Shown here in pieces: positions 1-64,000 of a stretch of 64,000 nt of DNA. The position numbers and the translations under genes were made by a program. Below the pieces are notes generated by a model. It did no database searches. It saw only the letters and a list, made by a program, of their open reading frames with translations, and was not told where the DNA came from. Source of the DNA: an uncultured delta proteobacterium (GTDB taxonomy: Bacteria > Desulfobacterota > Binatia > UBA9968). Position 1 is the first letter of the stretch. Each line of letters starts with the position of its first letter. The stretch is from positions 1-64,000 of the forward strand of contig CAWDPO010000002.1 in the NCBI GenBank assembly GCA_963804165.1, read 5' to 3'.

Positions 1-357
1 CGGACCACGTGCGGGACCTCCTCCAGCAACGTGGCGACAGCCGGACGGGCCCTGGTTGGATGGGGAGAATCGGTAGAACAGGAGTGGGCAGCACGAATGG
101 CACTCGTAGTGCTCCACAAGACTGAGATGCTAAACGAACCTACGTTTCGGAGGCAGGAGGCGAACTGGTTGGCCATTTGTGACAACACGCCACGACCCTA
201 TCTCGACCTTCAATCTGCGCCTAGGTATCTTTGCGAGCGCTTGGTAGGCATCCGACGTCACCCTGTCGAGTTTGATCACGTCTTCATTGAACTCCCAAAC
301 AATCTTGTGATGGTTGCAGGCGCCCAAGCATATGCGGTACCACTTCATCGGCCTTAA
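1..357 (+). CDS. hypothetical protein, C-terminal part (probable integron cassette gene)
   Basis: Frame is open from base 1 to TAA at 355-357; no recognisable domain; it is the first of several same-strand small ORFs. Confidence 0.5.
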   Translation, partial: RTTCGTSSSNVATAGRALVGWGESVEQEWAARMALVVLHKTEMLNEPTFRRQEANWLAICDNTPRPYLDLQSAPRYLCERLVGIRRHPVEFDHVFIELPNNLVMVAGAQAYAVPLHRP

Positions 358-400
358 ACCTCTTCCGGCGGACCCGCACATGCTAAGATTAGGTTGATCG

Positions 401-800
401 ATGTGGAATCCCTTCAAAAAGACTGAGGAAGCACAACACCCTACGGCTGCTAGACTGAACGAGATCCTCGAGGGCATATGCTGAGGTTCTCAGCAACGAG
501 TCCAATCCTTGGCTTATGGATGAGTCGTGCCTGCCAGCAACCCAAAAAGAATTAAAGCTGGCGTTATTAGCAGTGCTTGCGAGTTCTACTACCGAAGAAG
601 AACGCGAGCGCTGGCGGTGCTGCTATCTGTACCTGGCGAGCTTCTTGCCGGGGGTTGGGCCAAAGGGGATCCAAGACTTTGATGCTCAGGATCACGACCG
701 GCTGCAGAGCCAGCTGGGGTGGACGGAAAAATTCGCGGAGGAATCGGATCGCCTGAAGGCAGAGCTCAGTCAAGATAGAAGCCAAGCTGCGCACCGATAA
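401..800 (+). CDS. hypothetical protein (one apparent frameshift near 470)
   Basis: ATG at 401 (MWNPFKKTEEAQHPTAARLNEIL) joins by one indel to ...AYAEVLSNESNPWLMDESCLPATQKELK... (ORF 516-800); followed by an attC-like site. Confidence 0.5.
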
Positions 801-837
801 ATTCATCTCAGTTCTTCAGTGGCTTCGTGATTTAAAA

Positions 838-887
838 CCCTAACCATTGGGTGAGATCGACAGAGCGGTTCACCCAAAACGTTAATA
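838..887 (+). repeat. attC-like integron recombination site (short)
   Basis: CCCTAAC-cattg-GGTGA(G)ATCG-acagag-CGGTTCACC-caaaac-GTTAATA: TAAC/GTTA core ends, 5/6-nt spacers, paired L boxes with one extrahelical base; RBS and ATG follow. Confidence 0.55.
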
Positions 888-915
888 TCGTGGAAATCTC
901 AGTGAGGACCAAAGA

Positions 916-1083
916 ATGCTGAAAACCTATGGCGGCTGTTGTCATTGCGGCGCGGTTCGTTTTGAGGCAGATATCGATCTGAGTGCTGCGACACGCTGTG
1001 ATAGTGATAGAGAAACGGTTTGTCCAGGTAATCAACAATGGCTTCTATTCGGATCAGTAAAGCTCGCCGGCACAAAATTCTGA
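916..1083 (+). pseudogene. GFA (glutathione-dependent formaldehyde-activating)/CENP-V family remnant, N-terminus only
   Basis: GAGGA RBS then MLKTYGGCCHCGAVRFEADIDLSAATRC, matching the GxCHCGAVRFE start of GFA proteins; similarity ends before the CNCSIC motif. Confidence 0.6.
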
Positions 1084-1111
1084 GGGAGCACCAATGAGAT
1101 AATTTTCTACT

Positions 1112-1536
1112 ATGGATCCGTCCAAAGAAACGGACAACAAGTTACGTTGGCAAGCCTGGGGAAGGCGGCGTTCTCTTCAAACTATACGTTCCCAAATGGC
1201 GTGTTCCGAAACCGTGGCCAGTTAGAATCGTTGTCAGGATCGACGACGATCCAAATTCGTTTCTCGCTGGCGCCTCCCTCCCGCGGGCCCGAGTCGGTGG
1301 AGACTGGGAATCTCGATGAACCCGTCGTTACCCTAGTCGCAAAGCATACAAAGCATACCACGACCGTTCGCTATACCCCGATTGATGATCCCGCAAACTG
1401 GGAGTTGGGCGAACCTTACATTCCATTCACCATTTTGAGGACACCGGTGCCGGAGCGGTTACGAATTGATGTTCGATTCATTGGGACCCAACCGCGGGTA
1501 CTTGGACTGAATAGGCTTAGTAGCAGGGCAGTTTAA
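1112..1536 (+). CDS. hypothetical protein (frameshifted; probable cassette gene)
   Basis: MDPSKETDNKLRWQAW / LFKLYVPKWRVPKPWPVRIVV / TVRYTPIDDPANWELGEPYIPF in successive frames; the stop codon lies inside the GTTTAAC inverse core of the next attC. Confidence 0.5.
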
Positions 1537-1614
1537 CCCGCCGCTGGACCCGATGGTCAGGTCAAGGGATTGATGATTCTACTCCGAATACGGCTCACCG
1601 GCATAACGTTAGGT
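1531..1614 (+). repeat. attC-like integron recombination site
   Basis: GTTTAAC (RYYYAAC) ... GTTAGGT (GTTRRRY), 84 bp; GCCGCTGGACCCG pairs imperfectly with CGGCTCACCGGC; immediately followed by GGAG RBS and ATG at 1631. Confidence 0.6.
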
Positions 1615-1630
1615 TCCGCAGGAGTGACTT

Positions 1631-2078
1631 ATGTTCTGGCGAATGGAAAGCCAAGTCCTGAAGATAAAAAGCCTGTACGAGACCAACACAAACTGTTGGA
1701 GGCTACGCCTGCCGCTGGCGACAAGCGAGCCGAGATTGTTCTTTCGTTGATTGCAGTTGCCGACGAGGCACTGAAGATGCGCGAGTCGCTTGCGAAAATA
1801 TTGGAAATCTACGAGAACCGATTCAACGAAATCCTAGAGGATGCGTCGCTGTACTTTCCCGTCGATCTTGCGGTGAAACCAGGGAACTGCACGAGTATTG
1901 AGAAGATTTCAAGGATGTTGAGGCGTCGTTTCACGTACCTGCAGCTTCGGCAAAGATCGCTCCTCACTTTCCAAAAACAACGGTAGAACGATGGAACGCA
2001 ACTCCCCCGAGACCGAACGAACCCGGCGAGACCGCATTTTATCATACCAAACTTTCGCGAGCACAAGATGTCCCATGA
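1631..2078 (+). CDS. hypothetical alpha-helical protein (frameshifted; 3' end uncertain, 1986 or 2078)
   Basis: GGAG RBS + ATG at 1631 (MFWRMESQVLKIKSLYETNT) continues by an indel into ORF 1570-1986 (KLLEATPAAGDKRAEIVLSLIAVADEALK...); an alternative frame runs to a TGA overlapping the ATG at 2075. Confidence 0.45.
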
Positions 2079-2538
2079 TCTCAGACATTGATGTTTATTC
2101 GCTATCACTCAGGAGGCTTTCGCCGAGATGAACCGGCTATTTAAGGCTCTTCTCGAACTCCAAAGCCCCACGGCGAGCCTGGGCACATCATTTCCTTTGA
2201 CCCTGATAGACGGTCTTTTAAACAAGCTCTCATCGTCATTGCTTTTGCCGCAAGTACTAGGGGCGCTCATATATAGTCTGGCCTTCAAGCGATACGGTCA
2301 CGAAGAAGCGTTAAAGATCGACCGACTATTATGAGCAACTAGGCTCGACTGGGAATCAACAGACAAGACTTCTCGATAGCGCTAAAGAGTTTCGCAACGC
2401 GCGCAAAGAATTGATACACGAAAAGGCAATTGAGGTGAGCGAGATGGGCGGCACAAAAATAGCCTTCGCGCAGACAGTGGCAACTGAGCTGTCAAGTTGA
2501 TCCACCAAGTTCGCCAGCAGCTCGAAAATCGTCCGTAA
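2075..2538 (+). CDS. HEPN-like protein (several indels)
   Basis: Stitched translation MISDIDVY.AITQEAFAEMNRLF..SRTPKPHGEPGHIISFDPDRRSFKQALIVIAFAA...ALIYSLAFKRYGHEEALKIDRL...LLDSAKEFRNARKELIHEK; Rx4H motif (RKELIH) at 2402-2419. Confidence 0.5.
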
Positions 2539-2610
2539 CTATGCTTTTAAGCCAAAATCACCTCTGGTTTGGCATAATTTTCGAAATTCGCCGAAATGAG
2601 TCTGCCGTCA

Positions 2611-2630
2611 AGGAGGCGTTAACGCCTCCT
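2611..2630. repeat. perfect 20-bp palindrome AGGAGGCGTTAACGCCTCCT
   Basis: Directly visible; identical to its own reverse complement. Confidence 0.8.
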
Positions 2631-2830
2631 CAAACCGCTCTATCAGAGCGGATCGATCGTTCCAGCCTACAATAGCGTCACCCACACTGCCAGAATGAAC
2701 CCGATCTCCCAAACCTCGACACAAGCATTGACCTCTTTTCGTCACTACCGGGTTCACTGTGGTTTATATGACCCAGCCCGTGTTGTCCGTGATCGAAAAG
2801 GAATTGGCCGTCGATGCGCGCCCCGCTTAG

Positions 2831-3244
2831 TTGTTCATGTTGATGGTTATTTTCGGTATCGCGCTGGCCAACCTGCGTTCGGCATGCTGGGTCGTCGATA
2901 AGTACGGCGGCACCGACCCCTTACTCACCATCACGATTTGCTTAAAGCGACCGGGGGATGTGCCGTTCGGCACCAAGCTAACGGAACCTAAAAGCAGTGC
3001 AACAAAAATGGCTCCCTGGTTGCCTCACCGGGATCCTCTCGGTCGATATTTTCAAGGAACCGTTTCACATCGAGGTTCTGCAGGGAGAGAAAAAGACAGC
3101 TTCCAAACCTCAGGCGCCTTCCTTTTTAGTGAGATGGGTCACGTACCCCTCTGTGCCCGAACCTTTGGCTGGAACAACTCACGTTTCGAGATCGTCGATA
3201 TCGATGGCAAGCAAATGAACAAGGTGCTCGTGTCGGGGCGATGA
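2831..3244 (+). pseudogene. HlyC/CorC (hemolysin, CBS/transporter-associated domain) family remnant
   Basis: Fragments VVDKYGG..LLT..DLLKA..GDVP, GILSVDIFKEPFHIEVLQGE and FQTSGAFLFSEMGHVP...FGWNNSRFEIVDIDGKQMNKVLV resemble the CBS end and CorC_HlyC domain; most of the N-terminal part is missing. Confidence 0.65.
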
Positions 3245-3421
3245 AGAGCGTGCAAGGAAATATTCCAAAAAACATTTCATTTCTTGAGAATTAAACCGGC
3301 AAGCTTACAACAAGGCAATTTGCCTATCGTGACATTGCCCATGCACGTCGGGTTAACCGTATTAATCGTCGTTTTTTGGGTCATAGCAATAACCGCTCCA
3401 TGAAATTTTCGTTCACAAGGC

Positions 3422-3450
3422 TTGACATTCGATGGTATCGGGCTGATATT
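3422..3450 (+). promoter_or_regulatory. putative sigma70 promoter giving a near-leaderless transcript
   Basis: TTGACA-17 nt-GATATT; ATG at 3460 is only 9 nt after the -10 box and has no SD. Confidence 0.5.
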
Positions 3451-3459
3451 CTCCAGCCA

Positions 3460-3765
3460 ATGTTCAAAAAACCATCTGGCCGTAGTGCTCGTATTCTGCT
3501 GGGTCGTTCTCTCTCGCTTAGATCTACTAGAAGATCTAAAGTTGGAATCGGAACACAGCGGTTACAGTCAGAGGGCAAGTCTCTCTCGCCAAATTGGATC
3601 CAGCATGCCGGCCTGGCAAATAACATCCTGGAATCGGCAATTGATGCTTATGCATTTTATACTCCGTTTCTTCGACTGAATCTCTCTCAGTCCTCTATTC
3701 GCCCCGTCTCGTCATCGCATAAGGTCTTAGAACTCCACAAGTTGCATCGGGTCTTTCTCATTTAA
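3460..3765 (+). CDS. small protein with hydrophobic N-terminus and C-terminal LHKLHRVFLI; candidate regulatory upstream ORF
   Basis: ATG 3460 is in frame with the stop at 3765. Two compensating indels (A6 run at ~3466 and ~3567) give MFKNHLAVVLVFCWVVLSRLDLLEDLKLESEHSGY.QSEGKSLSPNWIQHAGLANNILESA...KVLELHKLHRVFLI. Confidence 0.6.
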   Translation: MFKKPSGRSARILLGRSLSLRSTRRSKVGIGTQRLQSEGKSLSPNWIQHAGLANNILESAIDAYAFYTPFLRLNLSQSSIRPVSSSHKVLELHKLHRVFLI

Positions 3766-3938
3766 ACCCATTTTTCGGTTTCCTTCGCATCTTAATCAAT
3801 TATCGGGGGCTGAATGAACTCTATCCAGAACCACCCATAGATTTTTTGATGCGATATTTAATTCCCTTTTTGACTTCACTCTAAAATGACGTCGTGATCG
3901 TTAGCTCAGAATCACCACGTTGAGAGAAGGATATCCGG

Positions 3939-5486
3939 ATGGAAACATCTCTCTTCACCGCAGCCGCTCAGGCTTTGTGAACTTGCTGCGACTCAAAGTT
4001 TCTTCGCCATGCTCATTGGGGTAAGCATCGGCACGTTCACCGCCGTGGCGCCGCAGGGTTCGGGCATGCCCCTGGTCTATGCGATCACGCTTCCGATAGT
4101 TATCAAATGGGAACCCCTCACCGGCATTGCGCTATTAATCGGAGCCAGCTCGGTCAGCGCGATTTGCGCCGCGTATTTGCCAATCCTTTTCGGTATCCCA
4201 GGCGGTTCCAGCTCGCAGGCCACCGTGCTCGATGGCTACCCGATGGGAAAGAAAGGCGAAGGACGGCGTGCCCTAGGCGCGTCTTTTATGGCTGGGGCTT
4301 AGGATGTCTGATCGGCACCTTCACCCTGGCCGCGGCAATTCCCGCTGCGCGACCGATCATTTATCTCATGGGCTCGCCGGAGCTTTTCGTCGTTATGCTC
4401 TGGGGCTTGAGCATGGTCGCTGTGCTCGCGGGACGGCGTCCTATTAAAGGATTGATCGCAGCTGCATTCGGTCTCCTGCTCGCAACTGTCGGCCAGCAGG
4501 CGCAGAGCGGCGTCATGCGCTACGTCTTCGACGTACCCTATTTGCTCGATGGCATTTCGATAAGCATCATCGCGCTCGCGCTGTTCGGCGTTCCCTCAGC
4601 CTTGGACTTAGCGCTCACCAAGCTCGGCGTTGAGCAGCAACCGGTGCCGCTCAAGGGAAGTTAATTGGATGGCGCGAGGACGCCTTACGTGAGTGGTGGC
4701 TTGTCGTGCGCTGCAGTTTCGTCGGCGTATGGGTGGGATCGTACCGGGACTCGGCTCCCAAGTCGTCGACTGGCTGGCTTACGGCCATGCGGCCCAGAGT
4801 TGCAAAGGCGGACGACAGACGTTTGGCAAAGGCGATGTGCGAGGCGTTATTGCACCGGAAAGCGCCAACGATGCCAAAGACGGCGGCGACCTGGTTACGA
4901 CCTTGATTCTCGGTTTCCTCAGGGTGTTGTGACCGCGCTCTTTATCGTCGCGTTGCTCGCCTGGGGCTATCTTCCCGGGCCTGAACTTGTGACGAAAAAT
5001 CCAGAGATTATTTACAGCATCGTTTGGTTGCAAGGAATATCTGGCATCATCGGTACATTGATCGGCTTCGGCTTGGCCGCGCAGCTCGCCAAGCTGGCTG
5101 AGGTTCGCTACTCCTTCATGGTTCCCATCATGTTTATTTTTATCCTGATGGGAGCCTTTAGCGTCAATCGCGATCCGGCAGATCTAATCGTCGTTGTCGC
5201 TTTCGGCCTCCTGGGATATTTCATGCGTCGCTACGGGTATCCAAGGCCAGCAATGATTCTCGGTTTGGTTCTCGGCGATTTGATGGAAAAATATCTATAT
5301 CGCTCCGTGGCAAGCTATGGCTTCACCTGGCTCGGACGCCCGGCGGTCATCACGCTGCTGTTCTTGGCAACGGCGTCATTGTTTTTCACCGTGCGCGGCA
5401 GAATGAAAGCAAATACGAAAGCGAGTGATGAAGAATCTGCGGTCTCCTTTACCGGCGCCATGGCGAGGTCTGAAGATGAAACTTGA
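3939..5486 (+). CDS. tctA: tripartite tricarboxylate transporter large permease TctA (about 4 frameshifts)
   Basis: Motifs GIPGGSSSQATVLDGYPMGKKGEGRRALGAS, GSPELF, APESANDAKDGG and GYPRPAMILGLVLG across ORFs 4009-4302, 4107-4664, 4693-4932 and 4665-5486. Confidence 0.85.
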
Positions 5487-5580
5487 CTTGACTTTTTTTG
5501 GTTTTTTTGTCGGCGCCACAATTCTCGGATGGCATTGGCCGAATACTGAGAAAATCACGCCCGTCTACGCGCGGCTACTA
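5476..5580 (+). pseudogene. probable truncated TctB small permease N-terminus
   Basis: ATG overlapping the tctA stop gives MKLDLTFFGFFVGATILGWHWPNTEKITP (one TM helix then WP...P); similarity then lost. Confidence 0.35.
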
Positions 5581-5628
5581 CAACTTAGATGGCGTTGTCA
5601 GTGGTATCCAACGACTTATTCTGCATTC

Positions 5629-5694
5629 GTCGAAAAAATGTTTCGACTTCTCACGGCAAACACAGTTGACGCTCATGCCAATATTAAAATATTG
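5629..5694 (+). promoter_or_regulatory. inverted repeats and promoter-like sequence upstream of the second tctA
   Basis: GTCGAAA-n5-TTTCGAC (5629-5647), TTGACG (5666-5671) and CAATATT-aa-AATATTG (5679-5694). Confidence 0.35.
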
Positions 5695-5732
5695 CGCATG
5701 CTCCAAGGAATTCGCAGTCAAAGGAGATCCAT

Positions 5733-7232
5733 ATGCTTGAGGCTTTTATCTCAGGATTTTGGCAAGTACTCGCATGGCCAGCCTTTGGCTACATGCTTCT
5801 CGGTATCGCTATCGGCTTTTGGGTAGGTCTTCTTCCCGGCATCGGCGGCCTCTCGACATTGGCGCTGATGTTGCCATTTTCCTACAACATTAAAGAACCG
5901 ATTTCGGCGTTTGCTTTTCTTCTCGGCATGCTCGCCGTTACGGGCACCACTGGCGATTTAACCTCCGTTCTTTTTGGGATCCCCGGGGAGGGATCTTCGG
6001 CCGCCTTGATACTCGACGGCTATCCCATGTCGAAAAACGGCGAGGCTGGGCGTGCCTTGGGCGCGGCGATCATGAGCTCGGTGGTAGGCGCTATAATCGG
6101 CGCGCTGTCTCTCGCACTCTCGATTCCGATCATGCGCCCGCTCGTGCTGCTCTTCGGCTCCCCGGAGCTTTTTATCATCGCGATCATGGGCATAACCTTT
6201 ATCGGCACCCTGGCTGGAACATCTTTGATCAAGGGGCTTTTGGCCGGCGGTATTGGCTTGATGCTGGCGGCCATCGGCGTCGATCCGCAGACCGGCTCCC
6301 TCCGATACACCTTTGGCTCTCTGTATCTGTGGGACCGCCTGGACATTATTCCGGTCGTCGTCGGCATGTTTGCGATTCCCGAAATCGTTGATTTGGCTGT
6401 GCGCGGCACCAGCATCGCGAGCGGAAGCCCAGGGAAACTCACCGGCGTGATGGAAGGCGTCAAAGACACCTTTCGCCACTTCTGGCTGGTGGTCCGCTGT
6501 AGCTTGATCGGTGTTTACTTCGGCGTCCTTCCCGTTCTGGGCGCCAACGTCGCCCAATGGATTTCCTACGCGCACGCGGTGGCTGGTTTAAAAGACAAAT
6601 CGCGCGCCGGCAAAGGTGCAGTCGAAGGCCTGCTCGGTCCAGGCACCGCGAATAATTCAACCCGTGGCGGAGACTTGATTCCGACCCTTGCCTTCGGTAT
6701 TCCCGGCAGCGGCTCTATGGCGCTGCTGCTCGGCGCCATGTTGATCGTCGGTCTCAATCCCGGTCCCGAGATGCTCAAGTCGCGCCTTGACGTGACTTTC
6801 TCGATGGTCTGGGTATTGATTATCTCCAACATCATCGTGGCTGGGTTGTGTTTCTTGATCTTGAATCATCTGGCGGCTTTGACGTTCATTCGCGGCACCT
6901 TGTTGATTCCGTTCTTGATGTTTCTGGTTTTCATCGGCTCGTTCACCGCGAACAACGATCTCAACGACGTCATCACCACGCTGATCTTCGGCTTTATCGG
7001 TTTTTGCATGGTCAAGTTCGGCTGGCCGCGGCCGCCGTTGATACTGGGGCTCACCCTCGGCAAGATCGCGGAAAATTATCTGTGGATTTCTACTGCCGCC
7101 TACGGCGCCAAATGGCTTATGTTCCCGACGGTCATTGGGCTCATTGCGCTCACCATCTTCACCGTGGCCTATCCGACGATCAAAGAACGCATGGGCAAAG
7201 CCAAATACGAACGCCCGGAAGACGCGGTTTAA
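5733..7232 (+). CDS. tctA: tripartite tricarboxylate transporter large permease TctA
   Basis: 499 aa, AAGGAG RBS; GLLPGIGG, GIPGEGSSAALILDGYPM, IPTLAFGIPGSGSMALLLGAM, GWPRPPLILGL. Confidence 0.92.
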   Translation: MLEAFISGFWQVLAWPAFGYMLLGIAIGFWVGLLPGIGGLSTLALMLPFSYNIKEPISAFAFLLGMLAVTGTTGDLTSVLFGIPGEGSSAALILDGYPMSKNGEAGRALGAAIMSSVVGAIIGALSLALSIPIMRPLVLLFGSPELFIIAIMGITFIGTLAGTSLIKGLLAGGIGLMLAAIGVDPQTGSLRYTFGSLYLWDRLDIIPVVVGMFAIPEIVDLAVRGTSIASGSPGKLTGVMEGVKDTFRHFWLVVRCSLIGVYFGVLPVLGANVAQWISYAHAVAGLKDKSRAGKGAVEGLLGPGTANNSTRGGDLIPTLAFGIPGSGSMALLLGAMLIVGLNPGPEMLKSRLDVTFSMVWVLIISNIIVAGLCFLILNHLAALTFIRGTLLIPFLMFLVFIGSFTANNDLNDVITTLIFGFIGFCMVKFGWPRPPLILGLTLGKIAENYLWISTAAYGAKWLMFPTVIGLIALTIFTVAYPTIKERMGKAKYERPEDAV

Positions 7233-7546
7233 TTACCCTTACCACCGAGACGTGCGAGGCCGGCAGAATTACCACGCTGTCCGTATAATCTCCTCTGCGA
7301 GTACATTCTCGCTCCCCTTCGGACTTCACTGGTGTACTATAACAAGTGCCAAGCAAGGAAAGTTTTCCACGCTTAAGACCGCCCCGTCAATCTACATAAC
7401 TAAGCCATGGCTGTGATTATGTTGGACGAAAAAACAAAGAACGATAGAAGTGTAATAATCTATCAAAAGACTTCGGCCAGCTAGCACAAGCGAAAAAAGC
7501 TGTCTTTAACGGCAGACTACTCCCGTCAATTCTTGCATAAGCCAAG

Positions 7547-9524
7547 ATGAAGTCGCTTCCGTGTAATCTTGATATTCACCGGCTACCTCATGGGGTCCGG
7601 TTGATGTCAGGCGCAGGCCTGGCTTCGATCTTAGACATTGCAATTTTTTACGGGTTATCTGCCAATGGCTTTACGACCGTCACGACCAATCTGCTTAGCT
7701 TTACTTTGGGAACGCTTTTAGGCTACTCGCTGATCGCGCGAGGAATATTCGCGCACACCTCTGCGGTTGCGGTCGATGACCTGCATGTCCGAGTTCTTTA
7801 TGGCCGCTTCGCCATTATTTTTTTACTGGCGCTTTTTTTTCGCGGCATCCTCTTTCCCCGTTTACTGGAAAGCTCATATTGGCCGTCTCAACCGGCCATT
7901 CTCGTGGCCGCTTTCGCGGCGCATCTCGTCCAGTTCTTCGGCGTGATCACAGTCGTGTTTGCGCAGGGTTCGTGGATATCTCCATCGCCGAATCATTGGC
8001 GACGACTCGCGATCGTAGTTGTCGGGTATACCGTTGCGTTCAGGCTAGCTGCAATGGGTCCGGTGAATTTGATCCCCGAGGAAGCCTACTATTGGAACTA
8101 CGCGCAGAACTTGGACTGGAGTTACCTCGATCACCCACCGATGGTTGCCTGGCTCATCTGGATCTCGACGGCGTTGTTTGGGAGATCAGAATTTGCCGTT
8201 CGTCTGCCAGCGTTAATCTCCTGGACCTTTGCGGCCGGATTCATTTTTCGCTTGACCGCCAACGTCTTCGACCGGAACGCCGCGTTCCGTTGTCTTTTGC
8301 TGATGGCCGTCTTGCCGTTGTATTTTGGTTTTGGCTTTTTCATGACCCCCGATGCGCCGCTTTTCGCCGCGTGGGCGGGCTGCCTCTTTTATCTGTACCG
8401 TGCCTTGATCGCCCAAAGCCGTGGCTCCTGGTTTGGGGTGGCTTTATGCATGGGAGTGGGGTTACTGTCGAAATATACGATCTTGTTGCTGGCGTTCACC
8501 ACCGCGGGTTTTTTGCTCGTTGACCGACGGTCTAGGCAGTGGTGGTTTCGCGTTGAACCTTATCTCGCGGCGCTTCTTTCCGGAGCCATTTTTCTGCCCG
8601 TACTGATCTGGAACGCCGAGTGGGATGGGCCTCGTTTGTCTTTCAAGGCCCTCGTCGCTGGTCGGACAATTTTGATTTTTCACTGACTTTCCTGATTGGC
8701 TCCATTCTGCTGGTGCTCACTCCCCTGGGTGTGGCGGCAGTTGCCCAAACTCTTCTGCCACCGGCGACGGACAACACCGTGCCGGGTCAAGAGACGCCGG
8801 ACTATCGACGTCAATGGCTGTTTGGTTCGATGTTCACGCTCGTGCCACTATCCGTATTTTTGCTTTTTAGCTTCCTCCACCAACCTAAACTCAACTGGAC
8901 GGCCCCCCTCTGGCTAGCGATTATTCCGTGGGTAGCGCAAACCATGGGCCGGAGGTTCAACCCACCGGGAAAATATTTCTGCTCGTGCGGCGGCTATGGG
9001 TGCCGAATCTGACGGCGCTCCTTCTCTTATTGAGCGCCGGGTTCTACTACATCAATTTGGGTCTACCGTGGGCGGGAGCGATGTCAGAGGGCCGGCTCCT
9101 GGGACCGTGGAAAGTGGTGGGGATGAAAATCGATGCGCTCCAACGAAAGATCGAGGTTGAAACCGGCGCCAAAGCTCTAGTGGTTGGAATGGACAGGTAT
9201 ATGATCACCAGCGAGCTGGCTTTCTACGATCAACTGGACGGCAACAGATTCAAGAACGGTGGTGGAACTCACTTTTTCGGTGATCGAGGTCTCATGTGGG
9301 GGTATTGGTTTCCTAGCTCCGCTCAGGTCAGCAGAACCATTATCCTGGTGGATTTGCGCGCCGAGAGATTAACGAGGCGTCCCTACCATAAGTTTTTTGA
9401 GCGTATGACGGACACCTTCACGGAAACTCTAGAGATCGACGGGCGAAATGTCGGACAACTTTACTGGCGCATCGGCTATGGCTACCGAGGCCCGCCCTCT
9501 GCGGCCAGTAGTCCAACCAACTGA
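7547..9524 (+). CDS. GtrA-like domain fused to a GT39/ArnT-type membrane glycosyltransferase (frameshifts ~8620, ~8960)
   Basis: N-terminal 4-TM GtrA-like segment, then PEEAYYWNYAQNLDWSYLDHPPMVAWLI, MTPDAP, GLLSKYT and KLNWTAPLWL. Confidence 0.8.
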
Positions 9525-9715
9525 AATCTGCCGGTGCAGTCACCGCCGATGACGAAGCCCGCATGCTCATGTTCGTCGGCGCCGCCGCATTTCGAGCAGG
9601 GATCGCCACACCACCGCGCCCTTTCAGTCTCGAAGGTGACGAAATATTTGTACTGGTAGAGTCCTTCGGCGCCGGTTTGGTCGATTTGACGCGTGTAGAG
9701 GCACCCCCTACGGTG
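9525..9715 (-). pseudogene. possible remnant of a glycoside hydrolase (GH13-type) N-terminal domain
   Basis: Minus-strand frame reads EGLYQYKYFVTFETERARWCGDPCSKCGGADEHEHAGFVIGG, resembling the YxYKY...DP early domain; no start and no catalytic domain. Confidence 0.3.
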
Positions 9716-9822
9716 AGAAACTTTTGTCGTCGCCGGGGCCGTCGCGGACTGCTAGCGAGTTCCGCCCGCCAATCTCGGGAAATACATACTCAGACATGAT
9801 TGCCTGAGTATAGCCGCCACGA

Positions 9823-10881
9823 TCAGGCGTTGGGACAAAGCCCTGATCCGCCAACGTCCAGCAGTACTCGGCCAAATTGTTGGCGCGACTCGAACACTCG
9901 ATGGGCGTCCGCCGCTCTGTCCAGTGTAAAGACGTGGCCGATCGCTACCTTCAGACGGCCCGCTCCGTGAAGTGACAAAACTCTCTCGCATTCGTCCGGG
10001 CGGCTGCCCTTGGAAAATATCACCGTCGCCTGATTGAATATCAATGGCGAGACCTTGAATGAAAGCGTTTCCCCGGAAGCGCTGCCCGGCACCACGATCC
10101 TGCCGTTCGGTTTGATCGTGGTGGCGAGTTGCTCAAAGCCTGCGCCGCCGACCGTTTCGAAGATCAGATCGACGCCTCGCCCGTGGGTCAACTCTTTGAC
10201 TCTTTGAGTGACGTTTTCCTTAGTCGAGTCGACGACTTCATCGGCGCCGAATGCCGTAAGACGCCGGGCTTTTTCCGGCCCGCGCACGGTCGCGATGACG
10301 CGAGCGCCGGCGTAATGAGCGACGCTCACCGCTGCGCTGCCCAGAGCTCCATTGCCTGAGGGAATCAACACCGTCTCACCCTTCTGCAAGCGTCCTTGGG
10401 TGATCAGATTGTGCCAGGCGGTAAGAGTGCCCCCTTGAAACGACGCCGCCTGATCATGGGCAAGCCCGCGCGGCTTGCTAACGAGACTTCGCGCGGGAAC
10501 CGTAATGTAATCGGCGTATCCGCCCCACGAAGAAACTCCCTGATATCTCGGCGAGCGGCACATCTCTGCAAGATCAGCGCGGCAATTGTCGCAGGTCCCG
10601 CACGGAGTGATGTTTCTCGTGATCGCTTCATCGCCTTCTTTCCATCCCACCACCCCGGCGCCAACCGCAGCGACGACACCGCTCGATTCCCGGCCCAGTT
10701 GAAACGGCAACGACACACGGAAGTAGCGTTCCTGCCCGGCGCGCATCGTAGCGTCATTGCGCCGGATGCTGGTGGCAGAGACTCTTAGAAGCACTTCCTC
10801 TTCCACAGGAACCGGCGCAGGCACTTCTTCCAGACGCAGGACTTCCGGCCCTCCGTACTCATAAAATCGCACTGCTCTCAT
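9823..10881 (-). CDS. zinc-binding alcohol dehydrogenase / quinone oxidoreductase (MDR family)
   Basis: MRAVRFYEYGGPEVLRLEEVP, structural Zn motif CGTCDNC...C, GGYADY, GRGVDLIFETVG. Confidence 0.9.
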   Translation of the reverse strand: MRAVRFYEYGGPEVLRLEEVPAPVPVEEEVLLRVSATSIRRNDATMRAGQERYFRVSLPFQLGRESSGVVAAVGAGVVGWKEGDEAITRNITPCGTCDNCRADLAEMCRSPRYQGVSSWGGYADYITVPARSLVSKPRGLAHDQAASFQGGTLTAWHNLITQGRLQKGETVLIPSGNGALGSAAVSVAHYAGARVIATVRGPEKARRLTAFGADEVVDSTKENVTQRVKELTHGRGVDLIFETVGGAGFEQLATTIKPNGRIVVPGSASGETLSFKVSPLIFNQATVIFSKGSRPDECERVLSLHGAGRLKVAIGHVFTLDRAADAHRVFESRQQFGRVLLDVGGSGLCPNA

Positions 10882-11345
10882 GAAGGAGTTACGGTCCCCA
10901 AGAGTTTTTTAAGCTCTGCACCGACGATCTCGGCCTGGGAATTTTCGATATGCTGCTCGAAGAGCGGGAACAGGTCCCGTTCTTCTTTGCGGATATGACG
11001 TTCGAGTAGGTCGCCTAAGTCAAAAATCAATTTTGCCAGGCCCGCGACGCTTTCAAGTTGCGCCACCCCTCGACGAATCTCGCTATGGTCGTGGATCAGT
11101 TCGTCGATGATTGGGCTCGATTCGGGTACCGTCGAACGAAGCACGGGAAATAGCACTTCCTCCTCGGCGCGAAAGTGAGCTACGAGGTTACTCGCGTAAA
11201 AAGCGGTAAATTCCTGCGCGCGCGCGCGCAGACCGGCTGCGCCCATCGGCTTGATTTGTCCCAACGACTGCTTACGGCAGCGTAGCGCCAGCGCCAAACC
11301 ATGATGATGATCGTGTGACAAAGCAATCAGATTCGGATGGCGCAT
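10878..11345 (-). CDS. hemerythrin/HHE cation-binding domain protein
   Basis: MRHPNLIALSHDHHHGL, HFRAEEEVLFP, HIRKEERDLFP. The longer predicted start at 11429 lies in an intergenic repeat. Confidence 0.85.
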   Translation of the reverse strand: MRHPNLIALSHDHHHGLALALRCRKQSLGQIKPMGAAGLRARAQEFTAFYASNLVAHFRAEEEVLFPVLRSTVPESSPIIDELIHDHSEIRRGVAQLESVAGLAKLIFDLGDLLERHIRKEERDLFPLFEQHIENSQAEIVGAELKKLLGTVTPS

Positions 11346-11365
11346 GAGGGAAATTCTCGAGTGAG

Positions 11366-11429
11366 GGAATATTGGAGTGTTGGAATTTGTCCCAACGTCG
11401 CCTACTACTCCATCGCTCCAATACTCCAA
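11366..11429. repeat. octamer-based imperfect palindrome (TTGGAGTR / ACTCCAAT units)
   Basis: GGAATATTGGAGTGTTGGAA ... ACTACTCCATCGCTCCAATACTCCAA; same family as 23130-23216. Confidence 0.75.
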
Positions 11430-11434
11430 CCTGT

Positions 11435-12610
11435 TTAGATCGATCCCTTAGTGCGGAGATCGACAATCGCAGGGCCGTCATAGCCCAACGCCGTGAGAAT
11501 TTCGTCCGTGTGCTCTCCAAGCACCGGCGGTGGCCGGTCGATGCTTGGCGGCGTGCGGCTCATATCGACGGCGTTGCCGATCAGTTTCATTTTGCCCATT
11601 TTCGGATGTTCGACTTCCACCGGGAAGCCATAAGTTTTCACTTGCGGATCGGCGAACACCTCGTCCAGTGTATTGATTGGCGCTGCCGGAACGTCATTTT
11701 CGGTCAACCGGCGCAACCAGTCCTCGCGCCGCCCACCGCGAAAGATCGGGGTCAGCTGCTCGACGAGAATGTCGTAATTTTCCACTCGCACTTTGCGGTT
11801 ATTAAAGCGCGGATCCTCAGCCCACTCCGGCTTACCCACTACCGCGAACATGTTGCGCCAGAATTTATCGGGCGAGGACATGTGCAGAACAAATGGCAAG
11901 CCTTCCTGATCCTCGAACGCGAAAACTCCCGCCGTCGTCGTGCGGTGCTTACGCCGCGGCACATGTCCGGTCTCGAAGTAGCGCGCGGCATTCTCACCGA
12001 CGAAGGACACTGAAGCCCGCAACAGGGATGTCTCAACATGCTGCCCCTCTCCGGTGAGCATGCGGTTCATCAGCGCGCTCAAAACACCGTAGCACGCGTA
12101 CATGCCGGTCAAGTGATCGGAAAACGAAATTCCCATGCCCTGCGGCTTTCCCGGATCGGTCAGCAGGCTCAACAAACCGCTGCGTGCCTGGCCAACTGTG
12201 TCGTAGCCGGGCATATCCCGATAGGGCCCCTTAGGGCCGAAGCCGGAAATCGAGCAGTAAACGATTTTGCCGTTAATTTTCCTAATATCGTCGTAGCCCA
12301 AGCCGCGCTTCTCCATCACTCCGGGACGAAAATTTTGGATCAGCACATCGGCGCTGGACGCGAGCTTAAGGACGATCTCTCGGCCTTCGTCCGCGCGCAA
12401 ATCGAGCGTCACGCTTCTCTTGTTGCGATTTAGGCTGCAAAACGTTGCCGCATAGTTGCTCTCGCCCCAACCGCGGAACGGATCGCCGCGTTTGGGTTCC
12501 TCGATTTTGACGACGTCCGCGCCCATGTCCGCCAATAGTTGCGCGGCGAACGGACCGGTAACGTAGCTCGCCGCTTCCACGACCTTGATTCCCGCCAGCG
12601 CACCACCCAT
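11435..12610 (-). CDS. family III CoA-transferase (CaiB/BaiF)
   Basis: GPFAAQLLADMGADVVKIE, LNRNKRSVTLDL, NFRPG, SISGFGPKGPY...GYD. Confidence 0.93.
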   Translation of the reverse strand: MGGALAGIKVVEAASYVTGPFAAQLLADMGADVVKIEEPKRGDPFRGWGESNYAATFCSLNRNKRSVTLDLRADEGREIVLKLASSADVLIQNFRPGVMEKRGLGYDDIRKINGKIVYCSISGFGPKGPYRDMPGYDTVGQARSGLLSLLTDPGKPQGMGISFSDHLTGMYACYGVLSALMNRMLTGEGQHVETSLLRASVSFVGENAARYFETGHVPRRKHRTTTAGVFAFEDQEGLPFVLHMSSPDKFWRNMFAVVGKPEWAEDPRFNNRKVRVENYDILVEQLTPIFRGGRREDWLRRLTENDVPAAPINTLDEVFADPQVKTYGFPVEVEHPKMGKMKLIGNAVDMSRTPPSIDRPPPVLGEHTDEILTALGYDGPAIVDLRTKGSI

Positions 12611-12796
12611 TGGACCATCCTATCTATGAAAAAAATTGTCGCTCGTATGTCCTAACGTTTGAGCGCGCGGGAAGTCAAGACCGGGCAAAATACGTGGAAA
12701 ATGTGAAAGACACACCCATCCGTGGGCACCAATCAGGCTGTACAGCCGCGATCGGTACCCTGGATAAATGAATAGTGTGGTAATCGAACTAAGAAA

Positions 12797-13000
12797 TTAG
12801 CGTTCTTCGGTGTGCATTTTACGCGGCGCCGGGGCATTGCCCAACGGCGAGACCATCGCGATGATTTCACTCCGGCTGAAGCGCCATCCGCCGCCGAACT
12901 TGCGACCCGGTATAGAGCCTTCTTTGACCAGCTTGTAGACCGTGCGCGGGTGTATCTGCAAAAGCTCTGCGACTTCACCGGCTGTCAGTATTTCATCCAT
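12797..13000 (-). CDS. stand-alone excisionase-like helix-turn-helix protein (HTH_17), 67 aa
   Basis: EILTAGEVAELLQIHPRTVYKLVKEGSIPGRKFGGGWRF; AGGAGG RBS. Confidence 0.88.
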   Translation of the reverse strand: MDEILTAGEVAELLQIHPRTVYKLVKEGSIPGRKFGGGWRFSRSEIIAMVSPLGNAPAPRKMHTEER

Positions 13001-13046
13001 TGTTTAAACCTCCTGCCTTGGGTCGAGCATTCAACGCTGAAGATAG

Positions 13047-13061
13047 GCAGAATCCGTGCCA
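13047..13061 (-). promoter_or_regulatory. sigma54 (-24/-12) promoter
   Basis: Minus strand reads TGGCACGGATTCTGC versus consensus TGGCACG-N4-TTGC, with exact GG/GC spacing, 46 nt upstream of the HTH start. Confidence 0.7.
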
Positions 13062-13123
13062 GCACTGCAAGGACGACTTACGTGGCCAAATAGCGACAAA
13101 TTCAGAAATTAACACCGCCATCC

Positions 13124-13138
13124 GTAGGAAAGTCCTAC
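13124..13138. promoter_or_regulatory. palindromic candidate enhancer (bEBP site)
   Basis: GTAGGA-aag-TCCTAC perfect inverted repeat 60-80 bp upstream of the sigma54 site. Confidence 0.45.
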
Positions 13139-13259
13139 AAAGAAGTGCAGGAAAAGTGAAAAAACGAACAACCAGAAACAACGCCGTGAATACTCCGAGT
13201 GCGCCGGAACGACGTCGGCTGGCTCGGGCGCGGCGGCGTCATAAGCCTGGACCGATACT

Positions 13260-13972
13260 CTACGCGCCCAAGTAAGCTTCAATAATTTTTGGATTGTCTA
13301 GAAGTTCGCTGGCCGGACCCGCCAGCGAGATGCGACCATTTTCCATGATATAGCCGCGATGGGCAATGGCCAGTGCTTGGCGGGCATTTTGTTCGACCAG
13401 AAATATTGTCAACCCTTGGCGATTGAGAGCGCGCAGAGTCTGGAAAATCTCCTGGACGAGAACGGGGGCTAAGCCCATCGACGGCTCGTCCAGGAGCAGC
13501 ACGCGAGGTTTCGCCATCAACGCGCGCGCGATCGCCAACATCTGTTGCTCACCGCCCGAAAGGTTACCGGCCAGGCCATCGAGCCTTTCTGCAAAGCGCG
13601 GAAACAAAGTGAGCAGTCGGTCCAGATCCGCGGCAATTTCATCCCCGTGCTTACGCCGATATGCGCCCAGGAGCAGATTCTCTCTTACTGTAAGAGTCGT
13701 GAGAATCTCCCTACCTTCCGGGACCTGGACGAGCCCGCGGGCGACGATTTCGTGCGGCGCGAGCCGGCTGACGTCGGCATTGTTGAATAGGATCGAGCCT
13801 GCCGTCGGCTTGAGCAAACCGGAGAGCGCCAACAAAGTGGTCGATTTGCCCGCGCCGTTAGCGCCGAGGAGCGCCGTAATCTCGCCTTGCTCGAGCACGA
13901 CGTCGATGCCCTTGACCGCCTCGATCACGCCGTAATGCACTTGCAATCCGGCGACTTTTACGAGCGCGGTCC
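13260..13972 (-). CDS. livF: branched-chain amino acid ABC transporter ATP-binding protein
   Basis: GANGAGKST, VPEGR, LSGGEQQMLAIARALM, LDEPSMGLAP, IIEAYLG; start approximate because of an indel. Confidence 0.9.
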
Positions 13973-14746
13973 GGCTTCTCGCTCGCCTCGGGTCGATCCT
14001 CGCTCCCTAGATAGGCTTCTATAACCTGGGAATTCCCACGAATTTCGCCAGGCCCGCCTCGGGCGATGATCTGACCAAAATTTAACACAACGATATCTCG
14101 ACATAATTCCATGATGAAACGCATGTCGTGCTCGATGATCATAATATTCAGACCGCTCTCACCGAGCTTGACTATTTCACTCATCAACTCGCGTTTTTCG
14201 GCGACGTTCATCCCGGCGGCGGGCTCGTCGAGGAGCAGCAGTTTGGGCAACGTCGCAAGCGCGCGCGCAATTTCCACACGGCGCTGTTCACCGTAGGAAA
14301 GCGTGCCGGCGGACAAATTGGACTTATCCGCGAGCCCGACTCGCGACAAAAGTCCGCGAGCCGTTTCGCGCTCGCGCTGTTCCGTGTTCCGATTTCTCGT
14401 CCAAGGCAATAGCGCTGCGAGGTTGCCGTAGCGCGTCGGATCGCGCATCGCCACAAGAACATTTTCCAACGTCGTCATCTCCTTAAACAGACGAACGTTC
14501 TGAAACGTCCTTGCTACGCCGCGGCGGGTAATCTGATACGGCGGCAGCCCGTCGATGCGATCTCCAGAAAACTCTATCACGCCGTCACTCGGAGTAAGCA
14601 GACCGGTGATCAGGTTGAAGACGGTCGTTTTGCCCCGCCGTCGGACCGATCAAGCCAAAAATACCTTTCTCGGGAATCCCAAGACTGACGTCTTGGAGTA
14701 CGCGCAATCCGCCGAAGTGCTTAGAAACGGATGTTAGCGTCAGCAT
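13968..14746 (-). CDS. livG: branched-chain amino acid ABC transporter ATP-binding protein (frameshift ~14640)
   Basis: MLTLTSVSKHFGGLRVL...GLIGP, RTFQNVRLF, LSYGEQRRVEIARALA, LDEPAAGMN, IEHDM. Confidence 0.88.
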
Positions 14747-15611
14747 CGACTTGCTGGCGGGGGTTGGGGCGCTCGGCGCGTCACGGATTGTAAAATATCC
14801 CAAATCCCTTTGGGCGAGTAGAGAATGATGACGATCAAAATGACGCCATTGAGCAGCGGCCGATAATGGCCGAGTCCGCGCAGAAGCTCCGGCAATAGCG
14901 TGATCACCACGGCGCCAATCAGCGCGCCCCATGGGCTCGCGGCGCCGCCAAGCACGCCCATGGCGAGTATTTCCACGCCGCGCTCGAAGCCGTATTCGTT
15001 GGGACTGATAAAATGGGTAAAATGGGCGTTAAGCCCGCCAGCCAACCCGGCGAGCGCTGCGCCCAAGACAAAGGAAAATAGTTTATACGCTCTGACGTTG
15101 AGCCCCATGAGCTCGGTCGCTACTTCATCTTGACTGATCGCCGTCATTGTTCGTCCAACACGCGAATGCGCTAAGCGCAGCAGCACATAAAGCGTGACGC
15201 TGACCGCCAGCGCCACATCGTACCAGCCAGTCAGTTGTGGGATACCGTTGAGGCCGAGCGCACCGCCCGTCAGGGTTTCCGCGTTGAGGATCACGATGCG
15301 GACGACTTCACCGAAAGCCAGCGTCGCCATCGCCAGATAGACACCCGACAATCTGAGCGTCGGCCGGCCGATCGCCAACGCCACCAGGGCCGGCAAGAGC
15401 ACGCCACCGAGGATGGCGCACAGGAATGGAACCCTGTACCTAGTGTGAGCAGCGTCGCGGCATAGGCGCCAATCCCCATGAACGCAGCATTGGCCACGGT
15501 GAGCAGCCCGCAGGCAAGCGTCAAATATATCGACAGCGCAAGGAGGACATTGGTGCCGACAGAAAGCACCAATGTACTGTACGTTGCCCAGAAATTGTCG
15601 AACCATTCCAT
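14740..15611 (-). CDS. livM: branched-chain amino acid ABC transporter permease (frameshift ~15425)
   Basis: AAFMGIGAYAA, LRLSGVYLAMATLAFGE, TGGALGLNGIP, SRVGR. Confidence 0.88.
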
Positions 15612-15653
15612 GAAGTCAATCTGGAGTCGATCGAACAAACGATAGCACTGCCA

Positions 15654-16535
15654 TTACACCCGGCGCTGCGCCGAGTGGCCGAACAGGCCTTGCGGGCGCA
15701 CCAGCAAGATCGTGAAGAGCAATCCGAAAGCGACGGCGTCACGCATCGTCGACCCGATGTAGGCGACTGAAAACACCTCGGCAAATCCAAGGAAAAACGC
15801 GCCGAGCAGAGCGCCACGGATATCGCCCATTCCTCCAAGGATGACGATGGCGATACCTTTATGGAGCATCGGCTGTCCCATATGCGGAAACACCGCGTTG
15901 GAATAAAGCGCGATGAGCACGCCAGCCACGCCTCCAAGCATTGCGCCAATCACGGAGGTCAAGCGGAACAATCCTTCGACATTGACGCCTAGGAGCGCCG
16001 CTGCTTTTGCGGATTCCGATAGGGCGCGTAGCGCACGGCCCACAGGGGTGCGCTTTAATCCCCAAAGCAATAGGCCCATGAGCGTAAGTGAAAGCAAGAT
16101 AATCCTCAGCTCCAGCCAAGTAATTCGGATATCCGCGAGACTCAAGGTCTCGGCCGGCAGCAGCTCCGCCGGGAAGCGCTGGTTGTGCGCGCCGAAGTAG
16201 CCCTCAATCGCGCTCGTGAGTGAAATGGCCACACCTATCGTCGCGATCATCGGCGCCAGGTGCGGCGCGCGACGAGCGCGCAGAGGCGCGAAGATCCACC
16301 TATCGAGAATCCAACCGGCGACGCCGGTAACCAGCATTGCCACGAAAATGCCGCCGAGCAGCGGCAGGCGCAGCTGCGCCACCGCCTGCAAAGCCGCATA
16401 GGCGCCGATCATAAAAACCGCGCCGTGGGCCAAGTTGATGACGTTCAAAACACCGAAAACTAACGTGAAGCCGATGGCGAAAAGAGCGTAAACTCCGCCG
16501 AGAGAGATCGCGTTGATAAATTGCTGCGCAAGCAT
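15654..16535 (-). CDS. livH: branched-chain amino acid ABC transporter permease
   Basis: GGVYALFAIGFTLVFGVLNVINLAHG, ILGGMG, LLVRPQGLFG. Confidence 0.93.
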   Translation of the reverse strand: MLAQQFINAISLGGVYALFAIGFTLVFGVLNVINLAHGAVFMIGAYAALQAVAQLRLPLLGGIFVAMLVTGVAGWILDRWIFAPLRARRAPHLAPMIATIGVAISLTSAIEGYFGAHNQRFPAELLPAETLSLADIRITWLELRIILLSLTLMGLLLWGLKRTPVGRALRALSESAKAAALLGVNVEGLFRLTSVIGAMLGGVAGVLIALYSNAVFPHMGQPMLHKGIAIVILGGMGDIRGALLGAFFLGFAEVFSVAYIGSTMRDAVAFGLLFTILLVRPQGLFGHSAQRRV

Positions 16536-16538
16536 GCG

Positions 16539-17693
16539 CTATTTTTGAATGACGTACTGATTGGCCTTGGTCACCATGACGATCGCCGTTTGCACGGCGT
16601 CGTAGCCCGCCGGTTTGCCATCGCGCCCCACCACTTGGCGGAACTTGAAGGGTCCGGTCGCGCCGCTCCATTGCGCAGCGGGCAACGCATCGCGAAGAGC
16701 CTTGCGATCCGCCTCCAGCTTGCCGGTGAGCTTAAGCTTCTTTAGCGCTTGCGCCACGATATACATGGCGTCGTAGGCCTGTGCCGCGAACTGATCGGGG
16801 GGCGAGCCGTGAGCTTTTTGATAAGCGGCGATAAAGCGCTTGTTTTCGGCCGCCGGATTCTCCACCGACCAAGGGCTACCGACCCAGAGATTATCCGAAT
16901 GCTCTTTGGCGAGCTCGAACACACGCGGTGAGTTCATGCCATTGCCGCCGATAAACGGCAGCGTCAACCCCAATTGACGCGCTTGGACCATGACGGGCGC
17001 GCCCTCCGCGACCAACGCCGACAATACGACGGCATCGCCATTACTCGCTTTGATCTTGGTTAGCTGGGGCTTAAAATCCACGTCGCCTTTCGCAAACGTC
17101 TCTGTCGTCGTCACCGGAATCTTCAAATCCTGAAGCGCTTTTTTGAAATTGTCATAGCCGCTCCTGGTGAAAATGTCGTCGTTGCCGTAGAGCACTGCCA
17201 CTTTCTTAAGGCCGGTCTTGAGCGCGGCAATCTTCAGCGTCACCGGGAGAATGTCCGCCTCTGTGACCGAGTTGCGAAAAACGTAGTTGCCGATCGAAGT
17301 AATACCGTCAGCGGTGTTGGACGTGCCGAAAACGACAACTTTCGCGCCTTGAGCGACGGGATCGCTCGCCTGCGCGGAGTTGGACAGCGTTGGACCGAAT
17401 AGCATCAATACCTTGTCCTGGAAAATCAGCTTTTTGAAAACGTTGATCGCCTCTTCCTTCTTGCCCTGCTCGTCCTCGATTACCAGCTCCAACTTCTGGC
17501 CATTGATGCCGCCACTGCCGTTGATCTCTCCGGTGGCAAGTTCGAAGCCCTTACGGATCGGCAAGCCATATTGCGACGCATTACCTGTTAAAGCTTCGGC
17601 AACGCCGATCTTGATCTCCCGCGCACGGCCGAGATCCGGCACAACGCTCAGCGCCAACCAAACTGCCAGTATCGTAGTTTGCAACCTCATCAT
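16539..17693 (-). CDS. livK: branched-chain amino acid ABC transporter substrate-binding protein
   Basis: Signal peptide, IKIGVAEALTG, INGSGGING, GDVDFKPQLTKIK, AAQAYDA. Confidence 0.9.
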   Translation of the reverse strand: MMRLQTTILAVWLALSVVPDLGRAREIKIGVAEALTGNASQYGLPIRKGFELATGEINGSGGINGQKLELVIEDEQGKKEEAINVFKKLIFQDKVLMLFGPTLSNSAQASDPVAQGAKVVVFGTSNTADGITSIGNYVFRNSVTEADILPVTLKIAALKTGLKKVAVLYGNDDIFTRSGYDNFKKALQDLKIPVTTTETFAKGDVDFKPQLTKIKASNGDAVVLSALVAEGAPVMVQARQLGLTLPFIGGNGMNSPRVFELAKEHSDNLWVGSPWSVENPAAENKRFIAAYQKAHGSPPDQFAAQAYDAMYIVAQALKKLKLTGKLEADRKALRDALPAAQWSGATGPFKFRQVVGRDGKPAGYDAVQTAIVMVTKANQYVIQK

Positions 17694-17844
17694 TTACCTC
17701 GACAACCGCAGACTTGAAGCCAGCCGGGGCTTGCCGACCCACGCGCTGCGCCGTCGCTCAATCAACGGGTCCTCAATCACTGGCGGTGCAAGCCATCGAA
17801 CCGGGCGCGCACTCCGCTCGTCGGCTCGATGCGCATCAAGAGCT

Positions 17845-18417
17845 CTATTTCTTCGCCGCCTCGACGTGCCAGAGATAGAGCGTATGCTCCCAACTCGATC
17901 CGTCCTTGATATGCTCCGTTTTCAACGGCTTCCAATCGCCCATATCGAAATCGTGGGATACGACTCGCGAGCCGGGTTTCATCTGCTTCCAGATATTCGG
18001 CCGGATCATGAGATTGACCTCTGGCAAAAGATACATCGTCAGCACGCTCGCCTGCGATAAATCGACGTTGCGGATGTCCTGCTGACGAATCTCGACGAGA
18101 TTCTCCACGCCGGCCTTCTTGATGTTTTCGTGGGACTCTTTGATCCGCTGCGGATCGATTTCGAAGCCAATCGCCTTGACCCCGTACTTCTTCGCGGCGG
18201 TGACGACAATCCGCCCGTCACCCGAGCCCAGATCATAGACCACGTCGCCCTTCTTAACCTGGGCCAATTCCAGCATGCGATCGACGACTTCCTGCGGCGT
18301 CGGTACGTAGGGGACGATCTTGCCTTCCTGCGCATGCAGCGAGTTGAGGTTCACGTCGCTTGTAAAAATAACAACGACGATTATGGCGAGCGACAAAAAC
18401 CGCTCAAATCGACTCAT
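17845..18417 (-). CDS. class I SAM-dependent methyltransferase with N-terminal signal peptide/anchor
   Basis: PYVPTPQEVVDRML, VVYDLGSGDGRIV, GSRVVSHDF; hydrophobic N-terminus; AAGGAGG RBS before ATG 18417. Confidence 0.88.
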   Translation of the reverse strand: MSRFERFLSLAIIVVVIFTSDVNLNSLHAQEGKIVPYVPTPQEVVDRMLELAQVKKGDVVYDLGSGDGRIVVTAAKKYGVKAIGFEIDPQRIKESHENIKKAGVENLVEIRQQDIRNVDLSQASVLTMYLLPEVNLMIRPNIWKQMKPGSRVVSHDFDMGDWKPLKTEHIKDGSSWEHTLYLWHVEAAKK

Positions 18418-18494
18418 AGGTGCCTCCTTCAAATTGACTTAGACCGCAGAAATTAAATAAGCGGCAACGACTCGTTGCATCGAGGTTCCCGTTG

Positions 18495-18800
18495 CTAACT
18501 GCTTTTCTGCCAAAACTTGCCCAGCCAGCTCGCGTTGTCTTTTTCCGCCACTTGCTCGAGTTCGCCCGCATCGAGCCAAATGCCGTGACAAGCAGTGCAT
18601 TGGTCGATAGCGATTTTCTGAAAGCTGCGTTCTTTGAGGGCCTCGCCGCATTTGGGACATTTCATGAACGAGGCTTTTTTCGCGGCCTCTTTGGCTTCCG
18701 CTTCCTGTTGCAGTTTCATCTTGGCGAGCAGCTCACGTTCTTTCTTGACGAAATATTCGTCTTCCTGCGCCTTCTTGCGCTCGTCCCACTTATTCGCCAC
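18495..18800 (-). CDS. zf-TFIIB-like zinc-ribbon protein
   Basis: EDEYF, MKCPKCG...IDQCTACHGIWLDAGELE. Confidence 0.85.
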   Translation of the reverse strand: MANKWDERKKAQEDEYFVKKERELLAKMKLQQEAEAKEAAKKASFMKCPKCGEALKERSFQKIAIDQCTACHGIWLDAGELEQVAEKDNASWLGKFWQKSS

Positions 18801-18829
18801 TGGAAACCTCCTTGCAATGTATGGCGCTT

Positions 18830-19528
18830 TTACGCCAAGGCTTTTTTAAGCCACTTTGCCGTTTTTGCCACCGACTTTTCGCCGGCCTCGCGGTTCGCTG
18901 GATTTTTTGTTTGCGGATTATTCAGAAACGCATGTCCAGCCCCTTGATACATCTCGATCTCGTACTTCTTCTTGTACTTCTTCAGGGTCTGGCGAAACAT
19001 TGCGATCTCAGTTTTCGTCGTGCCCGGGTCGTCGGTGCCATAGTGGCAGAGCAGGGGCGCGCTGATATCCTTCAATTCCCCCGGATCAGGAAACAGGCTC
19101 TGGTAGTAGATAACACCCGCGGCGAAGGCCTTAGATTGCGCGAGTGCGTATAGCGCCAGTCCGCCGCCCATGCAAAATCCCAACACCGCGATTTTCTCCT
19201 TGCCGACCCAGGGGAGCTTGCGCAAATACGGCACGCTATCGACGATATTTTTTGCTGCCGTCGGAAGATCGAGGGAGGTTTTTTTCAAAGCGCAGTCTTC
19301 GAGCGTATGGTAGGTTTGGCCATGAAAGAGGTCCGGCGATAGACAGACGAACCCTTCCTGGGCAAACCGGCGGGTCACCGCTCGTTGGCCGTCGTCGAGG
19401 CCGCGATAGCCATGCACCAATACAATTGCGGTTCGCTCGCCACCGGCGCTGGGACGAGACAGAAAGCCATCGATGACTTCCTTGCCGCTGCGATGCGCGG
19501 CGTGCATGGAGACGATTCTTTCACCCAT
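18830..19528 (-). CDS. dienelactone hydrolase family protein
   Basis: GFCMGG nucleophile motif, YGTDD, YQGAGHAF. Confidence 0.9.
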   Translation of the reverse strand: MGERIVSMHAAHRSGKEVIDGFLSRPSAGGERTAIVLVHGYRGLDDGQRAVTRRFAQEGFVCLSPDLFHGQTYHTLEDCALKKTSLDLPTAAKNIVDSVPYLRKLPWVGKEKIAVLGFCMGGGLALYALAQSKAFAAGVIYYQSLFPDPGELKDISAPLLCHYGTDDPGTTKTEIAMFRQTLKKYKKKYEIEMYQGAGHAFLNNPQTKNPANREAGEKSVAKTAKWLKKALA

Positions 19529-19579
19529 TTGGAAATATCAGCGGTGCACGACAAATAGGTTCAAGGGCGGAACTTCCTA

Positions 19580-20194
19580 CTAACGGCTGAACCCGGTCAT
19601 ATAAGGCAACTTCGCCGCGGTTTTCTTCACTTCATCGAGATTGGAGCGCAACAACGTGGTTGAGTCCCAGAAACCCTTCGTCAACGCCGTGCGATAAGTC
19701 TCCGGCAGCGCTATGGCGATTTTTTGACTGCCATAGGAAATTGCTTTGTTTTCCAGGTCGACCGTGTATTCCGTTCGCGGATTGTCCTCGACACTCTTCA
19801 TCAGCTGCTCGATTTCTTTGCCGCCGACGACCACGGTGGGCAAGCCCATCATCGTGCAATTGCCCGCAAAGATCGCCGCGAAAGATTCGCCGACAATCGC
19901 TTGAATACCGAAACGATAAAGCGCCTGCGGCGCGTGCTCGCGCGAGGAGCCGCAGCCGAAATTCTTATTGACAAAAAGAATCGAAGCGCCTTTGTATTCC
20001 GGATCGTTAAAGGGATGATCCTTCTTTTTCTTCGAGGCATCAAAGCGCTCGTCGAAGAACGGATAATCACCCATACGCGCAAAGGTCGCCTCTTTCAGAT
20101 AGCGTGCTGGAATGATCCTGTCGGTGTCGATATCATTGCCGCGAATCGGCACGGCCGTCCCACTGACTTTGGTGATCTTTACGATTTCACTCAT
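19580..20194 (-). CDS. leuD: 3-isopropylmalate dehydratase small subunit
   Basis: DIDTDRIIPARYL, NFGCGSSREHAPQAL. Confidence 0.96.
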   Translation of the reverse strand: MSEIVKITKVSGTAVPIRGNDIDTDRIIPARYLKEATFARMGDYPFFDERFDASKKKKDHPFNDPEYKGASILFVNKNFGCGSSREHAPQALYRFGIQAIVGESFAAIFAGNCTMMGLPTVVVGGKEIEQLMKSVEDNPRTEYTVDLENKAISYGSQKIAIALPETYRTALTKGFWDSTTLLRSNLDEVKKTAAKLPYMTGFSR

Positions 20195-20204
20195 GGGTCC
20201 TCGC

Positions 20205-21602
20205 CTATTCGTATTCGCGCGCGTCGACGACTTTGCCGTTCAACGCCGCCGCTGCAACCATTGCGGGGCTCATCAACAAAGTTCGCCCCTGCGGGCTGCC
20301 CTGCCGGCCGATAAAATTGCGGTTCGATGAAGACGCCGAGATCTCGCGGCCGTTGAGCTTGTCCGGATTCATCGCCAGGCACATCGAGCAACCGGCCTCG
20401 CGCCACTGGAAGCCGGCTTCAATAAATACTTCATGGAGCCTTTCTTGCTCCGCGAGTCTTTTCACCTCCGCCGAACCGGGTACCACCAGCGCTCGAACAT
20501 TAGCATTGACCTTCCGACCTTTGGCGATTTTCGCTGCCGCGCGCAGGTCCACAAGACGCCCGTTGGTGCAAGAGCCGATAAACGCCACATTAACCGGCGT
20601 ACCAAGGATCGGCGCGCCGGGTTTCCAACCCATGTGCTCGTAGGCTTTCTTCACTCCCTCCGGATCCACGGATTCTTCCGGTGTCGGAAGTTTTTCGGAA
20701 ATTCCGACTGACTGCCCCGGGTTGATGCCCCAGGTCACCGTCGGCTCGATGTCTTTGCCGTCATAATTTACGACATCGTCATAGTTGGCATCCGCGTCGG
20801 AAGCCACCGACTTCCAGTAATTGACCGCGCGATCGAAGCCGTCGCCTTTCGGCACATGCGGCCGCCCTTTGAGATAGTCGAAAGTCGTCTGGTCCGGATT
20901 GACGTAACCGACCAGCGCCCCACCCTCGATGCTCATGTTGCAGACCGTCATCCGCTCTTCCATATTCATGCGGTCGATCACCGGGCCGCCGTACTCATAG
21001 GCAAACCCTTTTCCGCCGCTGACGCCGAGATGGCGGATGATGTACAGAATCACATCCTTGGGATAAACCCCGGTGCCGAGCTCCCCCTTGATATTGATTC
21101 GGCGCACATTGAGCTTGTCCATCGCCAGCGTTTGCGTCGCCAACACGTCGCGCACCTGGCTGGTGCCGATGCCGAAGGCGAGAGTGCCGAAAGCGCCGTG
21201 GGTGCTCGTGTGGCTGTCGCCGCAGGCAAGCGTCATGCCCGGCTGAGTGAGGCCCAATTGCGGGCCGATAACATGGACGATACCTTGGTTCATGCTGTCA
21301 ATACCGAAAAATTCGACACCAAACTGATCGACGTTTCTCTCGAGCGCTTGAATGAGCTCTTCGGCTTCGTTGTCGAGAAACGGTCGCTTGCGAATATCCG
21401 TCGGCACGATGTGGTCCACGGTCGCAAAGGTGCGCTCGCGAAACGGCACGTCCATGCCCTTTTCGCGCAGCATGTCGAAAGCAGGCGCCGTGGTAATCTC
21501 GTGAATTAAATGAAGTCCGATGAAAAGCTGGGTCTGTCCCGTCGGCAAAACGCCGACGCTGTGAGATTGCCAAATCTTATCGTAAAGTGTTCGTCCCGCC
21601 AT
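20205..21602 (-). CDS. leuC: 3-isopropylmalate dehydratase large subunit
   Basis: [43 protein letters not shown]. Confidence 0.97.
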
Positions 21603-21688
21603 TCAACACTCTCCTTCGCCGGGATAATATCGATCGCTACCCGTGACTTCAAGAGCATGGCCTGCGCTATTCTTAGGTTGTGCCGCTA

Positions 21689-21716
21689 TTGAAAACGATT
21701 TGAACGGCTTGAACGA
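21689..21716. repeat. short TTGAACG tandem repeat
   Basis: TTGAAAACGAT-TTGAACGGC-TTGAACGA in the intergenic space. Confidence 0.55.
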
Positions 21717-21728
21717 GCGCAAGCTCAG

Positions 21729-23111
21729 CTATGCGCTCTGTCCGTAAATCCACTTTCCCGGATTGCGCGCGTAGTCGTCGTAGGAGCCCGTCGCTGTGAT
21801 GCCGGGAATCTGCGGGATCCAATCTTCGCGCAAGAGATCGTCAGGATCGCCGTATTTCTCGGCGAGCTTACGAATCTCGGGATCGTCAAGTGCGGTGAGT
21901 CTGCCGTTACGAATGATCGTGTGTTCGTTGCCACTCTTGGTGGTGATCGTGAAGGTCGGAAATAAGAGATGAATGTGCAGGTGGCCGTAGAGGATGCCGT
22001 TCTCGCCCGCCCACTTCTCCTCGGCCGAGCGCCACAGCGTGCCGAAGCCCATGTGGATCACGCCCGAGCGGCGCCGCTCCCATTCAAAACCGCCGGACGA
22101 ATGCTTTTCGATACTACCGGGGCGCGCGATCTTGGGATTGGTGCCAATGGCCACTTCCCAAAGGTAGAACAACCCTGGACGTGGAAAGCAAGGGTATTGT
22201 GTGCGCTTGCTCTCTTCAAGCAAATCACGCCACGCGTCGCCATAGGCAGCGCCACCGATGACCTTGACGATCTGTCCACCTTCCAATTCGACTTTGACTT
22301 GCGGAAAAGCGCGCGAAAAATGACTCGTCGTTCCTGACACGACACCTGCGGCGTCTTCCTTGGCGATCATCGGCGGCACCGGATGGCCGAACAGATGGCC
22401 GTTGCGCGGCGTCGAGGAAAAACCGTACCGCGTGCCGTCGTAATATTCCTCCCAATATGTCCACGACAGGTCCGTACCCTCGGCGTCGGTCAACCTTGCA
22501 CGTCCGCCACGCCCGTATTCCCAGATCGGATACCAGGTTTTCTTGTTGATCAACAGATGAAGATCGAGCGGATACGTTGTCGAGCGCTGCAGAAAATGTT
22601 CCGCCCGCAGCCAGGGAATTTGTTCGTAACGAAATTCGGTCTTCGGGATCGGCCCGCCCTTGCCGTGGATGAGTAGACTGTACGCGCTCCGCAGCGCGAA
22701 GTCTTCTATATAAGGCATCCCTTCCCAGCGCCGCGGCTTGTTGTCCCAGGGCTCGCGCCGCATGATGACCTCAACCTCATCCGTGTAAGCGAAAACACGA
22801 TCCGGATCGCCCATGTCGGCGACGAGGATATCGACATGGGCGCCTTTCTCGCGCAGCGCGGCTGCCAAGGCATGCGGCACATCCAAATCGTACTCGCGGT
22901 CGATGGCGATAAGTATCTTGTCCCCTGCCACCGTCTTGTTATAGCCGACAAAGCCGATGTGACTGTCACGGTTCTCGCGTGAGTTGGCGAGCTGGCGGGC
23001 AAACGGCATCAACGCGGAGATATCCGCCGTTCGCAACCCGCGGTTGCGTAGCTGTATTTCACGCGAAACCGTATCGCTGATGCCGACGCCGTCGTCCGCT
23101 GTGTCACACAT
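21729..23111 (-). CDS. uncharacterised metalloenzyme, M29 aminopeptidase/NicX-like fold
   Basis: WEVAIGTNPK, RSGVIHMGFG, YGHLHIH; layout resembles thermophilic metalloprotease (M29)-like proteins. Confidence 0.6.
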   Translation of the reverse strand: MCDTADDGVGISDTVSREIQLRNRGLRTADISALMPFARQLANSRENRDSHIGFVGYNKTVAGDKILIAIDREYDLDVPHALAAALREKGAHVDILVADMGDPDRVFAYTDEVEVIMRREPWDNKPRRWEGMPYIEDFALRSAYSLLIHGKGGPIPKTEFRYEQIPWLRAEHFLQRSTTYPLDLHLLINKKTWYPIWEYGRGGRARLTDAEGTDLSWTYWEEYYDGTRYGFSSTPRNGHLFGHPVPPMIAKEDAAGVVSGTTSHFSRAFPQVKVELEGGQIVKVIGGAAYGDAWRDLLEESKRTQYPCFPRPGLFYLWEVAIGTNPKIARPGSIEKHSSGGFEWERRRSGVIHMGFGTLWRSAEEKWAGENGILYGHLHIHLLFPTFTITTKSGNEHTIIRNGRLTALDDPEIRKLAEKYGDPDDLLREDWIPQIPGITATGSYDDYARNPGKWIYGQSA

Positions 23112-23129
23112 GGAAAGGCTCCTCTGAAG

Positions 23130-23216
23130 ATTGGAGTGTTGGAGTATTGGAATACTGGAGTGCTGGGCAGACTCCGACGATCCGAGCCCATTACTCCATC
23201 ACTCCAATACTCCATT
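23130..23216. repeat. octamer-based imperfect palindrome (TTGGAGTR / ACTCCAAT units)
   Basis: TTGGAGTG-TTGGAGTA-TTGGAATA-CTGGAGTG-CTGGGC ... GCCCATT-ACTCCATC-ACTCCAAT-ACTCCATT. Confidence 0.8.
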
Positions 23217-23225
23217 ACCCCTTTC

Positions 23226-24137
23226 TTATAGACACTTCTGCTTCACCCACTCGACGATCTCACAGCGCTTCGCGAACCATAGATCGGGGAACGACTTGGC
23301 ATATTTAATACACTCGTCATAAACCTTGCCCGTCGCGGGAAATGCCATCTGGCAGTGCATCGCGAGAGTGAGCATCTTCGGCTCTTCGGCCGACTCTTCG
23401 TACAAAAGATCGAACTCGTCCTTGAACGAGTTGAACACATCGCGGGCGGTAATACCTCGGCGATACATGCCAGTATCGTTCAAACCGCTGACCGCGTTCT
23501 TGTACGGCACGATGATCATCGTCTTGCCATTAATGCTCACTGGATACGGATTATCATCGTTCACCGCATCGCCATGCCAGGCATAACCTTCGTCGGCCAG
23601 GATGCCGAGTGTGCGCTCCGTGTGACGCATGCCGGACGTCAACCATCCGGTCGGGCGAACGCCGGCAAATTCCTGAAACATCTTGGCGCAAGTACGAATC
23701 TCGTCGCGCTCCTCCGCTTCGGTCAAGTGAATCAGTTGCGTATCCTCGGCATAAGAATGGCCGACGATCTCGTGGCCGCGCTGGTGCACCGCTTTCACGG
23801 CGTCGGGATAACGATGGATGCACAATGCGTTGGTGTTAAACGATGCCTTCACCCCGTACTTGTCGAGAATGCGCAGGATGCGCCACACCCCCGTGCGTCC
23901 GCCGTAATCGTTTTCGCTCGCTGTACGGCAATCGTAGAGCGAGACGACATCGTCTTCCTTGATCGGATTGGAACCGCCGACATGATGCGTGCGCCGATGC
24001 TTGGGATTGGGAATCTCGGTCCAAGCTTCCAAATTACCCGCCAACGCAATCGCCATGCGCGCGCCGTGCGGCCACTTTATTTTGATCTTTTTCGCCTTCG
24101 AATAAACGTCGTAGAAATTATCGTGCTGAGGCATCAT
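23226..24137 (-). CDS. polysaccharide deacetylase family protein (PuuE/allantoinase-like)
   Basis: WPHGARMAI, DYGGRTGVWRILRIL, GHEIVGHSY, FKDEFDLLYEES...MLTLAMH. Confidence 0.88.
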   Translation of the reverse strand: MMPQHDNFYDVYSKAKKIKIKWPHGARMAIALAGNLEAWTEIPNPKHRRTHHVGGSNPIKEDDVVSLYDCRTASENDYGGRTGVWRILRILDKYGVKASFNTNALCIHRYPDAVKAVHQRGHEIVGHSYAEDTQLIHLTEAEERDEIRTCAKMFQEFAGVRPTGWLTSGMRHTERTLGILADEGYAWHGDAVNDDNPYPVSINGKTMIIVPYKNAVSGLNDTGMYRRGITARDVFNSFKDEFDLLYEESAEEPKMLTLAMHCQMAFPATGKVYDECIKYAKSFPDLWFAKRCEIVEWVKQKCL

Positions 24138-24327
24138 CGCTCGCTAAACCTCCTCTCGGAAATCGAGAAAATCTCACTTATCGCTTGGGTATATGGAAAT
24201 CGCAACTTACTGTCAAACATTGTCCTACTGAAAAGCCGCCAGGCAAAATCAGCTTTCGAGTTTCTTTACAGATTGCATTGATTCCGATAGAACGCGCAAA
24301 GATTGCGAACAATTGCGAAAGCCGCGT

Positions 24328-24657
24328 ATGAACAATGAGCCGTATCATCGGCAGACAAAGTTTTTGCTCGTTCTGATAACGCTCGCGGCGGCATATAGCA
24401 TTTGGTTTCAGCAGCGACAGACGTTGACGGGCTACCCTATGGTGGACGGCTCCATCAGCGTTTTCCTGGGTCTCTATATCTGTTCGCGGCCGGCGGGTAA
24501 TGCCATCGATCTATTTTTTTTTGAACGCAGTCCGTTTCATCGGGTGGTCACCGAATGGTCGAGCATTCGATGGCTCGTCTTGAATATATTGACTCTCCTG
24601 ATGGGATGGATCGTGATCTACCTTGGGACCGCGCACCTCACGAGTCACGCCAATTGA
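24328..24657 (+). CDS. hypothetical membrane protein
   Basis: About 110 aa with three hydrophobic segments (DGSISVFLGLYICSRPAGNAIDL). Confidence 0.65.
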   Translation: MNNEPYHRQTKFLLVLITLAAAYSIWFQQRQTLTGYPMVDGSISVFLGLYICSRPAGNAIDLFFFERSPFHRVVTEWSSIRWLVLNILTLLMGWIVIYLGTAHLTSHAN

Positions 24658-24736
24658 GCAAGATAAGCGCAATTGTTGCTCACCTACGTGAGAAAGTTAG
24701 AATCGCACTCGGCGCTATTTTTTAAGGCCGAATATA

Positions 24737-26194
24737 ATGAACAATGTCGATACCAAGACACCGGGCGTCGAGTTACATCGCCCCTCTCGACAGGGATTAA
24801 TCGGGATCATCGCTGGGTACGGTTTAATGATAGTGGGAGCCGCTGTCATTCTTTCTTTCGTCCACAATTACGGGGCGACTCTCGTTGCTCCGCCGCCCTT
24901 TACACCGAAGTCCCTTGCGGGCGCGACCGCGACCAAACCCGAGATCTTCATGCACGTCCTGATTGCCCTCACCGCCGTGATCGTCACCGGGCTGATCTTG
25001 GCAAAGTGCTTTTTATACCTGGGACAGCCTCCGGTGATCGGCGAGGTGGTGGCTGGCATCGTACTTGGACCGTCGTTCCTGGGACCGGAAATTTCCGCGC
25101 TCATCCTCCCGCCTAGCAGCGCGCCATTTCTCGGCGTCATCGCACAATTGGGCGTGCTCCTGTACATGTTCTGTGTCGGGCTCGAACTCCACGCCGGCCT
25201 AATCCGCCAGCGCTTGCGCGGCGCCATAGCGACCTCCCATGCGAGTATCTTGGTGCCATTTGTGCTTGGCGCGATATTGGCCCTTGATCTGTACCCGCGA
25301 CTCTCGACGAGCGACGTTTCCTTTACGAGCTTTGCTTTGTTCATGGGCGTAGCCATGTCAATTACAGCATTTCCCGTATTGGCGAGGATCCTGACCGACA
25401 GGCACATGATCCACACCGAGTTGGGTGTGATCGCATTGAGCTGCGCAGCCGCAGATGACGTGACGGCCTGGTGCCTTCTCGCCCTCGTTGTCGGAGTGGC
25501 GCAGGCGCAAGTCGGTGCAGGGCTTTTCGTCGCGGTCGCAACCCTCGGCTATATCCTCGCTATGGTCCTGATCGTCCGGCCGCTCCTCAAACGCGTGGTC
25601 GCGCGGACGAAAACTGAAGGGTTGTCGCGTAATGCGGTCGCAGTTGTCTTCATTGCGCTGCTGCTATCGTCGCTCACCACCGAATATATCGGCATCCATG
25701 CCATCTTCGGCGCGTTTCTCCTCGGTGCGGTGATCCCGCACGATAGTATCGTCGCCCGTACGTTCACGCGGCAATTGGAATCCGTCGTTACCGTTTTACT
25801 GCTTCCGGCCTTCTTTGCGTTTACGGGCATGCGCACGCGGATCGACCTGGTGTCAGGTATGGACCAGTGGTTGATCTGCAGCCTGATCGTCCTCGTCGCG
25901 ACGGTGGGTAAGTTCGGTGGTACGTTCGTAGCTGCGCGCTTGACCGGATTGGATTGGCGCAACGCCGCCGCGCTCGGCACGCTCATGAACACTCGCGGCC
26001 TGATGGAATTGATCGTTTTAAATATTGGCCTCGATCTCAAAGTTATCTCGCCAACCCTCTACGCCATGATGGTATTGATGGCATTGGTAACCACTATCGC
26101 AACCTCCCCGGTGCTCCGGCTCCTGACGCCGACTAGGGCCGCGGACGATGCGGTAGAGAGAGTCCCCGCTCCTGTCCAGACCGACGAGATTTAA
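24737..26194 (+). CDS. cation:proton antiporter (CPA2/Kef-type membrane domain)
   Basis: GQPPVIGEVVAGIVLGPS, SITAFPVLARIL, AADDVTAW, LMNTRGLMELIVLNIG. Confidence 0.92.
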   Translation: MNNVDTKTPGVELHRPSRQGLIGIIAGYGLMIVGAAVILSFVHNYGATLVAPPPFTPKSLAGATATKPEIFMHVLIALTAVIVTGLILAKCFLYLGQPPVIGEVVAGIVLGPSFLGPEISALILPPSSAPFLGVIAQLGVLLYMFCVGLELHAGLIRQRLRGAIATSHASILVPFVLGAILALDLYPRLSTSDVSFTSFALFMGVAMSITAFPVLARILTDRHMIHTELGVIALSCAAADDVTAWCLLALVVGVAQAQVGAGLFVAVATLGYILAMVLIVRPLLKRVVARTKTEGLSRNAVAVVFIALLLSSLTTEYIGIHAIFGAFLLGAVIPHDSIVARTFTRQLESVVTVLLLPAFFAFTGMRTRIDLVSGMDQWLICSLIVLVATVGKFGGTFVAARLTGLDWRNAAALGTLMNTRGLMELIVLNIGLDLKVISPTLYAMMVLMALVTTIATSPVLRLLTPTRAADDAVERVPAPVQTDEI

Positions 26195-26334
26195 GAAATT
26201 GTAAATGTCTTGGACCGACTCTCATTCGCCAACCGAGACGGGGCGATGATGGCAAACCTGTTCCGTGCGATTCGGCACTCTCAGCACTTTAGCGGTCTAA
26301 TTATTGGGCATGTTTTAGGCAGTCGGCTCATTAC

Positions 26335-26532
26335 TTAGGCACGGCCGATCACGACTTCGCGCCTCCCCTGGCGCAACTCAACCAGAAGTGACGGTTTTAT
26401 ATCGTCGTAATACTCTAAATTTCCGCGGCATAGTAGTTGCTCGATTTTCAGCGCCTGGGCATACTGTTCATTCAGGACAATCGCCGAGGGAGCCTCAAGT
26501 GGGAGTTCGAATATTCTGCCGGGCAATCGCAC
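26335..26532 (-). pseudogene. possible C-terminal gene remnant of unknown family
   Basis: Protein-like 65-codon frame (AIVLNEQYAQALKIEQLLCRGNLEYYDDIKPSLLVELRQGRR) with no good RBS. Confidence 0.25.
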
Positions 26533-26589
26533 ATCGGTGCGCCAGCGACCGGGCGACTCGAACTGAAATCACCGTGAAGGAACCTGACT

Positions 26590-29259
26590 ATGAACCAAGC
26601 GGAACATGTGCGCCTCGAGGTGGACTACGTCCTCACGTTGGAAGAAATTGCCAATCTCGCGGCCGAGGGGGGCAAGCCGGCCGAAACTCTGATGAACGTC
26701 GTGGCACTCATCGCCAAGCGGTTCGAAACCGACGTTTGTTCGGCTTACCTGCTGGAACCCGACCGGGCGAATCTCGTGCTGGCGGCCACCCTCGGACTCC
26801 GTCCTCAATGTATCGGCACCCTGCGCATGCCGATCCACGAAGGGCTCTCTGGCCTGGTGGCGGAAGAAGTGCGTCCGATCGCCGTGCAACAAGTCAAGAA
26901 TCATCCGCGCTTCAAATATTTCAAGGAGGCCGGCGAAGAGGCTTACCAATCGTTCCTCGGGGTGCCTCTCATCGATCGCGGCGTCTTGCAGGGAGTGCTG
27001 GTCGTCCAGACCATTGACGACCGGACCTATCGCGACGATGAGATCCGCATGATGACCGAGGCCGCGGCTCAGCTGGCGCCCGTGATCAGCGAGGCGCGCA
27101 CGCTCGCGCGCTTTATCGCCCCCGTCCAAGAACGGCTCTGGTCGATCGCCCGCAACCTCTGGTGGGCGTGGGATCAGGATTCCGTCAATTTGTTTCTCGA
27201 CCTCGACCCGGCGCGCTGGCGCCAGCTCAATCACAATCCGGTGGCGCTGCTGGGAGAAATGCCCTTGGCCGGCATCGAGCACCGCGCCCGGGAACTGGTG
27301 CTGCACGGCCGGATCAACTACACCTACCGCCGCCAGCAAGAATATCTCCAAGCGGATCGTACGTGGGGCGCGAAGCACGCCGGTATTTTGCGGCCGCGCC
27401 CGGTGGCTTATTTTTCCGCCGAGTTCGGCTTGCACGAATCGATTCCCGTTTATTCCGGCGGGCTCGGCGTCCTCGCCGGCGATCATATTAAAAGCGCGTC
27501 CGATCTGGATATTCCGCTGATCGGCATCGGCATATTTTACAGCCACGGCTATTTCCGCCAGCAGCTCGATCGCAACGGCTGGCAGCAGGAAGAGTATCTT
27601 CAAACCGACGTCAACGAGCAACCGATGGAGCCCGCCATCGGAACCAACGGCAAACCAATTACGGTCCAAATCGAGACCCGCGGCAGCTCGATCAAAGCCA
27701 AAGTCTGGCGCATGAAAGTCGGCCGCTGCGACCTGCTGCTTCTCGACTCGAACGTGGAAGGAAACACCCCGGAAGACCGCGAGCTCACCTCGAACTTGTA
27801 CGGCGGCGACGCGCGCACGCGCATCCGCCACGAACTGCTTCTTGGCGTCGGCGGCTTCCGTGCCTTGAAGGCGATGGGAATCACGCCCGGGGTTTTGCAC
27901 ATGAACGAGGGACACAGCGGCTTTGCAGTGTTGGAAGCGATTCGTAACCGCATGGAAGACGAAGGTCTGAGCTTCGATGAAGCCGTGCCGCGAGTTTCCC
28001 GGCAAGTGGTTTTCACGACTCATACACCGGTACCCGCGGGCCACGACCAGTTCAACGCCGACTTGATCGAGGAGCATCTCGGCATTCTCCGGGAGAAGCT
28101 GGGGCTGTCCCATGATCGACTGATGGCGCTCGGCCGGGAATATCCCGCCAATTTCTCCGAGGATTTTTGCATGACCGTGCTAGCCCTCAAGCTTTCGCGG
28201 CGCGCCAACGCCGTATCGGCGTTGCACGGCGAGGTGTCCCGGGCGATGTGGACGGGACTCTATCCGGGCAAGCCGGAAGACTCCGTTCCCATCGGCCACA
28301 TTACCAACGGGGTGCATGTCCCCACCTGGCTCGCGCCGCAAATGTTTCGCCTCTACGATCGACACCTGGGAAGCGGCTGGCATGAGCACGGCGCCGAAGC
28401 GAATATCTGGGAAGGCATCGAAGATGTCGATGACGGAGAGCTTTGGGAGACGCATCTCAGCTTGAAAGCGCGGCTGCTGGAATTTGTTCGCCGGCGCGCC
28501 GTCGAACAAGCGCAACGCCGCGATGAGTCAGCGGACAGTTTGCGCCGAATCGGCCGGGTGCTCAGTCCCGATGCGCTCACCGTCGGATTTGCCCGTCGCT
28601 TCGCGACTTACAAACGAGCGAATTTGTTTCTCAAGGATATCGAGATGCTCGCCTCGATGGTGAATGATCCCAAGCGCCCGGTGCAATTCGTCTTCGCCGG
28701 CAAGGCGCACCCCCACGATCAACCCGGCAAACAAGTGTTGCAGCAGATTGCCGAGCTGATGCGTAATCCACTTTTCGCCGAAAAGTTCGTCTTCGTCGAG
28801 GACTATGACATCAACGTCGGACGCCACTTCGTTCAAGGCGTCGACGTCTGGTTGAACAATCCCCGCCGGCCGTTGGAAGCATCGGGCACCAGCGGTATGA
28901 AAGTAGTTTTGAACGGCGGCTTAAATCTCTCCGTCCTCGACGGCTGGTGGGCAGAAGCCTACGACGGCTTCAATGGTTTCGCCATCGGCACGGGAAGAAC
29001 CCATTCAAACATGGACGTGCACGACACCCGCGACGGCGAGGACTTGTATAAAACGCTGCGCGAAGAAGTGATCCCGCTCTATTATCAGCGCGACCGCGAC
29101 GGCCTGCCGCGCGGCTGGATCAAGCACATGAAGCGAACCATCCGAACGCTCGGCTGGCGTTTCAACGCCGACCGCATGGTGATGGACTACACGCTCAAAT
29201 GCTACGTCCCCGCCGCCGGCGGCACGTCGAGCGACATGAGCCAGACACTGGGCGGCTGA
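26590..29259 (+). CDS. glgP: alpha-glucan (glycogen) phosphorylase with N-terminal GAF domain
   Basis: YSGGLGVLAGDH, HMNEGH, ARRFATYKRA, PLP site EASGTSGMK; the first ~170 aa are a GAF domain (DVCSAYLL, EGLSGLVAE, HPRFKYF, SFLGVPLI, GVLVVQ). Confidence 0.95.
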   Translation: MNQAEHVRLEVDYVLTLEEIANLAAEGGKPAETLMNVVALIAKRFETDVCSAYLLEPDRANLVLAATLGLRPQCIGTLRMPIHEGLSGLVAEEVRPIAVQQVKNHPRFKYFKEAGEEAYQSFLGVPLIDRGVLQGVLVVQTIDDRTYRDDEIRMMTEAAAQLAPVISEARTLARFIAPVQERLWSIARNLWWAWDQDSVNLFLDLDPARWRQLNHNPVALLGEMPLAGIEHRARELVLHGRINYTYRRQQEYLQADRTWGAKHAGILRPRPVAYFSAEFGLHESIPVYSGGLGVLAGDHIKSASDLDIPLIGIGIFYSHGYFRQQLDRNGWQQEEYLQTDVNEQPMEPAIGTNGKPITVQIETRGSSIKAKVWRMKVGRCDLLLLDSNVEGNTPEDRELTSNLYGGDARTRIRHELLLGVGGFRALKAMGITPGVLHMNEGHSGFAVLEAIRNRMEDEGLSFDEAVPRVSRQVVFTTHTPVPAGHDQFNADLIEEHLGILREKLGLSHDRLMALGREYPANFSEDFCMTVLALKLSRRANAVSALHGEVSRAMWTGLYPGKPEDSVPIGHITNGVHVPTWLAPQMFRLYDRHLGSGWHEHGAEANIWEGIEDVDDGELWETHLSLKARLLEFVRRRAVEQAQRRDESADSLRRIGRVLSPDALTVGFARRFATYKRANLFLKDIEMLASMVNDPKRPVQFVFAGKAHPHDQPGKQVLQQIAELMRNPLFAEKFVFVEDYDINVGRHFVQGVDVWLNNPRRPLEASGTSGMKVVLNGGLNLSVLDGWWAEAYDGFNGFAIGTGRTHSNMDVHDTRDGEDLYKTLREEVIPLYYQRDRDGLPRGWIKHMKRTIRTLGWRFNADRMVMDYTLKCYVPAAGGTSSDMSQTLGG
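29112..29206 (+). repeat. direct repeat copy 1 (near glgP 3' end)
   Basis: 95 bp with 7 mismatches to 31094-31188. Confidence 0.9.
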
Positions 29260-29393
29260 GATCTGACTAGGCAAAACAACCTCCGCGCGGCACTGCGTTC
29301 TGTTACAATCATCAGCAAGCCCAACCTTAAGCTAATATGGTTCGGTGTAAATGATCCCGCACTACCCGAACGGCAAGATTTGGGAGGTAACAA

Positions 29394-29713
29394 ATGAAAG
29401 TTGGAGACTTGCTCAAGCAGACGCCGCTCTTCAAAAACCTGAGTGAAGGTGAAATCGAAACATTAGCCCAATCCACGCGTATACAGACTTACAAGACTGG
29501 CCGCTACTTTGGGAGCCGGCGAATTCTTCGGTGAGATTGCCACCATGAAACATTTGCCTCGATCGGAGAGCGTGCGGGCTCTACAAGATACGGAATGCCT
29601 GGTTATCTGGCGAGTGGACTTTGATTCTTATAAGGCGATTTCCTGATGTCGCCGCCAACGTGGAATCGGCGCTCTCCGCCCGTTTCGACGACGGACAAGA
29701 TCCCGAGGATTAA
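29394..29713 (+). pseudogene. cyclic nucleotide-binding domain protein with internal deletion
   Basis: GGAGG RBS, MKVGDLLKQTPLFKNLSEGEIETLAQ...YKTG jumps straight to TLGAGEFFGEIA...PRSESVRALQDTECL; the central beta strands are missing. Confidence 0.75.
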
Positions 29714-30062
29714 TTTTACTTGCCCTCCTGTTTACTGCGATCTTTCAGGCATGCGTTCAACGTAAGGGAATCATGCAGATGATTCGAGTCGTATTCGCCT
29801 CGAAGCTTGTTGTGACAGAGAAGGACACGATCGTTTTGAGAAAGGGCAAGGTCTGGCACCTAACGCGAACCGCCGCCCGGCTGGGTAGTCGGGCGGCTAT
29901 TGACAATTCCTGACCGCTGATTGCAGTCCCACGTGCGCTGTTGGTGGAGCTGTGCTTGCGGGGTGCGCTCCCATCAAGTGAGAAGCGATGGCGTTGGAGA
30001 GTCGGCCGAAAAAAGCTTGTATGCTTGTGCGTAACCAGACTCTCTCAGCGGCTTGTATAATA

Positions 30063-30079
30063 TCTATTAATATGATAGA
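30063..30079. promoter_or_regulatory. candidate operator, possibly Rrf2 (CymR/IscR-like) type
   Basis: AT-rich inverted repeat TCTAT-n7-ATAGA just upstream of the TauE gene. Confidence 0.4.
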
Positions 30080-30090
30080 GTTAATGAAGT

Positions 30091-31032
30091 ATGCGGGACC
30101 TCTTACTATTTGCCCTTGCGGGCTTCGCGGCTTCGCTTGTGGATGGCGCACTTGGAATGGGCTTCGGGCCGACGAGTTCGAGCATCTTGCTCGGCAGCGG
30201 CCTCGCACCGGCCGCGGTGTCCACCTCGGTCAATCTCGCGAAAATGGCGACCGGCGTTGTCGCTGCTATCTCTCACTGGCGGTTTCGCAACATCGATGCC
30301 CGTCTCGTCTTCAAGCTGGCGGTGCCTGGCTGCGTCGGTGCCATCGCTGGGGTCACCGTTCTTTCGAGCGTCAACGGCGCGACCCTGAGGCCCGTCCTAG
30401 CCATGTTGCTCACTGTCATCGGACTGCGAATCCTCGTGAGGTTCGCGCGTCCAACCAGCGCCAAAGAGCGTGAGAGCCACGAGTCCGACGAAGGTGCGAA
30501 TCAGATTCCTCCGTACGACCAGCGCGGCGTGAAGGTCACCGCGTTCATAGGTGGTATGACCAACGGCATGATCGGCGCCTGGGGCCCGGTCGTGACACCC
30601 TTTCTCTTGCACCGTAATGTTAGCCCACGCTTCGCGATCGGGTCCGTCAATACGGCCGAAGTCGCCGTGGCGTCGACGTCGGCTTTCTCGTTGATCGCGT
30701 CCATGGGAACCGGGGGTTTCAACCTCGCGGTCGTCGTCGCGATGCTGCTCGGCGGAGTCGTCGCCGCCCCCGTCGCCGCCTGGTTGATTCGGTTCGTCCC
30801 ACCAAGACCGATGGGCGTAGCGGTCGCCAGCCTCCTCCTGCTCACGAACGCGCGCGACCTGGCCGCATGGGGTGGGCTCGCGTCCGGACCATGGGTCTGG
30901 GCGATCTACGCGGGCATCATCAGTGTGGTAGCACTCGTGCTCTTCGCTTCGTGCGTACAGGCGCTCGGTGCGGGCTCTTTACAATTTCGTAGACGATCCC
31001 AATCAGCAGACGCGGATATTCAGTTAGGATAG
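30091..31032 (+). CDS. sulfite exporter TauE/SafE family protein
   Basis: AGFAASLVDGALGMGFG, SHWRFRN, GAWGPVVTP, AIGSVNTAE. Confidence 0.9.
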   Translation: MRDLLLFALAGFAASLVDGALGMGFGPTSSSILLGSGLAPAAVSTSVNLAKMATGVVAAISHWRFRNIDARLVFKLAVPGCVGAIAGVTVLSSVNGATLRPVLAMLLTVIGLRILVRFARPTSAKERESHESDEGANQIPPYDQRGVKVTAFIGGMTNGMIGAWGPVVTPFLLHRNVSPRFAIGSVNTAEVAVASTSAFSLIASMGTGGFNLAVVVAMLLGGVVAAPVAAWLIRFVPPRPMGVAVASLLLLTNARDLAAWGGLASGPWVWAIYAGIISVVALVLFASCVQALGAGSLQFRRRSQSADADIQLG

Positions 31033-31093
31033 TTCCGCAGCGACTCCGCACAGCGCGGCAGACGCGTGGGCTCGCGTAGCCGACCTACTCCAC

Positions 31094-31188
31094 CGGCTGG
31101 ATCAAGCGCATGAAGCGCACCATCCGAACGTTCGGCTGGCGCTTCAACCCCGACCGCATGGTGATGGACTACACGCGAAAATGCTACG
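31094..31188 (+). repeat. direct repeat copy 2 (duplicated glgP 3' fragment)
   Basis: Encodes GWIKRMKRTIRTFGWRFNPDRMVMDYTRKCY versus GWIKHMKRTIRTLGWRFNADRMVMDYTLKCY in GlgP. Confidence 0.9.
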
Positions 31189-31206
31189 CACTATGTGCAG
31201 AAAGCT

Positions 31207-31581
31207 ATGAGCGCACCAGAACACTTCGAGATAATGGAAAACCACGCGGTTTTCCGGCCAATCGGTCAGGTTTCGCTACAACAGGCCGTGGAAATGGTGA
31301 CCGCAGCGATTGGGTTTGCGCGTGCGCGGGACATCCGAAAGTTGCTGGTGATCACATCTGATCTTACTGGCTTCGAGCCGCCTACCATCACCACCCGCTA
31401 CTATTTCGTCAAGGAGTGGGCGGAGGCTTCGCGCGGGGCCGTGCGCGTCGCGCTGGTGGCCCAACCAGAGATGATTGATCCTCGGAAGTTCGGCGTCACC
31501 GTCGCCGCCAACAGCGGCCTTATCGGTGACGTATTTGCGTCTGAGGAGGAAGCACTAGCCTGGCTTCAGAACGCCAGGTGA
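31207..31581 (+). CDS. hypothetical protein, SpoIIAA/STAS-like
   Basis: KLLVITSDLTGF, VRVALVA, FGVTVAANSGL...VFASEEEALAWL ending typical of STAS/SEC14-like small proteins. Confidence 0.7.
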   Translation: MSAPEHFEIMENHAVFRPIGQVSLQQAVEMVTAAIGFARARDIRKLLVITSDLTGFEPPTITTRYYFVKEWAEASRGAVRVALVAQPEMIDPRKFGVTVAANSGLIGDVFASEEEALAWLQNAR

Positions 31582-31715
31582 AACGAACATGAATGGAGTG
31601 CGACCCAAAACGATCGCTCGAGCAAACCGCCACTGAGCGTTCAGCCTTGTGAGTCAGTCGCTTTGACCCCCGCCCGTCTCAGGAAACGTCAGTCGTTGCA
31701 TGAAGACGTATCCGT

Positions 31716-32525
31716 TCAGTATTTGACTTCAACTAAATACAGTCCATGCGGCGGGGCGGTGGGGCCCGCTTTGGTTCGGTCGCGCGCTGCCAATAATTCG
31801 TTGAACGATTCAGACGTGCGCGAACCGCGGCCCACTTCTACAAGAGTGCCGATGATACTGCGCACCATGTGGCGAAGAAATGCGGTCGCCTCAATTGTGT
31901 AAACCAGCAACTCGCCGCGTTGATCCAGAGACGTCCGGTAAACTTTTCGCACCGCATGCTCTGCGTCGCACGTTGCCGCTTGGAAGGACGAAAAATCATG
32001 CTCGCCGAGGAGGCACGGAATAGCGGTGCGCATCGCTTCAAGATCCAACTCCTCGTGCAGGTGCCAGACGCGGTTCAGATAGAACGGCGACTTCGTGGAA
32101 CGATTGAGGATGCGATATTCATACACCCGGCTGCGTCCATCGCGCCGCGCATCGAAGGAGTCGGGAACGATCTCGACTTCCCTAATAGCGATGTCGTCGG
32201 GGGTAAGCGCGTTGAGCGCGCGGCGAATTCGGTGCGGATTATATATTTCAGCTGAAAAAAAATTGGCCACCTGTCCCAGCGCATGAACGCCGGCATCGGT
32301 GCGCCCGGAGCCGGTTATCCGCGTGGGAGTCTTGAGAAAGGTCGAAACCGCTTGCTCCAAAACCCCTTGAATCGTCTCGCCGCGGGGCTGGATCTGCCAG
32401 CCGTGGTAGCGGGTCCCATCATATTCGATGGTGATCTTGATGTTCACACAAGAATGGTTTCGGGTCTTGGGTTTAGCGTAGAGCAATCGGTCGTCGGTCA
32501 CCGGCCCTATGATCACATTCGCCAC
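31716..32525 (-). CDS. truA: tRNA pseudouridine(38-40) synthase
   Basis: IEYDGTRYHGWQIQ, GSGRTDAGVHALGQ, FLRHMVR, TAPPHGLYL; true start may be GTG at 32447. Confidence 0.95.
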   Translation of the reverse strand: MANVIIGPVTDDRLLYAKPKTRNHSCVNIKITIEYDGTRYHGWQIQPRGETIQGVLEQAVSTFLKTPTRITGSGRTDAGVHALGQVANFFSAEIYNPHRIRRALNALTPDDIAIREVEIVPDSFDARRDGRSRVYEYRILNRSTKSPFYLNRVWHLHEELDLEAMRTAIPCLLGEHDFSSFQAATCDAEHAVRKVYRTSLDQRGELLVYTIEATAFLRHMVRSIIGTLVEVGRGSRTSESFNELLAARDRTKAGPTAPPHGLYLVEVKY

Positions 32526-32536
32526 CAGCGGGCAAG

Positions 32537-33559
32537 CTAGATGTAATCGCGGATCAGAATCTCGGCGATCTGGACGGCGTTCAGCGCCGCGCCTTTTCGC
32601 AGGTTGTCCGACACGACCCAGAGGTTGAGACCGTTGGTAATGGAATGATCCTCGCGAACTCTGCCGACGTAGGTAGCGTCTTTTCCGGTCGCATCGATCG
32701 CCATCGGATAGATGTTTTCTTCCGGCGCGTCAGCCAGTATGATACCCGGCGCTTCGCGGAGAATTTGCTTCGCTTCCGCCGCCGAAAGTTTCACCACGGT
32801 TTCAACGTTGACGGACTCCGAATGGCTGCAAAACACCGGCACGCGCACGGTCGTCGCGGTCACCGGCAAATTAGGCTCGCCTAGAATCTTGCGCGTTTCG
32901 TTGATCATCTTCACTTCTTCCTTGGTGTAGCCGTTCTCCAAGAAAGCATCGATTTGCGGGATGCAATTGAACGCGATCTGATGCGGAAACTTGTCTTTTT
33001 CGATTTCCTTGCCGTTGAAGAGCGCCGACACTTGCTGGCTTAATTCCTCCATCGCCTTGCGACCGGCACCCGAAACCGACTGATAGGTCGACACCACCAG
33101 CCGTTTTATGCGCACGGCATCGTGGATCGGCTTGAGCGCCACGACCATTTGAATGGTGGAACAATTGGGGTTGGCGATGATGCCGCGAGTTTGATAATTG
33201 GCGATATCTTTCGCGTTCACTTCGGGAACCACTAACGGAATGTCCGGCTCCATTCGAAAAGTAGAAGTATTGTCGACCACCACTGCGCCGGCGGCCACGG
33301 CGATCGGCGCGAATTTGGCGCTGATGCTGCCGCCGGCGGAAAATAGACCGATATCAATGTTCTCGAAGGAATCTTCCTGCAGCACTCCAACGCGAATCTG
33401 CTTTCCTTGGAATGAAAGTAATTGTCCCGCGGATCGCTCGGAGGCCAAGAGCCGGAGCTCGCCGACGGGAAACTCACGCTCTTCCAAAACTTCGCGCATC
33501 TGTTCGCCGACCAGCCCCGTGGCGCCGACGACGGCAACGTTGTACTTTTCCTTCTTCAC
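32537..33559 (-). CDS. asd: aspartate-semialdehyde dehydrogenase
   Basis: [46 protein letters not shown]. Confidence 0.97.
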
Positions 33560-33565
33560 GGCTAA

Positions 33566-34653
33566 TTATCCCTTCGACCTTTCAATTCTGTCGCGGACCC
33601 ACCGGCCCATTTCCTTGCAGCCGACCAACTTGCAGCCCGGCTCTTGAATATCTGCGGTCCGATATCCATCGTTCAATACCGCTTCGACCGCGCCATCGAT
33701 CCGATCCGCCGCCGCTCCTTGATCGAGAGAGTGACGCAACATCATCGCGACGCTCAAAATAGTCGCCAGTGGATTGGCTTTGTCCTGCCCCATGATATCC
33801 GGCGCGGTGCCGTGGACCGGCTCATACATGCCGACTTTACCACCCAAACTGGCGGACGGCAGCATGCCGATGGACCCGGTAAGCATCGCCGCTTCGTCAC
33901 TCAAAATATCGCCGAACATGTTGGTCGTCACGACGACGTCAAACTGTTTGGGGTTGCGAATCAACTGCATGGCGCAGTTATCGACCAGCATGTGCTCCAA
34001 TTGCACGCCGGCGTAGCCCTCGTCTTTATGAATCTTCGTCACCACCCTGCGCCAGAGCTCAGTCACCTCCAACACATTCGCCTTATCGACGGAGGTTACT
34101 TTTTTTCGCCGCTTGAGCGCCGCTTGAAAAGCGACGTGAGCGATGCGCTCGATCTCCGGCGTCGTGTAGACCTCCGTGTTGACGCCGCGTTCGGTGCCGT
34201 CCGGCAGTTTGGTGATACCTTTGGGCTGGCCGAAATAGATCCCACCGGTCAGTTCGCGCACCACCAGGAGATCGGTTCCCTCGACCACCTCGCGCTTCAG
34301 TGTCGACGCCGAGGCGAGCGCAGAAAATAACTTCACGGGGCGAAGGTTGGCAAATAAACCGAGCTCTTGGCGCAATCCCAATAACGCTCGCTCAGGGCGA
34401 ATCGAGTAATCGAGCCCGTCCCATTTGGGACCGCCCATGGCCCCGAGCAATACTGCGTCACTCTGCTTGGTGAGATTAAGAACCGAATCGATGAGCGGTT
34501 TACCGTGCGCGTCGATGGACGCGCCGCCGACGATTCCCTCCTCCAACTCAACGTCAAATCCATAAAGCTTCGCCACCTGCTTGAGGACCTGAGTCCCCTC
34601 ACCCATCACCTCCGGTCCGATACCGTCTCCCGGTAAAACCGCAATCTTGTAGC

Positions 34654-34657
<4 letters not shown>
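33566..34657 (-). CDS. leuB: 3-isopropylmalate dehydrogenase
   Basis: [43 protein letters not shown]. Confidence 0.97.
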
Positions 34658-36219
<1,562 letters not shown>

Positions 36220-36260
36220 TTTCTCATCCCCTCGATGGTTGGTCCGTTGGCTCGCCCTAG

Positions 36261-36294
36261 AAATAAAAACTCCCGCGGCAGGGCCAACGGGAGT
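36261..36294 (-). terminator. intrinsic terminator between pssA and leuA
   Basis: Minus strand ACTCCCG-ttggccctgccg-CGGGAGT followed by TTTTATTT. Confidence 0.7.
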
Positions 36295-36324
36295 ATCAAT
36301 TTGCTTTTGACTAGAGTCAGGATC

Positions 36325-37182
36325 TCACGGCATCGCTTGCGCCGCCTCCCGTCTCCTCTCCCGCCGGTGCTTGTAGGTCGTTAAGCACCATAACAGAGGC
36401 CCGGATAACGTGTACAATAAGACAATCGTGAAAAACATAAGATGCCGCTCGGCAATGATCAGTGTAATCAAAACAAATCCAGAAACCAACATCCAAATCG
36501 GATGGCGCTTTCTGACGTCGTTATTTTTCAAGCTGAAGTATGGAATATTGCTGACCATCAAACCCGCCAAGCCATAAATCACCAACAACAGCGTCAAGTG
36601 GCGGCTTGGCGAGCCTTCGCCGCCGAGGTAATAATAGAGAATCACCGTAGAAGTGATCATTTGCGCCGCCGCGGGAATCGGCAGGCCGACAAAATGACTC
36701 TTCGACGCGCCGAGCGCCTGAACGTTGAAACGGGACAATCTCAACGCACCGCAAACGACGTAGGTGCACGCCGCCAGCCAACCCCAGGTATCCCATGGCA
36801 CCAGCGCCCAGAGGTAAACCAATACCGCGGGCGCGACGCCGAACGACACGACATCCGCCAAAGAATCAAACTCGAGTCCAAACTGGCTGGTGGTCTTGGT
36901 CAATCGCGCGGCGTAGCCGTCGATCCCGTCGCAGACATTCGCCAACAGGATGAGCAGCGCGGCAGTAACGTAATCGCCGCGAAAAGTGGCGATGATAGAG
37001 AAAAAGCCGCACATGAGATTGCCTGCGGTAAACAAGCTCGGGATCAGATAAACGCCCCGGCGCAGTTTTTCTTTGGGCATGCGATGCCGCAGCGACACCC
37101 GCGGCTTGCCGCGCCGGCGCAGCAGTCGAACATTGCCGCTCTCTTGTAGCGGATTAGGTTCTTGAGCATTCATGGCACTCAT
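36325..37182 (-). CDS. pssA: CDP-diacylglycerol--serine O-phosphatidyltransferase
   Basis: DGIDGYAAR...SQFGLEFDSLADVVSFGVAP, ALRLSRFN, FVGLPIPAAA. Confidence 0.95.
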   Translation of the reverse strand: MSAMNAQEPNPLQESGNVRLLRRRGKPRVSLRHRMPKEKLRRGVYLIPSLFTAGNLMCGFFSIIATFRGDYVTAALLILLANVCDGIDGYAARLTKTTSQFGLEFDSLADVVSFGVAPAVLVYLWALVPWDTWGWLAACTYVVCGALRLSRFNVQALGASKSHFVGLPIPAAAQMITSTVILYYYLGGEGSPSRHLTLLLVIYGLAGLMVSNIPYFSLKNNDVRKRHPIWMLVSGFVLITLIIAERHLMFFTIVLLYTLSGPLLWCLTTYKHRRERRREAAQAMP

Positions 37183-37808
37183 ACAAACCTCCCCAAGATG
37201 GTTTCACCGCCCTTAACGCGTTGTCCCTCGGTGACCTCGATTCGACAACCCCGCGGTAAATAAGCGTCGGTGCGCGAGCCAAACATGATCAGACCAAACC
37301 GGTCACCGCGTTTTACGTTATCGCCGCGCTTAACCTTGCAAACGATCCGGCGCGCCATCACGCCCGCGATTTGCACAACCCCCACCGCGCGGCCGTCATC
37401 ATCGACGAGTTTCAAAGCGTTCTGTTCGTTGCGCGCCGACGCCTCTTCTTTGTAGGCGGCGAGAAATTTCCCCCGTTGGTAGCTCACCTCTTCGATTTTG
37501 CCCGAAACCGGACTCCGATTGACATGGACATCCAGGGGCGAAAGGAAAATACTCACTCGCGCCGTCGCATCAGCAAACCGTGGATCTCCTTTTATGTCGA
37601 CAATGCTCACTACTTTACCGTCAGCGGGAGAAACAACAAGCCCCGTACCCGTTGGAATTGTTCGCTCCGGATCGCGAAAAAAACCTACGATTGCCAGCGC
37701 ACATACTCCAAGTATAACGCCGATCGCCACCCAACCAAACACGAAAGCCAAAATAGTTACGGCCGCCCCTGCCAGAATGAGTGGATAACCTTCCCGAGCA
37801 ATTTTCAT
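37179..37808 (-). CDS. psd: phosphatidylserine decarboxylase
   Basis: FFRDPER, SPADGKV, IFLSPLDVHVNRSP, FGS autocleavage motif. Confidence 0.95.
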   Translation of the reverse strand: MKIAREGYPLILAGAAVTILAFVFGWVAIGVILGVCALAIVGFFRDPERTIPTGTGLVVSPADGKVVSIVDIKGDPRFADATARVSIFLSPLDVHVNRSPVSGKIEEVSYQRGKFLAAYKEEASARNEQNALKLVDDDGRAVGVVQIAGVMARRIVCKVKRGDNVKRGDRFGLIMFGSRTDAYLPRGCRIEVTEGQRVKGGETILGRFV

Positions 37809-37841
37809 CCGCTTTCACAGCCTGACTCGATCGCACCGCGC

Positions 37842-38876
<1,035 letters not shown>

Positions 38877-38913
38877 TTAAGAGTCTCCAATATGCCGGTT
38901 GGTTGTTGGTAAG

Positions 38914-38994
38914 TCAATCGCAAGTGTCCGTAAGACAACAACTAATTGTAATAACGCTAACCGAAACTACGCCCGCTAAGAGGCGGCTTCGCAT
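38914..38994 (-). promoter_or_regulatory. putative ilvC leader peptide (26 aa, Leu/Val/Ile-rich)
   Basis: ATG..TGA encoding MRSRLLAGVVSVSVITISCCLTDTCD, ending 55 nt upstream of ilvC. Confidence 0.55.
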
Positions 38995-39173
38995 TGTGAG
39001 CTTGCTGTCCAGTTGCTAAAGTGAAAATAGAACTATGTGAGAGATCAAGCAAATCTCCGCGTTATGCCCGTTGACGAAAACTTTCCCGAACAGGTGAATC
39101 CGCGAAAAACTCTGCGTGGGTTTAAGTGGGTTTAATAAGTGGTAGCGCCAAGGAAAAGAGGTGAGTATCTTCC

Positions 39174-39467
39174 ATGAAGCGATTAGGTAAACATTTCATA
39201 ATAACGATTACGGCGGCCCTACTCTTTTCTGCAGCGTCCTGCGGCAAATCAGACGAAAAATCTGAAGGACCAGCGGAGCGAGCCGGCGCGAAGATGGGAA
39301 GAGCCATCGATCAAGCCGTAGAAAAAGCCCGTCCGGCCATGGAGAAAGCAGGCACGACCCTCAAGGAAACCGGTGAAAAAGTCAAAGAGGAGCTTTCCGA
39401 GGCCGTCGATAAGCTCAAAGAAAGCGCTAAGAAAGCCGCCGAAAAAATGCCCGATGACAAAAAGTAA
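39174..39467 (+). CDS. small Lys/Glu/Ala-rich lipoprotein
   Basis: Signal peptide with lipobox-like AASC, then GPAERAGAKMGRAID and helical EK repeats. Confidence 0.8.
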   Translation: MKRLGKHFIITITAALLFSAASCGKSDEKSEGPAERAGAKMGRAIDQAVEKARPAMEKAGTTLKETGEKVKEELSEAVDKLKESAKKAAEKMPDDKK

Positions 39468-39690
39468 AGGAGGCGCGACGCCGACATTCATCAGCGCGGA
39501 GACTAAAGTCAGAATCTTACGCCTGGCTTTATTGCTGCCCCGAAGTCACTCTTGCGCCGAGCGTCGCTCATTTCTCAGTTCCGGAGTCGAACGTAATTTA
39601 CCCAGCGGGGGCCGACGAACGCCGACTGACGCTGTTCTGATATCGAGCCGCGGGGGTTAATTCAAACGGGCCAGAGCTGCCGAACGGATG

Positions 39691-40212
39691 TCAGTTTTTT
39701 AGTAAAGCCGGCTCACGGCGCGGCGATGCAGTTCGTGTTGTTTCTCGGGAAATCGCGATCCGGCCGGTGCGCACCAGGTCTTTAATTCCCAACGGCTTGA
39801 GCATATTGATCATCGCTTCGACCTTATCGACATCACCGGTGATCTCGATCGTGTACGTGTTGGGTGAAGAATCGACGATCTTGGCGCGAAAAATATCTGC
39901 CAGCCGAATGGCTTCATCGCGATGCTCAGGCTTGGTATGCACTTTGATCAGCGCCGTTTCCCTGTCGAGAAAATGAGTCTCGGTCAGATCGACGACTTTT
40001 AGCACTTCAACGACCTTGTTGAGTTGCTTCATGATCTGCTCGATGATCCGATCGTCGCCGGCGGTGACGATGGTGATCATCGACGTCGTCGGATCTAACG
40101 TGGGAGCAACGGACAAGCTTTCAATGTTATAGCCGCGGGCACTGAACAGACCCGCAACTCTGGCGAGAACGCCAAACTTGTTCTCCACAAGAACCGATAT
40201 GATATGTTCCAT
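39691..40212 (-). CDS. ilvN: acetolactate synthase small subunit
   Basis: ISVLVENKFGVLARVAGLFSARGYNIESLSV, KQLNK, VRTG. Confidence 0.96.
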   Translation of the reverse strand: MEHIISVLVENKFGVLARVAGLFSARGYNIESLSVAPTLDPTTSMITIVTAGDDRIIEQIMKQLNKVVEVLKVVDLTETHFLDRETALIKVHTKPEHRDEAIRLADIFRAKIVDSSPNTYTIEITGDVDKVEAMINMLKPLGIKDLVRTGRIAISRETTRTASPRREPALLKN

Positions 40213-40224
40213 CCGCGAAAATCA

Positions 40225-42009
40225 TCAGGCAGGAAGAACGCCCTCCCCCTCATCGACCTTTCTCTTATGTCCTCCGCCTTTTTTCGCAACCCTGAGCTCA
40301 GGCGGATCTTCAAGCATCATTTCATGTTGCGCCCCGCCGGCGGGAATCATCGGGTAGCAGTTTTCATATGGGTCGGTATGGATATCCATCAGCACCGGCC
40401 CCTTGTGTTTTAAGCCCTCTTTCAGAACGGGCTCTACTTCGCTGGGCTTAACCGCGCGTAGTCCGGTGATACTGTAGGCATCCGCAAGCTTGACGAAATC
40501 CGGCATGGTACCCAAGAGGCTCGCCGAGTACCGACCTTCGTAGAAAAGATCCTGCCATTGCCGCACCATGCCGTGCACGCCGTTATTAAGCAAAACAATT
40601 TTGACGGGCAATTTACGCTCAGCGGCAACCACCAACTCTTGTAGGTTCATCTGGAAGCTGCCTTCGCTGGTTATGCAGATGACTTGCCGATCGGGAAATG
40701 CGATCTGGGCGCCAAGTGCGGCGGGAAAGCCGAAACCCATGGTGCCGAGCCCTCCCGACGTCAACCACGTCCGCGGCCGGTTTCCTTTAAAGTATTGCGC
40801 CGCGAACATCTGATGCTGGCCGACGTCCGTCGCCACGATCGCTTCGTGTTTCGTCAGGTTGTAGAGTTTTTCAATCACGAATTGCGGCTTGATGATTTTA
40901 TCGTTCTGCTTGTATGTCAGCGGATGCGTTTTTCTCCATTCATCGATTTGCTGTAGCCACGGTTTTCTCAGCGCTTTGATCTGCGCGGCGTTGCCGTCGA
41001 GCGAGCGAAGAATCAGGTTCAGCTGGCGCAAAACTGCTTTCACGTCGCCGACGATGGGAATGTGCGCGTGGAAGGTTTTCTTGATCGACGTGGGATCGAT
41101 GTCGATGTGAATGACGCGCGCCTCGGGACAGAACTCCGACAGCTTGCCCGTAACCCGATCATCAAAGCGTGCTCCGACCGCGATTAAAAGATCGGAGTAA
41201 TGCATCGCCATGTTGGTCCAATAGCCGCCGTGCATACCGAGCATGCCGAGCGACAACGGATGGGTGCCAGGAAAACTTCCCAAGCCCATGAGCGTCATGG
41301 TGACCGGGATTTGCGAGATCTCCGCCAGTTCACGGATCTCATCGGCCGCATCCGAGAAAATCGCCCCGCCGCCAATGTAGAGCATCGGCTTCTTTGCGCG
41401 CATGATCTCATCGGCGGCCTGCTTGATTTGGTTTTTGTTACCGCCGACCGTCGGATTATAGCCACGCAGGTTGATCTTGTCCGGATATTTGAACTCAGCC
41501 TTCGAGGTGCTCACATCTTTGGGGATGTCCACCAGCACTGGCCCCGGTCTGCCGCTTGTGGCGATATAAAAGGCTTCCTTGATCGTCTGCGCGAGGTCAT
41601 TGACGTCTTTCACGAGAACGTTATGTTTGGTGCACGGGCGGCTGATGCCGACGTTGTCGGCTTCCTGAAATGCGTCATTGCCGATGAGATCGGTGGAAAC
41701 TTGCCCCGTAAATGCGACGAGTGGAACGGAATCCATGTACGCATCGGCCAAGCCGGTGACGATATTAGTCATACCCGGGCCGGACGTGACCAATACGACG
41801 CCCGCCTTGCCTGTTGCCTTCGCGTATCCTTCGGCCATATGAGCCGCGCCCTGTTCGTGGCGGGTCAATACCAGATCGAGGTCCTTTTGCTGGCAGAGAA
41901 CGTCGAATATCTTCAACACCACTCCACCGGGCAAACCAAAAATTGTTTTGACCCCCTCGCGTCTGAGCGATTCACAAAATATTTCCGCTCCGGTCAATTT
42001 CATTATCAA
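40225..42009 (-). CDS. ilvB: acetolactate synthase large subunit
   Basis: RHEQGAAHMAEGYA, TSGPG, GRPGPVLVDIPKD, SGGLGTMGFG, GMVRQWQ. Confidence 0.97.
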   Translation of the reverse strand: MIMKLTGAEIFCESLRREGVKTIFGLPGGVVLKIFDVLCQQKDLDLVLTRHEQGAAHMAEGYAKATGKAGVVLVTSGPGMTNIVTGLADAYMDSVPLVAFTGQVSTDLIGNDAFQEADNVGISRPCTKHNVLVKDVNDLAQTIKEAFYIATSGRPGPVLVDIPKDVSTSKAEFKYPDKINLRGYNPTVGGNKNQIKQAADEIMRAKKPMLYIGGGAIFSDAADEIRELAEISQIPVTMTLMGLGSFPGTHPLSLGMLGMHGGYWTNMAMHYSDLLIAVGARFDDRVTGKLSEFCPEARVIHIDIDPTSIKKTFHAHIPIVGDVKAVLRQLNLILRSLDGNAAQIKALRKPWLQQIDEWRKTHPLTYKQNDKIIKPQFVIEKLYNLTKHEAIVATDVGQHQMFAAQYFKGNRPRTWLTSGGLGTMGFGFPAALGAQIAFPDRQVICITSEGSFQMNLQELVVAAERKLPVKIVLLNNGVHGMVRQWQDLFYEGRYSASLLGTMPDFVKLADAYSITGLRAVKPSEVEPVLKEGLKHKGPVLMDIHTDPYENCYPMIPAGGAQHEMMLEDPPELRVAKKGGGHKRKVDEGEGVLPA

Positions 42010-42015
42010 AGCTCC

Positions 42016-42252
42016 CTAATGGGCGGCGCCGGCTTGGCGATGTCTCCCCAGGATTTCCATCATGCGGTCTTTGCCGACGAGCTTCAGTTTTTGGATTTTT
42101 TTCATCTCCACTTCTTCTTCCGGCGTCAGATAATGCTTATGTTGAAACTCCGCGAGCTTCTTTTCGAGCTCCCGGTGTTCATCGTAAAACCTCTTCAGCT
42201 CTGGGTCTTTGTCCAACAGGGAGACAATCGCGTGTTCATCTTTACTTTCCAT
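42016..42252 (-). CDS. DUF465/YdcH family protein
   Basis: 78 aa, EHRELEKKL...LTPEEEVEMKKIQKLKLVGKDRM. Confidence 0.8.
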   Translation of the reverse strand: MESKDEHAIVSLLDKDPELKRFYDEHRELEKKLAEFQHKHYLTPEEEVEMKKIQKLKLVGKDRMMEILGRHRQAGAAH

Positions 42253-42305
42253 ACGGCGGCCTCCTTTTTTAGATCAAAAAATATTTCGGCGGAAGTCAAT
42301 CTAAC

Positions 42306-43103
42306 TTAGGCTATTATCTTTGTCAACGAAGTTTCCGCCAAGATTTTCAACAAGTTAGATTGATTATTTTTGTTCTCTGCCTCCGCCCGGCGCAGATAAA
42401 CCGGTGCCAGCGTACCGACATCCTCGACCGACTGAGTCATGATCCGCGAGTGGGCAATTATAGCGATGCGCGATGCCACTGATGGATAATTCTCGCTGGC
42501 GGATAAGAGCGCGGTCGTGCCGAACGAGTCGGATAGCAACTTTTCATAGGCCTTCGCGCCATCGCCAACAACCAATAGCGACGCACCGTCCGCTGCGCAA
42601 GAATGATGATTGCGCATTGCATCAATTGCGTAGTTTATTGACATTACTGTGTCGGTCGTAATGCGCGTGAGGTTTTCGCCACTGCGGCGAAACAGACTCA
42701 TATAAACTTCGCCCTTGCGCGCGTCGAGCATTGAACAAATGAGGCCGTCGAAGTTTGTCACTCTCGCCGCATTGGCATGTAAGGTCGAAATACCCACCAC
42801 AGGAACTCCCGAATCATAGGCGACGCCCTTAACCGTCGCTAAGCCAATGCGGAGCCCGGTAAATGAACCCGGGCCGATCGACACCGCAATTCCGGCTAGA
42901 TCAGTGACAGTAAGCCGCGCTTTGCTCAGAACTGACTCGATCAACGGCAAAATGATCTCAGCGTGATTTCCGCGCAGTTGGGGCGCCGCGGCGGCGTTGA
43001 CTTCTTTCGTAGTGACGAGTACTTCCTCGGCCAACAATTCTCCATCGTCAACGAGCGCGACGCTCGCGTTAGCCGTTGCGCTATCGACACCAAGAATCCT
43101 CAC
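42306..43103 (-). CDS. tsaB: tRNA threonylcarbamoyladenosine biosynthesis protein TsaB
   Basis: MRILGVDSAT, GPGSFTGLRIG, DARKGEVY, PVYLR. Confidence 0.93.
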   Translation of the reverse strand: MRILGVDSATANASVALVDDGELLAEEVLVTTKEVNAAAAPQLRGNHAEIILPLIESVLSKARLTVTDLAGIAVSIGPGSFTGLRIGLATVKGVAYDSGVPVVGISTLHANAARVTNFDGLICSMLDARKGEVYMSLFRRSGENLTRITTDTVMSINYAIDAMRNHHSCAADGASLLVVGDGAKAYEKLLSDSFGTTALLSASENYPSVASRIAIIAHSRIMTQSVEDVGTLAPVYLRRAEAENKNNQSNLLKILAETSLTKIIA

Positions 43104-44182
43104 CCTCCGACCTGCTTCTCAAAAAATCTGACGATGTCGTTATAAAATGCGTAAATCATCAGGAGCGCCAGGATACAAATCCCCACTTGTTGGGCCATTT
43201 CACGATATCGAAGGGCAACCGGTTTGCGGGTCACCGCTTCAATCAAAAAGAACAACAAATGGCCGCCATCCAGCACTGGAACAGGCAGGAGATTGAGCAC
43301 GCCCAGATTGATGCTCAAAACCGCCAGGAAGGCGAGAAAGCTGCCAACCCCCTCCTGCGCTTGCTGCCCTGCCATTTGAGCGATGAGGATGGGGCCACCG
43401 ATATTGCGCGGCGATACGTCGCCCGAGATCATTTTGAATAACGCTACCAGCGTGAGTTGCGCGTAGTCGTAAGTTTGGTAGAACGCCCGCACGACCGCGA
43501 GTCCGGGGTTTCCCTTTTCAATGGTAACTTGGCTGCTGATTCCGATGATCCAATCGTCCTTGGGCTCGCCGAAGACCGTGCGGCCTTCCTTTTTGATCGG
43601 CTGCACGACAAAGTTAAGGACCTCGGACCCTCGTTGTACCTGAACATTCAGCGATTTGCCGCCGCTTGATTTTATTGTTGTTGAAAGCTCTTGCCATTCC
43701 TTTACGGGTTTACCGTCGATGGCTAGTATTTGATCGCCTTTAACAATGCCCGCGCGGGCTGCGGGGGAGCTGCTTTCGACGCCGCTGACTTGCGTCGACA
43801 TCACTGGAACACCGTAAAATGTGAACACCACGATCAACAAGAACAGCGCGAGCAGAAGATTAAATCCGGGTCCCGCGACCACAATCGCAATCCGCTTAAA
43901 TAGGCTTTTATGCGCGAAGGATCTTTCAACGTCTTCCTGGCGGACTTCTTCGTCGGGATCTTCGCCGACCATTTTGACATAACCGCCAAGCGGAAAGGCG
44001 CTCAACGCGTATTCGGTTTCGCCGCTTTTTTTAACCCAAATCTTGGGGCCGAAGCCGACAGAGAAAGTGAGCACCCCGACTCCAGATAGCTTCGCCAGCA
44101 AAAAGTGACCGAACTCGTGAAAGACTATCAGCAAACCGAGCCCGATGACGGCGGCCCCAATTGAGTAGACCAGATTCTCCAT
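43100..44182 (-). CDS. rseP: RIP metalloprotease RseP
   Basis: HEFGH, FSVGFGP, GGYVKM, PDZ domain, NLLPVPVLDGGH. Confidence 0.96.
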   Translation of the reverse strand: MENLVYSIGAAVIGLGLLIVFHEFGHFLLAKLSGVGVLTFSVGFGPKIWVKKSGETEYALSAFPLGGYVKMVGEDPDEEVRQEDVERSFAHKSLFKRIAIVVAGPGFNLLLALFLLIVVFTFYGVPVMSTQVSGVESSSPAARAGIVKGDQILAIDGKPVKEWQELSTTIKSSGGKSLNVQVQRGSEVLNFVVQPIKKEGRTVFGEPKDDWIIGISSQVTIEKGNPGLAVVRAFYQTYDYAQLTLVALFKMISGDVSPRNIGGPILIAQMAGQQAQEGVGSFLAFLAVLSINLGVLNLLPVPVLDGGHLLFFLIEAVTRKPVALRYREMAQQVGICILALLMIYAFYNDIVRFFEKQVGG

Positions 44183-44213
44183 TAATATCTCCTTAAGATC
44201 TCCTCGGCACAGA

Positions 44214-45362
44214 CTAGTTAATGAACGACGAAGCTTTTTCCCGCGCCCACCGATCCACGTCCAGAACTTCGCCGATCTCCGTCGCGCGCCGGTTTTCGTG
44301 TGCTTGCATCGTCCGTTTAATTATACGATGAATTTCGCGAAATCCTATCCGCCGGTTTAAAAATGCGGCGACCGCTACTTCATTGGCGGCATTGAGCACC
44401 GCCGGCATTGTCCGTCCCTCGCGTAGTGCATCGTAGGCAAGCGACAACGCTGGGAATCGTTTCTTTTCCACTGGAACGAAGTTTAACTGGCCCTGCCGGG
44501 TGAGATCCAGCGCGGGCCAGCTCCCCTCGAGCCGGTATGGAAACGCCAGGGCATAGGCGATCGGTATGCGCATATCGGCGATGCCGAGCTGGGCGATGAT
44601 CGATCCATCTTGATACCGCACCATCGAATGGACCACGCTTTGCGGATGGATAATAACTTGGATATCGCTGGGCTGCATATCAAATTCCCAGCGCGCTTCG
44701 ATCACTTCCAACCCCTTGTTCATCATGGTTGCCGAGTCGATGGTTATTTTTCGGCCCATTTTCCAATTGGGGTGCTTTAAGGCTTGCTCGACAGTGACGC
44801 GGTCCAGTCGGCTTAGCGGCGTACGGAGAAATGGGCCCCCCGACGCCGTAAGAATGATCTTGTCGACCTCGCTACGCTGATTTCCCCTCAGGCATTGAAA
44901 GACCGCGCTATGTTCGCTGTCTACAGGCAGCAAGCGAACCCCTCGTTGCTTGGCGGCATCAACAAAAAGCTCCCCCGCCATCACCAGCGCCTCTTTATTG
45001 GCCAGAGCAATCTCTTTTCCGGCCAGAAGGCCCTTGAAACATGGCATCAGCCCCGCCCCGCCGACGATGGCAGCGAGCACGACGTCGATCTCGGGCGCAG
45101 CGGCAATAGTTGACGCCCCCGCTTCGCCCCAGAAAATCTCAATTTTCTGCTGACCGACAAGCGTACGTAAACGGCGAACATCTTGTTCGCGCTCAATCGC
45201 GACACACTTGGGCGAAAACTCTTTAATCTGCTTTGCGAGCAAGTTCAAATTTCGTCCAGCGGCCATGCCATGGACTTTGAAACGGTCGGGAAACTCGCGC
45301 ACGAGTGCAAGCGCGCTGACTCCGATTGAGCCCGTGGAACCGAGCAAAGCGATCGTTTTCAC
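44214..45362 (-). CDS. dxr: 1-deoxy-D-xylulose-5-phosphate reductoisomerase
   Basis: LGSTGSIG, LANKE, PVDSEH, TASGGPF, MNKGLEVIEA. Confidence 0.97.
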   Translation of the reverse strand: MKTIALLGSTGSIGVSALALVREFPDRFKVHGMAAGRNLNLLAKQIKEFSPKCVAIEREQDVRRLRTLVGQQKIEIFWGEAGASTIAAAPEIDVVLAAIVGGAGLMPCFKGLLAGKEIALANKEALVMAGELFVDAAKQRGVRLLPVDSEHSAVFQCLRGNQRSEVDKIILTASGGPFLRTPLSRLDRVTVEQALKHPNWKMGRKITIDSATMMNKGLEVIEARWEFDMQPSDIQVIIHPQSVVHSMVRYQDGSIIAQLGIADMRIPIAYALAFPYRLEGSWPALDLTRQGQLNFVPVEKKRFPALSLAYDALREGRTMPAVLNAANEVAVAAFLNRRIGFREIHRIIKRTMQAHENRRATEIGEVLDVDRWAREKASSFIN

Positions 45363-46165
45363 GGATGAAACACTTTCAAATACGCTGTCGTAAAAACCGC
45401 AGGAAAGATCAAACTATCGACCCGATCGAGCAAGCCGCCATGTCCCGGCAACAAACGGCCCGAATCTTTGACGTCAAAGACTCGCTTGATCCACGATTCA
45501 AAGAGGTCGCCGATCTGTGCCAGTATGCTAAGCGTTAGTGAGAGCGCCAGTATTTCAGTCCAATTAACGGAGTCGCTGAGAAATGACGCGCCAGCAACAC
45601 CGGCAACTACCGCACCGAGGATGTAACCGCATGATCCGGCGATCGTCTTCCCGGGACTCAAGGCGACGGCGAGTTTCCGCGCGCCGAAATGCTTGCCGAT
45701 AAAATACGCCATAGTGTCACCCACCATAACGACCCACAAGACCCAAAACACCCAGCCTCGTCCGTTCGGCAGCCTAAATAATAAAATCCAGTGAGGGAAA
45801 AAGTATCCGAGGTAAAACCCACCGAGCAACGCGAGCGCAAGGCGGTTCAACTGATCCGCCAGTTGACCACCTGCAAAAAGATACACCGTGAACGCGACCA
45901 ACAATACTATGTCCAGCCAGACCAATGGGTCAACGTCGCCGTTCAGAAAAACCGCTCCCGATAAACATATTCCGAATGCGATCCCCATCCACCGGTCTTT
46001 CCACTGCCGAGGAAACACCATAGTGAAATATTCGCGCAATGCTTTCACCATTAAAATAAAAAAAAGCGACGAAAATAACCAAGGGGGACTCCAACCGACA
46101 AAGACGACCAGCAACGGTATACCGACCGCCGCAGTTGCCAGTCTTGATTTAAGATTGGCGTCCAC
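45359..46165 (-). CDS. cdsA: phosphatidate cytidylyltransferase
   Basis: SPGKT, GDLFESWIKR...KDSG.LLPGHGGLLDRVDS. Confidence 0.95.
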   Translation of the reverse strand: MDANLKSRLATAAVGIPLLVVFVGWSPPWLFSSLFFILMVKALREYFTMVFPRQWKDRWMGIAFGICLSGAVFLNGDVDPLVWLDIVLLVAFTVYLFAGGQLADQLNRLALALLGGFYLGYFFPHWILLFRLPNGRGWVFWVLWVVMVGDTMAYFIGKHFGARKLAVALSPGKTIAGSCGYILGAVVAGVAGASFLSDSVNWTEILALSLTLSILAQIGDLFESWIKRVFDVKDSGRLLPGHGGLLDRVDSLIFPAVFTTAYLKVFHP

Positions 46166-46928
46166 CAGCCCCCATCGACCGAGTCACGAGTTCACCGAGC
46201 TGTTCATCAGTGCGACCGAACCTGCGCCGCCGCCGCTGGAAATCGAGCAGAGCTTGAAGATATTCCCCCTCACGGAAATCAGGCCACAATATAGGTGTAA
46301 CGTACAGTTCGCTGTAGGCGATCTGCCACAGATAAAAATTGCTGATGCGCATTTCGCCGCTGGTGCGAATCAACAGATCGGGATCCGGCACACCGCCGGT
46401 GTCAAGCCGCGCACTCACGGTACGTTCATCGATCTGTTCGGGGTCCAGTTCTTGTGCGCGCGCTTCACGGGCCATCCCTTGAATCAGCCTTACGATCTCG
46501 TCCCGTCCGCTGTAGCTCAGGGCCAGGATGACAGTCATTCGTCGATTGTCGCGTGTGAGATCAATGACCTTTTCTAAAACGTTGCGGACATTGTCGGGCA
46601 GCCGCGATCTGTCCCCGATTGCCGTGAGACGAATGCCGTAACGCATCATTTTAACCTGCTCGGCCGCCAGATAGTGCTCCAAGAGGCCCATAAGCGCATC
46701 GATTTCGTCATGCGGTCGAAACCAGTTTTCCGTGGAAAAGGCGTACAGGGATAGATAACGGATGCCGATCCTACGGCTCATCTCGACAATGACGCGGACC
46801 GAAGTTTTGCCGCGGCGATGGCCTTCGATACGACTTTTTCCGCGTAGTTTTGCCCACCGGCCATTTCCATCCATGATGATGGCGACATGTTCGGGCAGAC
46901 GCGTCTTGTCTAAACCGTTTAGCTCCAT
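46149..46928 (-). CDS. uppS: undecaprenyl diphosphate synthase
   Basis: HVAIIMDGNGRWA, YAFSTENW, RTSGEMRISNF. Confidence 0.97.
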   Translation of the reverse strand: MELNGLDKTRLPEHVAIIMDGNGRWAKLRGKSRIEGHRRGKTSVRVIVEMSRRIGIRYLSLYAFSTENWFRPHDEIDALMGLLEHYLAAEQVKMMRYGIRLTAIGDRSRLPDNVRNVLEKVIDLTRDNRRMTVILALSYSGRDEIVRLIQGMAREARAQELDPEQIDERTVSARLDTGGVPDPDLLIRTSGEMRISNFYLWQIAYSELYVTPILWPDFREGEYLQALLDFQRRRRRFGRTDEQLGELVTRSMGAGGRQS

Positions 46929-47042
46929 CGCTGCCTTGGTCGAATCAGTTTCATGGGTGAGATACTCAGGCGATGCCGGAAGGACTCCGGGGTACCGAAC
47001 CTACGGGGAGACTGGAGAACGAAAAGTCGAAAGCGCCGAGGG

Positions 47043-48956
<1,914 letters not shown>

Positions 48957-48961
48957 CGAAA

Positions 48962-49729
48962 TTAAGCTCCCACGGCTACCGTATTTTCCGCCGTCTCGGT
49001 CCCCGATCGATCTTCTTCCTTACCCTTTACCAACGATTGCTCGTACAACGTCTTGCCTTCATTGATTGCGTCGGCAATCGACGCACAAAACAATCGGATG
49101 GCGCGAATCGCGTCATCGTTCCCGGGTACCTTGTAGTCCACCATGTCGGGATCGCAATTCGTGTCGATAACAGCGATGACAGGTATGCCCAGCTTGCGGG
49201 CTTCCTTCACCGCAATCTCTTCCTGCTTGGGGTCGATGACAAAAATAGCATCCGGAAGCTTGCGCATGGTCTTGATGCCACCGAGCGACTGCTCTAGCTT
49301 GGCCCTTTCGCGCTTAAGTCCCAGCATTTCCTTTTTTGTTAACGCGTCGACGATTTTCGGGTCGTTTTCCATCTCCTCAATCTTGCGCAAGCGCTCAATA
49401 CTTTGCCGGATGGTCGAAAAGTTAGTCAGCGTTCCGCCTAACCATCGATTGTGGACGTGGAACATGCCACAGCGTTCGGCTTCCTCTCTAATCGCGTCTT
49501 GAGCCTGCTTTTTTGTTCCAACGAAGAGAACATGCCCACCCGAGGCCGCTAGGTCACGCACCACCGATTCCAGATCTTTGAACATCGTCACTGTTTGTTG
49601 CAGGTCGATAATATGAATGCCGTTCCTGGCGCCGAAAATGTACGGCTTCATCTTGGGATTCCAGCGGCTGGTTTGATGGCCAAAGTGAACCCCCGCCTCC
49701 AATAATTGTTTCATAGAAATATCGCCCAT
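48962..49729 (-). CDS. rpsB: 30S ribosomal protein S2
   Basis: [38 protein letters not shown]. Confidence 0.98.
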
Positions 49730-49734
49730 TTTTC

Positions 49735-49820
49735 ACTCCTTTGGTTTTATCCTCCCCTCTCTTCATCTCCACGTCGAACCTTAACGGCACCTCGACATAG
49801 ATCCGAAAGGGTGTGAATTT
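49735..49820 (-). promoter_or_regulatory. rpsB (S2) autoregulatory leader
   Basis: CACACC...GTCGA-GGTGCC...TCGAC-GTGGAG layout directly upstream of rpsB, resembling S2 leaders. Confidence 0.6.
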
Positions 49821-49963
49821 GACTTATAAACTGCGCGTTTGCGTGGCGAAAAAGAGCTGCCGGGCAATCGCTCAGCATGGCTAATCGGTAAAGGACTTTG
49901 ATAACCTTGCGTTCTTAACAGAGTTCTAGGGTCGACGCAAGATTCTGCGGAGCGGGAGAGGGC

Positions 49964-51268
49964 TCACTGGCTCATCGACTCAAGGAATTCCTTATTCGTT
50001 TTAGTGCCCCGCATCTTGTCAAGCAGGAATTCCATGGCCTCGACGACACTAAGCTGCGATAAAACCTTGCGCAAGATCCAGATCCGATTGAGATCCTCTC
50101 TAGCGATTAACAGCTCCTCCTTGCGCGTCCCCGACTTGTTGATATCGATTGCTGGAAATACCCGTTTGTCCATCAACCGACGGTCTAGATTGACCTCCAT
50201 ATTACCCGTACCCTTGAATTCTTCAAAAATGACTTCGTCCATTCGACTACCGGTGTCGATGAGCGCGGTCGCCATAATCGTGAGACTGCCTCCGTCTTCG
50301 ATGTTGCGAGCAGCGCCAAAAAACTTTTTCGGCTTGTGCAACGCGTTGGAATCGACGCCTCCGGAGAGAATTTTTCCGCTTGGAGGCACAACGGTATTAT
50401 AAGCACGCGCAAGCCGCGTAATGCTGTCGAGCAAGATGACCACGTCCTTACCATGCTCAACCAGTCTTTTTGCTTTCTCGATGACCATTTCAGCGACTTG
50501 GACGTGGCGCGTGGCGGGTTCGTCGAATGTTGAACTGATCACTTCACCATCAACCGAGCGCTGCATATCGGTGACTTCTTCTGGGCGCTCATCGATCAGC
50601 AAAACGATGAGAATGACTTCTTTGTGGTTGTGAGCGATGGCTTTGGCAATGTGTTGCAGCATCATCGTTTTGCCGGTACGGGGTGCCGCCACAATGAGAC
50701 CGCGCTGACCCTTGCCGATCGGTGTCAACAAATCAACGATCCGTGTCGTATAATCATCGGGCTGGCATTCGAGCAGCAGTCTTTCATTGGGATAGAGCGG
50801 CGTCAGATTATCGAAAAGGATTTTTTCCCGCGCTCTCTCGGGATCTTCAAAATTGATCGTTTCAACTTTAAGGAGCGCGAAATATCGTTCGCCTTCCTTT
50901 GGCGGCCTAATGTGACCGGAGATGATATCTCCGGTGCGCAAGTTAAAACGGCGAATCTGGCTGGGCGACACGTAAATATCGTCGGGGCCGGGAAGATAGT
51001 TGTAATCAGGCGCTCTCAGAAAACCGAACCCGTCCGGAAGTGTTTCCAAAACCCCTTCGCCATAGATGTGACCATTCTGCTCGGTTTGGGCTTGCAGGAT
51101 GGCAAATATCAACTCCTGCTTGCGCATATTGGCCGCGCCCTCGATATTGAAATTCTTGCCAATCAACGCAAGATCGCTGATTTTCTTTTCCTTGAGGGCT
51201 TTAAGATTCAACCCGTTATCTTCAACAACAGCCTCCGGCTCGGCGGCTCGAGTTCTCCCACGAACCAT
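49964..51268 (-). CDS. rho: transcription termination factor Rho
   Basis: [50 protein letters not shown]. Confidence 0.98.
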
Positions 51269-51577
51269 ACGCTATAGTTCTCCTTTCATCGACTTAAAGC
51301 AGTATCCCGTGGCGCCAAGGTGACGCACGATTGTTAGCGAAATCTGTTAAATCACGTCGAGGCTCTGACCCATCACGCGCCATTGACATCTCGGCAAACA
51401 ACGGTAGCAATGGGCACAAGTTCAGACACAAGGACGTCAATGCGACAGGATGTAGGACGCAGACGGAAATCTTTCTTTCAATAAAAAATCAACTTCAGAA
51501 CACTTATCGCCGGGTGAATCTGTTTTTCGCGTGGGGATTGACTAAAGAATTTACTGAATTGGATTCTCTCGTAATTG

Positions 51578-51606
51578 ATATTATTTTAACGTGACCTGCT
51601 TGTCAA
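51578..51606 (-). promoter_or_regulatory. sigma70 promoter for rho, giving a ~300-nt leader
   Basis: Minus strand TTGACA-17 nt-TAATAT overlapping the rluD stop; the leader has C/U-rich stretches. Confidence 0.6.
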
Positions 51607-52663
51607 CCCCTCTTGTGATTATATCATGGGGGATCTCTACTGCGCCGCCGTCGCGCATTCGCAGGCGATTCAAAAGATCGGAGAAATCGTTTGGCAGGGG
51701 CGCCGAGAATTCCATCGGTCGAGCCGGCCATCCAAGCTCAATGGTCAATTTTTCGGCATGGAGAGCCTGGCGCGGGAAAAGATCAATCCGCGGGTCGCGC
51801 GGCACTTTTGCCACCGTCAGGCGTTTGCGACCGTAAATCTTATCGCCAATTAAAGGATGCCCCATGTCAGCAAGGTGTACCCGCAGCTGGTGTGTCCGCC
51901 CCGTCCTCGGCCGCAACCGCAGCAAGGTCATCGCCGCTAACGGATACGACTTGGGGTTGATTCGGAAGCGCTCCTCAACGCTCCACTCCGTAATCGCTTC
52001 GCGCCCGCGACGGTCGAGATGCAAGCTCGACATGCGCTTGCGGTCCGAGCGGTGGCGCCCTATGGCCCGATCGATTATTCCCCTGTCAGGTTCTATCATT
52101 CCCCAAACCAGAGCCAGATATTCTTTGTGCACGGTCCGGTTCTTAAACTGACCCACCAGTTGAAGATAAGCCGACATATTCTTCGCGACCACCATCACAC
52201 CCGAGGTGTCTTTGTCCAATCGGTGTACGATCCCCGGTCGCCGCTCACCGCCCACGCCCGCCATGTTGGGATAATGATGCAAAAGGGCGTTGACCAACGT
52301 GCCACTCGATCGGCCAGCTGCCGGGTGAACTACGATCCCGGGAGACTTATTCACAACGATGCAGTCCGTGTCTTCGTACAGGATGTTGAGGGGCAGCGCT
52401 TCGGCGAGTAACTGCGTTTCACGCGGCGGCAACGGTAAAATGTTAATCCAATCATTGGATTTTAGTCGCGTGCTCGGCTTTGTCATTGCGCCGTTCAGAG
52501 TGATAAGTCCTTCAGCTATGAGCCGCTGGATACCCGCGCGACTAAGACCAAAGCACGACTCAACGCCAACCGTTAGACGTCGAGTCAGGTACAAGTCCAG
52601 CCGAACTCCAGCCGAATTTTGATCGATGACAAATTGCTCACCCACCATCGAAAGCACCGTCAC
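51581..52663 (-). CDS. rluD: RluA/RluD family 23S rRNA pseudouridine synthase
   Basis: S4 domain, GTLVNALL, RPGIVHRLDKDTSG, TGRTHQLRVH, RQALHA. Confidence 0.92.
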   Translation of the reverse strand: MTVLSMVGEQFVIDQNSAGVRLDLYLTRRLTVGVESCFGLSRAGIQRLIAEGLITLNGAMTKPSTRLKSNDWINILPLPPRETQLLAEALPLNILYEDTDCIVVNKSPGIVVHPAAGRSSGTLVNALLHHYPNMAGVGGERRPGIVHRLDKDTSGVMVVAKNMSAYLQLVGQFKNRTVHKEYLALVWGMIEPDRGIIDRAIGRHRSDRKRMSSLHLDRRGREAITEWSVEERFRINPKSYPLAAMTLLRLRPRTGRTHQLRVHLADMGHPLIGDKIYGRKRLTVAKVPRDPRIDLFPRQALHAEKLTIELGWPARPMEFSAPLPNDFSDLLNRLRMRDGGAVEIPHDIITRGVDKQVTLK

Positions 52664-53606
52664 GGGTTACGGGGGGTAAATTTAGATCGCTAAAGACGGA
52701 TGCGGCAACTTTGACATCGCTGCGGATTTGCACGATCAACTCGTCAACCGATGAAAATTTTCTTTCTTCGCGGAGCCGTTTCACGAAGCAAAGCTTCACC
52801 GCTTTGCCGTAAATATCACCGTCGAAATTTAAGATGAAGCTTTCCACGGTCCTGGGTCCATCGCCGAAGGTCGGGTTCAGTCCGATGCTGCTGACGCTCG
52901 TCAAGTTTTTTTCGCCCAACTGAAACAGCGTAGCGTAAATGCCGTCCAAGGGCAGCGTTTCCGCCCGTGTCGCGATGTTGGCGGTGGGAAAACCGAGATC
53001 TCGACCGCGATGATGACCGGCGATGACCCGTCCTGAGATGAAGTAATAGCGGCCGAGCATCGGCACGACGTCATCCACTCGGCCCTCGCTAACCGCCTGG
53101 CGGACTATCGAACTGCTCACTCTAACGCCATTGACCAAGATGGGCTCGACGACCGCCACGCCGAAGCCAAGAGCAGCGCCCATTTGAACAAGAGTTTCGA
53201 CCCGACCCTTTCGGCCTTGCCCAAAGCGCAGATCTTTCCCGACCCAGACTCTTTTCGCTTTGAGCCGATCCGCAAGAATACCGCGGACAAATTCATCGGC
53301 GCCGAGCTTGGCGAAGGATAGATCAAAATGCTGCACGACAACGATATCGACGCCCAGGTTTTTCATAAGCTGCATCTTGTCTTTGTGCGACAAAAGCATC
53401 TTTGGCGCGCGTTCGGGGGCAAGGACCTTCAGGGGATGAGGCTCGAACGTCAAGACCGCCGATGGGACACCAAGCTCCTTGGCTTCCGCCACAGCGCCTC
53501 CGATCAAAGCCTGGTGCCCCAAATGTATGCCGTCAAAATTCCCCAGGGTGACGACAGATCTTTCGAGCTGCAAACCCGGGTCCCCGATGTGGCGAAAAAT
53601 CTGCAT
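52638..53606 (-). CDS. ribF: bifunctional riboflavin kinase/FAD synthetase
   Basis: LGNFDGIHLGHQ, TFEPHP, VSSS, GRDLGFPTAN. Confidence 0.96.
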   Translation of the reverse strand: MQIFRHIGDPGLQLERSVVTLGNFDGIHLGHQALIGGAVAEAKELGVPSAVLTFEPHPLKVLAPERAPKMLLSHKDKMQLMKNLGVDIVVVQHFDLSFAKLGADEFVRGILADRLKAKRVWVGKDLRFGQGRKGRVETLVQMGAALGFGVAVVEPILVNGVRVSSSIVRQAVSEGRVDDVVPMLGRYYFISGRVIAGHHRGRDLGFPTANIATRAETLPLDGIYATLFQLGEKNLTSVSSIGLNPTFGDGPRTVESFILNFDGDIYGKAVKLCFVKRLREERKFSSVDELIVQIRSDVKVAASVFSDLNLPPVTRDGAFDGG

Positions 53607-53710
53607 ATTTCAACGTGTAAGTGGAAGCAGTCTCGCCGGCAGGCGCGACACCGTCGATTAAACCAGTAGCAGGGGAAGATTAGAATTCAAATTCGCGGAG
53701 AGCGGTCTGG

Positions 53711-54573
53711 CTACGATTCGAGGGCTTTCAACCTCTGCCTTGCTCTTCCCGCCTCGGGAGATTGCGGATACTTCTCGACCAACTCTTGCAAAACCAAACG
53801 CGCGTTGAGTTTTTCTCCTAATTCAGCAAAAGCGGATCCCTGCCTGAGGAGTGCCCCCGCAACCTTGTCACTCTGCGGATACCTTCTCCGTACCTCGTCG
53901 AATTCCACGATCGCCTTATCGAATTCTTTCAGCGCAAAGTGACTTTCACCGATCGAGAATTGCGCGCTTGGAGCAAGCCGGCTTTTAGGATTTCGCTTGA
54001 GGAAATCCCGAAACCGCCCAATCGCCGCTCGGTAGTCTTTCTTTTCAAATACCCTCCATGCGGTCTCAAAATCCTTGCGCGCGCTTTCCGACTCGGCAAG
54101 CGACAAGTCCACATAGCCAATATCGGTCTCCGGCTTCTGCGCCGCCTGTTGGAGGGATTCGCGGAGTTGCTTCAACTCGTCTTCGCGGCCCTTAAGCAAT
54201 TCGGACTGGGACTTGGCGTCTTGTTCAAGCTTTGCGAGACGATCTTCTAGATTCTTGACCCGCTGGTCGCCGTCCCGGTTCGTTTGGCCCATTGCCTGCC
54301 AACTTGAACACGAGTCTCATCGATCCGTTCCTTGATCGCGTTTAGATCTCGCTGCATTTGTTGAATATTCGCCCGCGTGTCAGCCAGTGTGGCACGAATG
54401 CTGTCGACATCGGTGTGCAAGCCGTTCACGTCGCTCCGCATCCGGCGCTGTTCTCTTTCGAGCAATTCGATTTGCTGCGGGTTGACGCAGGCGGATAACC
54501 AGCCGCCGGTGAGCAGCAGCAAACAAAAAATCAACAAATGGATAGTTGGAGTCGAACGATTCACTGGCCGCAC
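53711..54573 (-). CDS. cpoB: tol-pal system TPR protein (frameshift ~54292)
   Basis: Lipoprotein-like N-terminus and coiled coil (ORF 54247-54573), then TPR domain (AQFSIGESHF, YPQS; ORF 53711-54292); lies downstream of pal. Confidence 0.85.
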
Positions 54574-54579
54574 TCAACG

Positions 54580-55183
54580 CTACGACGTCGACACGTCCTT
54601 GGAGAATAACGAAACGCGCCCGTCGGTTTTGCTTCCAACAATCTTCGCTTTGTTCTCGGCAAACCGGAATTTCCTGACCGTAGCTAATCGTCGAAAGCCG
54701 GTCGACCGGGATCGCCGAGAGTCGACAAAAAGTCGCGTGCCGCTTGAGCCCGTTTGGCTCCGAGGGCGAGATTATATTCGTTGGTGCCGCGCTCATCGCA
54801 ATGGCCTTCGATTTCGACCCGCGCCGAAGGATTGTTCTTAAGCCAATCGGCGTTGGCGCGCAGCGTGTGACCGTGCGTCGGCGCTTAAATCGTAGCGGTC
54901 AAATTCATAATAAACATCCTTCAACGGGCTCGACGCCGGGTGTGATAGGTGATTTTCCTTCTTGCATCTGCTTCAGGCTACTGGCGCCTGTGTTGGACTC
55001 ACCTGTGCCGCCGCGTTGACCCTCTCCAGCTCGGCGATCGCCGCCTGATGCGTCCGCGTCCGCACGGTTTGCCGACGCTGCTGGGTCCGGCTTTTCGTAG
55101 CGCTCGGAGCGCATGCTGCGACGCTAAAAAATAAGACAACCATGCCCCACACAGACCATGGGATTCTAAATCCGACTTATCAT
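54580..55183 (-). CDS. pal: peptidoglycan-associated lipoprotein (several indels)
   Basis: Fragments [42 protein letters not shown]...[10 protein letters not shown]. Confidence 0.85.
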
Positions 55184-55246
55184 ATTTAACCTCCTGCGTG
55201 CGTCTGGGGTCGCATTGAATGTGAATCGACGTGGCGGAGTTGAAAG

Positions 55247-56572
55247 TCAGTCTAAGCGAGCGGACCAATGAGGTTTTGTATCATCCCCCCCCGACCCTGT
55301 CAATCTACGCTGGTTATCTCCACTCGCCTGCATAACATAAAGATGATACTTGCCCGCGCGATTTGATGAAAAAGCAATGAACCTGCCGTCCGGAGACCAA
55401 GTCGGATCCTCGCTGTCGAACGATTCGGAAGTGAGTTTACGCGCTTCGCCGCCGTCCACAGGAATCGTAAAAATCGCGAAGCGACTGCCGACGCGCCCCG
55501 TATAAACGATCCGATCGCCTCTCGGCGACCACTCCGGCGAAGTGTTGTAACTTCCGCTGTACGTGAGTCGGCGCGTGTTGCCCCCGGCATACATCCAAAA
55601 TATACAACTGTGGCGAACCGCTGCGGTCAGACACGAAGACAACCTGCTTGCCGTCCGGCGACCAAGCCGGCGAAACTTCTATGCCGGGATCATTGGTCAA
55701 TCGCCGGATTACGTTACCGCTTCGATCGAGCAAATAAAGATTGGTATTGCCGCCGGATTCCAATGTCGCCACAATCGATTTGGCCGTCTGGCGAGAATTT
55801 CCCGCTGAGATATCTGCCGCCCCCGCGCGGCGTAAACTTGGTTTCTTTGCCGCTGTATAGCTCAAACAAAAATAAGGTCTGACTGCGGTCCTTAAACGAC
55901 GAGTAGAGAATTGAACGACCGTCCGGACTCCAGGCAGGCGATAGATTGATCGTGTGATTGTCGGTGACCTGAAATTTTTCGCTGCCATCCAAATGGGAAA
56001 CATAGATCTCCTTGAAACGGCCGCCGCTGTTGGACACGTAAGCAATGCTGCGTGTTGAAGATGCCCGGAACGCCGGTAAATTGATTGATGATTTCGTCGA
56101 CGAATTTATGCGCGATGCGGCGGAAGTCTCTCACTCGACCGGTATAACGCTTACCGATCCGTTCTTTGTTTTGATAAACGTCAAATAAGCCGCAGTTCGA
56201 CGGTGATCTCGTCTCCTTGCACGGAAAACCCGCCCTTCACCAATCCTTCGGCGCCGATGGTCGCCCAGTCTTTGAAATCGAATGTTCCAAGAGTGATGCC
56301 GCTCGATGAGCGTTTTCGATGATAAGCCGAACGATCCAAAACTCTAAACCACCCGGACAGCTCCAGATCGTGCACCATCGCATCGGCGATGCCCGTGGAG
56401 AGTCGAGCCGAATCGGCACGTGTTGCCCCCAAGGTTTTTCAGGGGCGACACGGCGATCGGAAAGCGCTGTCCGCCTTGGCCGAGGATTTCGCCCGTAACT
56501 GCGCTCGCGCCACTCGCCACCCAAGGCCGAATCGCTAAAAACATGACGACTAGAAAGAATTTTAAAACTCAT
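55247..56572 (-). CDS. tolB: Tol-Pal beta-propeller protein (several indels)
   Basis: DLELSGWF, AHKFVDEII, repeated SPAWSPDG motifs, VFVSDRSGSPQLY. Confidence 0.9.
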
Positions 56573-56575
56573 CGT

Positions 56576-57515
56576 TTATGCTCCTAAGTCTCTCGGTCGA
56601 AACGTCAATTCGACGTCGGCAAAATCCTTTCGATAACTTTCCGGCGGCGCCGGCAAGGGACTCGATTTTTTGACTGCTCGAAGCACCGATTCGTCGTAAG
56701 ACGGATCCCCTGACGGTTGGACGATTTTGAGTCCGACAATTTCGCCTGTATCTTTGATGCCGAAATGAACCACGACTTTTAAGTTGCTGCGTTGCCCAAC
56801 CCACGCCCAATTGTCTTTGATAGTGCCGAGCATGCGATTTTGATAGATGAGAAAATCCATCCCCTTTACGACCCCGGGACCACCACGCCCGCCCGGCCCA
56901 AGTCCCGCCGCACCCTCGCCTTCGCCGGACCCGGCACTCAAATCTCGCCTTTTGCCGGTTTTTGCGCGCTTTCATCGCGAGACTTCGCGCGTTTCAAGTG
57001 GCGACTGAAGCAGCCTCTCGCGCACGCTATCGGCGGATGCCGTTTCTGCTCTTTGCTTCTTCTTTCATTTCTTTCGCGGATTCTTTCTTCGCGAGGGCGG
57101 CTCCGGCTTGGTGGGTTCGACCTTGGTCTTCTCTTCGATCTTCTCTTTGAGCACCACTTTCTCTTCGACAGGCTTTTTCTCGGTCGGCTTTGGCCTTCTC
57201 ACGACTTCCTTCTTGCTCTCTGTTTTGGTCTCCCGCACCGGCGCGACGGGTCCGATTCCGGGGTTTTGGCGGCAGTTTAGCCGCAGGAACTCCGTGCCCA
57301 ATTTCGCGCCGCCTAATCTTTTCGCCGCCGACAAGGTCGACAACATAAACCGGCGCATCAGGGCGAACCGGTCGACGGCAACAACGGCGCCAAGAAAAGA
57401 CACGCGACGAACACTCACATGCAGCATGAAGCGAGAACAACGAGCCATTTCGGTAAGCGCTCTTCCGAGCCCGCCGTCGGAAAGGAGCGGTCGCGCAAGC
57501 TAATGGTCGGCGATG
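56576..57515 (-). CDS. tolA: TolA/TonB family protein (several indels)
   Basis: N-terminal TM with His, K/E/P-rich linker, C-terminal SGDPSYDESVLRAVKKSSPLPAPP; lies between tolR and tolB. Confidence 0.8.
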
Positions 57516-57537
57516 GAGTTCCTTCGGCCAAGAGCGA

Positions 57538-57957
57538 CTATCTTTCTCGGACGGCGGGCGGGTCACCATGCCCAATTTCTGATGCCGGCCTGTTTGATCT
57601 CCGCAATTGTTTTCATGACAACCCCATAACGCACGTCTTGATCGGCACGTAGATACACCTGCTTGTTCGCTTGCAATTTTTTGATCGCTCGGAGTTTATC
57701 ACCCAGTTCCTCCAGCGACATGGCGTTGTCGTTGAGATATATATTACCATTTTTCGCCACGGTCACAACCAGATGCTCTTCGGTACCGGGAATGGCGCTT
57801 GATTGGTCTGAGGAAGATTGACCTGTACGCCCTGCTGGATGATCGGCGCGGTAACCATGAAAATAACCAGAAGCACCAACATCACATCGACTAGCGGAGT
57901 CACATTGATTTGCGAGATCGTTGTCGCTTTCCCGCGCGACGAGGCATCCATAGCCAT
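57538..57957 (-). CDS. tolR: TolR/ExbD protein (indels)
   Basis: [37 protein letters not shown]. Confidence 0.9.
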
Positions 57958-58158
57958 AGTCACCTCTCCTTTGTTTAGCGATTTTCCACTCGAACCGGAG
58001 CGCCGATGGCGGACGGAAATGCACGTGGCATACCACGGACCTAGCCGCACTCACATGGTCTTTATCACTGCGTAACATGACTGCCCCCAACGCTGTACGA
58101 CCCCAACACCATCAAGACGCTACGATTAAATCGTGATCAATTATACCCGATTAATTGA

Positions 58159-58901
58159 TTACTTGAAGAAGTGACGCTCGGCGATATTGAGAAACTCATG
58201 CGAGAAATTATCCATCTCGACCGCAAGATACTTGATTTGTTGAACAAAATAGTTATAGGCCATCAATGCTGGAATCGCTGCCGCCAATCCGACTGCAGTC
58301 GCGATCAACGCCTCGGCGATACCCGGGGCCACCGCTTGAATGCTCGACGAATGGGTGACACTCAGTCCCCGAAAGGCATTCATGATCCCCCAAACAGTGC
58401 CGAATAAGCCGACGAAGGGCGCCGAACTCGCGGTGGTGGCAAGAAATGAACAATTTTTTTCCAACTTGGTCGTCTCCACACTGGTCGCTCGCTTCATGGC
58501 GCGCGAAACATTTTCGACACCGCCCAATTCCGTGGTCAAGATTATCGCCGGGCGAAGATTCCTTTTTTGAACGAGAAACTCGCACCAATTCTTCGTATCC
58601 CGAACGAAACACTTGACCCACCGGACTGGCCGTGAGCTCGCGGCTGGCATCGTGAATCGATGAAAGATTGCGCCGCTCCCAAAAGATTTCGATGAATCTT
58701 TCGGATTCGCGTTTGGCTCGCCGGATTTGCCGGAACTTCTGAGCGATGATTCCCCAGCTCACCACAGAAAACAAAACCAACAGATAAAGGATCGCTTGAA
58801 CAACCAGTCCGGATCCGCGAACGAGATCCAGAATGCTGTGCTGTTGCGGCGTAGCGAAGACTGTCTTGCACCAACAATTGAAGAGACCAGAGAGAAGACA
58901 T
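58159..58901 (-). CDS. tolQ: TolQ/ExbB proton channel protein (indels)
   Basis: [50 protein letters not shown]. Confidence 0.92.
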
Positions 58902-59008
58902 CAGTGTTATCGGTGGAGTTGTTTGAAAAAGTATTACAAGCCTTGTAATTAGTCAATTGAGAATGGAGAATTTTGCCGACAATAAATCGCAAGATGGAAC
59001 AAATTTTC

Positions 59009-60198
59009 ATGATTCGAAAACTCGATCGATTTGGAGCTTCGTGACAAGAGCTGTTTTTCTGCGCGTTGATTTCAACGTGCCGATCGACAAGGGCAAAATA
59101 ACCGAGCCCCATCGCATCGACAGCGCGTTGCCGACCATCCAGCCTCATCTTGGACAAGGCTAAGAAGGTTGTGATCGCTTCTCACTTGGGTCGCCCGGAT
59201 GGCAAGTCGTCTCGAAGTATAGCCTCGCGTCCGGTGCGAGAGCATTTAGCAGAGCGTACTTGAATCAGCCGGTCGATGCTGGCGCCTGATTGCATCGGCG
59301 CCGAAGTGGAGCGCATGGTTCGCGACGAGATCAACATCGAATCGTCTTGCTCGAAAATCTACGCTTCCATAAAGAAGAAGAAAAAAACGACCCGGCATTT
59401 TCTCAGGCGCTTGGCCTCTCTGGCGATGTTTATGTCAATGATGCCTTCGGCGCCGCACATCGAGCCCACGCGTCGATCGCCGGAATGGCCGCGTTTTTTA
59501 CGAACAAGGCGACCGGGCCTGCTGATGCAAAAGGAACTGGATTACTTCTCGCCAATTCTCTCTGATCCCGAAAAACCGTTCGTGACCATTTTGGGCGGCG
59601 CCAAAGTTTCCGACAAGATCGGCGTAATCAAAAACTTGCTGCCGAAAGTCGATGCCCTGCTCATCGGCGGTGGCATGGCGTACACATTTCTCAAAGCCCA
59701 GGGCATCGAAATCGGCAAATCATTGCTTGAACAGGACAAAATAGGCGTTGCTGCAGATATCTTAAAGGAAGCGGCCGTTCGCGGCGTGAAGTTCTTCTGC
59801 CGATTGATCACGTCACCGGCGACACGAGAAAAGAAACAACCCAGCACCTGCGACAAGTCAATTCCCCCGGACCGGATGGGACTGGATATCGGTCCAAAAC
59901 GGTCGAGATATTTTCCAGAGAAATCAGCAGCAGCCAAGACTGGTGCTCTGGAACGGTCCTGTCGGTTTATTCGAAGTACCCCCCTATGATCAAGGCAGTC
60001 GCACGCTCGCGAAAATCTTGGCAGAAAACCAACCACGCTTGGTCAGCATCATTGCCGGCGGAGACACGGTCGCTGCGGTGACAGCCGCCGGCGTTGAAGA
60101 AAAAATCACTCATTTATCGACGGGTGGCGGAGCGACTCTCGAATTTCTCGAAGGCAGAGAACTCCCTGGCATTGAAGCACTTGGAGGAGCGCTCATGA
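59009..60198 (+). CDS. pgk: phosphoglycerate kinase (several indels)
   Basis: [60 protein letters not shown]. Confidence 0.93.
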
Positions 60199-60963
60199 GT
60201 ACCGCCACTGGTCGTGGGCAATTGGAAAATGAACGGCGACCCAACGCGAATGCCGGGAATTGGCAAGCGATATCGAGCGCCAGCTGCGCCGAAATGCGCC
60301 GCGTCGTTCAGGTCGTCGTCGCTCCCCCGTTTACGGCTCTCGCTTCGGTTTCGAAGGTAATTCAGCGCAGTAAAATTGAGCTCGCGGCGCAAAATTGCCA
60401 CTGGCAAGAAAGCGGCGCTTTCACCGGCGAAATCAGCCCTCCGATGTTAGCGGAGATCGGCTGTGAATTACGTTGTTATAGGCCACTCCGAACGACGTCA
60501 TCTTTTTCACGAAAGCGACGAAATGATCGCGAGCAAGGTCGGATCCGTGATCGCGCACGGCATGCGGGCGATCTTTTGTATCGGCGAAACACTGGCGGAA
60601 CGAGAACAGGGACTGACCTACGAAGTCATCAATCGGCAGCTGAGCATCGCGTTGAAGGGGTTAGCGAAAGATGCTATAGAAAAACTCGAAATCGCCTATG
60701 AGCCCGTGTGGGCGATCGGCACGGGGCTCAATGCGACAGCCGAACAAGTCCGCGACGTTCACATTAGAATTCGACAAATATTAGAAGCTACTTTCGGTGA
60801 ATCGACGAGCGGCCAAGTCAGGATTTTATACGGCGGCAGCGTCAAGCCGGAAAACGCGAGCATGCTAGCCCAAATCGATAAAGTGGATGGCCTTTTGGTG
60901 GGCGGAGCGAGTTTGAAGGCGGAATTATTTTTGCCGATCGTCGCCGCCTTCACAAATAGGTGA
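60195..60963 (+). CDS. tpiA: triosephosphate isomerase (indels)
   Basis: GNWKMN, AQNCH..ESGAFTGEIS, GHSERR, AYEPVWAIGTG, LYGGSV, LVGGASL. Confidence 0.94.
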
Positions 60964-60969
60964 TCAATT

Positions 60970-61360
60970 ATGATTATCGCGGTAACCATCCTTCACGTGA
61001 TCGTTAGCATCGGTCTCATCCTCGTCGTCTTGCTGCAAACTGGCAAAGGCGCGGAAGTGGGAGCGGTATTTGGCGGCTCGAGTTCGACCATTTTCGGAAG
61101 CAGCGGGGCCGGTAACTTTTTAACCCGGTTAACGACCGGCATGGCGATTGTATTTATGATGACTTCGTTGACACTTGGCTATTTTGCCGGGAAAAAACCG
61201 ACGTCGACGATTTTCGACAGTCGAACACCGGCGGCGGCACCGGCTCTTCCGGCGCAGCCGTCGGCGCCAGCAGAGCGGCAAGAAAGTCCGGCCGGTAGCG
61301 GTAGCGGTGATACGAGCACTCCGAGTCGCACCCGAAAGTACCAAGACAAAGACTCCGTAA
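60970..61360 (+). CDS. secG: preprotein translocase subunit SecG (probable indel in tail; stop likely at 61360)
   Basis: VLLQTGKGAEVGAVFGG..STIFGSSGAGNFLTRLT; the uncorrected ORF runs into the tRNA. Confidence 0.93.
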
Positions 61361-61373
61361 ATTTCGATTTCAT

Positions 61374-61460
61374 GCGAGGGTGGCGGAATCGGCAGACGCG
61401 CTAGTTTGAGGGGCTAGTGCCGGAAACGGCGTGCGGGTTCAAATCCCGCTCCTCGCACCA
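61374..61460 (+). tRNA. tRNA-Leu(GAG)
   Basis: GCGAGGG/TCCTCGC acceptor stem plus ACCA, D loop GGCAGAC, anticodon stem CTAGT-TTGAGGG-GCTAG, long variable arm, GGTTCAAATCC; usual secG-tRNA-Leu arrangement. Confidence 0.97.
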
Positions 61461-61627
61461 AACCATCGACAGCTTTCTCAGCAGCTCTTTCATTGGATTG
61501 GGACTGCTCCACTTTGCGCACGCTAACTAAAAGTTCAGCGTGCACAAAATTGGCGCTATGTCCAATCTTGTTGCCGCACCCCTAGCCGATTAGTCTACGA
61601 ACCTAGCCGGTCAAGTTTGCTGAAATA

Positions 61628-61640
61628 TATCAAGGCCTTG
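61628..61640 (+). promoter_or_regulatory. IHF consensus site
   Basis: TATCAAGGCCTTG matches WATCAANNNNTTR exactly; it lies upstream of the sigma54 promoter. Confidence 0.45.
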
Positions 61641-61815
61641 GAATGCACAAGATTAGATCGCCGCAATTCCAAAGAGCAAAATGGCATGTGCACCATTCCA
61701 TATTTGTCGCTCAGAGTTCGGAAGTGTCGATTTTTGTCCTAAAACAAAGTTTTTTTGCCGCCCTAAGCTGCTATAAATTATTGAAAAGTCAGCACCTTAT
61801 GCAACGTCGACTAAA

Positions 61816-61831
61816 TGGCATATAGCTTGCT
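61816..61831 (+). promoter_or_regulatory. sigma54 (-24/-12) promoter
   Basis: TGGCATATAGCTTGCT with exact GG/GC spacing, 31 nt upstream of ATG 61863. Confidence 0.72.
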
Positions 61832-61862
61832 CTATTTTGGCTTTTCTAGGAGTAGAAGAACT

Positions 61863-62066
61863 ATGAAAAAACCTGACACTTCCATAAAGCTTTTAACTCT
61901 CGCGGAAGCCGCAAGCATACTTAAAATTTCTAAAAGAACTTTGCACCGGATGATCCAGAATCGTCAAATCCCTGCGTTTAAAGTTGGGGGGCAATGGCGC
62001 ATTCTTGAAAGCCGCTTCCAGGAGTGGGTACAAGAAGAGGAAAATACCACCCCGAAAGCAGGCTAG
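61863..62066 (+). CDS. stand-alone excisionase-like helix-turn-helix protein (HTH_17), 67 aa
   Basis: AGGAG RBS; LLTLAEAASILKISKRTLHRMIQNRQIPAFKVGGQWRI. Confidence 0.88.
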   Translation: MKKPDTSIKLLTLAEAASILKISKRTLHRMIQNRQIPAFKVGGQWRILESRFQEWVQEEENTTPKAG

Positions 62067-62368
62067 GTATTTTTTCTCCGCTGCTATCCGCTTGGGGAGT
62101 AAATCGTACGATTCGGCAGCGAAGGGCGCTCAAGCCAAAACTGAGCCGAACGACTCCTATTTCAAAAATCTTCAGATAATTGCGCAATTGCACCTCTAGA
62201 AACCCGATCACGTCTCATTCTCTTGAGTTGCTGTTCGACGAATGGGCCCGCCAGGTAGGCGCGCTGATGCACTGAATTGGTCCACGCTGGGCATTTTTCG
62301 GCCCTCCATTTTATCCAATCGAGAAAACCTGCGCCCCGCACGATACTCGAACTAAAACCCACTCGGCG

Positions 62369-63623
62369 TTAGACACTCGGCAACTCGACTTTAAATTCGC
62401 TCCCTTGCCCCTCCGTGCTATTCACCGTCACACTACCACCCAAGAGTTCGGCAAAGGCCTTCACAATGAACAGGCCCATACCAATCCCGCTCTGCGTGCG
62501 CGTGCGCGCTGAATCGAGCTGCCAAAATTTGTCGAACACGAAGGGCAATTGCGAGCCGGAGATACCGATACCCGTATCCGTTACACTGAAGACCATGCGA
62601 CGATGTTCGGCATTATGTCGCGCTGCGACACGGATCTCACCCGCATCGGTAAACTTAAGCGCGTTTTGAATCAAGTTCATTAAAATAATTTTGAGTTTTC
62701 CGGGGTCGCACAGTACTACCGGCAAGGGCGCCGGAAAGTCCCACACCAAGGTCGCGGTTGACTTCACAACCGTCCCTTCGCAATTCTGTTTCAATTCATC
62801 GAGAAACTCCGAAAGAACGAGTTCCTCCTTTCGAACAGATACCGCCCCCGTTTCTACGCTCGCTGATTCCAATATAACATCGACAATGTTTGCCAAGTTC
62901 TCGCTCTGCCGCAATACTTTCTCCAGCGCCTCTTCTTGGTCTCGATTGATCTCGCCGAGCGCTGAACTTTTCAAAGCTTGCGTGTAGCTCGTGATCACGG
63001 TCAGCGGTGTTCTCAGTTCATGCGAAAGAATGTTGAGCAGCTCGGTTTTGGCTTGCCTTCTGTGTTCGGCCCGTTCGGTTAAAATTCGCTGGGCTCTCAC
63101 AAGTTGAGAGAAATGACCGTAGAAAAGCCCCACGACGAGCAGGAATACCAGCTGCAGGTATTGAGAGGGATGGTAATTCATGTTGTCAAAAAAAGCCCGC
63201 GTACGCAAAAGGAGCCGCCAACGAAATGGTAGCGATCATCCGCGGATTTTCAAAGATCGAGCAGATGATAATAAGCAAGAAATAGGCAAGATAAAAATTA
63301 CTCTCGACCTGACCGTTGATCATTAAAGAGGCGGTCAAAACGAGCGTATCCAATCCTATAAGCAAGACATTGAACTTGACGTCACGAAACTCCGACTCAC
63401 TCGCAAAATACAATCCGATGTTCGAAAAAGCATACAAAGCGGCCATCGCGTCCAGGAGCGCCGTCTGTGGCGCCTCGTTGTTTCGAAACAAAATCAATGA
63501 GCAACTTATCAGCACGACCGGCCACCGAATCAAAATCACGGTGGATTTGGTGGGCAAATACGTCGCCCGATGTGCCGACCCTGCGCTAGCGGGCAGCGCG
63601 TCTCTTTGTGGATCATATTGCAT
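62369..63623 (-). CDS. membrane-bound sensor histidine kinase (frameshift ~63190)
   Basis: Multi-TM N-terminus (ORF 63186-63623), H box LSHELRTPL, NLIQNALKFT, DTGIGI, GIGMGLFIV. Confidence 0.9.
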
Positions 63624-63747
63624 GGATATGCCTTAAGTCTTTTACGTTCAGGCGACACGACAAACGGTTCACCACACCGTTGCCGTCGGGCTGATCGTTT
63701 TCATTTCTAGAATAAATCCCGATCCAGAAGCGAATTATCAGGACCAT

Positions 63748-64000
63748 TTAGCGAGTGTTTCTTGTCTCCGGTTTGCCGAAGCCATAGGATTCCCAATTCT
63801 TTAGCACGCGCTCCTGCAGATCGGCGGGCCAGAGATTTTCGAAACTCGCTTTTTCGGGGATACTTTCGCGCGGCCAATCTTTTGGCCAAGTACAGTCGAA
63901 AATTACGCCGCCTGCGTCGCCGATCAACCGCTCCTTCGGCGCCAGAAACGGCAAGAGCACCGGGAAACCGGGAATATGCGGCACGTGGTGGATACCATTG
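63748..64000 (-). CDS. UbiD family decarboxylase, C-terminal part
   Basis: LLPFL...GVIFDCTWPKDWP...KASFENLWP.DLQERVLKNWESYGF resembles UbiD-family C-termini; runs off the window. Confidence 0.65.
   Translation of the reverse strand, partial: NGIHHVPHIPGFPVLLPFLAPKERLIGDAGGVIFDCTWPKDWPRESIPEKASFENLWPADLQERVLKNWESYGFGKPETRNTR

Follow-up and report, generated by a model that had tools for sequence, protein, structure and literature searches.

A conserved small gene ahead of tctA is probably part of a translation-coupled switch in an uncultured soil lineage

A small gene, ORF1, that lies ahead of tctA near the start of the window (the whole stretch of 64,000 nucleotides analyzed here) appears to lead a conserved cassette as its first cistron; this cassette is probably a translation-coupled switch of a kind undescribed so far in this uncultured soil lineage. 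The best explanation, and the one which we on balance believe, is that a ribosome at the ORF1 stop codon unmasks the ribosome-binding site further downstream and that the conserved C-terminal tail of ORF1 prolongs this occupancy. No description of the cassette was found in the literature on arrest peptides, upstream ORFs, CutF, DUF2946/CruR and CorC/CNNM. The region is organized as follows:

3422 to 3450, forward strand: sigma-70-type promoter, with TTGACA at 3422-3427, a 17-nt spacer and GATATT at 3445-3450.
3460 to 3765, forward strand: ORF1, 101 codons when intact, with the TAA stop at 3763-3765; the window copy is broken by indels.
3463 to 3540, forward strand (coordinates approximate because of an indel at 3476): putative N-terminal export/anchor segment read from alignments, consisting of KK, the hydrophobic run LAVVLVFCWVVLSGL and then the acidic DLLEDL.
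3733 to 3762, forward strand: C-terminal decapeptide LHKLHRVFLI, the last ten codons, with the stop immediately after; the residues are conserved and the codons vary.
3766 to 3795, forward strand: pyrimidine-rich tract ACCCATTTTTCGGTTTCCTTCGCATC..., the anti-Shine-Dalgarno 5' arm of a predicted long-range helix.
3796 to 3921, forward strand: structured spacer with internal hairpins, from folding of the C9 and window versions.
3922 to 3941, forward strand: tctA initiation region and 3' arm of the predicted helix, with the Shine-Dalgarno sequence GAGAGAAGGA at 3922-3931, a 7-nt spacer and the ATG at 3939-3941.
3939 to 5486, forward strand: tctA (TTT large membrane subunit), in at least four pieces in the window and intact, with 517 aa, in C9.
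5733 to 7232, forward strand: second tctA paralogue, intact, 499 aa (PF01970, 1e-115).

Positions 1-9812 of the window repeat, as a 97.3% copy, the end of C9, an overlapping contig from the same assembly; the two differ by 205 substitutions and 84 indel columns. In the window ORF1 is spread over two frames (3422-3679 and 3376-3765). The C9 copy (L004:1716-2021) is intact and encodes 101 aa, MFKKPLAVVLVFCWVVLSGLDLLEDL...LANNILESA...KVLELHKLHRVFLI, and compared with it the window copy carries one C too many at 3476 and lacks a G in the run at 3573-3575. Contigs of relatives from other metagenomes sided with C9 at four indel sites; a G was inserted at 3572 in two sequencing runs, and one relative contig read CCAT directly followed by TGG across 3476. 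The contigs from sequencing runs, with DNA shares of at most 0.20, were used solely for this indel check. The two compensating indels that the first-pass annotation had postulated within an ORF of about 101 aa were thus borne out by the intact C9 copy and the relatives' contigs. The tctA gene of C9 (L076:7959-9509) matches PF01970 over profile positions 2-423 (2.9e-104), and the window tctA matches in four pieces; as also noted at first, its start codon follows the ORF1 stop at a distance of 173 nt on the same strand. PMT_2, a further neighbor of ORF1 in the window, is likewise broken.

The two frameshifts in ORF1, the broken neighboring genes tctA and PMT_2 and the many substitutions and indel columns relative to C9 could be taken to mean that ORF1 has no function here and is either a pseudogene in decay or an artefact of the assembly. 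However, the C9 copy is intact, the relatives' contigs agree with C9 at the four indel sites and the family is conserved in at least 29 genomes, and we regard this explanation as hardly credible.

ORF1 has 24 close, full-length homologues, and 61 of 63 phmmer hits, which reach more distant homologues, are about 100 aa long; the median length is 101 aa (range 87-106, 40 copies). The gene is present in 29 of the 123 genomes of the order, every one within a single family, and unpublished genomes (G079, G005, G076) contributed four of the 41 copies (L043, L049, L058, L068). Neither ORF1 nor the micro-ORF which commonly follows it, ORF2, matched any Pfam or NCBIfam model. In a protein atlas, ORF1 fell among unnamed clusters only (Binatota, Acidobacteriota), with weak leads to SecM_small, DUF2946/DUF6769 and CzcI at scores of 0.90-0.91, the one to DUF2946/DUF6769, at 0.91, being flagged by the atlas as often due to chance; the best score for ORF2 was 0.84. 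By comparison across these genomes ORF1 is confirmed as a real, conserved gene. Two other identities were considered and rejected: ORF1 is not a piece of a larger gene because full-length homologues of about 100 aa exist, and it is not TctB, as it has one hydrophobic segment instead of four.

Conservation within ORF1 is found in the N-terminal hydrophobic segment, in a central block and above all in the C-terminal decapeptide, and the intervening stretches are variable. This agrees with the first-pass annotation, which had singled out a signal-like N-terminus, a central block and the C-terminus. The N-terminus comprises a conserved K/R-rich stretch, a hydrophobic run of 12-16 residues and then acidic residues, with D21 invariant and W14, E24 and D25 conserved to at least 90%. 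This is the composition of a topogenic sequence, a call which was made from the alignments and the AF2 helix rather than with a dedicated signal-peptide predictor. AF2 predicted a helix over residues 3-37 (pLDDT 89-98 over residues 1-30) and no fold beyond it (pLDDT 47-64 from residue 31, pTM 0.32). The tail is conserved at the level of amino acids, whereas synonymous changes are free: Leu at -2 is encoded by six different codons, Val at -4 by four, and all three stop codons are used (TGA 17, TAG 13, TAA 8). Unlike most arrest peptides known so far, it is neither Pro-rich nor RAPP-like.

A remote second class (group 2) consists of ORFs of 98-107 aa whose resemblance to ORF1 is confined to the hydrophobic segment at the N-terminus, an acidic block and the tail. 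Groups 1 and 2 could be aligned end to end by hhalign with a probability of 87% at 10% identity, and the terminal Ile is present in 36 of 38 group-1 copies and in all 17 group-2 copies. The group-2 ORFs carry the motif DIDDDHRH and precede the same ORF2, in other operons, the position of the cassette being fixed within a conserved metabolic operon (PEP-mutase-like, amidase, cassette, NMT1-type binding protein, HMGL/PYC_OADA carboxylase, DUF2459).

The promoter of ORF1 matches the consensus at 10 of 12 positions, and its final base lies 9 nt ahead of the ATG at 3460, a gap in which no Shine-Dalgarno sequence is present. This arrangement had been pointed out from the window alone and recurs across the family: of the 41 copies, 37 have TTGACN at 32-42 nt upstream of the start codon and 30 show the complete pattern of -35, -10 and start codon. 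As judged from this constant position of TTGACN, the ORF1 mRNA would be leaderless. In the window as well as in the copies with the complete pattern, the -10 element ends 5-10 nt before the start codon and is not followed by a Shine-Dalgarno sequence, which is the layout of leaderless genes. Genome-wide the layout is only weakly enriched: of 132 pattern matches, 34% are followed by an ORF of 80 aa or longer, compared to 23% in a pseudo-start control.

ORF2 (MEDFP[IL]WLK...) is an unannotated micro-ORF of 32-35 aa with a strong Shine-Dalgarno sequence and a single membrane helix. It is the next cistron in 27 of the 41 ORF1 copies, within 260 nt in 25 of these, and whole-genome profile searches located it in 57 of the 90 genomes of the family with a mean column identity of 59-63%. 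In contrast, tctA is found 3' of ORF1 on the same strand in five of 41 copies, directly in three loci (window/C9, L006 and L070) and after ORF2 in two (L007 and L067), and in L056 it is divergent. The commonest larger neighbor of ORF1, near 18 of 41 copies, is CNNM/CorC, whose orientation may be tandem, convergent or divergent; it lies directly 3' in two loci and is convergent in eight, which therefore excludes control in cis there. The genome under study has only two CNNM genes, one of them adjoining an ORF1 paralogue. Other neighbors include CDF and ChrA/ChrB. Among about 330 neighboring ORFs scanned no Sec or YidC families occurred, and the downstream genes were ORF2, TctA, CNNM, NMT1-type binding proteins and others. 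The proposal that ORF1 specifically regulates TTT uptake systems is therefore not borne out by its neighborhoods, the next cistron most commonly being ORF2.

A pyrimidine-rich sequence at the end of ORF1 had also been part of the first description, and it proved to be an element conserved throughout the family, which we take to be functional. Over the 20-30 nt past the stop codon the family reaches 74-77% pyrimidine versus 48% for other genes of the genome; for the first 20 nt the values are 77% versus 48% (3734 long ORFs), and only 0.6% of those ORFs reach the family median. The following spacer of the C9 version folds with -59.2 kcal/mol (z -4.1), whereas the folding of the window version is weak (z -1.4); an inverted repeat, 3889-3898 with 3911-3920, forms all 10 base pairs in C9 and 9 of 10 in the window copy. 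When eight loci were scanned against Rfam, the spacer matched no known family of RNAs, the sole match being an unrelated snoRNA model (E 0.12).

In 21 of the 23 group-1 loci, the fold of minimum energy has at least five of the 12 nt of the Shine-Dalgarno window paired with the first 34 nt past the ORF1 stop, and the pairing of the tract was also predicted in 10 of 17 group-2 loci. As in SecM, the predicted mRNA structure in these loci would mask the downstream Shine-Dalgarno sequence and overlap the footprint of a would-be stalled ribosome. Pairing is missing or weak in 2 of 23 group-1 and 7 of 17 group-2 loci. Much of the predicted pairing stems from composition alone, because 60% of 460 composition-preserving shuffles of the tract still pair, as do 28% of 460 random 34-mers. 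The duplex between tract and site has a mean of -16.3 kcal/mol for cognate partners versus -13.35 kcal/mol for permuted ones, the cognate value being reached by none of 20000 permutations, and the flanking bases vary in a compensatory manner. Among the loci lacking ORF2, the tract pairs with the site of tctA in L006 (8 nt) and L070 (9 nt) and with that of CNNM in L046 (5 nt) and L066 (10 nt); in several others (L073, L074, L061) no pairing was found. In the window, it pairs with 4 nt of the tctA site and with the start region, forming a duplex of -18.3 kcal/mol.

The same region bears on the narrower model that was proposed first, in which ORF1 is an upstream ORF dedicated to TctA and a stall at its C-terminus keeps Rho from loading on the pyrimidine-rich RNA, so that transcription enters tctA. 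Between about -111 and +30 relative to the ORF1 stop, C is more frequent than G (C 0.28-0.35, G 0.10-0.24), which is compatible with a rut-like site; the 173-nt spacer contains no terminator-like site, in agreement with the original remark that an obvious intrinsic terminator is missing, and no strong promoter-like site on the forward strand; and tctA does follow on the same strand in five loci. However, these are five of 41 copies, one further tctA is divergent, ORF1 is located at just one of about 20 tctA loci of its own genome, the purely pyrimidine stretch is merely 25-30 nt long, and a helix arm pairing with the downstream Shine-Dalgarno sequence explains the tract better. We therefore consider the dedicated Rho-dependent model improbable.

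A more serious alternative, which we think possible though distinctly less probable than an involvement of a ribosome at the stop, is a plain two-protein system: ORF1 would be a stable exported or anchored protein which binds ORF2 and/or CNNM/TctA through a C-terminal amphipathic helix and its acidic motifs, and the masking would only couple stoichiometry, with no pause. In line with this, ORF2 is better conserved and wider spread than ORF1, the internal motifs of ORF1 exceed what an arrest peptide needs, CNNM occurs near ORF1 in any orientation, including at the paralogue in its own genome, and the hydrophobic residues of the tail, as read from the sequence, are spaced i, i+3, i+7 as in a docking helix. 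Likewise, the retention of the motifs DLLEDL and NNIVESA in ORF1 and the high degree of conservation seen for ORF2 would fit a stable protein function as well. On the other hand, AF2 gave no fold past the N-terminal helix, the regions between the motifs vary freely and yet a length of about 100 aa is retained even at 10% identity, the end of the tail always coincides with the stop codon beside the pairing tract, and the tctA-linked loci without ORF2 offer no ORF2 to bind.

The small size and hydrophobic single helix of ORF2 and its predicted masking might also be those of a hok/mok-like or type I toxin-like module, with a membrane-damaging ORF2 depending on the upstream frame. ORF1 copies are indeed patchy, multi-copy and sometimes in tandem, and they adjoin an integrase (L047), a restriction-modification gene (L075) or gene remnants (window). 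We nevertheless hold such a module to be very unlikely: group-2 cassettes are fixed within a conserved metabolic operon, the promoter of ORF1 looks strong and constitutive, and the only promoter-like site on the minus strand of the window spacer matches at 9 of 12 positions, within chance expectation.

The reading preferred here, in which a ribosome at the ORF1 stop acts on the downstream site, would operate as follows. A near-consensus promoter abutting the ATG would drive the synthesis of a product with an export/anchor signal, some 80 residues of low conservation that include one or two acidic motifs, and an invariant tail ending in V-F-L-I and the stop. The tract past the stop is predicted to pair with the Shine-Dalgarno sequence and start region of the next cistron, from which it is separated by a structured spacer of about 110-175 nt; this cistron is usually the 32-35-aa single-pass membrane ORF2 and, in the window, tctA. 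A ribosome on the ORF1 stop would cover about the first 10 nt of the tract, and therefore the helix would open and the downstream ribosome-binding site would be exposed; we infer from this arrangement that the next gene would be translated only while a ribosome occupies the end of ORF1. From known footprints it is estimated that such a ribosome would disrupt no more than about half of the helix, on its outer side, which counts against unmasking. The tail would most likely prolong the occupancy by slowing termination from inside the exit tunnel, and the export signal may render this pause responsive to export or extracytoplasmic conditions, as in SecM, MifM, VemP and CutF; the pausing by the tail and the nature of what is sensed are speculative. 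A tentative extension, which we put forward as rather doubtful, is that ORF1 encodes a lineage-restricted exported sensor nascent chain, in which ΦxKΦxxVFLI-stop arrests termination, is tuned by an extracytoplasmic cue and thereby switches the downstream gene. The acidic and His-containing periplasmic motifs (DLLEDL and NNIVESA; DIDDDHRH) might then tune the arrest to a divalent cation or to membrane potential, and the arrest might turn on the 34-aa membrane micro-protein, or TctA or CNNM directly, as a module portable across genes.

Few arrest or sensor leader peptides are known, and these were mostly found upstream of sec/yidC genes or in DUF2946. The cassette is distinct by an unrelated, proline-free tail that ends exactly at the stop codon, by its predicted leaderless mRNA, by a length of about 100 codons kept at 10% identity, and by its usual target, a 34-aa membrane micro-protein that has escaped annotation. 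Should termination indeed be paused by the tail, this would add a new arrest sequence, and the uncultured soil lineage would provide an example of a portable translational switch ahead of transporters such as TctA and CNNM. In addition, some 57 of 90 genomes of the family hold a conserved micro-ORF that lies outside all family models scanned.

Among known systems, translational coupling by long-range RNA pairing is exemplified by MS2 coat and replicase, where upstream translation opens a helix that masks the next ribosome-binding site. Translation of ORF1 would likewise open a helix over the next ribosome-binding site. However, the masking arm of the cassette is located just past the stop rather than within the upstream gene, and ORF1 possesses a strictly conserved tail, which simple coupling does not need. 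TnaC, a peptide of 24 aa without an export signal, acts via Rho and free tryptophan, and the ribosome stays at its stop. The cassette would resemble it in that a ribosome at the leader stop controls the RNA just 3' and in the long spacer before the regulated gene; it differs by a base-paired Shine-Dalgarno sequence as the evident target and by the export signal of ORF1.

With SecM, MifM, VemP and the arrest peptides later linked to Sec or YidC, ORF1 shares an N-terminal topogenic signal and a conserved C-terminal segment, with MifM also the size of about 100 aa, and with SecM the predicted masked Shine-Dalgarno sequence. In SecM, the stalled ribosome breaks up a stem-loop that otherwise sequesters the downstream Shine-Dalgarno sequence (PMC7897499). 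According to the same source, monitoring substrates adjoin, directly upstream, the genes of the protein-localization machinery, secA, secDF or yidC, none of which is the gene after ORF1, and LHKLHRVFLI is unlike the arrest motifs quoted in the relevant passages there (PMC7897499). In the uA_NSP-stop, uDF_NAP-stop and uDF_DGMK-stop classes, ribosomes stall while the stop codon occupies the A site (PMC10987492).

CutF, a DUF2946 protein of the cutFOG operon of Rhodobacter capsulatus, is a small exported protein encoded directly upstream (PMC9973294), and CutF-like genes often adjoin metal-homeostasis genes (PMC9973294; bioRxiv 10.1101/2025.02.05.636593). ORF1 would likewise be a small exported upstream protein, with CNNM/CorC, CDF and ChrA/ChrB among its neighbors. 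However, none of 62 ORF1 family members matched the DUF2946 profile at E up to 1, and the alignments show neither a CxxxC motif or conserved Cys pair nor a Pro in the tail. The cassette further differs from CutF in its mRNA, which from its promoter geometry appears leaderless, and in its usual target, which would be a micro-ORF of 32-35 aa rather than an enzyme.

In the window, the frame of ORF1, the leaderless gene of about 101 codons upstream of tctA, is split into two pieces, 3422-3679 with LAVVLVFCWVVLS..DLLEDL and 3376-3765 with LANNILESA...LHKLHRVFLI. The protein that the first-pass annotation obtained by correcting two indels is the real one: an overlapping contig of the same assembly, C9, carries an intact ORF1 of 101 aa, relative to which the window has a C added at 3476 and lacks a G from the run 3573-3575. 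The window represents the first 64 kb of contig C2, and its positions 1-9812 are a 97.3% copy of C9:147858-157681, the last 9.8 kb of C9; 205 substitutions and 84 indel columns separate the two. The indels were checked by aligning window 3300-4100 with relatives' contigs taken from four further public metagenome runs. These contigs agree with C9 at 3572/3573, 3770 and 3970, and the extra C at 3476 is absent from one relative's contig spanning that position. As the relatives match C9, and as tctA (3939-5486) and PMT_2 (7547-9524), both broken in the window, are whole there, the frameshifts most likely stem from poor polishing at the contig end and are at worst private to the window copy. Window 1-9812 thus resembles an overlap left unmerged and badly polished, or else a second strain, rather than a region of true pseudogenes.

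The promoter earlier described for ORF1 is present, as follows:

3422-3427, plus strand: TTGACA, -35 element
3445-3450, plus strand: GATATT, -10 element, after a 17-nt spacer

GATATT is separated by 9 nt, without a Shine-Dalgarno sequence, from the ATG at 3460. TTGACN was found 32-42 nt upstream of the start in 37 of 41 ORF1 copies, and the complete pattern (-35, 16-18 nt, -10, 4-10 nt, start) in 30 of them. Genome-wide, the leaderless layout is weakly enriched before long ORFs (34% vs 23% for a pseudo-start control) and is therefore a trait of the ORF1 family, not of the organism.

A word-indexed search identified 24 homologous proteins with 100% query coverage and 43-85% identity, mostly of exactly 101 aa and none with a Pfam domain, and exhaustive phmmer yielded 63 matches, 61 of them of about 100 aa. 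Against Pfam, with DUF2946 and SecM among its families, 62 members gave no match, nor did an NCBIfam scan of ORF1 return one. The alignments display free variation between conserved blocks, namely M-x-R/K-K-x-L-A...W..LSG.DLLEDL, a central LANNIVESA and LHKLHRVFLI at the extreme C-terminus. AF2, run with the alignment, predicted an N-terminal helix confidently (pLDDT 89-98 for residues 1-30) and the remainder with low confidence. By whole-genome search, 29 of the order's 123 genomes carry ORF1, every one of them in a single GTDB family; a genome may hold as many as five copies, partly in tandem. The family counts take in L043 and L068 (G079), L049 (G005) and L058 (G076), four copies whose genomes are unpublished. 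NCBI titles of matching MAG contigs name Candidatus Binatia, 'Deltaproteobacteria', Thermodesulfobacteriota and others. At two loci (L005:7376-7462 and L003:2913-2999) the full gene is followed, about 1.07 kb 3', by a truncated second ORF1 N-terminus (residues 1-29), with two tandem paralogous ORFs of about 65-85 aa (MNVLIEMSLDHYDGLTEKC...) in between.

The last ten residues of ORF1 are kept while their codons (six for Leu at -2, four for Val at -4) and the stop codons (TGA 17, TAG 13, TAA 8) vary, which argues for selection on the peptide. The pyrimidine richness earlier noted behind the window copy proved to be family-wide: the first 20 nt 3' of the stop are 77% pyrimidine, vs 48% after 3734 long ORFs of the same genome, 0.6% of which attain the family median. 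Between about -111 and +30 relative to the stop, C is more frequent than G.

At most loci, a strong Shine-Dalgarno sequence (GGAAAGGA or GAGGAGA) and a micro-ORF of 32-35 codons, ORF2, follow about 110-120 nt past the ORF1 stop. ORF2 (MEDFP[IL]WLKLVVWLVVGGT..YA.GAA.YS) forms a single hydrophobic helix without a match in Pfam or NCBIfam. Its profile matches downstream of 27 of the 41 ORF1 copies, in 25 cases within 260 nt. Of the 90 genomes of the GTDB family, 57 carry ORF2. In an even sample of 401 genomes across the phylum, the genome of the window alone has a match; the 399 from other families and the single other member of the same family have none. Two loci (L072:2627+, L074:4001+) instead carry a different conserved ORF of 103 aa (MQLRDHPLVSYRGR...), without a family match, 70-82 nt past ORF1. 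According to the main rival explanation, ORF1 and ORF2 would merely be two small membrane proteins produced in a coupled fashion.

In minimum-energy folds of the spacer, at least 5 of 12 nt of the Shine-Dalgarno window were paired with the first 34 nt past the ORF1 stop at 21 of 23 loci (mean 8.6 nt). As controls, 460 composition-preserving shuffles of this tract reached the same pairing in 60% of cases (mean 5.2 nt), and 460 random 34-mers in 28% (mean 2.4 nt); composition therefore accounts for much of the pairing, but part remains. Cognate tract/site duplexes averaged -16.3 kcal/mol, a value attained by 0 of 20000 permutations, vs -13.35 for permuted partners, and compensatory differences between loci flank the common core (e.g., GGCUC/GAGCC, GUCUUC/GGAGAC, CAUC/GAUG); these tests are approximate because the loci are related to each other.

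At loci lacking ORF2, the window included, the next gene stands in its place, and the tract is predicted to pair with that gene's ribosome-binding region:

L006, tctA: 8 Shine-Dalgarno-window nt paired with the tract
L070, tctA: 9 nt
Window locus, C9 copy, tctA: 4 nt plus the start codon region, duplex -18.3 kcal/mol
L046, CNNM: 5 nt
L066, CNNM: 10 nt

No such pairing was predicted at L073, L074 and L061. The C9 spacer folds strongly (-59.2 kcal/mol, z -4.1), the error-laden window version more weakly (z -1.4). Nothing terminator-like was found in the 173-nt spacer, in line with the first-pass annotation; a good plus-strand promoter is also absent from it. ORF1 probably gates tctA translation at this locus. 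An inverted repeat (3889-3898 / 3911-3920; 10 bp, 12-nt loop), perfect in C9 and 9/10 in the window, directly precedes the tctA Shine-Dalgarno sequence and may represent either a hairpin within the spacer fold or an operator site.

The observation made at the window ORF1 is confirmed, and its reading as a uORF-like regulator whose C-terminus is conserved stands. The proposed dedication to TTT uptake systems does not: tctA lies downstream on the same strand at 5 loci only (divergent at 1; about 20 tctA loci in the genome), and the family's main target is ORF2, which the window locus lacks and which therefore escaped the earlier annotation. Of the 41 copies, 18 have a CNNM/CorC transporter gene at most 3.5 kb away, downstream on the same strand in 8 (7 loci), convergent in 8, divergent in 1 and upstream on the same strand in 1; given the convergent cases, the larger neighbour is not generally under cis control. 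One of the genome's only two CNNM genes follows an ORF1 paralogue on contig C4. Remnants 5' of ORF1 in both copies (window 2695-3244) comprise an MFS-like N-terminal fragment and a CorC_HlyC C-terminal one (PF03471, E 6e-4) matching the end of that CNNM gene. Further neighbours include ChrA/ChrB, a CDF exporter, MFS transporters, TonB/ExbD and PMT_2. An intact tctA paralogue (5733-7232) directly follows the first, giving tandem large TTT subunits, with no tctC seen in the stretch examined. Downstream of one ORF1-ORF2 cassette lies a 670-aa TctA-TctB fusion (L067:4643-6652; PF01970 + PF07331), the same order occurring in separate frames at L007. In a single frame, a 1447-aa ORF (L010:6870-11210, also L052:3-3443) joins an AcrB-type RND pump (PF00873) to outer-membrane efflux protein repeats (PF02321); its orientation relative to an ORF1 copy is convergent.

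A remote second class was defined from 18 inspected loci with ORF2 but without an ORF1 profile match (L077-L094). At 17 of these, another ORF of about 100 aa (98-107 aa) lies 59-140 nt upstream of ORF2, with a signal-like N-terminus, an acidic block (e.g., IDIDDDHRH or FDIDDEHRG) and the tail ...V[FLW][LR]I-stop, the final Ile in 17/17. Profile-profile comparison aligned both classes end to end (probability 87%, 10% identity), and tract/site pairing was predicted at 10 of 17 loci. The cassette occupies a fixed operon position: PEP-mutase/ICL-like, amidase, cassette, NMT1-type binding protein, HMGL/PYC_OADA carboxylase, DUF2459; that of the window's genome (L077) lies on contig C34, about 72009-72500. 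With this layout shared at 10% identity, what is conserved is the architecture: export signal, some 80 residues, tail, stop, pairing tract and a putatively masked ORF2 Shine-Dalgarno sequence.

A model in which a ribosome translating ORF1 to its stop would open the helix masking the next ribosome-binding site of the cassette is supported by the sequence evidence. Since the tail is conserved as peptide, terminates precisely at the stop and is kept, like the length of about 100 codons, in an otherwise dissimilar class, the nascent tail may prolong ribosome residence at the stop codon. The N-terminal signal might couple this pause to export or an extracytoplasmic cue. No description of the cassette was found in the literature searched. 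Precedents exist for arrest while a stop codon occupies the A site (PMC10987492), and the proposed unmasking follows the same logic as the secM-secA stem-loop (PMC7897499) and cutF-cutO (PMC9973294).
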